NCBI RefSeq assembly: GCF_964204865.1
Contig: NC_135262.1
Coordinates: forward strand, 5,146,001 to 5,210,000
Length of the DNA: 64,000 bases
Source of the DNA: Styela clava
Taxonomy: Eukaryota
Direction of reading: 5' to 3'
Position numbers and translations under genes: made by a program. The notes beneath the pieces are model-generated. The model saw only the letters and a program-made list of their open reading frames with translations. It made no database searches and was not told the DNA's origin. Below are positions 1 to 64,000 of the stretch, piece after piece; position 1 is the first letter of the stretch; every line of letters begins with the position of its first letter.

Positions 1-486
1 TGTACATAAATCATATATAATATATAATTTCTGAGATCTTGGGCAAAACTAATGAATGCAAAAAGAGGTTCTCAAGGCCCATGATCAAATAGAAATTCTT
101 TTTTTATACTTCATCATTGCAGAGTTTCTGGTGCTTATTTCGAGACTGTTTTTCGTAGATTTGCCAACTGGTTTACATGTTTTATAACCATAATTTTGAT
201 TCAAATCATTCAACCACCGAAATTCTGAAACTTTAGCCCGGTTTATTTCATATTTTTCAGGACTAATTTTGTATTACCGCAACTAAACTAAAACTATTCA
301 CAGGATAAAATGACCATTGAGTTGTTTGGTTTATACTTAAAACTAAAAACTGACAAATATTCAGCAAAACCAATAAGCTAATGAAAAAAATCATTCATTT
401 ATTTATTTAATTAAGGGGAATATAAAATCCACATAATAGTTTCCTATAATATTGCCATTTTACATGTTTTTTGATTTCAATAACAG

Positions 487-3400
487 AATCTTCTAAAGAA
501 ATGTGCTTCACCGCTAACTAGTCCTTTGTCCGAGGACAGAGAAGCAGTTGCCTTGCAGACAACATCATTCAATCAAGTTATGCGAGAACTTGTGAGAGAA
601 GTTACATCACCGAACCAACTAGTCAGAGAACAGGTAATAATAATGACCTAGTGCAGCTGTTCCCAAGGGTTGTGGGGGGGGGGGGCCACAATGCGCGGCG
701 CAAAACTGTTACTACTTTTTCCTTGACAGGAAAACTCATTCTTCTTCGTATTTTCATTCCTTGAGGAGGTTATTTCACAAGATTTTTTCACTTTGTTGAG
801 CATGAATTGTTTGAACATAATGGGATTTGCAATCAATCAATCAGTTAACACTATAAATACCACTGAAATGATAAACAGGGGGGTCGTGAGTGTTAAAAGC
901 CTTCGAAAGGGGGCCACAAGCTCCAAAAGGATGATAACCCATTGTCTTAACTATCTTGACATTGCAAGTTTAATGATTTTGGGTTCAGATCCCATGTTCT
1001 ATACCACACCCAGGCTGTGATAAATTTGATAAGAAATGTAGAATTAGAACGATTTTGGTTCTTGGAAAATATTTTCTTACACATCTTATATTTTCTTGCA
1101 TATACAGGGTCTTGTTTTGAGCAAAAGCCTTGAGTAAGCAAAAATATATGATATCTCTGACCAAGCATGACACAGTGCCTCATTGACGCAGTTCATCAAT
1201 AACCACCCATGCTTGGAACAGGGGAAAAATTCAATCTTTCACTCCATCATTATTTTCAGGCGATGAGTTCGCTTCATACTTTGGCAGAAACTTCGGAAAA
1301 GAGTGTAACATCGATTATGGCTCCCCATCGTGATGTGTTAGCCGACATGATTCCACCTAGAAAACATTTGCTTCGGCATCAACCTGTGAATACTCAAATT
1401 GGACTCATGGATGGAAACACTTTCTGTAACACTCTCAATCCAAGATTATTTACAATTGATTTAGCTATTGTGGAACATAAGGTGGGTGTATTATACTTTA
1501 TCAGCTTCGAATAAAGTTTATCTTACTGAAAAGTTTGTGTTAATATAGTAAAGTTTTAAATATAAGTTTGTGTCAATATTATTCTGCCCATATTCAAAAG
1601 CATCTATTTCCCCTTGGTAGTTTGTTCCTGGTTTGCATGGTGAATGTGTCATTTTGTTTATATTATATTATGTTCAAATTTTTGCTGGAGCAGTCTGTCT
1701 GTCTTCATATTTGTCAGGGTTAAATGTCACATAATTGTATTATATGCCAAAATGACTTTGTATGTGTGTCTTGTCTTTCAACCTCTGATGTCTGTAATTC
1801 CAATCATGCAATTTGTTATTTGTTGAGAGGAATGAACATACATGCTACATATGTTTCCATCACCAACTGTCAGTTATGACTTTTCTACTAGTTCTGTTCA
1901 TGTATCCCAGATGATTCCATTCTCATGTGCATTAACAGAGCAATATATAACAGATTAAGATTTAACACTATGTCGCTGACAAGTAGGCCAAATGATCATT
2001 TTGCGGTCATCAAGTTCATTCTGTGCATTCATATATTTTTAGTTTTGCTTCATTTTATTGTGCCTGTTTGCTTGAATAGCTAATAAAAAAACACCTTGTT
2101 TGATTTCAGGTTTTCTTTACTGAATTGTTCAACATTTGTGAAGCAGATGACGCAGCTTTAAAAAAACTAGCTTGTTATAAAAATGTTGCAAGCTTAGTTC
2201 CTCTCAGAATCAGTGCAATGAAAGTTTTGGCTGCATTGCATTACATCCCCCAGGTAATAAATCGTGAATATAATGTCAATATAACTAAATTTAATCTCAA
2301 CAAATTCCTTGAGCTATTTTCAGCTAAAATATCAAAACTTGGTTTTGGCTTGGTTGTGGGCTTGTGGCAGCATCAGGCAGTCCAGATTGATTTATCCACT
2401 TATCCAATATCCACTTACCAATATACTTTACAGGTGAAAGATCGAATTATTAATGTTTTATTCAAACAACTCGGATCAGAAAGTGAAGAATTGATGAAAA
2501 CAGCAGAAGAATGCATTGAAAAATTTTTGAAAGGAACTGCAGAAGAAGGAAAACCAGTAGAAAATGAAGTTCTTCATAATGCAATGAGACCAACGCTGTT
2601 CAAAATGGGAGATTATCGGTAAAAGACTGTTCGTAATTCGTGGACGCAGTGACCCAGTGGTTAAACTTAACTTAACCCAAGCGTTAAACTTAACTATGAT
2701 ATTTTGAAATCTTGAGTTTGAATTCCACCACCTTACCCAGAGTGAAATATGAATTGTGAATAATTCTCATATTGGTCATTTTCAATAATATAGTATCATA
2801 CTGAGTGTTTGCATCTCTGATTACTCTTCACAGGATCGATCGCTGGTTTTAATTCCAGAGAGGACAATTTATAATAAATGGAGAATTTAGCTGGACTCTT
2901 CGGGTCTGTTCCTCCACCACCAACTCCATGCATTTGGTTTGCCATATGATTAAACCATAATATCGGCTTTTTACTCGCCCAGGTTAAAAAATAAAAGCCT
3001 ATTTAAGATCAAAAGTTTCTCTTTGAAATGATAACATTTCTTATGTTTGCTATTTTGTTTATAATTTATTTTTTGTCACTTTAGGAGTCTAACACTGAGT
3101 GTGGTACGCCATCTTGCTACACTTTCTCGACTTTTTCCGAATTCATTCAACGAGAAGCTCTGTGAACAACTTTATACTCATCTCGGAAAATGGTTGGAAG
3201 TTGTTCTACACAAACATCAATCTCACACTGATATCCAACAAGAATTGAAACTGTGTGTCGCTATTCTAGACATATTTCATCTCATTCCACTCGCCCCTCA
3301 GGTGAGAATTTTTTGTAATCAAATTAGATCATGGCTGGACGGAGAATAAAACATAATCTATTTTAGCCTTCGGAGAGGTTGTCCAACTTGTCCCAAATCT

Positions 3401-6400
3401 ATGATGTGACTCAAAAGAAACTGTAAATTACCTGATACCTTTTCTGAAAATGACGAAATTTTATTTAACACTTGAACTTCTATTGTTTGTGATTGCACCC
3501 AGAAGTTTCATTTATCTAGGACGCTTTGTACGAAAGTTATGTTCTCTCTAGAATTTGTCCCAAATGACCTGGGTTCTATTTTTTGTGTACCACCTTTTTT
3601 CCACTTGTCCCAATTGCACCGCATTTCCCAATTGTATAGATCAGGGGTGGCCAACCTATGGCGCATGCGCCAAACGTGGCACATTGCATGATTAGAGGTG
3701 GCGCATTGCATCTTTAACCCTTTTCATGCCAAAATTGTTAATTGCACTTGGCTTCTCCACACCAAGTCGTTTTTTTGCGATTTACATGGTGACTTTTGAT
3801 CGTACCTAAAATCTATTCTCATTACTCATCGTCGCCCACTTATGGCTTGTTGGAATTAGAAACAACAGGCGATTATCGACGTTAGCTTTTGGACGGACTT
3901 TATGACATTCATTCTAGGCTTTTAGCAAAAATTAGTAAAATTTACTATTTTTTCCCTACTGAAGTAAAAAGTTCAGAACTTCTGGAAAAATAGAAAATCG
4001 TCATTTATCAGCTTGAAACATGGATTTTCTATTGCCCAGACTTCCCAAATATCTCCCAATAACAATTGAACAACCAGTTGAATTGCCCAAGCCTAAAAAA
4101 TTTATTATAAATCAATCCAAAACATGCTGAAAATGACCCCTAAATACCACCTTTTTCATCCAAACTTCAAATGACCGTTGTCAACGAAAGCGAAGCGTAA
4201 AATCGCTTGCTGTGACGCAAGTACTAATCTCGAAAAAGCCTGGAGTAAATGCACTGCTCCTCTTAGTAACAAACGTAACTCCAAGAATAAAAAAACTGGC
4301 GAAAGTAAAACAGCAGCAAAAGTCTCATAAAGGCGGTACTTAAAAAATAAAATTGATCAGTTTTATTTATTATACTTCCTTGCTTAATTTTTATTCATGT
4401 GAAGTTGTAAATTGTAAAAACTACATATACGTGTGTATATATGTGTGTGTATTATAAATTTATATAATTTTAACAAGAAGCGGACATTAGGCGTGGGAAT
4501 ACAAGAGATTTACGGCGCATCTGAAACATTATGTTTAAAACGTGGCGCATGGTATGTGAAAGGTTGGCCACCCCTGGTATAGATCTACCGAATTTCATAT
4601 CTATCCTAACCCAGAAAAATTGGTAAAAGTGGAGCAATTATAAGACAAGTGAGAAAGGTGAGAAAATTTGAAAAAGCAGGACAAGTGGGACATGACATTT
4701 TGGAGCCATTGTCCAGTAATATTACTACAGTACCTCTACACCTTCCCCAATTGTCCCAACTGTGTGGATCCATTAAATGTTAATCTATTCAAACCCAGAA
4801 CATGGGTGGTAAAAGTTTGAGGCGAGTAGGAATGTCTAGTACTAACATACCTGCTTTCGCACTCTTTCAGACCTCATTTTTATATTTTCGAATGTTTCAT
4901 TGTCATTCTTTTTATTAATTTTAGTCTCTTCTGGAGCCTTTGATCACCAGCGTAGTCAAAACTGAGGCAGGTTTGATGACAGAAATTGGAAGTCCTTTAC
5001 GTGAACCGTTGTTCCAATTTGTTGTTCAACATCCTGATGAAGCCTTGCTAATTTTCTTGCAAGAAGTTCATGTTACCAACGCACATTGGAATCGACTCAT
5101 GGTAATTAATTCTGTGTTTAGATTATTCAGTATTTTTTAATATTTTGAATAGGTTTTGAATAGGATGCATAAGATTCTGTATAATGAATCATTGAATATT
5201 TCTCTACAGGGTTGGATGCAAGGCCCAATCCCTGAATTGCATATCAATTCGAGTCAGTCATCCACAACTTGGAACATGTTTTACTTCCAGCAAAATTTAA
5301 AATTAGAATCTTGAGTTTAAGTTATTTATAATAATAGTTTTATCTTGTGTTAAATTAATGCCGTTTTAAAATTGATCAAGACTTAATTATGAGTTTACGA
5401 TTGCGTCGGCGTAAACATGGCCTATTTTTAGTTATCAAATGCTAAACTTATCAAAAGCTTACAGCATTAATCTGTTGTATTTCACACTGATGACTATGTG
5501 TTCAACTTAAAGAAAATAGTCATAATACTATTTATACTATACTATCTCAGTCATAATACTAATTCTTACAGACATTTTTCCTGAAAAAACAAGATGAGAA
5601 TGGTCGACTTTTGCGACACACTATGGAACAAAAAAGTTCTCAATTGCTTGATGTATGTTTCAGTAGACAACTGTATTATCATGGATTACAGGTTAGAATT
5701 ATTTTTGCTCTCTCGCTGGTGTGACATTTTATAATAATGCTATTTTAAATATTATTAATGATTGAGTTATTTTAAAAATCTTTTATACAACAACAATAAC
5801 TTTAAAGAAACTAGGGTGAAGAAGAGCATTGTATTTTATGTGCATTGAGGATAGGATTTACATATTTCTCCTGTGAGAGAAAAACAACAACAAGATGGCT
5901 TAATCATATGGCGAACCACAGCCTCTCTTTCGGTTAGCAGTCCATGTTGGGTATGGCCCGTATGGGATTAGTTAACCAGGTATTTTGTTTTCAGATGCAT
6001 AAACTTGTTTAAAAAATCTAGTTAGGTATTTGCGATTTAAATATTGTAATATCACTCACAAATACTAGTTTTAATCTGGTGTGTTTTCATTTGTAAATTT
6101 TTGGAGTACAGTTTTCTCATAGCTAACAAGTTTTAATATTTTAGGTTATCTGGATTCTTGCAAAGAACAATTCAAATTATTTGGTTCAGCATGTTAACAT
6201 TGTCAAGAAACTGCAACTTATTTGGTCAAGTCGTGAGTTTCAACAACGACACAAACATGGTAAATTTGATGATTATTTTGTCATAGATACAGAAAAGTAG
6301 GAAAATGTAGTAAGTTATAGTGTTTTGAGGTTAGCTTTTAAAAACGTTAACCTGTTTTAACAAGTTTCTGTGATAAAAATTATTTTTTTGGTTCAAGTTA

Positions 6401-9400
6401 ATTTATATTTATGGCTTATCTTGTTGGCACATTTTTTATTTATTATCCAGGGGACAAAAGATGTTAGTATCGTTTTATCATGTGCCGAATCTTTCCTTCT
6501 TATTTGCCATTCCAGGCTGTATATGGTGAAGACTGAACACCAAATTTTGTAGTTAATATGGAATCCCCAAAGTTTAGTTTCACTATTATACTATAATTAC
6601 TAGTTCATCAGAATTAAGATGATATAGACCACGGCTTTTAAAACTGGGGGTTGTGGCCCCGCAGTGGTCCACGCTATGACGTTTAGGGGTTGTAAAAAGT
6701 ACACCAATTTCATGAGGTACCATATCTAACTTTTGATTCGAAACAAAATTATTGAAACTAGTGCAAAACGTTCATTTAAAACTGTTTATTTTGATTTCTC
6801 ACGATTTCTTTCAGATCAATCTCTAACCATTCATTTCAACGAACCTCGAATTTTGGCAAAAATATTGAATTTGTACGTAAGCAACAATCCAGATAATGTG
6901 GAGCTTCATTTCCAATTACTTCGGGGATTTTCTGGACGATCTCTTGCGGATTTCACTTTTCTCAAAACATGGTTTGAAGAGAAAATACCTACAACGTATT
7001 CGATACTCCAAAAAAGAAAGGTAGATATTTATTGCTCTGATGCACGGTTGCCCAAAACGAATTGAAAATTAGAATACCTTTAAAACTGGTGATATTTGAT
7101 ACAATAAACATATGATTTTTGAAATAGTTCAGAATAACTTTATTTGAAAAAATGTCATTATTTGATGACTGATTGTCAGATGTAAAATAAGATTTTTTTT
7201 AACTTATGATTCTGTCAAAAGTAGAAAATAACATGTTCCTATAAACTATTTTGCATTGCCAAATTCAAGTTTCTAACAATATCCAATAATTTCTGCAAAT
7301 TTGTCTCTGTTTATTATAATTCAATTCACAATATCTTCAATATTTCTCAGTTAAAATATGATTTTATAATATATTTGAAGTAGTTAAATATTTGATTTTA
7401 GCAATTTTTATGTTAATAAGTTATATTTGAAAAATGAATCGAAAAACAAACAATTTGGTGATGTGAAAGTACAGTAAATGAAATAATACCCAATCTTTCT
7501 GGAGTCCCAGGATAAATATGTAAATCCTATCTTACCCTATCTCAGGTTTTCTTCAAATATGTTGAGTTATTCCATGATGATGCTTTTCCTGCTGAACTCA
7601 AAGCTTATGCTCTGCAATATATTCTGATTCCAATGTTCAAAAAAACATTTGAGAACGGAGAAGGAGAACAAATAATTGGTGGGCCTCCCAACCCTGAGTC
7701 TGATAATCATAACGATTGTATCAGCGTCTTCATCAACCAGTAAGTAAAATGGATGAGTATACTTGCATAAACATTTGCCACTTATGACTTTCGGTAGCTG
7801 ATTCTAATGACTCTTTAACAGTGACTCTTTAACTGCCGGGTTCAAGGGTGGTTCACGTAACCGCTGGTCAGCTCCCTCCACCATTGGGTCCATGCTTTCG
7901 AAAAACAAATACTAGCTAACTAACTAATCCCATACCCGACATGGACTGGTAACCAGACGAGAGGATGTGGTTTGCCATGTGAGTAAGCTGTCTTATCGTC
8001 TTTCCCCTCTGTGGATTGAATATGTTATGTCAAATTCTAATTTCCTTTTAATTTATATCGAAATTATTTTATTTTGTTCACAATTTTTTTTGTGTATTTT
8101 TCAGAGTAATTGATCCTGATCAGCCGTATGGAGTACCTGATGCAGTGAGGATCCAGTTGCTACGATTTTTAGCTTTACTTGTTGAAAATGCATCGACCCA
8201 TATCCATGACCCCGGTAACAAACGCCATGGCAACAAACTTCGTCGTATAATGACATTTGCATGGCCTTGCTTACTTCCAAAGAATTGTATCGATCCAGCA
8301 ACGAAATACCATGGTCATCTACTGTTGTCTCACATCATTGCCAAGTTTGCAATTCACAAGCGAATTGTGCTGCAGACTTTCTATTCCCTTCTCAAGGTAA
8401 CTGATGATTTAAGAAGTACGCAACATGTAGGACAAAATTTAAAACAGTGAAAAATGTGTTCATAGAGAGACTGACTTTTGAAAAGTTACATGAAACTCAT
8501 AAATAATAGGAAAAAAATTAGTGTAATACTAGAGCACTAGTGATTCTTATTGGGACAAGCCTATCTCGCCTATTGTAAATGATTCTGGAATTTCTTTTTT
8601 CTTTGAGATTTTTATCAACTGTTATGTTATATGTCATGTTGTAATATGTGTGAATTGATGCCCCCCCCCCCCCCCATATCTTACTTTTTTAGTGTAAATT
8701 GGTTATTGTAAACCTTGGTTCAAATTATGTAAATTTATTAATGAGCGGTTCTGTTTTTACGCTCAGAAATTAAAATGAATTGGAGGATTGCAATCCATAA
8801 ATTTAATATTGAGCTATTTAAACGTATTGCATCACACTTCACAAATTTGATTCTGTAAGGTTTTGTCTGACTGAGAGTGATTCAAGGAATTTCAACAGCT
8901 CAATAAAAGTTGTCTTGATTGTTGCTACGATAGTGATGCGGTCAGTGCATAAGTATTCACTGACACATAGAGTAGAAAGAAAGGAGAAGTACTTAGGAAC
9001 CTGCTTTCCTATAATTTATGCGCACCCTAAATTCAACTATTATATCCGCCTCTCATTCTCAACTCGCTTTTTCATCTCGCAATATTTTACCCAGGCTCAT
9101 GCTGTAGAAGCTCGTGCTGTTGTTCGTCAGGCACTCGATATTCTCACGCCAGCTATGCCTACTAGAATGGAGGATGGAAATCAAATGTTAACACACTGGA
9201 CAAGAAAAATTATTGTTGAAGAAGGACATACTATTGCTCAGCTGATGCATGTCTTGCAACTTATTGTTAGACATTGTATGGTTAGTTTTCAATTTCTAAT
9301 AATTATCCAATGATATAACTTCTATCATTATAATTTGAAACAGATAGAGAAATTTAAGGTGTTGTCGTTAGACATTTTTTGTTTCAATACTATTTTTCTA

Positions 9401-12400
9401 TTTTGTCAAAATTAAAATTAAATTCATTTAAAAATTTCTGAAATTTAATTAACTAAATACTTACTGGTATTAATATTTTTGATTGACAATTCCGATACCA
9501 AGTGAACATGTTTACAACCATTGATTGAATGACGTTGATTGTCACCACAATATCCCAATGGTTAATGTGCAGTCCTGGTTAGGTTCGTTCAAGTTCAAAT
9601 CGAAAAATGAAGCCAACTAAAACCAAGTCTGTTTCTTGAATTTAGTTCACTTGACTGTATTCAGCAAATACTGGAGTTTTAATTTACATAATTCGAATCT
9701 TGTGGAAAACAATTTTTCTTCAATGATCAACTTTCCTATCCTTGAATTTCATTTTAAACTGTCGTTTATTCCCAGGTTTATTATCCTGTCAACAATGGCC
9801 TTATACAACAAATGGTCGCATCAATGCAACGACTTGGTCTTGCTCCTAACATTAATGCAGAACATCGAAGGTATTTACTTTTTACTTCAAAAATCCTCTT
9901 TATCCTTTATTCATTACTGTTATCTCGCAGAAAACATGGTTATATTATATGATACATCGAAAATGTTATCATGTTCAATGCTCGCTCTTCCTATTATATA
10001 GTAGTATGTAATCCTAATATTATTTAATTAAAACCAGAATTGAAGACTAGATTCCACAATGAAAACTTAATGTTTGCCGATAAATGATTTTCATATTAAT
10101 CATAGGGAAAGGAAAAGTGATAAGGCAGCCAGCTTGAGGAAGAAGCCATAACCAACCAGTGTTTGTGTGAACCACACTTTAACAGGAATTCTAGAAATCC
10201 CCTCGCACATAATTATACTACACAGAATTCAAATCTGCAAACAAGGAAAATTTAAAATAAAATATCACCACCCATTCGTACGCTAATTAAATACTATTTT
10301 TGTAAATTAACAGACTTGCTGTTGACGTGGCTGAAGTTTTATTGAAATGGGAATTGAGAAGATTGCAAGAATCAGGAATATTAGATTCTGGAGATGATGC
10401 AGGTAGGATGCTTTATACATTTTTTATACAAAGCCTATTCACATTATTTGCTCTGAACAATGCCCTGTACAATCAGCCACTGATATCTAACGATATGCAA
10501 GAAGGTATTATTCAATGGAGAAAATGAGTCTTTCTGGTTAGCATTGCCTACTCGATTTATTATACCATTTGTGGGTATACCAGTAACTGTTAAATAGATT
10601 AAAAAAAATTTCATATAAAAATATTTCACTAACATCTTGAAGAATCAGTGGATTATTCGAAGTTAAACTAGAAATATTGTTGTTATGAAAGCTATAAAAC
10701 CTATGAACAAATACAAATAAACAATTATTACCAATGTACATTGTAGAAATGATAGAGCTTACCATCATGCCATCTGACATCTCAGATTAGGATGTTATTT
10801 CATATTCATGTCAAAGATTATCATTATATACAAATGTGTACTCCTTATTTTCTGCAGTGAAACATCTGACCTATCCAATGTCTAACATTTCTTTGATGAA
10901 AACATTATCTGGTGAATTGCAAACCTCATCAAGTCATCAAGTGTCTCCAATTGATAAGAAACATTCCGATTCTGTTGTTAATTTTCTTTTGAGAATGACC
11001 TGTCAGGTATGTGTTGAAGTTTACTTTTCAACCCCAAATTTGAAAACTAAGCACTATTTACTTAGTCACTGTGTGAATTCTATGTCTACGGTAAAGCAGA
11101 AAAAACTGTATTAAAACGCTGACATTTAACGATATGTACTTTTGAAGGACTGGAAACTTTTATGTTCAACTTTATCTATACAATTTGTTACATTTTGGGT
11201 GAGCTGATGGACATGGGCTTGGAGTTTAAGATGCGAACTCAACCTGCGATATGAGATGAAACTACTCCATAATTTTCAAACTCTATAACTAGATATGGCA
11301 AGACGAAATAAGTAATGGATAGTAAATAGTTCAAAATATAAGCTTACAGCTTTTGACTATATCATTTAAATAAAGAAATCAAATCTATATTGAAAATTCC
11401 ACTATATCTCTACTGTCTATTTTCTTCTTATAAACCTAATTCTAATAATACTGGTTCAGGGTAATGATTCATCTGGAGGTTCAACTGGAGAAATACTTGG
11501 AAGACGATGTATCGCATTATTGAAGAAAGCTCTAAAACCAGAAGTCTGGTTAAACTCTGATCTACATTTAGGATGGCTTGAAAAATTGTTGCTTTCTGTT
11601 GAAGCTTATCAACAGGTGTGTCCACTTTATGCAAATAAAATTCAATATTTCGAATGGAAAATACTGAATACTTATACAAAAATATTTTTTGTTTATTTCA
11701 ATTTTTAATTATCTAACCTTTGAAGGTATGAAGGAAATGATATCAGCTAATAAAAATTAAGTTTACATCATGTTGAAAAACCTTGAATGCTATACACATG
11801 TATAAGGTGTTATTGTACTACTTATTCGAGGTGGATGAAATATAGGATGGCTCATAGGCCAAGATTGAGATTAAGTTAGAGTTGGGGCATTATGTCCCAA
11901 TGTTTATTTGATCCAATATCGATTATGTTCTAAACTTTTTTCAGAACAATATGAGCAACATTTGTACGGCACTTGATCTTCTGACATTATTACTCCAACA
12001 TTTACCAAAGGAATCAATCTTGACAACTTTCAAACCGATACAAAATGGAATTGCTGCTTGTATGAACTGTTCATCTACCAAGGTAAGTACAAAATAGGTC
12101 ACTGTGAATGTGACAGTCGGTAGTTGGTGTATCTCCAAACAGATAAACCATTTGCTTGGTGTACTCGTAACTTGTGATGAATACATGCTTGAAAGTACCG
12201 GATATATATTTTGAGAATAAAGAAAGAGAGAGGAAAATTTATTAATTGCATGATTTTTCATAATTCTATTTGGAGTTTAAATGAAATTTGTGACTTTACG
12301 AATTGATTTAAAATAAGAATTTCAAAGTTTACACTTTATTAGTAGGGCTTACTCTCAGGCAAATTTGCATTTTTTTATAAAGGATGTTGTAGATGTTCTT

Positions 12401-15400
12401 GTTGGTGACAAAAGCCATAAACACTCTACTGTAGCAAGGACTGCAACAATTCTTTAACACTAGTTGTCATAAGATTTATTAATTTGGATATTGCACTTAT
12501 TCAATAGTTGTCAGCATCAAATATCAGCAATTGAATTTACATAATATTTTCTTATATTTGACAGATTATTCGTTCTGTGCAAATGTTGTTATCTCGATTG
12601 ATGTCAATTTTTCCAACTGAACGTAGCATATTAAGTGTCTCATCAATGCATGAACAACTAGAAGTCTTATACACGGCCGTAGGAAAAAATATACAAGAAG
12701 GACTCGCTACTTATGAAAAGACAACAAATGCTACAGCATCAAGTACGTATTTATTTTGTTTTCGATTAATTTTATTGGCATTGCAATTAACACATCTTTG
12801 GTTCAAATCCCATGCTCTGTTTCATGTGACCATCCTCACCCAGGGTGAAATAAATTGGGAAGACAATGCCAGAATGATTCTGGTCCTTCCAAGTAAATAG
12901 TAGTTACATACATATATCAGTAGCTGCTTGTACAGGACCTTTATCAGAGCAAAGGCACGACTAAACGTCATATAAAAAAGTAAAGTCTAAAGTATCTTAT
13001 ACATTTATTGACATTGGATTTCATGCAATGTAACTTGTTATTTCTGTTCTTTAAATGTGTCTCTTAACTTGTATCATTTTTGTATTCACGAGGTGGAGAT
13101 GCGGAAATAATTTGGTATTAAACCAGCTTATCTGTTTAATAGCTATTCATTTTACTGCTAAAACTAAAACTTACTTCGTTTTTAGGTCTCTTCCCAACTC
13201 TTCTCATTCTGAAGTCAGCATGCACTCACAATGTGAGTTACATTGATAGATTGATGAGTGTTTTCATGAAAACGTTTCTCAAACTTGTTAAAGATCATCT
13301 GAATCCTGCACAGGCACCAGGACAAACTACTCCCGAACCTAATCCAGGTATTCTATGTTTTTCTCACCAACACACTACCACATGGACTGCTGTACCCCAC
13401 ACTGTCATTATTTCCCAGTGATAATGCCAGATTTTTACAAATTGCATGCAAAATTCCTCCAACTTTATTAATAGGGATGAACTATAATCTCACAAAAAAA
13501 AACTGCTAGGAAATGTATTGAATAAACTTTTGACTACCAGCCCCTAAGATCCACCACGCACCTTTGACTGACACAGCGTTAAATTGGGTATTCTTCATGC
13601 GGTTGCACAATCATTAAATTCTCTTCACAAAGTTTTCATTGACTATTGTGACTGGAATATGTAGTCTTACAATCTCTTTTGGGATAATTATTTACTGGAT
13701 TTAGACCTCATTCTGAAGTCGGCATGCACTCACAATGTGGTTACATTGATAGATTGGTCTTGTGCATACATCCCATCTCCAGTATTTATAAATATTAATT
13801 TTTTTATATTGCTTTTACGAGACGAATAAACATACATACAAGATTGTACAGAATTATTATTTATCAGTACAATGATGCCTTTCTTGAATGGTTAGCTGAA
13901 TGAGCTAAAACATCCAGCCATGGGTCAGTTCCTATATATATATATATATACCAATAGGGCAATACATATCAAACATGTGAGAGAACAAATATACGGCATT
14001 ATTTGAAATTTATTTCTTCAGAGTCTTAGATAGAAATGAGATACCTCACTCTCATTTTTGAATTACCCTACTAATCCCAAATTGATGCTAACAAATTAAA
14101 AATAAGCTTTTTCAATATCTTTTTGTTTTCTTTCCAGCCTCTGGTGAACTAATCATAATATGCCTTGAACTTGTGAAAAACAGAGTTTCAGTTATGTCAA
14201 GTGACGTCAGAAAAACTTTTATCCAAAATATTCTGGCTCAACTTATTGAAAAATCTGTTGATGGGAAAATTTTGAAAGCGATTACAAAAACTATGGATGA
14301 ATGGCTGAAGGTGGGTTCTTGTAATATTTTTCATGTGGACTTTCATGTAACTGGATAATAGTGTTTTCTTGTTTTAACATTCTACACTCTGAACATGGCA
14401 TCACACAAGCAGCAATTTTGAGGTTAGATGCTTCAAAAGTTTGGAAGGATCGGATTTTTTCTGGTTTGGCATTGCCAACCTAATTTATTACACCCTGGGT
14501 GAGAGTGGTCACATGATTTACACTCAAGATTTTAACCTGTAACTCCGTCACAGTCGAATATTTACTGCATCAATTACTATGCTTTGATGTTCACTATATC
14601 ATTGTTTTTAGCTTTATATGAAGGAAAGTTTGCAGAGATGTTCCATAATAAGCCAATCAGAAATTTCTTCTCTTTATTCCTTTCAGATCAAATCGACTCC
14701 TGAAGCGAGCCAGGTTCCTACAATGAGAGAGAAATCCCATTTGTTATTAAAAATGATGACATTCATTGAAAAAAGATTTCCAGACGATCTTGAATTACAA
14801 GCCAGCTTTTTGGAACTTGTCAACTATGTTTACAGGTTCGAATTTGGCAAAATCTTATTGTCCATATTTTTCCGTGACTAGATTTATTTTTGGATAATGT
14901 AAATAGGTCAATAAATGCTATATATATTATTACTTATACTTAGTTTTTGTGTTGTAACCATTTGTTTTTATTAACTGCTATTTGAGTTCTTACCTAGTTG
15001 ATTTTGATGCTAGATTTTATCCAATTACCTGAGCTATATAGGAGTTAGTTAAACACAACCTGAACTTGACATTTTTAATAAATACCTTCGTTGTACATTC
15101 AAGATATTCTCTCTGATTCATGTATATCTAAATTTTAGCATAATTTGGTTGTAGAAAAGCCAAATTTCATGGGAGATACCGTTTGAAATTGATCAAAAAT
15201 CAATGTTTATTCAATCGCATATGTATAATTTTGAATTGCATATATGTGCATGTGACATATGTGCATATGTCTGCAACATATGTGTAATGCCGTCTTCGTA
15301 ATCATGTTTTGGTCTTTAATAAAATGATAAAGTATTCATACTACTTCAATACTGATTGCTAATAATATTATTTGTTCGGCCAGAGATGAAAGTCTTATTC

Positions 15401-18400
15401 GAAGTGATCTGACGAGCAAACTAGAACCTGCGTTTCTTGCTGGACTACGATGCAAACAACCAGCTATTCGACAAAAATTTGTAGAAGTTTTTGATCGCAG
15501 CATCAAACAGAAACTTTATGATCGTTTGTTGTACATTATTTGCTCTCAAAATTGGGAAGCAATGGGAAGTCATTTTTGGATAAAACAATGCATTGAGGTG
15601 ATAATTCAATTTGATATATTTTATCTACATCAACCGTATCATCAAACTTAAAACAACATTTGGTACTCCCTTAGTGTATGTACCAGGTTAGGGTTAGGCC
15701 ATCATTTTATTCCGGTTTTTCCTTTTTAGTTCTATTATGAGTTCTGAGACTGTCTGTGTTAGCCAAGTGAATATACCCCCTGGCAATAGGTTTCAGTCCC
15801 GTTACACAACATGTAAAATAGGCGAACAAAATGAGTTTCCTCCATATCGGTACATATGGAGGAAACTCCATACATACATTTCTGGAGTGCCCAACATTCC
15901 ATGTTCCAAACCTTAAAAATTAATTATTTATTTAGTATTAAGGTATAATTAGTAAATGCCGGCAACAATAATCTCGATAAAATGATTTTCATATATTCTA
16001 TAGAAATTTCCAGTAAGTATATCATTAAACTAAAGACATTATGTGTGCTGTTAATCTGAAAAATTATTATTAAATTGGTATGAATGAATAATTATTGAAT
16101 GCCCATAACTAAAGTTACTCCAATAACACACCAAAAGAACTGGACATCGAACAAAATATTGCACATAATCATTCCAACTTCACATTTGGTTGGTCATGAT
16201 CAGTCATCTGTAACTGCTGACATCATTGATCAATCTCAGGCATCTGGCAAAACACTAGTTGCCAGAAATACAATAAGAATACAAATAACAATAATACCCT
16301 GGTAGTATACTTTGTTCAGTGTGAATATATCCGCTTGTAATAAAGTATCAGTTTAAATCGAAGAGGAGTGCTTGTTCTTCCCATATCATTCCGACTCAGC
16401 TCATGTCATACATTATCAACTCCAAAGAACTCAACTATTCACAGAGAACACTCTGTCACATGAAAAAAAATTGGTTGTTATTTTCTTGTAACTACATTTG
16501 ATTTGATACCTCTGTTTTTTTCTCTTCAGCTTCTATTTGCTGTTTGTGATAAAGGAACCTCGATATTTAGTCGTGGAAGTCCTTACCTTCTACCTTCCAT
16601 CACAAATGTTGTGAATCTGGCTGATAGTCAAGAAAGACAAGTATTTGAGATGATGAGTCGTGTTAAGACTGAACCAATGGAAGTTGACATGGACAATAAA
16701 GATGATGTAAGCAAAATTAATGTGAAAATTATTTTAATGGTTTTTAGCCATGCTTATGTTTTATTTTCCTAATTATAAAACTTGAACACATTTCCATCGT
16801 ATTGCAAAACAATAACTCAATATTTATTAGCTCTCAGTTGGGGTTACCCAAGACTAACTACCATTGGAATTTCCATTGTTCTCTCACAATTTCCAATTTC
16901 ACTTCTCTCTATTTGAAAACAAACCCAACAATTGCTAATCATTATTTATGTGCATGCTATCGAGTTTCTTATCGTAATTGATAAATGCTTGTCTGAAGAA
17001 GTCTGACCCTGGTCATACGAAACGTTATAGAAATACATTTGTACCCCTGCCTATAGGATTTCAGCCCTTTTCACATCTTGATGTAAAGTAGGCGAACAAA
17101 ATTAGTTACATCCCTTTATTAAAATTAGTACACACACTTCTGGAGCGCCCCTGGGTGCACTGGTTTTGAACGCATGGGTATAAATTTGTAAACGGTTTGC
17201 CACCTTCATAAGCAGTTCATGTCCCATATCTGACATGGACTGGTAACCGGACCAGAGAAGTCGGGATTCAGTGTATGAATTTTCTATCTTAATAATTGTT
17301 TCCTCTTTAGAGATAAATGATAAAATCTTTCTCTATCTTTATTAAGAAATACTAAATTCATTGGTAATCGTAGTTTTTCATTTAATTTTTGTTTTGTTTA
17401 TTTTATTCAGGATGAATCTCAAATGATGGAGACTAATTCAATCAGTGGAAACACACGACTAAAAAGCCCTATCCAACATTCAAAGTCGAAGGATCCCAAG
17501 CAACTTTTGGCAACGCTAATAACAAAGTACATTTTATTTTTTTTCATTTATATCCCAATTTAGCCATACTCGGATCATAGATGTAAGACATAGGTAAGAG
17601 ATGTAATAAGAAACTGTGGTAATTTATATAATTTGTGTGCATAGTTTGGTATATCTGGTATATCTCATATCTGTTTACTGGCAACAGTAAATTATTAGCT
17701 GAGTCATAGTTGGCATGCTTTTATCTGAGTCATGTTTTGTTGGTGCTTGATAATTTTATTGTGTACTACTTCTAGGTGCTGCTAACGTTTAGGTTGATTA
17801 AAGCTTAGTATTTGTAGATAGATTTGTTTGTAAAGTAATAAACTAAACTTAGGTTAAGACAAAAACAATGTTTTTTAAATATCACGAGATATATTTCATT
17901 TATAAAGTATGTCTATAATATTTTCTATTCCAGACATGGGAGATTCTTGGAATCCGTGACAGAAGTAAAAATCTGTTCGTTCCTGAATTCAGTGACTCAA
18001 TTATGCCATCATGATACCGATCTTGCAAGCAAAGTTTGGATTCAACTTTTCCCAAGAATTTGGAAAGTTCTCAGCGACAAACAACAAGATGTAAACATTG
18101 TTTACTGTTTTTTCTTTTTTTAAACATTATATTCTTGTTCAATAGGAAAGTATCTTCTTTTTATTAGTTTTAATTTCCCACATTACAGTATATTTTTCAA
18201 CTCTGCATCTATTTTAAAACTAGGGCACGAATCGGAAAGCTTTTACAAGATATTTTTTAATTTCTGCATTTGCTTTTATATTACCCTAGTTGCATCATAT
18301 CTGTTTTGAGAATTCAACCCACCCAATATCTTATTCAGATTTCCATTGCTCACACCTGAGACGTAGAGAACAAATTAAATCTAATTCTTGCCATCAAGAT

Positions 18401-21400
18401 TTTTGGAAAAGCAGTTCTGACTCCCATACTTGAGAGTAACAATATTTCTAGTTAAGCCTTCTGACCATTTAATAACAAAATGTAAACTATTAAAGTGTTT
18501 GTGTTTTCACCCTTATTGTGTTTTACTCGAAATATCACAAAAAATGTCGCACTTCCAACATCTACAAATCTCGAAAAATCGCAGAGCTTGAAATTATATT
18601 GAGTTTATTATGTTATATTGAGTTATTTCAAAAGTATTTATTCAGTACTTTATTTCTTATCTTATCAGTCCTTTGCTTCTTATCTAATCAGTATGTTGCT
18701 TCAGATACTTCGTGGAGAAATTGGATCTTTTATATGCAGTGGAGCCCATCTTGTGCAGAAAGATTGTCAACCATCGTCGTTACATACTTTTGTTGAATCT
18801 TTATCTCACTGCATACCGCAACTCAAACTTAGGCCATGCGTTGTGAAATATTTGGGAAAGTGAGTTGGGTTCTTTATAGATGTACCAATATATATATCCT
18901 ATATACCAGTAATAAACGTTTTTGTAGTGTGATATCAGTAGCAGATATTTCTGGGAGTCCATTCACTAAATTTTGTAAAAAGTCATGTTAAAGAACTCAA
19001 AACTTGGTATTTTGATAACAAAATCTCGTAAATTTCATCCAAGCTTTTGCGAGAATGTTGATGCTTTACTAACACTGTTAAAAGCTTGTTATGATTCGTG
19101 GATGCCTGCCTTGAACACCATTAATGTAAAAATGTAAAGTGTAAATGCAATCACATCTTTGGATATTTTTCAAATATATTTTCCATCTTATTGATATGAT
19201 GAGCTTCTGTGGCCAAATCTTAGGAATTTCTGGGATTTGTAACAAATAATGTAACACATCCTTGAAGTAGATATCCTCGTTAGTGAATTTTTTTTCTTCT
19301 TGATACTTTTCACTAATATTATCTGATGCTAGTATCAGATAGAGCAAGTTTCGTACCATGTCAGCTTTTCGAAGACTGCAAGTTATAGGATTGCCTTTTT
19401 ACAGGACTCATAATCTGTGGTTACGTTGCGCCATCATGCTTGAAAATTTATCCACAGAACGTGGACTTTATTTGGCGAAACCCAAACAACAATCTCGTGG
19501 TTCTTCATCTTATGTCCCTGAGAATATTAATTCTGAACAACAAGAGGTATGTGTGTTTTATTTAATACCATGTGAGAATCAAAGAGATATGTGTGGATAT
19601 GCACATAACCTTAATTATGTTGCTCTAACGAGTCGAACAATGAAGTTCTTTTGAATGTTCTTTAAACCCTTTTCTCATGTGATATATATTGAGAAGTTTC
19701 AGGTAACACCTTGCCACTGTACAATACTCTACCCCTGTTAAAAAATATTTTAAGATGATAATCATATTGCTGGTTTCAAATATAGTCTACTCAAATTATA
19801 ATGCCCTGGGTGAGGTGATGGTCATAGCATTTGAAAGCAAGGAATTTAATCTGTGGCGCCAACATGATGATACACTCTTGGATGCTGAGAAATTCTTTGA
19901 ATCTAATCGAAGTCTAGAAACTGTTGGGCACACAACGCTTTCTGGACACAAGGAATATTTTTTTTCTCTTGTATTTATTAAAGCATTATTAAAATAGGAA
20001 TATATCATTTGCTATATGTCCTACATTCAATACAATACAATTCTACATTCAATAAAGTACATGGCCTTCATGTAGGAATAAAGTTTATTGCCTGTATACA
20101 CGACTTGCATTGTTTGAAACTTTTTTGACTAATTAGATAGCGAATACTTAGAATACTACTTACATTTTAATTGATATAACCCACAATTTTCTTTTTCAGA
20201 TTCTGGATTCCTTGTGTAACTTATACTCACTTCTGAGAGAGGAAGATATGTGGGCTGGATTGTGGCAAAAACGTTGTAAATTTCCTGACACAGCTAAAGC
20301 AATTGCTTTTGAACAACAAGGATTCTTTGAACAAGCTCAGGTTAGTATCAATAACTTCATCTGTTTTCATCATGAAGAAAGGATAGAATTAATATTTAAA
20401 AAAATAAAGGGAAGATTAAGATGACCTTATCATAGGATAGGATTTTTATATTATCCCGATGCAGAGAAAAGTTGATAAGATGGCTCAATTATATGGTGTG
20501 CCACGGCATCTCGGCTTTGTAAGCCTATGACAGCAAGTCGTCAGATATCTTCTCGCACCTGTTATCCTACAAGACATCCTGCAAAATACCCTGCAGACTA
20601 ATGTCTTTCTAAGCATAGTGAGCCGAGTCAGTTTTATAACCCATTTTCATTTTATGATAATTGCACTGAAAAGCTAAGTAAACTTCTGATGAATCATTTT
20701 TGTCTTTTTAGTCAACGTATGAAAGTTTAATGTCTCAAGCAAGAGATGACCATAATAAAGGTCCCGCACCAATAACTAACATTCCTGAATATCAAGTTTG
20801 GGAAGAACATTGGATCAGATGCTGCAAAGAACTAAATCAGGTAAACATCTTCCTAATATATATGTAATGCGGTCACTTGTAACTGAGTAGTATAGACCTT
20901 GTCAATTGTTAGATGTGGTAACTAATATTGAACATAATGTTTGTGTATCATTGATAAGACAATAATTTTGTTTTTTTATACGATTACCATTCTCAGCTCT
21001 TGCTCACAAAATGGCCTTGTTAAGCATTCTCCTATATCTAACGATATATGAAGATTTAATATTTTTCTAAGGACCCGAATATTTTATTGGGCAATGCCTG
21101 ATAAATTACACCCAGGATGAGGGTAGTGTGTCATTGCAGCAGCAGTCATTGTACTGCGTAGATGAACTATGATGACAAGTAAATATTCAGTAAAGATATT
21201 CAGAGTATTGACAGGTTGCGAGTGAACAGTCATTTCATAACTGATATCCTAGGGCTTATTAATTCCTAGCAGCTGGTGGCATCTGAGTTGCATTCCAATT
21301 GACAGGAAATAAATGTTTGAAAATATTCAAACACATATTGGAATTCGGATTTTTTAAATGCTTCAAAACAACCCACTACTTTTATTTATAATGTATTTGA

Positions 21401-24400
21401 ATGAAAATTAGTCTTTTTATTATCCGGTTTAACTAAGTAATTTTTGATTTTCGATAATTTGAATTCAATATAGTTTCAGTTTTCAAATTAATTTTTTTTA
21501 TATTTTTGTTAATTTTAGTGGGAAATATTGACAGAATATGGTAACAAAGGAAGTGTTTGCAATTCACATCTTGTATTAGATTGTGCTTGGAGACTTCCTG
21601 ACTGGACAACTATGAAAGGTGGGTGGAAATGTTGGTTTCGTACTAAAAAAAACAGGTTTTTATGTTTTTTTTACTAACAGCTTATGAATTCCACGATTGG
21701 CACATCGGGCTATGCGTTCAAATAGGCCTGTCATCGCACCTCCGATTACTTTGTTTGGAGGATTGCTGAACTCCTTGGCACTGTGAGGTGATTCATGTAA
21801 CCGCTGGTTTGGTTACGGCTTCCTCCACAATCAAGTCCAGGCGTCTTATCATCATCTGCAACTGGTTAACTAATCCCATACCTGACATAAACCGGTAGCC
21901 GTACGAGAGAGAGGCTGTCTTAAACCCATATAATTATTGACTGTCTCATCGGCTTTCCTCTCTCCAGAACATTTATAACAACCACTGATCCTCACTCCTG
22001 ATTAATTTATTTTGTTGTCTGTCCTTTCTCCTAGAATAAATATGAAAAGTCCTATCTTAACCATGAAGGCCCGACCAGTGATTCATTCATCTGTTTTAAA
22101 AAGACGGCTGAATGAGGCTATTATGTCATTTGCAATGGAATTCATAGATTAAAGCTTGAATTGCTGCCACACCTATGTTTCATAAACACTTATCTAGATA
22201 CTTTAATCGAAGTGTGTGTGGTGAGGAGATATCTATTTCATGCAACTGACAAATGCAAATTTTATTATAATTACATGATGACTGTAAGTCCTGATATTTT
22301 TAAGATGCTTTGGTTCAAGTTGAACTTTCTTGCCCGAAGGAAATGGCTTGGAAAGTCAACATGTATCGAGGATTTCTTGCAATATGTCATCCTGACGAAC
22401 ACCATCTGCATCTCATTGAAAGACTCGTTGACATGGCTAGTTCTCAAGCTATTAAAGTAAGTAAAGGGGTATTTGAGGTTTATTACTTTAAAAAGCACAT
22501 TTTAGCTATTCATTCACATTCCTGATAGTTGCCAGGAGAATACATACTTTCTAATATTGAATGTTACTCAAACAGTTTATTTAGAATAACCGAATACATA
22601 TTCTAGATTAGAAACTAGGAATCACATCTTAACCAAAATACAATAACCGACAACAAAACTAGGTAGTCACTGAGTCAAGTTTAAACAGACTGTTGTTATA
22701 TATACCCAGTGTATATAAACACTCATATGTATAATCCACACAAAGAACGATAACATTGCAATAAGGAAGAGTACATGGTATAGCACAATTCAACAGAAAC
22801 CATTTAACATATTTAGGTAATACATAAATGCTTTTTGGAGGGAATTTTCACTGTTTGGTCTGGTTTATTCAGGCTTTGGTATAACCACAGAGAACTTCTG
22901 TTTTGCAGGAATGGAAAAGATTACCAAGAATAGTTTCTCACATTCACACACCTTTACTACAAGCTGCTCAACAAATTATAGAATTACAGGAGGCATCGCA
23001 GGTGGGAATCAAATAATATATCCTTAAGTAATGGTTTCACTCAAGAATGTACAAAATGAATATTTGAATACATTTGAAATTGGTTAAATTTGATTTATAC
23101 AATATGAGGAAATATACGATTTTAGGAAGGGTTTGAATTTTTTTTATTTAAAAATTTGTAATTTCAAGCATTTGACAATGAATTGTCAGATAAAAATGGC
23201 TTGACAATGTTTATTTTAATTTATCATAAATACAAATTTAATTTCTATTCACAAAAATTTTCAAATTTCTCAGCTAAATATGATACAATTTAAAATAGAT
23301 TTAATATTCCATTTAAAAAATATTAGTTTATCATGTATATGGGATGGCGAATTATTGATCTTACCATCCCCTATCATTAAAATGTCCAATTTCTTGCTTT
23401 TGTGAAGGTTCATCAAAGTTTGCAGCCTAGTAATCTTGGACGCAGTAATTCTCTTCATGATATGAAAGCAATTGTAAAAACTTGGAGAAATCGACTTCCT
23501 ATGACATCAGATGACCTTTCACACTGGAGTGATATTTTCATATGGCGTCATCACCATTACCAGGTAAGATAGTATTCATATTAAATTGGTGAGAAGCTAT
23601 TATTATCCGGTCAGACTTGAGTCATCATTTATCAGAGACTCCCAAGCGACTGGAGTCACTTGACTCATACTTGTACACAACTAACCGCCAGTGAGACTTG
23701 ACTCTGTGATTAACTCAACTTTGAACTCAGACTTGGATGATCTGTGCCCCGACTAAACTTGCGCTCTGGGTTTAGGGACTTCTACCCAACATTAGTCCTA
23801 GTATTTGACTTAGTCATCACCATTACCAGATAAGACGGGAAAGTAGATAAGCTGACTCAATCATATCTACAGGAATATACGGCCTTCTCAACCTGTTTAT
23901 TCTGTCTCTGGGATGGGAAGCTTGTATGCTAACCTTTGTGTCAAGTTATTTGCTGAGTTACTCAAACTTACAAATTTCTGTAAAGGATCTGGTATTGTTA
24001 GAGATACTAGAACAGTGGTTCTCAAACGGTGGGGCACGCTATTGAGAACCACTGTACTAAAATCTTGTCTACTTCACATTCACCCTGAGAATGTGAGGCA
24101 ACATCTGAAATGCTACCATAGTGTGATCAAAATTACAAGCAAAAAATGAAAGTGAGAATATGAGGTCTTGGAAGGAAGGAAGATAAATGCCAACAAATCC
24201 AAAACACCCTAGTAATGTTGTGATCAATTACAATAAGATGGTAATTGTTGAAATATCAATCTTTTTCAGGCAATTGTACAAGCCTATGATGATATGTCGG
24301 CACTTCAGCCTGATCCCAATTCAAACCATGCAATGTTGGGGGTGCATGCATCTGCATCTGCTATCATTCATTACGGAAAAATTGCTCGGAAACACGGCCA

Positions 24401-27400
24401 AATCAATTCAGCTTTAGACTCATTGTCAAGAATTCATTCCATTCCTTCAGTGCCGATTGTAGATTGTTTCCAGAAAATACGGCAACAGGTTAAATGCTAC
24501 CTGCAAATGACTGGTGTTATGGGGAAAGGAGAATGCATGCACGTAAGACAATTTTTGATATTAGTTTGTGGACAAGATCTTACATAAGTTATTGCTCCAA
24601 GTAAGCTGTATACAAGCAGGCACTTTGTTGGGTATTCTCGTAGGGTGTGTAGCTGTTTAGGGTTAGGTCATTATTTTTATCCGATTTTCCTTAGGCTTTC
24701 CTTAAAATAGGTGAACAAAATTAGTTACCTCCATATTAGTACACATACTTCTGGAGCGCCCTTTGTTGTATCAAACTACTAGGACTACAGGGATGAAAAT
24801 GGTTGATATTGTTACTCTAAATTTTGGTGTGTTTAGTTGGAACAATTGCCTGACACACCATGACTCGGCCAACTCATGATGGCAGCATTGTAAAGACTAA
24901 TATTCTGATTCCTAGCACTCACAAAAAGTACTTTGTTTTTATTCTACTCCATATTCTTGCAAAAAATATTTCTGAGAAAAGATGGTTTTAATCATTGCCT
25001 CTTTGGACATACAAACCATTAAAAATGTGTATGTGAAAATGAATTAACATTAACAAATATATTTTTTCTTTAAAATACAGCCATATTTCATTTTTTTTTG
25101 AAGAGTTTCGGTAATGACCTAAAAATACTTACATACAATTTTTATGGCTTGAAAATATTATATTTTAAAAGGAATAAATTGCATTTTTGAAACATGAGTC
25201 CATACACCCTAAACAAAAATGTGATTGGGCCAGATTTTTCTTTCTGATTTGATCCTATTTATTGTTTCAGGGTCTTGAAGTAATTGAATCGACAAATTTG
25301 AAATATTTTACCAAAGAAATGACGGCTGAGTTCTATGCTTTGAAAGGAATGTTTTTGGCTGAAATTGGAAAATCAGAAGAAGCAAATAAAGCATTTTCTG
25401 CTGCAGTACAAATGCATGATGTACTTGTGAAAGCTTGGGCGTTATGGGGAGATTATTTGGAAAATGTTTTTGTACAGGTACATTAGATTATTACAGAATT
25501 TTGAATGCTTATGGTTTGAACAAATTTTTTCCTAAAGTTTTTTGATGTGTTATGCATTTACTCTAAACTAGGCCAGCAGCTCATGATACATATGATGATA
25601 CTATTCTTTTAATATGACCATTGACATTGACTGGTATCTTTTTCATTGGCATAGTTCAGCAGGGTATAATAAATTAGGTAAGCAATGCTGGTGTTGAAAG
25701 ATTCTGGTCCTCCATAATATTAGTAGCTCCTCACATATTGTTCGATATCAGTCACTGCTTGTTCCAAGCGAAAGAAGTGAAGAAGTGTTATATGAAAAAA
25801 ACTTATTCAAAAGACTTCATAAAAGTTTTACTCCAATACAACTTCTAAATGTAGTTTCTATTTACTAATAGAATCCTAATACAAATTGGGTAGGCAATGA
25901 TTCCAGTATTCCTAATGATTCTATTAGGAGTATATTATTTTTCTAGCAACCTTCTCAAATCAAGCAAGGAGTTTCAGCCATCACTTGCTACTTGCACGCA
26001 TGTCGGCATCAGAACGAACATAAATCAAGAAAATATCTTGCTAAAGTTATTTGGCTTCTTAGTTATGATGATTCTGAATGTGCTTTAGCTGACGCTGTGG
26101 ACAAGGTATTGTTTTAATATGTATTTAAGATTAGGCTTCGGGATGGTTTCATCATGGTTAAATAAAGTGATATTTGAATAAATGTGAATGCTTTTTTTGG
26201 TTGGTTTTATAATTATGTAACATTTTTCATTTTATCTCCAGTTTCGAGTGGACTTGTGTATTCATGATGTATGAGATTGACTACAAATTACAATTTAGTT
26301 ATTTACAATTTTTTGACTTTTATATTTTTAGTCATTGCTGGTGAGTTGGACAAAAACAAATTTCACGTAATTGGAATAGAATAGAAATATGTATTTATTT
26401 TGTGGCAAAAGAAAGTCTTTTAGATATGATTTTAATATTTATCCTGGAGGGGATAAGTCAATAAGACAACTTAATCATGTGTCTAATTAATCACAGTCAA
26501 ATATTTGAACTTTTTAATTATTGTTTGATTATTTTTCAGTATTCCGTTGGTGTGCCGCCAATTCAGTGGTTGGCTTGGGTACCTCAGTTACTTACCTGCT
26601 TGGTTTGCAGTCATGGAGCCAAAATACTCAACTTGCTGAGTCATGTAAGTGAAGTCATTATTGCCTTATCATTGTTTTCTTGGCTTGTTTAATATTTTCT
26701 TTTTTAACTATAAAATTTACAGGTTGCTAGAGTGTTCCCTCAAGCTGTATATTTTCCAATTCGTACTCTATATCTCACATTGAAGATTGAACAACGAGAA
26801 AGATATAAAAGCTCAGAAGTGAACACTGCTGGAACTGCTGTAAGTCAGGTTATTTTTGATAAACTAAAGTGTGCATGTTTGTCTGCTACTTGGTGGTAAC
26901 TCAGTCCATGGGGGGTAAAAATGCGCCTAGGGCTATAAGGTTTTACTAGGCTTATCTAACCAGGAATAATTATATTTGCAATGATATAGAATATATTTGC
27001 AAAGAACTCCTTAGTTTCTAGGCTTTCATTAACTAGGACTGAACTAAGAAAAAGCAAAAACTAATGAAATGTTACAACCTTGGTACACACTAACCATGCA
27101 TATATCACAATAATATCTGTGCTGTCACTATCATTAGTCATATTTCAGCTTTGTCACACATCTTATCAGAATTGCAAATTAATGAATTTTAGCTCTGCAG
27201 ATTTTTTTGTAGTCTCATGGATCCTTTTTCTCTAACAAATATGCTACATGGTTGTCGTTTTTTAATATTAGTATTTGAGAATATTTATCCTGAGTTTCAT
27301 ATCAATCTTCAGGTTTCATCTGGTAATGAATCCTCTCAAGAGTCATCTTCAGGTATTTTATTATTATTTATAAATATTGTAATAATATTTGATAGTTTTT

Positions 27401-30400
27401 TGCGGCTTCAATTCTGAACAATGCTCTGTACAACCATCTTTTGATATGTAAGAAGATTTTTGAAGAACCTGAATCTTTCCAGCCTTGCTTTGCTCACTCA
27501 GTTATTAACATCCTGGATAGAGTTGTGAACTTGTGATCATGAGATTTGAACTGGATAGTGATAACATTCAATTGCTTGCTGCTTTTGAGTGTATAAACAA
27601 GAGTTGACTGCTCCTATTTTTCATATCAGATCAAGGCCACTTATGTTTAAGAGCTGACGACTTTTATTGAGTCACTTTTTTATCAGTGAATAAATGTGGT
27701 TTTTATATGTGGTTCCTTTTTATACTTGAAAAGAAAGAAGTAAAGATTAATTCGTCTTTGTTGGCTGTGTTCACTTGAGATATTCTGTTTCTTGTCCTTT
27801 GAACATTGCATTAACAAGATCATTTAATCTGAATTTTTTGTATTCACTATCACAACATGACTAAAACTATTTATTACTCATAATCCAGGAGAAAACAAAC
27901 CTAACGTAGTCGTTTCACAACAATCTCAAACCCAATCACAACAACCCCAAACTCAACAACAAAATACTACGGCAGGTGGGAGTGATTCTGGCCCAATTCG
28001 TGCCACACCATCTATGTGGAGATGCAGTCGTATCATGCATATGCAGAGAGATTTGCATCCAACGTTGCTGTCTTCTCTTGAGGGAATTGTTGATCAGATG
28101 GTCTGGTTTCGTGAAAACTGGCATGAAGAGGTACAATTTTAATTGTAAAGTGAATTTTGAAGTCAAAAAACTTTTTTTCTGACCTGCAAATGACCTTGGT
28201 GCACACTCAAGTTAAAATATATCTTATTGAAATCAGAACATCTTCAAATTATTAAAAATAACAGATTCAATACTTTGTAGATTAAAACACATCCAGATGT
28301 TGATTGTATATCATCTATATAGTCTCAACACTATACCTCCAAATTGTTGCGAATTACAATTTCACAAATTTGCAAAAAGTCTACCTATCTGGGCTTCGAT
28401 TTAGGTATATGTTTCATACAGTTATTTTTCAAATGCAAAATCAATCGATTTGTATAATATTTATTCTCATCAATAATTTTTATTTCAAAAATGAATCATT
28501 GAAAATCTTTGTTCTTTTTCAGGTTCTTCGCCAGCTTTGTCAAGGACTCGCAAAATGTTATTCTGTTGCATTTGAGAACAGAGCAGCAGTTTCGCAGGCT
28601 AGAATTACACCTCATACGTTGAATTTCGTCAGAAAACTTGTCTCAACTTTTGGTGTTGGAATTGAAAATGTCTCAAATGTTACGCAAACATTTTCAAGTG
28701 CAGCCTCTGAGTCGCTTGCTCGTCGAGTACAGGTCAGTGTCTACCCTGGATCATTGTTGCCAATGTGCTGATCGTGTGTGATAAATTCTTGATTTAGACT
28801 GGTCTTTCTTCATTGTTCTCAATCCACATATGATTTAGAACTTGTGTAAATACCCCGCGATCTTCAATTTTGTGAGGACATTTATGTGCGAGAGGATTGC
28901 TGAATTCCTTGCCATCGTAGGGTGATTAACATAATAAGTTGTGAATCTAAGATTACCGGTTGAGCTATTCTCATACCTGACATGGACTAGATGAGAGGTT
29001 GTGGTTCGCCATATGATTGAGCTGTTTCTCCTCTCTCTAAAAACGAATGTGCTATCATAGGTTGATTAACACAATGAGTTGTGAATCTGATATGATTAAC
29101 TGTCAAACTATTCTCATACTTGACATGGACTGATAACTAGATGAAAGACAGGTTTGTCATATGATTGAGCTGTCCTTCCAACTTCTAAAGATAATGTAAA
29201 AATCCTATCCTGTGGTATATTTCAGCTACATGTCACACAGTATCTTTGAAACACTTCAGTGTGGCCACTGAGAGTTAGCAACATTCGAACATTCAAATCT
29301 TTGTTGCTTTGCTCATCACGAAACATCATTATAATCAGAAATTGACTCTCCGAATTCAGCTTAGCCTGTTGAAGCTATTTTTCACTATGGAATATTTTTC
29401 ATTAGCAAATGTGCATTTTTTCACTTCTTCTGTTTTGTTCTACTCAGTGTACAATTGCACTTTTTGTTGGTTGGATGAAGAAATTTTGTTTAACTATCAA
29501 AAGTATTCGAATATTTGTTTCAAAACAGGCTACAGCACAAGATCCTGTTTTTCAAAAAATGAAAACACAATTTACAACTGATTTTGACTTCAGTATACCG
29601 GGATCAATGAAATTACATAATGTCATCCAGAAATTAAAGAAATGGATCAAGATATTAGAAGCTAGGACAAAGGTAATGTTGGTTTGATCAGTTGTTTCAA
29701 AACTGGGCATTGCGAGTGTTGCAACACAAGAGTGCATGATTCTAGTGCGTAAAGTAATTTCAAGTGCATCACAAAATATTAATCCATTACCGTAAAAATA
29801 TCCATTTAGAACTTGCCATAAAACAATAAAAATCATCAGAGAATAGTATGACTCAAGGAATACGAACATCCTGTTTCATTATTAAGTTTGAATGAATTAT
29901 AAAACTTTTACTTGTCGTAAGTGTACTGGAGGAGTGAATTTTCAATTCAGAATTATCATTTGTTAAATAAAGTCATTGCATCGCGAATTCAAAAAGTTTG
30001 GGAATCACGGATTAGGTTATACTAATAGCTTGTTGCTTTTGCAGGATTTCGGAAAATTCATAAATCATTTCCTATTTTTAGGTTATGCAAAAATCATTCT
30101 TGATCGAGGAAAAATGTCGTTTCTTGAGTAACTTTTCTGCAAGCACAGCAGAAGTTGAGATTCCTGGGGAATTTTTGATGCCAAAAGCAACTCATTATTA
30201 TGTTAAAATAGCAAGGTTTATGCCTAGAGTTGAAATTGTTCAGAAGCACAATACTGCTGCTCGGAGGTTGTATATTAGAGGGCACAATGGAAAAATTTAT
30301 CCTTATTTGGTATGTATATGATGAATTATTATATTTTAGTTGTGTCTGTGAATATCGCTGTGTGAAACCTAGCATTGTAATTCCATTTTTCCTGAACTTG

Positions 30401-33400
30401 AATGAATATAAAGTTAGACCGATACTAATTTTTTTCAATTTTTCGATGAATTGCAGACTTTTTAAAGATATCCACTATTATACATCTGAAATTTATGCTC
30501 TAAACGAGCCTCTATATATATATACGTGCTATAGAATATATATTAACATAGAATATAAATTAACTTTTCTTTGGAGGACATAGAGTTTCTAATATTACTT
30601 CATTGGTAAGGTGGAGCAGATGGATATTAAAACTGAGCTGTCTAACCTACAACGCCAGAGTAGCTGTGTACAACGTACACTGACAATTAGACCAGTGTAC
30701 CCATAAATTTGAAATAAACTGATCAAAATAAAAGTTCAAAATCCAGTTTTAACTTTCGTTGATTTCATTTTAGGTAATGAATGATGGATGCCTGATTGAA
30801 TCTCGACGTGAAGAACGAGTATTGCAACTATTACGTCTTCTCAATCCTGGCCTTGAAAAAAGGAAAGAAACAGCAAAACGTCAACTTTTATTTACTGTTC
30901 CACGTGTTGTTGCTGTTTCTCCCCAGATGAGACTTGTAGAAGACAATCCATCTTCTCTCTCATTGCTGCATATATATAAACAGAGGTTTGTGCTTTTAGT
31001 TTTCACAGATGTTAAACGGAAAGCATACCCAGATCTAGTTTAATTGGAGGGCATTTCAGAAAGTAGTATATGCGGCACACTAGTATCAATATGGACTTAG
31101 CTTAACCTCAATCTGGTCACAGCTATCTCTTTCGCTTTTCACTGTTGTGGGTGTGGTGGCTTAGTATTTGACTTGACAATGATCGCATCACAGGTCTAAA
31201 TTCAGCAACATTCAGGTCTAAATAGTAACTCCTCACATATAAGTGGTAAGTGGTATGCAGAGCCTTGTGTAGAATGGAAAGTGCATGAATATGCCGTGAA
31301 AAAGAAGTCACCATTGGTATGTTAACGTATGTTGCGCAAACATTGTATGGTCTAATGACCTTGATTACTGCAAGCTTGTCAACATATGTAACCAGATCAA
31401 TGGACTATCTTCTGGTCGAGTTACTTCTAAAATAACAAGATAATTATTTAGAAACTATCCTAAAACTTTCGTATTAATATAATATCCAGGTGTGCGAAAA
31501 AGAATGTTGAATACGATGCCCCGATCAGTCGATATTATGAAAGACTAACATCTGTGCAAGCAAGAGGAACTCAGGTATACTTTTATAATATGTAAAATGT
31601 ATAAAAAGTAGAATTTGATAATCAATTACATAATTTGTTTGTTATAATGATATATTTTGTCAACTAAACCCAATCTTTGAACATTGGTGAAATATAGGCT
31701 TGCCGGTTGGCGCATTGTGTTAAGTGTTAGGAATACACTCGCCATCACACATATTATTACCCTGTGTAAGTTTGAATCTCGTGAGATAATTGTGTGATAG
31801 AGGATTGCTGGACTCCTCGCCGCTGTAGGATGATGATTCAGTAATCGTTGGTCAGTGATAACTGTCTTCACTATGAAATCCATGCATTTGAAACAGACTG
31901 CTGACTAATCCCATACCTGACATAGACTGTTAATCGGACAAGAGGCCATGGTTCGTCATATGATTAAGCCATCTAACACTTCACCTCCCAGAATAAATAT
32001 GGAAATCTTATCCTATAATAAGACTTAAAATAGTGGCAACCTTTTATTTAATCAATATTAATATAATATCAGTTCCTGCTTTTTGAAAACCATTTGAGTC
32101 ATATTCTACCATTTAAATAATTACTTTATGGCATTCAGGTTGGTCACCAAGTACTTCGAGACATCCAGAAAGAAGTGCAAAGTAATACTGTACCTCGCAG
32201 TATGCTGAAAGAATGGGCAACACATACTTTTCCTGCTGCTACAGATTATTGGACTTTCAGAAAGACGGTCACACTTCAGTTAGCATTACTGGGATTTGCA
32301 GAATTTGTCTTGCACTTGTCAAGACTCAATCCAGAAATGTTGCAAATTGCACAAGATTCTGGTCATCTTCATGCAGCATATTTCAGGTAGGCACCCCTGC
32401 GTGATGGAGGCAGTATGTTTCTTGCTTTGTTTACTTACTAACTTGCTTATAAGAAGTGCAACTACCAAAATATTACCTTAATGAAAAGGCGTTCATTCAT
32501 TTTTGCCCAACTAGTCCAATGAGAATTCAATTGAACATTTTAAAATCTTAATTCATTTTGTGGTTTATAAAAAGAGCTTCCTTAAGAAACAAATAAACTA
32601 TTGCTATTTGATCATTGTTACAACTTAAAAATTGTTTCAACTTTGTTTGTGGCTCAAGCCATAACTGACTAGCAGTTACATGAATCGACCTGTCATAGCA
32701 AGAAGTCCAGCAATTTTCTCACACATAATTACTTTCAAAAAGACACAACCTACAAACCCACGCAGGACAATCAGCAGTGCTATTTACCAAGTCTAATGCT
32801 TCCTACCCTCCAAATTTGATACTGATTTTAAAAAATAAAATACAATTACAAAACTAGGCTATTTTTCAACTTTATGTGAATGAGATAAATTAAGCTTGAC
32901 AATATTTAAATATTTTACTTCTTTTACAAATATAAACTATTGTTTTTGATTCAATAACTTTTGCTAAATGCGGATTTCTTTCTTTTTTCAGATTTGATGT
33001 TGGTGATAATACCGGTGAATTGGATGCAAATCGATCAGTTCCTTTCCGTCTTACTCCGAATATCACGAGTTTTATTTCACCTGTCGGTGTTAGCAGTGTC
33101 TTAACTGCTGCCATGATTGCCACTGCAAGATGTTTCATGCAGCCTAGTTTTAAGGTTGGTGTTTGAAAAAATTCATTGGAATGAATTTCCAATAAGTTTG
33201 AAAAATTATACAAATGGTCAATTTAGATGTCTCATATCTTCTACATATGGGACAAATAGCCCCCTGTTTTTATGCATCATTGACTGTTTACAGAATAGAA
33301 AAAGAGTAATAGTAATTCTAAGCAGTTTTCATTGCCTTTTCATGAATTTTTATTTGTATGTGTTTAGGTGGAAGGCTTACTTCGTGCTATTCTCCGAGAT

Positions 33401-34246
33401 GAAATGATAGCTTGGTATAAGAAAAAGCAAGATGATGTCACACAACCTGCAACTATGGTTCCTCCGAATACACAACCCCCTGATATTGCAAGGTATTTCA
33501 TATCTAAACAACTGAATTTCTCTGTAATATTTTATACTGAGTGTTATAAATAGGGCATAGAATTCATCATATAGGTTATTTATAAAGACTCTTGCTTTTC
33601 TGTTGTAGGTTCTGCTATACGCTATCTTACTGTAACCACACTGTAAGTGTGATTCTTTGTATAGATATATATAGCATGAACTTTTTGTGAGCCATACCAA
33701 GAAAACCCACTTGATATTCGTAGAAAAGAAGCAAGTGTATAAGACAGACAGCTAAATTAGAATCATGTATATTTGCTATGGATACCAGTCCAGGTCGTGC
33801 ATAAGCGTGTTTACCAGTACAGTACCGTACCGAAGTAAGCGGTACTCGTACCATTTCAATGATTATCTGAAATCTGCTGTGATGATGATGATTATGTCAC
33901 AAGAAAATTTGCCAATGGCGATCACCATTCACCAATTCCAAATATTTGTTGTGACTGCTTTGTTTGATAAGGACATTTTGCAATAGCTTTGTCGAATTTC
34001 TGTTTGAACATGATCTGCATCCCTTGTTTCTGTTAACGTAAAAAAATCCAAGGTTGTCATAACTACTCTTATTCCAGTGACCAGTTGGTGGCGCTAGTGA
34101 ATCATGCTGTCAAAATGATAATGTCTCGTCTTCAAAATCTCGCTGAATTCGAGGGCGGAGAAAGCAAAGTAACATCGCTCGTGAATGCAGCAACTCTACA
34201 AGAAAATCTGTGTCGAATGGATCCTGCATGGCACCCATGGCTATGA
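487..34246 (+). CDS. TRRAP: Transformation/transcription domain-associated protein (PIKK-family pseudokinase; SAGA/TIP60 scaffold), 5'-partial, 49 exons in window
   Basis: Phase-consistent GT-AG exons: 487-633, 1260-1481, 2110-2253, 2434-2618, 3085-3301, 4925-5101, 5572-5691, 6145-6259, 6815-7020, 7546-7739, 8105-8396, 9095-9280, 9776-9870, 10314-10402, 10858-11006, 11460-11615, 11945-12082, 12565-12742, 13186-13347, 14138-14310, 14687-14835, 15384-15597, 16530-16706, 17411-17526, 17934-18090, 18705-18859, 19405-19546, 20200-20340, 20712-20840, 21519-21618, 22305-22456, 22909-23001, 23408-23563, 24270-24542, 25271-25477, 25947-26105, 26540-26644, 26723-26839, 27313-27352, 27889-28130, 28523-28732, 29529-29672, 30082-30309, 30774-30985, 31490-31574, 32139-32386, 32992-33154, 33368-33492, 34078-34246 (TGA). 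Peptides recognised as TRRAP: LRRIMTFAWPCLL, HWTRKIIVEEGHT, FAT-region KLEPAFL and GLEVIESTNLKYFTKEMTAEFYALKG, PIKK-region RGHNGKIYPYLVMND and VPFRLTPNI, FATC end NLCRMDPAWHPWL*. The DRH/DFG catalytic motifs are absent (LHLSRLNPEML...AAYFRFD), as expected for the pseudokinase. Confidence 0.97.
654..944. mobile_element. Degenerate hAT-like MITE
   Basis: CAGCTGTTCCCAA left end, GGGGCCACAA subterminal motifs at both ends, GATAACCCATTG right end; TSD decayed. Confidence 0.5.
3642..4576 (+). mobile_element. Non-autonomous hAT (Charlie/Buster-like) DNA transposon with transposase C-terminal remnant
   Basis: Perfect 16-bp TIR CAGGGGTGGCCAACCT/AGGTTGGCCACCCCTG and perfect 8-bp TSD GTATAGAT. 4260-4328 translates LLVTNVTPRIKKLAKVKQQQKSH, typical of the Buster/Charlie transposase end. 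Confidence 0.9.
13707..13756 (+). repeat. Intronic copy of part of TRRAP exon 13186-13347
   Basis: Matches 13203-13253 with one substitution and a 1-nt deletion. Confidence 0.9.
15662..15891. mobile_element. Merlin-like MITE
   Basis: ~20-bp imperfect TIR starting GGTAC/GGCAC; TSD CAACATTT/CAACATTC. Confidence 0.75.
16988..17042 (+). ncRNA. Minimal hammerhead ribozyme motif, same family, in a TRRAP intron
   Basis: TGT, CTGAAGA (16993-99), A, stem II GTCTGACC/GGTCATAC (1 mismatch), GAAAC, GTT, ATA, followed by the family's gaaatacatttgt tail. Confidence 0.6.
21700..22060 (+). mobile_element. tRNA-type SINE copy
   Basis: Aligns by eye to 31700-32016 over the body and tail. Confidence 0.7.
24013..24054. 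mobile_element. 42-bp minimal hAT MITE
   Basis: Perfect 13-bp TIR CAGTGGTTCTCAA/TTGAGAACCACTG; TSD TACTAGAA/TACTAAAA (7/8). Confidence 0.85.
24631..24760. mobile_element. Merlin-like MITE (internally deleted)
   Basis: GGTATT...GGAGCGCC; perfect TSD CTTTGTTG; same family as 15662-15891. Confidence 0.8.
31700..32016 (+). mobile_element. tRNA-type SINE, near full-length copy
   Basis: A-box-like TGGCGCATTGTG, B-box-like AAGTTTGAATCTC, body (ggattgctggactcctcgccg...ctaatcccatacctgacat...ggttcgtcatatgattaagcc) and tail aataaatatggaaatcttatcctat. Family copies at ~2880-2990(+), 5848-6000(-), 7506-7540(+), 7790-8040(+), 10105-10260(-), 17180-17340(+), 20433-20520(-), 21700-22060(+), 23836-23900(-), 26428-26490(-), 28850-29210(+), 32670-32790(-), 34690-34860(-), 52165-52290(-), 63526-63790(-). 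Confidence 0.75.
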
Positions 34247-34506
34247 AAAGCACCACATAATTTGTTGTATATACAGTACTTGGTTTTATGAAGTAAAATG
34301 ACACTCTTGCTATTTTCTGACTAGCGACACACTTTCTAGAAGGCTGATGGCTTACTAATCACTTTTTTCGGCTTTAGTGGTAGAGATCATCGCTAACAAT
34401 TTGTGCTTTCCTATTGTCCGATAGAAATGCCTGTGGTTGCTTACCTTTCAATCATGTTGTTTAAGTTTTGTACATTTAGTATCATATTTTTAGTTTTCTG
34501 TGTTTG

Positions 34507-34512
34507 AATAAA
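34507..34512 (+). terminator. Probable TRRAP polyadenylation signal AATAAA
   Basis: AATAAA ~260 nt after the stop codon, followed by GT-rich sequence (ttttgtgagttgtattgtg). Confidence 0.6.
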
Positions 34513-35436
34513 TATTCGTACATGGACTGTATATCAGATTTTGTGAGTTGTATTGTGAATTCAGTCAGATTGGGATTATAGTTTAAATTTGCACCCAACT
34601 TATTTTTTTATGTCAGAATTAATATGTGTCGTGTAATAGCAGAATTCGCTTCAACTTATTTATATTCTGGATATGAATGGCCACGACAAGTAGGATTTGG
34701 GTTTCAGATTTATCCTGAGGTAGAGAAAAGTCGATAAAGACTGATTAGGAGTCCAGCAATGCTTTCGCACATAATTATGCCTCGCGGCATTTGAACCTGC
34801 AGTGTAAGCAGAAGTGCGATGACAATCGTTTTCCCGATGGTTAGCACGATGCGCAACCCGTCGAGTTGAATATATTATTAAGATGTCAGCCCGTATAAAA
34901 CATGATTCCGATGGTTGAACTAGTAATCGTTATGTTTTTTTGCCGTCAGCCATAAGGCGTGCTTAGTGTTGTTTTAATTGAGGATTCCGGTTTCAAACCT
35001 CATGCTCGCTAATTTGACCCATGGCGTGATAAATTGACTGGGCAATGCTGAGCTAAAACAATTTTCTACAAATAGTAGATAGTATTTATCAGCGGATGAT
35101 TGTCCAAGCCATACTCGCGAATGTTTGAAAGAAAATTCCTTTCCAATGGATTTTTCTTATTCCTTCAAAGAATTATGTGATACCGTGATTCTATATAATA
35201 ATAGAAGTAATATTGGTCACTACGTACCCTGAAGGCGTATGTACACATTCTACATTTACAATAGAGCGACAGAAGTGTTGAGAGAAAATCTTAATTCGCA
35301 TTTTTCTCGCACATTTGCCACTAAAATCGGCAGAGTTGATACGAAACTCTGATTTCGCATAAAAATACGCTGCGTGTGTATTTGATAGATATGATTTTCT
35401 TATTATTTAACGTGTTATCATCGCAATAACAGTATG

Positions 35437-35703
35437 CAGTGGCGTACCTAGGGTGTGGCAGCCATGGCTCGTGCCATTGGCGCCGTTTGGACAGGGGCGC
35501 AAAAAAAGGCGGAAATTTTTATTTGTAAAATTTTATAATAAAACAATTTCACATGGTTAATAACTGTTACTAGTATTTTTACTCAAATATTAACGTAGTA
35601 GTAACTTATTTCCTTGACAGTCATTATAAATTGAAACTAACTATCAAGGGGGGCGCATTTTTCAATTTTGCTATGGGCGCAATTTTATGTAGATACGCCA
35701 TTG
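35437..35703. mobile_element. hAT MITE (CAGTGGCGTA end type)
   Basis: TIR CAGTGGCGTACCT/AGATACGCCATTG; perfect 8-bp TSD ACAGTATG. Confidence 0.88.
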
Positions 35704-35767
35704 ACAGTATGCGTTCTTGTTATTCTAACCTCTAAAATGCGATTCAATAGTCTTGATGCGCACTAAC

Positions 35768-36035
35768 TATTTCTGTAACGTTTCCTCTGACAAATTGAAC
35801 AGTAATGCACTTGAACTAAGTATGTCTGAGGAAGTATGGCCTTGGTCAGACGAAACATTACAGAAATATATATATATAATAAATGTATTTGTGTTAGTGT
35901 GCTGCAAGACTCTTGAATTACTTGGGATAGTTATCTTCACTCTTACTACAGCATACTTATATGGATCCACCGGCACAAAAGCATAGAAGAAGGAAAAGTA
36001 GTTATTCTCGTAAAAATCCAATCGATAGCCTAACA
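35768..36035 (+). mobile_element. Hammerhead-bearing Penelope-like repeat with a short inverted 5' piece
   Basis: Core CTGAGGA-A-GTATGGCC/GGTCAGAC-GAAAC-ATT at 35826-35859 plus ~170 nt of family tail. 35768-35791 is the reverse complement (22/24) of 35845-35868. Confidence 0.6.
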
Positions 36036-37662
36036 AATTTCCTTGAAAATGCGCGTCAATTTTACTGTGACGTCACTATGTTTCCATAAACTACTTGAAA
36101 ATTTTGACAACACTTAACACGTTATAAGTATCATTTCTCTAAATCGAATTTAGTGAAGGACGCTTAAAATTACTTTCAAAAGAAGTCGAGTGTTATATAA
36201 ATGGAAATTCTCTTTAATGTAAACATGTGCTCGTATGGTGCAACAAATCCGGTTAATTAAACGAATTAAAAAAAAGTGTGAAGTTATCTTGCGCTACACG
36301 ATAGAAAAAATATAGTTTCCTTGCTACACGAAATGTGACTGCCACACTGGCTAACGTAAGATGTTGAATGGAATATATTCTATCTAATTCTACCGGAATT
36401 CAGACAAAACACATCATAACAGATTGGAAAGTTAATCATGTTTTTCAAATATTACATTCAATTTTCACACTCTCATTGTTTTTTATAAAAAGATAAAAAA
36501 AAAAGTAGATATTGTAACAACATCTTGTTTATATTTAATTTAACACGAAACCTTTGAAATTTTAAAAATAAATGAAAACGAGTGAGGGATACATTTTAAT
36601 TGAAATTGTATTTCGGGCGAGTAGAAATTTTGCTTCACAATCGCAGAAAATGAGTATTTCGGGCGGGTTGAGGTATTCATTGGAATGAGTATTTGTATAC
36701 TTTTTTTCCACAATTGCGCCATACCCCTAGAATAATATGTAAATCTTATCTTTATACTAATGACAACGATTGCATCAAAATTTTGCAATTAATAAGACGT
36801 GTCTCGAGGTGTCAATTGTTGTGTATATTGCATGTGAAATATATATTGTCACGCTAATAACCGAATTGCGTAAGTCATTTTTGGCGACTTTGAGTTTTTT
36901 ATAAAATAGGTATTTATGTAATGCTGCGCACCTGTCTGTTAGCTCAGATTTTATTTTAAAATTCCGAAACCCCTAAAAATGGAGATTTAGTATGACCATT
37001 GATGACTTAACAATGGATAGAAAACTCATTGTTGTCGCCACAGACGTGCCACCACGCTTGAATGACCTTCTGTAAAATCATATTCTGGGGCGCTTAAACA
37101 ATGCTTTTCTTATGGCGGAGCCTCGTGAAATTAAAGCCTGAAATCTCGTAAAATGGGATAATTCAATAGAAATATGTTTATACGGCCGTATTCATATACA
37201 CTGTTGAAATATAAATTATATGCTGTACTCGGACAAATTTATAATTGGCCACAAGTGCGAACATGTAATCCAAAGTGGGATATGCGACCAGAGGGTGGTT
37301 TCTGATCAATTTGTGAGGATTGTGGAAATATCTGAATGGCGTGCGATTGCATTTTGTTATATTAGCCGATCTAATTCAGCGTGATCCGTAACGTTGGACT
37401 CCGAGCATCTTCACGTCGTTATTTATTCTCGCTTAATTTCCCGCTGCAAATTTACCCCATTTCAGAATATCATTGCAAGCATCTTGTTTCAATAAGTTGT
37501 TTTGTTCCGCATTGTAAAATATATAAAATGAAACGAAAAATACCTTTAGTTTATTTAGGCTGGTGACAGATTAAAAGCTCTTTTTCAGTTGGTAAATTGC
37601 CCTTGAGAACTATACCATAGTCACTGAATCCCTTCACTATGCCTGCGATATACTTTTTAGGG

Positions 37663-38331
37663 CAGGGGTGTGCAACCTTCATTGACAGAAGGCCAGATAC
37701 AAGTTACTGAATAAAGCCGAGGGTGCACCTATAAACTCTCCCTATGAAATGCTCGGGATACAAAAAAAAATCAACTTACAAAAATTCTTCTCGTAGTATT
37801 GCTTCGGCTAACATACTATTTTCTACATACGAAAGATCGAAAACCTTTCAAACGCGTGTAGTGAAATTTGTTTAAATTAGGTTAATTTAATGCATTGCTT
37901 GAAGAAGTGAATACCGAATATGGCGCACATATCCTAGCGCCACCGTAAACGTTTTGATTTGAAACATTGCAGCCCTGTGCGACACGGCAATGTGTTGATA
38001 GCGAAATTCAGTGAGAAGACGATGATGCGATAAAAAAATAAATATAAAATTTTGAATTTCATGTATGTGTGCTCATTTCCAATGAATTTTAATCGAATTC
38101 AGTGAAAAAGGCGTTTTCATAACATTGTGCATTTCGTAACAGGATTTTGCTTGCTTGTTTTAGTGATATAACCGTGGCACTCAGCTTTGTGAAAGAGAAA
38201 AAGGTTAAAATTGCTCGCACGCACCAAAATAAATGATCTAAAAACTCCTTTTGTGGGAACACCATTCAAAATTGGCGCTTCTCCGCGAGCCGTACAAATT
38301 TTCTTATCGGGCCGCAGTTTGCACATCCCTG
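37663..38331. mobile_element. hAT MITE
   Basis: TIR CAGGGGTGTGCAA/TTGCACATCCCTG; TSD TTTTAGGG/TTTTAAGG (7/8). Confidence 0.85.
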
Positions 38332-38714
38332 TTTTAAGGCATTCTGAAACTATCGTCGGGGCCACATGCAACTTTACTCTGGTTATTATGAATTTTTAAT
38401 ATACTAAAATGAATCGTAGTTTTTTTTATCTTTTATTTCACACCTAGGGCTTTTTATAGCGTTGAAAAATAAAAAAAAATAATAGGAGTGGCAGTGCGGA
38501 GTCAGTGTTGTGAGAACATATCGGATTTGTAGAATTCGAAACATCGCAAAAATACGAATCACAACTAGCGATAAATACGGTATAATCAGATAGTTCTCCA
38601 TTCTTTGGTATTGCTTTGATATTTTATAGTGATGCTCTTATTTCGACGTAAGTCGGCGCATCGCAATTGATTTAACAAGCAAGAAATTTTAAATAGTCTA
38701 GTATTGGTCGTGAA

Positions 38715-39081
38715 TAAGGATGCAAAGTATGACTACTTACAAGTATTCGATTCTAATCCGATTCCTAAATTTTCGATTCCGATTGTCGATTCCGAATCTC
38801 GATTTATGGACATAGCTTACCGACAAAACATACCCACATAAACAATACCCTATGAATTCAATCAAAAGAGCAATGTTCAAATATTTGGAAACGAAAACCA
38901 AAACTAAGTGGTATGGGTATTCAATCTGCCACAGTAGACAAAATCGTACAAAAAACGAATCCCTCACGACTTGTTACAAAACGTTGAACATTGTTTGCAA
39001 TCCAAGTTTCAACCTTAAGAATCGATTCCAATCTATCGGAATCGATTCTAGTCCATTCCGAACTTGATTCCACCATCCCTA
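38715..39081. mobile_element. hAT MITE with TAGGGATG (Ac-type) termini and CGATTC subterminal repeats
   Basis: Ends TAAGGATG/CATCCCTA; perfect 8-bp TSD GTCGTGAA; many CGATTC/GAATCG motifs near both ends. Confidence 0.85.
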
Positions 39082-42000
39082 GTCGTGAATACTTGGCGCA
39101 ACTGAAAAATTATTAGCCTGTAAAAAATCGGTTCTTTCAGCGCTACAATTACAGGAGCCGTTCCGCGAGGATTTCAAGGCAATTAATATTTATTTTGAAC
39201 CTCTTATAACCTTTTATAAAGTACATTGAAGCAATTTATTAATTGTACCAATATAAATTTGAGTAGACTTTGGGATTTTATCGTAGATCTTGAGATTTTT
39301 TTAGCAACGATATCTTATAAAAATAATCACAACTGGCTGTCAATACAGTAGAAACTCTACCTACGAAATTAATTCGTTCCGGAAGCCCATTCGTAAGTAG
39401 AAAATTATGCAAGTAAGGACGCAGTTTACATATAAATGCCCTAATTCGTTCTAAGTCTACACAAAACTCGGACATTACATTTGTATATATTATAATACTG
39501 GGTAAACCCGTAACAATTACATGTTAGAATTAAATTACCACATAATAAATAGAAAATGTACACATAGGAAGAATAGAGAAATAACAAATAAAAACTACGA
39601 ACGGCAGACCGTGGAGAGTGAGAGGGCGGCGGTTGGAGTTTTCTTTTTATTAAAAAACGATAAAATTGGCAATACATACTAAATAATATTTAAGAGCTAT
39701 TCCACACGTTCTAAATTGCAAGAAATGAAAACTTTCCCATAATGTCAGGTCACTATCGAAATTGAGGATGAAAACGATTAATGGCGACACAATTTCCTTT
39801 TAGAATTATTGTCGAGGCGCACAAACAATCTCGACTAAATTTAAATATACGATGATAGTTTCGTATATTATTCGTAAAATCTTTTCAATCAAAAACATCC
39901 TCGACGTATTATAAGCAATTCAAGTCAGCGCTAATTGAAATATTTTCATGTGGCTGTAATTTATTGCCGTGCGTACACGGCTGCCTTCGATTGCGATAAA
40001 AATGAAGTAATTGTAAAATGTTTTTAATCTGAACGTGGACCGCTAGGATATGTGCGCTTATAAACTCGAAAAAACGATATTCGAAGGTCGCGATATACGA
40101 ATTGGACATCCCTGATTCAAGCACTGCATTAAATTAATCTCAAAAATCACTACACGCGGTATTCAAGTTTTTGACATTTCGTATGTTGAAAATTCGAAAA
40201 GATCCGACTATATTTACGAGTGGCATAATTCGGCGAATGTTTCAGGACCCATTACATGGAAATTTCCGAATTCCGATGTCACCACCCCTTTGAAAATCCT
40301 GGCTGTGCCACTGAAAGTGTGTATTGTAAGGTGAGCCTAATCGACCCTTTTTTATGACATTTTGTGCCGGGATAATATGCAAAATTTAGGTTAATCATGC
40401 TTAAGATAAGTATTTCGCAAGCCTTCATACACGAAAATTATAGGGGAATCCATCCTCTGAGAATTAATCGATTTTTTTTATGTTTTTATCAAGATTCTCA
40501 TTAGCTAAATCATTGAGCTGAAGTTAAAAACTTTCTATTACTACCAAATATCTCACGTATCGTGCTTCAAAACATTAGATTTTTACGAAGTAAGGTTGTC
40601 TCTTCGCCCATTAAATGCCATGCATTCGCAGACAAGAAATGCGTCGGAACAGAAGATCAGTCAAGCGTATATTATCTGTAGCATAACAATGGTAAGACAA
40701 TGGTCATTTTGATCCATTGTCAAGGTTTCAATGGTATGACATGCATATTTGTGCAATTGTTTCGTCATAATTAATTATCATTGTTACCGCAGGACTATTG
40801 TGACGTCACAAAGGTAAAATAACCTCGGCGAAGTATTTTCGAATTTGTGCATCTCGGATTCTAGCTTAGCGCGTATTAATTTGAATTTATACTACATTAT
40901 AGGAAGACGTGCACTTGTGATATTCACTGTCCGAGTCCAATTCACCCTGGTTGGCTTTTATATTGGGGGCATTGCTGTTTTATTTTTTATATTTAATCTT
41001 AGTCTTATTTCGGTGGGTGTGCAGAACGTGTTATATTATTGAAATATATATTTTTAAACATAAAAAATATTGTAATTGAAACTGATTAGCTATTTTGGGG
41101 ATTAGACATTGTAGATACTGAAAATTACATTCGGTATTGGAATGTTCAGTTTTCAGGACTGGTGCATATAGCAAAGTTGCAAAATTGCGTTTGTCCCCAA
41201 GTCATAGACACATTTTTGCCTAAGTCACAGTGCGCCATTATGACGTCACTTAACTGTGTCATACAAATTACCTTAAATCCGGCTACGATCAAAAAATTGA
41301 ACCATGGCAAATTATTGACTCTCAATGGCATAACAATATCATTAGGAAGTTTTTTACGTTTTTCTCAAAACAGCTAAAAATGACTTACGCAATTCGGTTA
41401 TTAGCGTGACGATATATCCTTAACATATATTTGCATCAAAAATTGGGTAGTTTGCGTTACCTTTATCCACAATTTTTTATAGGTTGGATTGGAGTACTAA
41501 TATGAGATATTTTTATATACATACCTGATATAAAATACAATAGTATGCTACAATTTTTGACAATTACAAACTTTAAAAATAAAATTTTTACTAAAACACA
41601 GGAATATCATTTACGCTATCGGGTAATTTTTGATATCTCAAACTCCTCAGTTTTATTGTTGGGATTTCGTACTAATAACTAGCCGTGCATTAATGATTCG
41701 CAAACTAAACTATAAAAGATTGTATTATTAAGTACTGGCGAGAGAATACTTTAACAAAAAAAATTTCAAGAGGAGAGACAGCGTTGCAACACTGTTGGCA
41801 ATGTAAAGTAAGCAAACACCACATCCCGGATATGTTCTCTGGTATGATATTGTTGTTATTAAACATAAAAAAAAATTTCAATCTAAACATAATACAAAAT
41901 CAATAAAACTACATCACCAGCTGTAACTTTGATCTCTTCGAAATATTTAAATGTCAATCAATATTAAATTAAATTAATATTGTTAAGAATTCGTGCCACA

Positions 42001-43940
42001 TCCTGGTTTGTATCCGGGTATCATAGTTCATCGTGAAATACGGTTATATTTCTAGTTTTACTTTCAATATTTTTAGCGCCTTTCGCTCTGAACTAGGCTC
42101 TTTCTCAAGATAAGTAAGGTGCTGCTATAGTTTGGAAAGGCCGGAATATTTTCGTTCCGACATTACTTGCCCAATTTATTTCAGCCTGGGCAGGGTGGGG
42201 AGAATGGGGCTTGAACCAGAGATAGATGTGTAATCTGCGACGCCTTCATAGCCTGAGGCGATAACCGCTTGGTCGCTAAAAATGATCACATCAGTTATAA
42301 AAAGAAAGTACTGAACGATTAAATCTCATAATCTATTAAAAATCCAAAATTTATTGAATAAGTATATAAAAGACTGTTTTATTTGGTTAAAAAGATTAAG
42401 TCCAAACGTAAAATAATTCTACGGGTTCCTAAAAAGCTGTCTCTGACTTTAAATGTGACAGCATAATGAGATTCAATTAAATTTTTCAGTGATGTTTTAA
42501 AATTCTACATTGCAAAAAAGTATCGTTGTACAGCAGAAACCATGTATCTACAAAATATCAGAAATTTTACTCGAAAATCCCTGTGAAAATCTAGAATCAC
42601 TGTCATGAAAATGCAATGAATCAATGCGTCGTAATGGGAATTGACAAAAAAAATTCTTGTTAATCTGCACTGAAAAATCATTTAAATTTAGACAATGGCT
42701 GTCTCAACACTATCAGCTCCTATGAATTGTATGTCACCGGTAATCGACGGGCCAGCCATAAACGATTCATGCTTTAATGAAATGTTCTGTTTGTCTGTGT
42801 TACCAACGTTTGAAATATCCCATAGGCAGTGGTGGGATACAAAATACTGTGAAAAGGGTTCTCTTATGCATCGATCTCAAAACAACGGGTTCTCTCATAT
42901 TTCACTATGTAAGCTGCATTAACATGACATGCTGTACATACACCTAATACACAAATTTTGTAACGCCAAACTTAATTCTAGTCGTCAGCTGCGATCCACT
43001 TCTCCAATTTACTGCCAAAGTCTAAAACAAAACAAAAACAACCGGTTCGCTAATGAAACGATATTTTAGGAGCGGGTTCACGCAAACCAATGCGAACCTC
43101 CTGAATCCTACCATCGCCCATTGGGATGCATTAGTTCATTTTGTATTTTATTATTCTTTGGTACTTTGTCTTTATGAGGGTATTGTGTACTGAACTGCAA
43201 ATAAATATTTACTAAATACAAATAAATACACTTGCTATTTCGTGGAATGCTAATTGTTATGCTTATTTTTCCTTGTCTTTAATTAACATTTTCCACCAAT
43301 GGTGCAATATTTTTGATGATCTACTTCAATTTCGCCACATCCCGGATACGTTACGACGAAACACCGGCAAGTAAAATAGCACAAATTAATCGAAGTACTC
43401 AAACCAATAATATTTAACTTAAAAAATCAATGAATTTTCAAATTTAATAGGATTTTAAACCAACTGTATTATTTAACGTTATTATATTATGCGATTAATG
43501 ATGGATCGATTTTTTGTTGTTGATAAAAATTAAAATTAAAAAAGGAAACACAAATTAGTCATTTCAACACTTTTATGTGGTTTTGGGACAAACATGAAGG
43601 TCATTGACGAAACGGGTGACGCTCGTTAGAGGTCATTACATTAATGATAACTCCCCATTACTTAATTTTTCAAGGACTAAAACAGCAGGTGGCGTCTGTC
43701 TTTGATGACTGTCATAAATCACTTCAAGAGCGGCGAAGAATTATGACTTTTGATTTTGCGCCAAGCTAACTCCAGCTGTGACCATGATATTCACTTTGAG
43801 AATAATACACCACTTCTATTATTTTTATACCAACAGTTATAATTAATTTAATTTTTATATTCCACTTAGTACCCCAGGTGCAAGCATGAAGTGGCTGGAG
43901 TGTGAAAAACACTCCAGATATGTAATTCCGGGTTCAATTT

Positions 43941-43950
43941 TATATAAATA
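43941..43950 (+). promoter_or_regulatory. Candidate TATA box of the VWD gene
   Basis: TATATAAATA ~150 nt upstream of the ATG at 44094; a second TATAAAA lies near 44018. The AT-rich background makes this weak. Confidence 0.3.
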
Positions 43951-44093
43951 TCGACGATTCCATCAAAAAATTACACTCCAGTTGGTTGACTCAATATTGT
44001 CACCACGAAACTGGTTTTATAAAACTTCGAAAGTTGAGCTACTCAAATCTCGATAAAAATAATCAACAAAACTTGCAAACTTAAAACGCCAGC

Positions 44094-47000
44094 ATGGCGC
44101 CTATTAGCGCTGCCATTTTGGCAGTGTTTATTTTCCTCAGCGCGTCTCCAACGAGGTCAGTATTATTATTTTTTCAATTGAATATTGTTATGTTGGAACC
44201 GCGTTATTGCTCTTTTTTTGTCATTATTGTGAACTGCTCGTCTGAGGAAGTCTGATTTTGGTCAGACGAAACGTTACAGAAATACATTTGTGTTAGTGTG
44301 CAGCAGGACTATTGAATTGCATAGTATGGCATTGTCTTATACCTGCATTTATATTTCAATTTTATTATTGTAATTGATATTGGATGCAATTTTATCAGGA
44401 TTACCATGAAAAATCGACAATTCACAATTTCATTAATTTTTTTGCCCTACCAATATTTTCCGATTGCAAAGTTTTATTTATTTTTAATAATTTAAAGCAT
44501 ATTAGGGCATTGGAAATGTCTCGTTCTACACACTGGTATTGTGACGTCACGTTGTTATTTTTATGAGGTCATATTCTGTTTTTATTTAATGCTCGCTCCT
44601 ACATCCTATAGAATCCACTGCATATATGTTTGCGAATAACAGTGTTAATAACACGCTATCATCAAAATAAAATCAGAAGTTATATATTTGTATAAAACTA
44701 ATGTTTTTGCTCGGCTATGTCACGTACAGCGTATTTTAACTAATTCAATTCAGTAACTTATTCATTCAATCGCACCTTGGATTATTACAAAAGTTCAAGT
44801 TTTATGGAAATTATTAAAACCTAGTTTTATATTCATTTTATTAACTATTTTTCTTTTTTTTTTCTACAGCGTTGAGGCACTTCTTGGTAAGAATTTTAAT
44901 TTTATTTTCATATAAATCAAAGGAAATGATTTTTATTCGTATATTGCACAGTATTTTCGAAGAAGTATCACCAAAACATTGATTATTTTTATGAATCTGT
45001 ACAAAAATACGTTCTTTATTTTAATTTAGATATAAGTTGAATTTAATATTTCCAGTCATTGTTAAACAAATTTTTAGATTTAGGCTCGGATTTCATTTTC
45101 ATTTTACTTGTTTGTTAAATGATAACAATGAGCCATGAAATTTAGTTGTCGTCCAGTGTTATTATAGTAGTAATTAATTTGTTTATTGTATTTTTTGTTA
45201 ATTTCATCTTTCCTTATTTATTTTCCGCTATTCATCACTTTTCAGAATGCCAAAACCTGAACGACCCCCTTAACGGAAAATTCTCTTGTACCAAAGAAGG
45301 AGACAATTGGTGAGTTAAAAATACTGATATACTAATTCAAATAAAAACTTTGTAAATGAATTTACAAAATTTAAAAGAAAAAAATGAAGATACAAAATAA
45401 AATGTCCAAATTGGGTTATGGAATACACACAAAAGTGAAACCAAATTTAAGTAATCACTAAATGAAAACATATAGCAGTGTAAAGCACACGATCCAATAA
45501 TTTCAATATTTTCTAAATTGATAGATTAAGGTTTCAGTGGCTCCCTCCCTACTTTTGTATTTCAAACTTATTTTGAAACCGTTATGCAAAAGTCTGTCTT
45601 CCGCTTTTGTACAATTTATATATTTTATAATGTGATTATAAATAAGTATTATAATAAAAACAAACAACTAAAGAATATTAGTATTTCTACAGCAAATACA
45701 AAGCTGACTTACTCCCCAGGAACGATAAAATTTTTGCATGGGTAGGAGATTTCTCTCTGGTTGGGAAACGTTCATAAACATTCGATGTTTTTTTATGCAG
45801 GATCTGTGTTGCAACATGTGACGCAGGTTTCAAATTCTCTAATCCGAAATTTGGCCAAGAGATCCGTTCCGTTTGTGACCCCGCTGATGGTGTATGGGAT
45901 CCTCCGTGCGAAGCTATTTTGTGCGAGAAAGAGGGTATGGATTCTATACCGTTTACAATGACTTATAGATTAGATTGATATTTTGCTTTAAGCGATAGAA
46001 TTTTGGGAAGTCAAATAACGATGCAATGTTCAAAAAACCGTTTTGAAATGGTGGATAAAGATGAGACTTTATGAATATTAAAAAAACAAAAAGCAGATTA
46101 CATTGTACTCTGATTTAAGAAAACGTTTCCCATCAAAACGCTCTTACAGCAGTATTTTAATTGATTTTTTTAGGCTTTATAAACTTTTTTGATTAGTCCC
46201 CTTAATCCTCATTGCACCTTAGAACCTTGCACCTTGATTAGAGCTATACTTGTTTAGTTTCATGCCTTGTGCCAATGTGTGGTCTTGGCATATTGAACTA
46301 GACTGCGTCGCTTCGTGCTTTCCTGGTCGTATTGACTTGAACTTGTTCAAGTCTCCCGTCAATCGACATTTACTGGTCCCTAATTTTATACTATTTGATT
46401 CAAGAGTCTTTTCGCACACTAACACAAATGTATTTCTGTAGCAGGACTCTTGACTCAACTAGTATAGTCAAGTTTATTCTTGGCACAGCATCGTTGCGTT
46501 ACATACGGATCCACTTATTCAAAGGCATAGAGCAAGGAAGAGTAGTTAGTCTTGCGTAACCCCAACTGATAGTTCCATAATTTTATATTGTTATTCCCTT
46601 ATAGTTTCAGTAGCTCTGGGTAATAGCCCGCCCAGAAGTCAGTTGTGTATCTAAATGATTGACGTTTCTTTGAGAGAATTTCCTTTCAAATATTACTTTC
46701 TGCAAACTTTTATTCATTGTAATACCATATATTCTAGAAATCAATCCCTGTGATGCATCGGCACCAGAAGATGGCAAAAAAGAATGTAGCGACGTTAACG
46801 GGAGTCGAATGTGTTCGATTCAGTGTAACGACGGTTTCCGAGTCGAATCAACGCACCTTTACGTGTGTAATTTAGGCTCTGGAGACTGGGTTCCTGAGCT
46901 TTCGGATAAATCAACATTTCCGAGCTGCTTAAAAGGAGCTACATCGTAAGTCTCAGTCAAGTTCATTTTCATATAGCCAAGCATGATTTCTAATCATTTC

Positions 47001-50000
47001 AGAAAAATGTTGGAGGCTCGCGGGCCATAACCCGGCCCTTGTCAACACTTAAACATTTTTCTCATCAAGCATCAAATTCTAATCCGACCCCGTCGAGCTT
47101 GTAAAACCCTGGTATTAAAATAAAGAATTTTTAAAATATATTTCTTTGTATTGGAATTAGTCAAAATTTGGAAAATTTTAAATATTCAAAAAAAAATAAA
47201 AATAAGATGTAGCATCAGAACCGTTCTTATTATGGTCACAAATCATGGCGTAGTGAGAATAAAATACGTTACTTTACAAATTAAGCAACTTTAGGTAGTA
47301 AATTTTTCCATTATAAGCTTTGTTTATTAGTCTAGGTTCTTTGATGAGTGAAATTATTTGATTGTTACACTTTTTGTTACACTATATATTTTACCCTGAA
47401 AAATTCAGATCATGCAATTTAATGTAAAACTTTGCACAACGAATGAAAATAGACCGACAAGTACCAAATTTATTTACCCACAATTTCAGGAATTTGTTCC
47501 ATAAATTTCAAACAATAAAAAATTTACGTTTTATTTTATTCCCAATCAAAAGATGTGTCAATCTTCAAGTCGACGCTGAAAATCTAGTGATGGTGTGCCG
47601 TACGGAAGAAAGGGAACAGCGATGCTATCCCGAATGCCACGCTGGCTTTCAGGCCACTGGTGATCTTCCAGAAAAAGGCTACTATGCCTGCTTGAACGGA
47701 GAGTGGTTTCCTAAACTCGAAACAATTGAGTGCAAAGGTAAGCATTGGAAAGATACAAAACACTGAGATGCAACGAAATCGCAGACTTAATTTGTCTCTA
47801 AATGCTAAGATGTTTGCATTGAAATCGATATCTCTTAAAGTAAGTTTTAACTATTTAATTTTCATTTCGTTTTTCTGAAATCTTTTGTCGCACTCAGAAC
47901 CACGGGTTGTTCAATTTTGATTTTAATATTTGACAATGAATCGTTATTCCTGTTTCTAGGAGCTATCGACCCTCAAGATCCAACAGGTATTGCTCACATT
48001 ACTGGTATATACACGCAGAAAGATGTCCCTGTAGAACAAACTGGCTATTGTACCACTTGGGGACAACAGCACTACAGAACATTTGACGGAAAAGTTTACC
48101 GATTCCACGGCAAAACCGATTTCATTCTGGCGAAAGACAAGCTTGGCGACTTTACAGTTCTCATACACAACGATAAGGACTGCAGTGGTATCGACTGCAA
48201 AAGGTAGAATAAGTTATAGATATAATATTACATTGTCAATGCTATGACAAATTGACTGACTTACACAAATAATGAAAGCTCAACTTTTCATCCAAACAGC
48301 TGTGGAATTCAGTTATTGCAAATCCAAAACAAAAAGCAAGTCACACTAATAATAAAACTTATCCCATGTGCCTTGTACACCACGGTAATACCATGGATTT
48401 TTTTTTTTTTTTAAATAAATAAAAGCATTCTAATAGCCTTCTAGCGACAACAACAATCTTTAATCACTGACAATTTCAAAACAACTGTCAAGTAATTAAA
48501 AAGTAAGCGATAATAAATAATAGAAAAAAAAAAAACGATAATAAAAGCAAGAATTCTAACAACAACACCGTAATACAACCATTTCGTGTCCAAAAATTGC
48601 ACCGCTATGCCCAGCTGTTTGCCAGGGTCTCACGTAGATCATTCATTCAAAGTTTGTTTTCCTTATTCACAATATCAAGGACCCCATCAATTTATTTGAA
48701 ACAAGTTATCCACAATCACAACAATTTTCTTCTGAACCAGATCAGCGACGGTGAAAATCGGTTCCATTATGATTGAAATGAAAGAAGACACAAAACTTTG
48801 TGAACCAGCAGCTTTCCATGACGGAGAGAAGCTTTCTCTTCCAACTTCTATTCATGGTGTTGTCGTCCAAAGAATCGCCGACTATATCGTAGTCCGAGAT
48901 AGAATTTCAGATCTTTATGTCAAATGGGATGGGAAGGAATCCGTTTCAATCAGAGTAAATATATATTTTATTTCAGTCTTTCTGCGTCATCGCGTTAGAA
49001 AATACAATTTTTTTTCAAATCGAGAGAGATATTTTATTTTGTCTACCAGAAACAAGCAACGGCACAAATATACATACATAATAATTAGTTGATTCGGTAT
49101 AGACTAAGGGGATCGATACGACCTGAAAGGTCTATAATGAAGCTTTGTCATTTAGTACTTTAAATTTGTTTCGCTCTAATCACCGTTAATAACATGGGAA
49201 TTTTTTTTATAAAATATATGGCTTTTTACTGATTTCAACTATTTAATTTTAACTTTCGAGTTTCCGACTATATCTCCTACAGCACGAATAAATGATAGAA
49301 GTGACGTTGGTTACGACATATTATGGTGCATAATTGAGTGAAATTACCGCCTTATAAAAAGTATAATATTCTATGGTGAAATAGTTTAACTTCTGTAATT
49401 TAATCAGGTCAACAAAGAAATGTTGGGATCCACTTCCGGTCTCTGCGGTTTTTACAACGAAGACCACACAGACGATTTCAAACTTCCGGACGGTACAGTT
49501 GTAAAAACAGTCGATAAATTTGCAAAAGGATGGCTCACAAATTGTAAGTGGAGATATTTTATTTCACTTTTACTTTAACGTATAACACGTATAAAAGCAA
49601 TCTTCAGTGTATCGTAGAAGTCTATAAATCCCCAGTCGCGAGTGTTCCAGAAGCGTGTTTACCAAAATGGAGTTAACTCATTTTGTTCGCCTGCTTTACA
49701 TCAAGTTGTGTAAAGGGACTGAAATCTATGGCCAGGGCGTATATTCACTAACACAGACAGTCCCCGAACTCGTAATTGAAATAAAATTATACCCTAACCC
49801 TAACCTGGTACACACACTACGAGAGTACCCAGTCGCGAGCCAAATGGAGTCAATGGTCATCCGAGTCTTGTGCAGAGTGCGAATCCGAGTCGAAAACTAA
49901 GTTAAGTCTCACTGGTGGTTAGTTGATGACAATTCCGAATCCGTTAGATGACTCGATCCACAAGATGGCGAGAGTCCAAATTGAGTCAAGTTAATGAACC

Positions 50001-53000
50001 GACCTACTTCTACACTGGGAATTTTTGAGATACACGATTATCATATTTTTAAAATGACGACTCATAAATCTCTCATGACAATGGTGGGCTTGATTTATTC
50101 ATATAAACAAGGGAGCAGCACTCTAATATACGGACACGAAAGTTGCATAGTGATGCACGAAAGCACCGAGTTTGTTAAAAATATCGGTGTTTTAACTTTA
50201 AGCATGAACACGGAAACCTATCCATTCTGTTACTTAATGCAACTCTTGTTTTTTTTATTATAACTATATTCCGATCTACTTTTAGTGGACGATTCCATCA
50301 TACCGCACTCTAACTCTTTCTGCATCACTAATACTGATGAGGGCAAGACAAAGACGGCAAAAGCAATTGTAGTGTGCAACTATCTCATGGACACGCCATG
50401 CAAATCAGTAAGATTTAATTTCTGTTTTCTTATTCTTAGACATAAAACTTTTTGATACATTTTTAGAGCTTAGATTTGATATATACGACAACGGGATTGG
50501 TCAATGATGGCATGGTATGGCCTGGTTAGAACTTTCACTTTGTATATCTGTTAGTCGGTATTATTGCGTATTGAATTATAAAAAGTTTGCCTTCTTTTCA
50601 TTATACATTTGTGTTAGAGTGAAGCAAGACTCTAATAAAATAGTATAGTCATATTTATTATTGCCACAGAATCCTTTGCTTTACACGCGTACGGATCCAA
50701 TTCCACGAAGGCATATAGCAAGGAAAGATAGTTCGTCATGTGTAACCCCAGCTGATAGCTACATAATATAGTTACCTATTCCTTATTAACAGCACACGCC
50801 TAATAATAGCAAGTGCTGGTGTATTAACCGACTACGTCGTGTAAGAGGCAATGTCTAACTTTGAGTTATCAGTTATTCTAATTACGCTTACTTGTGTTTT
50901 ATAAAGCTTGTCGATCCCACACCATTCTTTGAAGCTTGCAAAGAAGATGTTTGTATGTGTGAGAATGACGATTGCGTATGCAATTCGATGGCGACATATT
51001 TCAGAGAATGTAACAGGATGGGCGTCTTTATGGACTGGAGAAAAGAGGGAAGATGCGGTAAGAAAACTTCAACGTCAATTTCTGTAACACATTAAATTCA
51101 TTATACGGTGACCCCGCCAATACAAATTAATCATATCTGTATGTTCATATAGCAGGGTGTTCATAAAGTCTCATTAAAATTTTAATTGTGTTATGAAGTC
51201 AGTTCTCAATACAGTATATTAACCAAGTTCATTTTATTTTAATCAAAGTTTGTTTAGGTTTTTGCTTCATTCATCATCTGTAGGGGCCAACAAACTATAT
51301 ATATATGGTAACAATAAATTCCCTTTTTAATTAAAAAAAATTGTTTGTAATGGAAAAATAACAAAGCATTCACGAGAATATTTTTTTGTCTAGCCTTAAC
51401 TTGCCCCGGCACTATGGTGTACGATGCATGCGGCTCTTCCTGCCCAAAGACTTGTTACGATAACAATTACAACTGCGAACACGACCATTGTATTGACGGA
51501 TGTCACTGCCCAGACGGAAGTTACCTTCATAATGGAACTTGCTTGACGAAATCTACTTGTCCTTGTCCTTATGCAGGTCGCGAGCATTCACCAAGATCCA
51601 GAGTTCGAAGAGATTGTAACCAATGGTAATTCTTTTTTATGCTTCCGCGACTATAACCCCAACAGAGAAATTGCGCACCAAAACGAACAGGGTGCGTCGT
51701 CAGCCCATTTGCATCGTAGTAAAAACATGAATAAGACTGAGACAGTGTTGTGTCCTATAAACATGTTTTTGAAAATATGAAACTATGAGTCCTATTACAT
51801 ATGGAAAATATATTTTGCCAATTTTTCTGATAATAAATTTCAAATTATTATGATTAATGAAATATTCCAACAAGCAAACACGTTGTTGAAACTCTAATCC
51901 GTGTACGCTATGCGCCACGCGACTTCAATTATAATAAAAACCTTTAAAATACGTAAACGTAAATTGCATTTAACGGAATTTGGGTCATTCGATCAATAAA
52001 TAACAAAAAGTTGCAATTCTCGATTATGCTGGTGATTATAATCACCAACCACAGTCGGATTAATTTTCATTTTATAGCTTTCCACGCAGGTACATGGCAT
52101 GCTGATGTAGACGCTGTTAGACAAGTATGCCATTACGACTGTGGCTTTACGGCTTTCTAATAGAGTAGGATTTTCATATTTAGCCCGGGGGAGATGAAAG
52201 CCAATAAGATGGCTCAATCATATGGTGACCACGGCCTCTCGCCCATGTACCAGTCCATGTCGAATATCGGAATAGTAAACCGTTATTTGCTTCACTTGTA
52301 TGAACTCATTAGCGGAAAAAGCATGATCATCACGATTGCAAACCCGCGCAAAGTGCGATGGCGGGCGTGTTTCTTAGCACGATATGCCGACCGTTGAGAC
52401 TGTATATTTTGTTACGGATTCAGAACACCATTGTATTCTCTTGTTCTACTTTCAGCATTTGTGCAAATGCCAAGTGGGTCTGTAGCAAAAACCAATGCGA
52501 TGGACTCTGTTCAGTCTCATCCACTCATTTCAAGACATTCGATGGAAGATCTTTCGACTTCGGTGGTACATGTTCTTACACACTTGTTAGAAGTGAGGGA
52601 TTGCATGAAGTTGCATTCGAAATACAGCTTAACAAGAATGATTGCAGGCAAGTAAAAGTATCTTCTCGATTGAATTAAAACAGAGAAAATTTCTGTCTTA
52701 GCCGACTAACGTTTAAGATGCCAGTGTTGCATTACATAGTCCAGATACGGCTATTGCGATGCCGTTATCTACATTTCGTCGCAGATTCAAACTATTTAGT
52801 CGACGCGATTGTGCTAAATTGAGTTGACTGCTAAAAACTTCATCATTTTTCTATTGACAAAATGGACCACATTCCAGGATGTGTGTTTGGAGTTATTACT
52901 CTACCACTAAGAAGTTTTAGATTTGTCTTTATCGCAAATCTGCTAGTAGTTGCGGTCGTTCGTAACCGCAAAATTCATATAATAATGATGTCATAATGAT

Positions 53001-56000
53001 TTAGTGACGGACCATGCGGAAGATCCTTGAGCGTTCAGGTCAATGGAGTTGAAACTCGACTCGGACAGAAAGGAGTCGTCAAAGTTAATGATAAAATTCA
53101 AATTATACCGTTTTCAACTAAGCATTTCGTAGTGGACAGAATATCATCAAGCTATTTGAAGGTAAGTTTACATTTGTTCTACTTCCAAAATTCTGTAAAA
53201 TATTTTATGCAAAACTTACTCTATTTGCCAGTTTGAGCATTGTAGTCTGCGCGGCAGCTTATACGTTCTTTACGTTTCATCGGGAAATCTGCCACTCGGG
53301 CCACTGTGCTTAAACTCTCAAAACAAGCAACCGAAGCTTTAAATACATAAACATTGATGAGCAAATCTAGAACTCACGTTTGCGCCCTGTGCATTTATTA
53401 ACCGTCGCTGCCTCTCATATTTCGACTGACGGAATCTCTGTCCTTCTAATAGCAGATAATTTTTTCAATATTGAAGCGTAGATTTGTTCAATGGCGTCAA
53501 TAATTTTTAAAATCAAATAAGGTCACGATTATTCCGCTGTATAGTTATTGTATAATATATAAGGCTTGCAATTTCAAATCGAATAGTAAATTATTTGAAT
53601 CGGTGGTGAATTCCTTTTTTAAAATGTTTAAAATGCAATTGTGATTGTTGATGAGACATGTTTTATTATTTTGTGAAAAGATTCAGCAAACTGTCTGCGT
53701 GACGGATTACGTGTTTTCAGTAATTTATGTATCTGGTGAACCAATTTCAGTTAAATTATCACATACAATTACATATTTTCCTAGTACCCGAGATTCGATT
53801 CAAAAAATTATTAGATTCTAAAATCTTCAAATAATAAAAATTGCTCACCCCTAATAATATTTACAACTATGAATCCTCTACCTTGTCTAGCTAACCATCA
53901 CCAACGGTTTGAGTCTTCTCTGGGATGGCGAATATCGAGTTATTTTGAGAGCATCAGCTAAACTTGGTGGAAAGATGAGAGGTTTGTGTGGAAACTTCAA
54001 TCGTCAACAAAACGATGACTTCTTGACACCAACTGCTGATTTGGCGGCCACTGCACACGACTTTGGAGACCAATGGGCGGTTCAACCATGCACATCACCT
54101 GATACAGCACCCTATACAAAAGCCTGTAACTTGTATGACTTCAGACGAGATCTGGCAACCGAAACTTGCTCAATTTTCCTGAAAGCTCCATTTACAAGTT
54201 AGCATGCGTACTTTACCTTATTAGCCAAAAAAAATCAACTCGATCGACCATCACGAATATGGCCACCATGTTATTCCTCTTCTTATGAAAATTAAGGTTC
54301 AATAACAATCAGTAGCTTGTTAGAAAGATAAAAAACTAGTAGAATACCGTTTTTTTGTTTGTTTTTCATTTATTCACGATACCTCCTTTTTTTGATTTTC
54401 ATTCCATTGAATATCGAACTATTTTTTTTGTTGAATAATAAAACTTCTATCACCCTACTGTGCCCATATTTATCTCTGATAATTTCCAATCAAATCCCAA
54501 CCTCCAGGCGACTCTTTAAACTTTAGTTTTGTTAACTGGCTATTACGGTGAAGTTAAAACTTTGTCGAATTTATTTTATTTACTTCTATTCAGAATGTTA
54601 CGATCTTGTAAACTACCGTACAATGTACGATATTTGTCGAGATGATTTTTGTCTTCATAACGATGTCAGATACATGTGTAACTCAATGGAAACATACGTG
54701 ATGGAATGTGCCAAACAGGGCGTCATTCTTAACGATTGGAGAAGTTCTTTTGCCGAATGCAGTAAGTAAACATATCTAATAAAACAGATTCAATCGAATC
54801 ATATTCGACCAGAAATTCATTGATAGGCTGAAGGACATCGACTGAGATGGTGGAACGCCGTGTGAACTGAGCGATAGAAAGCGAGGCCCGGCGGTTAGGT
54901 ATATCCTTAGACCAGAGGTGGGCAAACTACGGCCCGCGGGCCAGATTCGGCTCACCAAAGTGTTTTATCCGGCCCTCTTGTGTCTGCCGAAATTACGACT
55001 ATAGTTTTTATGGATATAAATTTTTGTTCAAAATACCGTAATAATGACTCCGAAGGTTACATCGGGCCTCTTATTATTATACAAACGTTAGCTCATATAG
55101 CAGTGGTTCTTAAACTTTTTCGAGCGCGACCCAAATCTGAGTTTTATGAATACTCGCGACCCAATCCTAAATAATGCAAAATGTGTTTTTAATGTTAGTA
55201 CAGTTTGACTCAAATACAGACAACTATTTATTAGAAACAGTCCATTGACTCAGTGAGATTGATGAAACTGAAATTTCCTTTTCATTATATCTTCAATACA
55301 CAGCTCTATTTTACTTAACGCAATACACAAGTTGTCACGGGTATCGAGGCGATTGCGAGCTTAGTTTTGATAACCGTCAGTGCCAAATATCCTCGCTCGC
55401 ACAAGTGCCTTGTCGCGAATTGTAGCAGAAAAGGCGTCCCCTGTCCGTCGCAAACACAACATCCTAGCTGGCCTCCGGTATCTCTCGCAATATACAACTT
55501 TTTACTCATCAAATGTGCACACACTGCTTCGTTCGCGGTAAATGGTGCCTCGAGATGAAGTCACATTTTCTCTAGAAATTGAATAATCTAATGTCGAGAA
55601 GCGAGCTTTTTCATTGCGTCGTCTATTACAATTTACATTACCAAAAAGACACCCATTGTTAGTTATTTTTATCCACTAAGACGACATTCCACGCGGTCAA
55701 CACAACGACAAGCGACGTGCATGGTTACCGATACCATAAAAATAATACACGTGACTGGCATATCAGAATTGTGATGTAACAATGAGCACAAGACAGTTCT
55801 TTCCGTGAATGAAATTTTATATTTCATTATTTTTAAATACCAGAGTTTAGAAGCTAAATTGAAACATTGGGAAAGCTGAAAATTCTTCCTTCTCCTCTTA
55901 GATTGCCCTTGCATTGACGACCTTGTCGCGACCCATTTTTAAACCTTCTTTAACATACTTTAAGAACCACTGTCATATAGCTTGTGATAATCTGTTGTAA

Positions 56001-59000
56001 ATAAACTGTTTTTTATTCATAGTTTTTCATATTGAGTTTTGAGTCTTCAGCCCAGTAACCAAGTATATTATGTGTGACTGGCCCACTCAGAAAAATAATT
56101 TTCCACCCCTGTTATAGCCCGAGACTTAACTTTGTTGGCTGACTACGCGTCTCGTGTTCAAACTCCCTGCCTTCCAGCTCACGCAGGGTGTAATAAATTG
56201 AGTTGACAATGACGAACCGGCAGGATTCCGTTTCTTCAAAAAAAAAATCGTGTCTATTTACAATTGTTAGATATAAGTGGTTTCTTTCACATTTGTTTGA
56301 AGCGAAAGAAGTGATAATGATCGTATAAAAACGGTTTAAAATACAAAACTATAACTGAGGAAAACGTTTTCATGTGGAGAAGTCTAGTACAGTGGTTCTC
56401 GACCCCCTTTCTTTCGCGGCCCAATTTCGTTGCACAAAAGTTCTGTGGCCCAGCAAATTTCTCATGCACGGGGAAATCTAAAAACAAAACAAAAAATTCT
56501 CTCCGCAAAGATAACCACTTTAATAAATTAAACGAAAATTGCCACTCGGTAGCAAAAACAGCATAATCATTCATTACCACTACAACCAAATTTAACTCAT
56601 TTATCAAAACTCTAGACATTTTAATAGGTTTATGGCACGTCTAAAAATGTTGTTGTGGCCCAGAAATGGGCCATAGCCCACTGGTTGAGAACCGGTGGTC
56701 TAGCAATTCCGTTCTTTTGTCATCTAAACTAAAATAATGTCCATTACTCAGCGATTATAATAATTGGCTTGTCGTTGCAAACCTTCCATGAAAATTTTAA
56801 ACATTTTATTTTCAGGAATCACATGCGACGAAGGAAAAATTTATAAGGAATGTGCAAACAGCTGTGGAACATCTTGTGGATCGAAGGGCGTGGAAATTGA
56901 ATGCGTCGAAGAATGCGTTCCTGGATGTGTCTGCCCCGATAACATGGTCTCTGACTACGATGGCGAATGTGTTCCAGTCGATGTCTGCCCTTGTATATAC
57001 AATGACGAACAACATGAAGCCGGCTCGACACGTTTAGATGACTGCAACATTTGGTAATACTTCTTTTCTTTTTTATTTGATTTTTTGTTTAAGAATAACA
57101 GGGGGAGTGTGGGTCGTCGTCATTTAGAAATAATTTCACCGTTATTTTTACTTTCAAACTATACAAATTGAATAGGATAGTGAGATAATTTGCGAGATGT
57201 GGCACTTACGAGTGAATTGCTACGAATAATGAACAATATTAATATCTGATGTTTTAGTTTGACTAACAGTATAGTTCAAAATACACACTTTTTCAGTAGA
57301 AAAAATAATTTATATGGTAACATAGTACATGCTTACATGAACAACGTTTTGATAAATTTTCTGAATAATTACTCGGCAAAGCGCATTCGTATGCGTTTAT
57401 AGCTTGTTATGTTATCAAAAATTTGTTTTATTATTTGCTCAAAATTATAATAAAAGTTCAAAGCGATTGAGACTTCAGTTATTACGTGGACACGTCTGCT
57501 ACCAAGCAATGTCCTTTTATCATAATCCAAAAAGCAAACACAATACCTGTCAAATGAATAGCGCTCCACCAAAACCGGCTTAATGAGAATCTTTACTTTT
57601 TTATAGCGAATGTCATCAAGGAAAATGGGAATGTACCGACAATGAATGCGGCCCAGCGATGGAGTGCGGCGAAAAAGAAGAGTCAGTCACTTGCATGCCT
57701 CCATACGTTACCTCTTGTAAAAACATGCATCTTCCAGTGAGCGCAATAATATACAAGGTTAGTCTAATGTTATCTATGTATCTAAACAACTTTTTCAAGC
57801 ATCTTAACAAGAATATAGCATTTAAGAGTGCCGCGGCTCGAAAATCAGCATCTGTTCTTCGCGTCACCAAACCCTTGAATGCCATTTTTGCGTTTTTCCC
57901 CATTTAATGTTCGTAGAAGTGTATTTTCAGTATGGTGAAAAAATAAACTACGGACTGAGTTCTTCAACACTCATCCAATGATGTTCATTTTTCGCCGTTC
58001 CCCCAGACCGCTGAATCGTAAATTTATGCACATTTACCGGTATATCGATAATATAATGGAATGAAATGTTTTGACAAATTGTTCCAATAACACTAGTGAG
58101 CTAGGATCTAATGTTCACGTCAATTTCTAAACGAGTTATGACAATAACTAAAAATGCTTCCACAAATTTACAAAACTGGATATACATAGAATAATTTAGA
58201 CTCGTAAGTCAATTTTTGGTACTCCCGAAATATGTCAACCAAGATGGCGGACACCGGAACGTAGTATGTGTACCAGGGTGAAGTTAGGCCATAATTTTAT
58301 TTCAATTTTTCTTATTTTGGTTCTATTAGAAGTTCGAGAACTAGCCAATTGACTTCCGTAGTATTTGTACCTGAAATTATTGCCTAAATCTAACCTGGTA
58401 CACGTACTACGTTCCGAGGACGCCATCTTAGTTCACATACTTCGGGAGTACCAAATTTACTATTTGAAAATTTTCAGTAAAATTTTCTATTCAATTGTAG
58501 CCGAGAACCATGTACTGATGAGACGCGCTACCGATGTTTTGTTTATGTATGCTGATATGGTTGATATTTAAATAAAAATGAAAATAAAGATTTTAGCGTT
58601 CAATACCTTTATTTTCAGACCAACAAATGTGTATCGGGATGCGTTTGCATTGAAGGAACTGTTTGGGACGAGGAGAAATGCGCGTGTGTAGAACCCGCTT
58701 TCTGTCCTTGCCATCATGGTGGACGAAGCTACAGTGAAGGAGAAATAAGAAAAGAGGATTGTAACGAATGGTAAACTATGTCTAAAAACTCAATTTTTGT
58801 CTCAATTTTTATCTTTCAACCCAAATTATTCATTATTAGTAAGTACTTTTTGGTTTCGTTCCGTTAATTTTTCGACACTCCAGAAGTGTGTGTACCGATA
58901 TGAAGGTAATTAATTTTATTTGTCTACTTTACAACCTATTGACAGGGGGTATATTCACTTGGCTAACACAGACAGTCTCCGAATTTGTAATAGAAGGAAA

Positions 59001-62000
59001 TTACGGAAAATCGAAATAAAATTATGGCCTAACCCTAACCTGGTACACACACTACGGGAGTACCAATTTTTCATTGACGTTCGACCATTATAACATAAAA
59101 CTCATATAAAACTGAAATGAAACAAATGCTAGATGTTTACTCGGTGACGTGATTGTATTTGAAATGTATGATCATCTTATTGCTCGCTTACATTAACATA
59201 TAATATATTTTTCCTCGGATTTTGCTTCTAATATATGCCGAGAGAGGAAGGAAAACTAAAAAGCCTTTAAAATCGATCATAGCCACATAGCTGCGTTAAA
59301 AATATTATAAATTTTTTGTTTATGGTTTATAAAAATTCACAAATCATAATTTTCTCTGCTCTTTATTGGTATTTAATATAGGAAATGAAAGAAGAACGTA
59401 CTTATTTTTATCTTGCCATTAATTTCCATTAATCAAAGTTTGATACTAAATTATTCTTGTTATTCAGCGTTTGCGAAGGAGGTATGTGGTCATGTTCACA
59501 AGATCCCTGTCCAGGTCACTGCTCCGTTTATGGAGATTCTCACTTGTCAACTTTCGATGGACGAAAATATGATTTCCAGGTAATCTTTAAATAATGAAAT
59601 CAATTAGCCACAGCAAAAGACCTAAAAACAGTAATCGAGTGAGAAAAGTATTGCTTTTAAATCCCGAATGCGGGTTATTATTTGTGTTCTTTTTTTTTTC
59701 TTCAAATTTCGAGTAGAAAAGTAGTATGGCATTGATTACCGTGTTGTCATCTTAACAAGGTGTTTTTAGTAAGTTTCGTTTCATTTTCAAACAGGGAATT
59801 AGCAAATACGTGTATGCACAAAGCACGGATAAAAGTCAAAAGAAATTCCGCGTTGAAATGGAAAACGTAAAATGCGGAACCACAGGAGTTGCTTGCTCGA
59901 AATCAATAAAATTTGTCATAGACGACACCAAAACTCTCAACCTAGTCCGTGGAATGGATGTCGTAGAGGTAATCCTTGCCATTCAATCAACAGTTTTTTT
60001 TAAATATTGAAATAGTACATAACAGGAACTACTTACATAAATATTATATATATAATATATTATATTCATAATAAATATAGGTTTAAAGCAACATTTGAAC
60101 AAACCGTAATTTGTGATTCAAGAGTCCTACTGCACACCAACGCAAATGTATTTCTGTCTAGAAATGGAAATGTAATTTCTGTCTACAGAAAACCATAATT
60201 TGTTTGAATATATTATTTCACATCAATCATTATTTTCAAAAACTCAACACCAGTCAATGAGTATATTTATATTAAAACGTTGTTTTTGCATGAATTTTCC
60301 TCCAAACAAGGCTCTTTACAAGAATCCACTGACATACAACGGGCCGCTGCAATTTTTAAAAAGACCGAAATATTTTGAGATCGGCATTGCGTACCCAATT
60401 TGTTCCATCCCGAATGAGGTGGTCGGCTTAACTCTTGAACCCGATATATTTACTCTGCGATGCCTGAATAGTTAAAACCAACCCTTTAACCACTTGGCCA
60501 TCGCCGGAGGTTAATTTTAAAAAATAACTTATGGCGGAGCAGTTTTAAAAAGTTTACGAAATTGTCACTGTTTTATAAATAGCAGTGTTGACGTCCCATC
60601 ATTGAGTTTTCTGATTTTACCTCTGGTTCAGTTGTTATTTAGTGCAATTTTTCTGATGCTTTTTAATGACACTTTGTTTGATCAATTTTACTATTTTAGA
60701 GTGCCGGATTTGAAATTACATATGTTGGTTTGTGGGTTTTTATCCGAACTGATATTGGAGTAACACTACAATGGGACAAGGGCACATCAGTTATGATCAG
60801 AGTTGAACCAGAACATTCTAAATATGTCGAAGGTCTCTGCGGTAATTTCAACGGAGACATGCTAGATGATAATATATTAAGAAATGGAATGAATACCGAA
60901 GATGCCAAAAGCTTCTTTGTATCATGGCAGTTGGTGAGTCTTGCATTTTGACCATAAGGCGCACTTTAAATCCCTTTTCTGTCAAAAATCTGTCGTTTGC
61001 CTGATCTATGAATTAAGTAGTGCCTCATTGCCTATACACTCAAATTCAGAACCAATACCGGTTGCGTTTATCCATGGACAAAATCCCAATTTTTGTAAAC
61101 TTGGTGTTGTTTTATGACTACGTTTAATTTCATCCCATCTGACAGGATGCTGCTATTGAACCTGGTGCGGCTGAAGATACGTATGATTTGGAGCGTATGA
61201 TGTCCGAAGTAAACGTTCACAAAGTCAGTTGGGCGAAGAAAAAGTGTAGCGTGATCACATCATCGACGTTTTCTTCTTGCCATGGAGTTGTTGAATCCCA
61301 GCCTTACTACGACGCTTGTGTCTTCGATGCTTGTGCTTGCGATATGGGAGGAGATTGCGAATGTCTCTGCACAGCTGTCACAGCCTACGCTCAAGAATGT
61401 AACAGAAAAGGAGTACATGTTTTTTGGAGAAAACAATACCTCTGTCGTACGTTTTTCTTTTTATGATGTTTCAGTTATTTTAATTTTTTATAAGTTGGTA
61501 TCTGACGTAGCCCACTCCAGCCTACAATCTACGTAAAATATATATGATTTGTCTTTGCTCTGAAAATCCATTATTTCTTTCATTTTTCATTCAAAAAGGA
61601 ATCGTTCACATTTTCCAGTAGCAAATTAAATAGCCTCAACTGAAAAAGGGCATCATATTACATGAGATCGGATTGCGGCATTTCTTACATTAAATTTTCA
61701 GTTATATTTTCATACGATTATTAAAAATCTACCTAGATACCGTGTAAACACGTTTTCTTTGTAACTCAATAAAATTTGAAGTCATTACAATAGCAGCTAA
61801 AAAATTTGCCTTATTCAAATATAGCTATACAGTGCAATGGTTGCCGAGAATATTCGCCATGTCTGCCAGCTTGTCAAAAAACTTGCAACAATTTTCAACA
61901 CTACGAACAAGTCAAAGCAGATTGTGATGAAGTTTGCGTGGAAGGTTGCTCTTGTCCGGACACCATGGTGTGTATCATTGCGTAGTACCAGATACCAATA

Positions 62001-63302
62001 AAAATATGCCTTATCGATATGCAATTCAGACAATTGCAACCCATCGATTAGGCATTGTAAAAATACTGGAACGCTTTAAAGCAGTGGTTCTCAAACTTTT
62101 TAACCCCCATACCCGCGCGCGTCCCACCTTTTAAGAACCACTGCTTTAAAGTCTCACATCTTATATTACAACTAATTTTCAGAAAAGTGTTGGCGAAAGT
62201 TATGACTTTACATAATTACCCAACGTCCTATGATACATTGAAGACTAAATCAAACTGAAGTAATCAAAAATGAACAAGTTTTTTCACTTTAATTTCTTCA
62301 GTCTAACAAGACATAATAACAAAAGCGGAAGAATCGTTGTCTTAATAAGCAGGTTTCTACTATAACGCCAAAGCACGAAACCTGGGTAATACGGACACAG
62401 GGAGCATCAAAATTACAGATAAAATTGAAATGAGTAGATACAATTTCCAACTGAGATCTAGCAGACAATCTTTTATAGCATTCTTCGAAATAATATTTCT
62501 ATTTGATGGTTGTTGCAATATGGTTAACATGTATTGTTATATTTAATGTAACAGATTCAGACAGACGATGGACAATCTTGTATTGGAGTTGACCAATGTG
62601 TATGTAAAGTCATTGACGGGACTGCGTACAAAGACGGCGAAAAGATTGCTAGCATGTCTGACCAATGTCGAAGTTGGTATGTAATTAAATCTATCAAAAA
62701 TATTTTTTGTTAAAATCGGCTATCTTTTATCAATTCTATTTACAAAAACGAATATCTTAATGAAGTAGTTGCCGAATCAAGATTTGTGCATTTTCGTTTG
62801 CTATTGAATACCGATTACTACAAAAGTTTTTTTTATCGAATTTTGCTCAAAAAGTGCTGACTACGTCTATTCGTCTGACTATGCTTATAAATTCCACCAT
62901 TTTCCACGTATGCAATGACTATTTACTGTCGCTGGAGGCATTGATAACGACTCATTTAATGGGTGCCAACAAGTGTTAAATCTAATTTTCTACCAAGTTT
63001 CAAAGTTGAATAAGGAAATTTCGCTTAGAAAACATAACGGTTGGTTCTAAACAATGCGTGTACTTACTGTTCACATGCATAGCGACAAATTGGAGCATTA
63101 AATTGGCCCAAATGAATATTTTCCAACTTTCTAACAACAAAATTTTATCAATCAATGTCTGTTTCTCTCTTTCTTTGAGAATCAATAAAATTAAACTCGT
63201 TCATTCTGGTTTTTAGTTATTGCTTGGACAACGATGTACATTGTCTTGGTTTGCCCTGTGAAGAAAATGAACTTCCATACCCTGAATTGTCATCTTCATT
63301 TT
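44094..63302 (+). CDS. Secreted VWF/gel-forming-mucin/hemolectin-like protein (signal peptide, 3 sushi/CCP-like modules, VWD-C8-TIL-E x2, TIL'-E', VWD-C8-TIL-E), 3'-partial
   Basis: 26 phase-consistent exons: 44094-44155, 44870-44886, 45246-45309, 45801-45934, 46738-46945, 47553-47737, 47960-48203, 48741-48954, 49408-49543, 50286-50407, 50907-51057, 51394-51625, 52456-52647 (GC donor), 53005-53161, 53891-54197, 54594-54761, 56816-57053, 57607-57757 (or 57736), 58619-58770, 59468-59579, 59795-59968, 60700-60933, 61146-61446, 61825-61967, 62555-62676, 63217-63302; ~1,430 codons and no stop reached. Signal peptide MAPISAAILAVFIFLSASPTSVEA. VWD motifs CTTWGQQHYRTFDG, HFKTFDG, GDSHLSTFDG and GLCGNFN. 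C8 motif CACDMGGDCECLC. TIL motifs CGSSCPKTC...CIDGCHC. Confidence 0.92.
44238..44280 (+). ncRNA. Minimal type I hammerhead ribozyme motif (Penelope-type), complete core
   Basis: CTGAGGA (44242-48), A, stem II GTCTGATT/GGTCAGAC, GAAAC, GTT (44273-75). AACGTT is palindromic in place of a closed stem III. Stem I is only 2-3 bp. Confidence 0.7.
46388..46580. mobile_element. Penelope-like repeat fragments in inverted (minus then plus) arrangement, ribozyme core absent
   Basis: 46388-46440 is the reverse complement of the family tail (tacagaaatacatttgtgttagtgtgc...gactcttgaat). 46441-46580 is the forward tail (gcaggactcttga...acggatcca...aaggcatagagcaaggaa...taaccccaactgatag). Confidence 0.6.
49605..50017. 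mobile_element. hAT-like MITE (GAGTC/GACTC-rich) hosting a Merlin-like MITE at 49641-49829
   Basis: Ends CAGTGTA...TACACTG; TSD GCAATCTT/GGAATTTT (6/8). An oppositely oriented degenerate relative lies at ~23587-23794. Confidence 0.65.
49641..49829. mobile_element. Merlin-like MITE (reverse orientation)
   Basis: Reverse complement of the 15662 family; perfect TSD CAGTCGCG. Confidence 0.8.
50604..50770 (+). mobile_element. 5'-truncated copy of the hammerhead-repeat family tail
   Basis: tacatttgtgttagagtgaagcaagactct...acggatcca...aaggcatatagcaaggaaagatagtt...taaccccagctgatag matches 35885-36030 and 46441-46580. A shorter minus-strand piece lies at ~60115-60157. Confidence 0.65.
54913..56111. 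mobile_element. hAT MITE (outer element of nest)
   Basis: Left end CAGAGGTGGGCAAACTACGGCCCGCGGGCC, right end AATTTTCCACCCCTG; TSD decayed (CCTTAGAC/TTATAGCC). Confidence 0.75.
55101..55972. mobile_element. hAT MITE (inner element of nest)
   Basis: Perfect 14-bp TIR CAGTGGTTCTTAAA/TTTAAGAACCACTG; perfect TSD TCATATAG. Confidence 0.92.
56390..56697. mobile_element. hAT MITE
   Basis: TIR CAGTGGTTCTC/GAGAACCGGTG; TSD GTCTAGTA/GTCTAGCA (NTCTAG-type target). Confidence 0.85.
58218..58452. mobile_element. Merlin-like MITE, related subfamily with longer TIRs
   Basis: GGTACTCCCGAA...TTCGGGAGTACC with inverted similarity extending ~70 nt (AAGATGGCG/CGCCATCTT; TGTACCAGG/CCTGGTACA). Confidence 0.75.
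58874..59064. mobile_element. Merlin-like MITE (reverse orientation)
   Basis: GACACTCCAGAAGTGTGTGTACC...GGTACACACACTACGGGAGTACC; perfect TSD AATTTTTC. Confidence 0.82.
62082..62143. mobile_element. 62-bp minimal hAT MITE
   Basis: TIR CAGTGGTTCTCAA/TTAAGAACCACTG; perfect TSD CTTTAAAG. Confidence 0.9.
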
Positions 63303-63417
63303 GTGAGTTTATTATTCGTATTTTGACTGAATAAACCGCCATTCAAAGTAATTTATATTTTAAAGAAAGGCAAAGGTACCGGCTCTTTCTTGTTAGTAAT
63401 TTTTGTTTCATCTAGTC

Positions 63418-63901
63418 TATTGTTCTTCAACCTTTTTCGTGGAGCCGTACCCCAATGCAACAATCCAGGGGTTCGTGGAATCCCTGTGCAATACTGTATA
63501 CAGAGTTCTATAAACATATATATTAGGATAGGATTTACATATTTATCCAGGGGGAGAAGAAAGCCGATAAGACGATATGGCGAACCACGGCCTCTTGTCC
63601 GGTTACTAGTTCATGTCGGGTATGAGATTAGTCAGTTCTTTTGTTTTCGGAAGCATGGACGTGATGACGGGGAAGCCGTGACCGACCAGTGGTTACGTGA
63701 ACCACCCTACGGCGGCAAGAAGCAATTATCTCGCACATAACTAACGACGCATAGTATTCGTTCCTGCGAACCCACGCAGGGTAATTGTATTAGCAAAACA
63801 AAATAATTTTTAAAGTTTCTCAAGTGTCGGATTTGATTGTAAACTTGTGGAACCCCTGGACTGTGCTAGCAAAACCTTGAAGGGTACGGTTAAAAACATT
63901 G
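63418..63901. mobile_element. hAT MITE interrupted by a SINE (63526-63790)
   Basis: Ends TATTGTTCTTCAACC/GGTTAAAAACATTG; perfect TSD ATCTAGTC. Confidence 0.8.
63526..63790 (-). mobile_element. tRNA-type SINE copy nested in a hAT MITE
   Basis: TAGGATAGGATTTACATATTTATCC tail (reverse) followed by the family body. Confidence 0.75.
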
Positions 63902-64000
63902 ATCTAGTCTTTCAAGAGACTGTAGCGCCTGTAGTTTTCCTTTGCCTTGGTCGAAATAGTAAGGGTGATACAACTGACGTCGATGCTATATTTTTGATAT

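What the first reader, a model, noticed from the sequence alone, without database searches (positions are those of the whole stretch)
44238..44325. Complete minimal hammerhead ribozyme core on the sense strand of intron 1 of the VWD gene
Seen: CUGAGGA-A-[GUCUGAUU uu GGUCAGAC]-GAAAC-GUU-ACAGA, with a fully paired stem II (two G-U pairs), about 90 nt downstream of the first splice donor. Established: CUGANGA/GAAA/NUH is the hammerhead catalytic core. Penelope-like elements carry minimal type I hammerheads whose stem III is a short palindrome and which cleave as dimers. Here AACGUU is such a palindrome. Inference: the nascent pre-mRNA could be cut after GUU (44275), probably only by pairing with a second family transcript, which would link expression of this gene to repeat-RNA abundance.
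Basis: partly seen in the sequence, partly recalled or inferred. Interest (0 to 1): 0.8.

Follow-up and report, generated by a model that had tools for sequence, protein, structure and literature searches.

The report
Penelope retroelement hammerhead fossil in intron
The hammerhead ribozyme motif is real, but it sits in a 150-base leftover of a very common Penelope-like retrotransposon that landed in the first intron of an expressed VWD gene, and nothing suggests it cuts that gene's RNA.

Summary
The motif is at 44242-44275 (+) as described. It is far beyond chance: 0 descriptor hits in 300 shuffles. A covariance model built from other copies scores it 73.6 bits, E 5e-15.

It is the minimal type-I hammerhead (min-HHR) of Penelope-like elements (PLEs), already described by Cervera and de la Pena in 2014, in cnidarians among others. 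The window copy is a ~150-165 nt fragment of a PLE terminal repeat (pLTR). It is 7-11% diverged from its best-matching relatives. The genome holds at least 866 exact copies of the motif. These include both pLTRs of intact-looking PLEs (940-977 aa, RT + GIY-YIG) and a young 588-nt protein-less tandem derivative.

Transcript contigs confirm the context: sense strand, intron 1 (44156-44869), 87 nt after the donor, in an expressed VWD/TIL/C8 gene. Exon 1 is joined normally to the downstream exons.

The regulatory idea has no support. This copy is solo, and helix I is down to 2 pairs. A T>C change favours a competing hairpin that buries the core. A trans dimer through ACGU is worth only -1.7 kcal/mol. 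Published PLE hammerheads are inactive as single motifs.

The scan had already met this family elsewhere in this genome (s1-814887, s1-815903). Verdict: ordinary TE fossil of a known ribozyme class.

The parts
44183..44346 (+). Fragment of a Penelope-like element terminal repeat (pLTR) / 588-nt non-autonomous unit. The core homology is 44197-44346.
   Evidence: 46 scored matches in the own genome (2153 first-look candidates), query positions 34/48-197 at 86-93% identity; aligns to the pLTRs of full-length PLEs F1-F3 and to the 588-nt unit.
44240..44241 (+). Helix I, 5' strand (positions 2.2 and 2.1). C44239 (2.3) is mismatched in this copy.
   Evidence: cmsearch marks the 2.3/1.3 pair as non-canonical.
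44242..44248 (+). Catalytic box C3 U4 G5 A6 G7 G8 A9.
   Evidence: U4, G5, A6, G8 and A9 are invariant in 19 aligned copies; position 3 is U in two rows and position 7 is free.
44249..44249 (+). Unpaired A between A9 and G10.1, a hallmark of PLE min-HHRs.
   Evidence: invariant column 20. PMC4209133 lists it as a consistent feature.
44250..44267 (+). Helix II: 7 bp (44250-44256 with 44261-44267) and loop UUUG (44257-44260).
   Evidence: 97% of cells paired, and 2 pairs carry changes on both sides.
44268..44270 (+). Core G12 A13 A14.
   Evidence: invariant.
44271..44274 (+). A15.1 C15.2 G16.2 U16.1: a palindrome that can form helix III only between two copies.
   Evidence: 15.2-16.2 is C-G in 16 copies and G-C in 3; the (ACGU)2 duplex is worth -1.7 kcal/mol.
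44275..44276 (+). Predicted scissile bond, after U17 (44275) and before A1.1 (44276).
   Evidence: Follows from hammerhead numbering applied. No cleavage data exist.
44276..44277 (+). Helix I, 3' strand (positions 1.1 and 1.2).
43990..44155 (+). Exon 1 of the VWD/TIL/C8 gene (5' UTR plus signal-peptide-like start from ATG 44096).
   Evidence: table 8: contigs of about 5.69 kb in four runs.
44156..44869 (+). Intron 1, which contains the hammerhead fragment.
   Evidence: joint 44155 to 45245 with 16 letters between. One search places those 16 letters at 44870-44885.
44870..44885 (+). 16-nt microexon (exon 2).
   Evidence: table 5c; unique exact match.

Best explanation
The motif is the minimal type-I hammerhead that Penelope-like retrotransposons carry in their terminal repeats. 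A PLE, or its protein-less 588-nt derivative, inserted into intron 1 of the VWD gene in the sense orientation. About 150-165 nt of the pLTR region survives, 7-11% diverged from its best-matching relatives. In the parent elements the ribozyme is thought to process element transcripts. It needs two copies, normally adjacent in the tandem or partial-tandem insertions, to build helix III from the ACGU palindrome, and probably also the element's own protein. The solo intronic copy is a passenger. It is transcribed as part of the intron and removed by splicing, and it is expected to be essentially inactive. Shown here: the motif, family membership, PLE association, gene context and normal splicing. 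Inferred: inactivity of this copy and the role of the ribozyme in the parent element.
For: Motif and significance. A family covariance model built without the window copy scores it 73.6 bits, E 4.6e-15. The same motif with near-identical flanks lies in both pLTRs of full-length PLEs: L050 and L051 (960 aa), L052 (940 aa) and L053 (977 aa). ORF pieces of a PLE copy hit RVT_1 (E 7.5e-6, 26.2 bits) and GIY-YIG (E 2.1e-4, 22.0 bits), both just below Pfam's curated cut-offs. Pairing is preserved across PLE families: helix II 97% paired with C-G to U-A and U-A to A-U/C-G swaps, and 15.2-16.2 switches between C-G and G-C. [quoted passage not shown] The window copy is a solo fragment, and the other PLE debris in the window is likewise decayed. 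Exon 1 is joined to the microexon and downstream exons in about 5.69-kb contigs from four runs. Folding: the hammerhead-compatible fold is -8.2 kcal/mol against an MFE misfold of -13.1 for this copy, whereas the gap is only 0.5 kcal/mol in the autonomous F1 element. Literature: single min-HHRs show no cleavage and dimers cleave weakly (PMC4209133). The Anolis PLE hammerhead cleaves only with the element's protein, and no RNA-seq ends were found at its site (PMC11167929).
Against: The catalytic core, helix II and the palindrome are all intact in this copy despite its overall divergence, so residual activity cannot be excluded. Family RNAs appear abundant in the probable RNA runs: summed contig depth is about 800-1100 over 44191-44387, against 33-95 for the gene. 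PLE ORFs look intact, so a partner RNA and an assisting protein may be present in cells. The available runs are contigs and cannot show RNA ends.
Confidence: 0.9

Rival explanations
1. The intronic hammerhead is active on the host pre-mRNA. By dimerising with abundant family transcripts, or with help from PLE protein, it cuts intron 1 after U44275 and lowers VWD mRNA output in proportion to PLE activity.
For: Intact core, helix II and ACGU palindrome on the sense strand. Family-derived contigs are abundant in the probable RNA runs. Intact-looking PLE ORFs exist in the genome. A PLE hammerhead can be protein-assisted (PMC11167929).
Against: Solo copy. The only other sense-strand copies in the window lie upstream of the gene and are damaged. 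The trans helix III is worth -1.7 kcal/mol. Helix I is reduced to 2 bp, and the T>C at 44239 strengthens a core-burying hairpin, leaving a 4.9 kcal/mol deficit. U17 is, from general hammerhead knowledge, a poorer cleavage nucleotide than C17. The mRNA is spliced normally from exon 1 onward. Single min-HHRs are inactive in vitro (PMC4209133). Genome-wide there is no excess of copies ending at the cut site.
Confidence: 0.04
2. The pLTR fragment has been co-opted for something other than cleavage, for example as an intronic promoter/enhancer piece or a splicing-regulatory structure near the donor.
For: Published reviews state that pLTRs carry promoters (PMC6765202). The fragment lies 40-190 nt from the first donor.
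Against: No contig starts or joints arise from the fragment, and the intron beside it has zero contig depth. The fragment is diverged, truncated on both sides, and one of several similar pieces of debris in the window.
Confidence: 0.03
3. The motif is a chance match to the short hammerhead consensus.
For: The conserved boxes are short, and the Rfam hammerhead models do not report it.
Against: 0 hits in 300 shuffles. 866 genomic matches against 6 control matches. Membership of a PLE family with covarying helices.
Confidence: 0.005

Closest known systems
Minimal hammerhead ribozymes (min-HHR) of metazoan Penelope-like elements (Cervera & de la Pena 2014, PMC4209133; dimer cleavage by Lunse, Weinberg & Breaker, cited in PMC6765202)
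   Same: Type I topology. CUGANGA / GAAA / UH boxes. Unpaired nucleotide between A9 and G10.1. G10.1-C11.1. Long helix II (7 bp). Short helix I. No helix III, with palindromic 15.1-16.1. Located in the pLTRs of RT+GIY-YIG elements. Mostly found as dispersed single motifs from truncated copies. Reported from cnidarians to vertebrates.
   Different: Nothing in kind. This copy has an even shorter helix I (2 contiguous pairs) and is a fragment inside a host intron.
Metazoan non-LTR retrozymes (Cervera & de la Pena 2020, PMC7229834; PLE origin proposed in bioRxiv 10.64898/2026.07.22.740005)
   Same: The young 588-nt relatives of the window copy are protein-less tandem units, each with a type-I hammerhead and pLTR-like sequence.
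   Different: Described retrozymes carry canonical hammerheads with loop-loop contacts and make circular RNAs. Here the hammerhead is the minimal form, circles were not examined, and the window copy is not tandem.
Conserved intronic hammerheads of amniotes (Rfam HH9/HH10; de la Pena & Garcia-Robles 2010, cited in PMC7229834)
   Same: A hammerhead on the sense strand of an intron of a protein-coding gene, proposed to act in mRNA biogenesis.
   Different: Those are canonical monomer-competent ribozymes conserved at orthologous sites. This one lacks helix III, gives no Rfam match even at E<=10, and is a recent TE fragment.
Poseidon PLE of Anolis carolinensis (PAc) hammerhead (PMC11167929)
   Same: A PLE hammerhead at the pLTR/ORF boundary. 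Insertions end in a defined 'tail' downstream of the ribozyme; here insertions end about 46-51 nt after the cut site.
   Different: In PAc the ORF starts inside the ribozyme. Here the ORF starts about 130 nt downstream. Protein dependence is untested here.

Membership tests
PLE minimal hammerhead (min-HHR) | Conserved core C3U4G5A6N7G8A9, G12A13A14, U16.1-H17 | tested here: met
   44242-44248, 44268-44270 and 44274-44275. U4-A6, G8, A9, G12-A14 and U16.1 are invariant in 19 copies; C3 is replaced by U in two rows.
PLE minimal hammerhead (min-HHR) | Unpaired nucleotide between A9 and G10.1, and a G10.1-C11.1 pair | tested here: met
   A44249 is unpaired, and G44250 pairs with C44267.
PLE minimal hammerhead (min-HHR) | Long helix II (6-8 bp) supported by covariation | tested here: met
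   7 bp in this copy. Across 19 copies 97% of cells are paired, with 2 pairs changed on both sides.
PLE minimal hammerhead (min-HHR) | No helix III hairpin; palindromic 15.1-16.1 allowing a dimeric helix III | tested here: met
   ACGU at 44271-44274. A divergent PLE family has AGCU.
PLE minimal hammerhead (min-HHR) | Short helix I of 4-5 bp | tested here: not met
   Family copies have 3 Watson-Crick pairs plus a G.U. The window copy has 2 pairs, then a C.A mismatch. This weakens the copy; it does not change its descent.
PLE minimal hammerhead (min-HHR) | Resides in the terminal repeats of an element encoding RT and a GIY-YIG endonuclease | tested here: met
   L050-L053 carry the motif in both pLTRs around 940-977 aa ORFs. 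RVT_1 and GIY-YIG give sub-threshold hits on pieces of a related copy. The window copy aligns to those pLTRs.
PLE minimal hammerhead (min-HHR) | Self-cleavage, as a dimer | not testable with these tools
   The runs found are contigs, which cannot show RNA ends. There are no bench data.
Rfam hammerhead families (Hammerhead_1, _3, _II, HH9, HH10) | Covariance-model score at or near the gathering threshold | tested here: not met
   No match at gathering score in the whole window, and no hammerhead match at E<=10 in 44150-44400. This is expected, because those models include a helix III.
Metazoan non-LTR retrozyme | Head-to-tail tandem units each carrying a hammerhead, and no ORF | tested here: not met
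   The window copy is a single fragment. Its young relatives do form 588-nt tandems.
Metazoan non-LTR retrozyme | Circular RNA product | not tested
   No back-joint was sought. Contigs from other copies only partly overlap the region.
Conserved intronic regulatory hammerhead (HH9 type) | Monomer-competent canonical fold, conserved at the orthologous intron | tested here: not met
   No helix III, no Rfam match, and it is part of a dispersed repeat. Orthologous conservation could not be tested, because no related eukaryotic genomes are on hand.

The most novel reading that the evidence does not exclude
A solo sense-strand PLE min-HHR in a first intron is cut in vivo when PLE RNA and/or PLE protein are abundant. 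Bursts of retroelement expression would then sever nascent transcripts of host genes that carry such fossils, here a secreted VWD/mucin-like protein.
Probability: 0.04. Interest if true: 0.65.

Novelty: new member of a known kind. Interest (0 to 1): 0.15.

Why it matters
As it stands this matters little. It is one more dispersed copy of a ribozyme class known since 2014 to litter metazoan genomes, including cnidarian ones. It is still useful for annotation. It shows that Rfam models miss this class entirely, while a small family-specific model recovers it cleanly. It also documents that this genome holds intact-looking PLEs and a young protein-less derivative carrying the same ribozyme. Only if intronic solo copies were shown to cleave host pre-mRNAs would it bear on the open question of what PLE hammerheads do in vivo.

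Tried and rejected
This reflects model design, not absence of the motif.

(2) I looked for a genomic footprint of in-vivo cleavage. Two short tail fragments in the window (60107-60157 and 46387-46440, minus strand) begin exactly at the base after the cut site. Genome-wide, however, copies with two non-family bases before ACAG number 26. A control 4 nt downstream gives 34, and 1603 copies have T before ACAG. There is therefore no enrichment, and the idea was dropped as evidence.

(3) RNA evidence for cleavage: only contig-type runs were found, guessed to be RNA. They show exons and abundant family RNA but cannot show ends.

(4) Thermodynamic dimer folding: the cofold MFE is an extended duplex of the self-complementary helix II region, not a double hammerhead. 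This is uninformative about catalysis.

A smaller request served.

(6) The Lunse et al. dimer paper is not held in the library, so it is cited through a review.

Full report
**Observation.**
- The core is CTGAGGA (44242-44248), then an unpaired A (44249), helix II, GAAA (44268-44271), CGTT (44272-44275) and ACAGA.
- Helix II is GTCTGAT (44250-44256) paired with GTCAGAC (44261-44267), 7 bp with one U.G pair, closed by the loop TTTG.
- In hammerhead numbering the cut would fall after U17 (44275).
- Helix I is poor in this copy: U2.1-A1.1 and G2.2-C1.2, then a C2.3.A1.3 mismatch.

A min-HHR descriptor finds only this site in the window and none in 300 dinucleotide shuffles. The genome has 866 matches to CTGANGA-N14-26-GAAACGTTAC, against 6 for the reversed control.

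cmscan gives no hit at gathering thresholds in the window. It gives no hammerhead hit even at E<=10 on 44150-44400. I then built a covariance model from 18 other copies of this genome, leaving the window copy out.
- It scores the site at 73.6 bits, E 4.6e-15, the best hit in the window.
- It also finds damaged copies at 16981-17038 (+) and 35814-35871 (+).
- It finds a deleted copy at 35765-35801 (-).

**What it belongs to.**
- The motif lies in a repeat (about 44183/44197-44346) with 2153 first-look candidates in the 377-Mb assembly.
- The youngest relatives are near-identical 588-nt units without an ORF. They are arranged head-to-tail, often as head-to-head inverted arrays. An example is L031.
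- Their 3' ends fall within a few bases of ...CTCTTGAATTG(CATATTA), and their 5' ends vary.
- The same motif, with almost the same flanks, lies in both terminal repeats of full-length elements with single ORFs of 960, 940 and 977 aa (L050-L053).
- Pieces of such an ORF hit RVT_1 (E 7.5e-6) and GIY-YIG (E 2.1e-4), both just below Pfam's curated cut-offs. At least 152 loci encode relatives of the endonuclease region.
- This is the architecture of Penelope-like elements. The window copy aligns to those pLTRs at 89-92% identity and matches its best-scoring relatives at 89-93% over most of its length. It is therefore an older fragment.

**Is the ribozyme structure maintained in the family?** I aligned 19 copies from several PLE families.
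- Core positions U4-A6, G8, A9, G12-A14 and U16.1, and the extra A after A9, are invariant. C3 is replaced by U in two rows.
- Helix II is paired in 97% of cells, with C-G to U-A and U-A to A-U/C-G exchanges.
- The 15.2-16.2 pair switches between C-G and G-C, which keeps the palindrome.
- Only the first 3-4 pairs of helix I are supported.
- A PLE family with about 50% amino-acid identity in the endonuclease region carries GUUAGA/UCUAAC and AGCU in place of GUCUGAC/GUCAGAC and ACGU.

[quoted passage not shown] Most such motifs are dispersed single copies from truncated PLEs, reported from cnidarians to vertebrates. In a coral, thousands of such minimal motifs were reported (PMC7229834).

**Gene context.** Four runs, guessed to be RNA, hold a spliced contig of about 5.69 kb.
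- The exons are 43990-44155, a 16-nt microexon at 44870-44885, about 45246-45308, 45801-45933, 46737-46945, 47553-47735, 47958-48201, 48739-48954 and 49408 onward.
- Downstream open frames, scanned one exon at a time, hit VWD, TIL and C8.
- The motif is therefore on the sense strand of intron 1, 87 nt after the donor, as claimed.
- Exon 1 is joined to the following exons, so splicing across this intron proceeds.
- The high summed depth over 44191-44387 comes from contigs of other family copies (95-99% alike). The intron beside the fragment has no coverage.

**Would this copy cut?** Four points argue against it, and the runs cannot decide the matter.
- It is solo. The other sense copies in the window lie 8 and 27 kb upstream of the gene and are damaged.
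- A dimeric helix III made of (ACGU)2 is worth only -1.7 kcal/mol. Pairing with a free transcript in trans is therefore weak without tethering or protein.
- The subfamily change T>C at 44239 removes a helix I pair. It also strengthens a competing hairpin, CGUCUGA with UCAGACG, which buries C3-A6. The hammerhead-compatible fold is 4.9 kcal/mol above the MFE for this copy, against 0.5 for the autonomous F1 element.
- In the literature a single min-HHR shows no cleavage and dimers cleave poorly (PMC4209133). The Anolis PLE hammerhead cleaves only with the element's protein, and no RNA-seq ends were seen at its site (PMC11167929).
- The runs available here are contigs and cannot show ends, so in-vivo cleavage is untested.

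**A side test.** Two tail fragments in the window start exactly after the cut site. Genome-wide there is no excess of copies truncated there: 26, against 34 at a control position and 1603 intact. This gives no genomic evidence that cleavage defines element 5' ends.

**Verdict.** The proposed regulation of the VWD gene is unsupported and unlikely (about 4%). The finding is a new member of a known kind and of low interest. Other agents of this scan reached the same reading for the 587/588-nt family elsewhere in this genome (s1-814887, s1-815903). I re-derived it independently.

Noticed in passing
L031:486-3041 (G000 C1:6694285-6696840); also L002, L016, L025: Young protein-less derivative of the PLE: 588-nt units, each with the min-HHR, in head-to-tail runs of 2-3 units. 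These are arranged as head-to-head inverted arrays with arms 97.5-100% complementary. It resembles a retrozyme but carries the minimal hammerhead.
   Followed up: partly
L050:4385-8471, L051:1-5530, L052:1604-5235, L053:1656-5449: Intact-looking Penelope-like elements (ORFs of 960, 940 and 977 aa) with 99.6-99.8% identical terminal repeats. This suggests recent activity of at least three PLE families.
   Followed up: partly
L055:583-620, L057, L059 (3' regions of a divergent PLE family): A hammerhead variant with TTGAAGA (U at position 3 while position 8 stays G), helix II GUUAGA/UCUAAC and an AGCU palindrome. One relative (L058) keeps CTGAAGA.
   Followed up: partly
window 44870-44885: A 16-nt microexon of the VWD gene, seen as 16 letters between two joints in the contigs of all four runs and matching the window exactly once.
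   Followed up: yes
window 60107-60157 (-) and 46387-46440 (-): Short PLE tail fragments that begin exactly at the first base after the hammerhead cut site and end at the usual insertion tail. A genome-wide count showed no enrichment of such ends.
   Followed up: yes
window 16981-17038 (+) and 35814-35871 (+): Two more copies of the same hammerhead (71.9 and 68.5 bits), each with a broken helix II pair. The second also has the palindrome changed to ACAU. A deleted copy lies at 35765-35801 (-), forming an inverted junction.
   Followed up: partly
window 44239-44245 with 44262-44268: The 3' strand of helix II can instead pair with positions 2.3-A6 (CGUCUGA), which hides the catalytic box. The competing hairpin exists in the whole family and is strongest in the window's subfamily.
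   Followed up: partly
window 44191-44387, runs X1-X4: Contigs from other family copies pile up here to a summed depth of about 800-1100, against 33-95 for the gene's own contig. If the runs are RNA, PLE terminal-repeat RNA is abundant.
   Followed up: no
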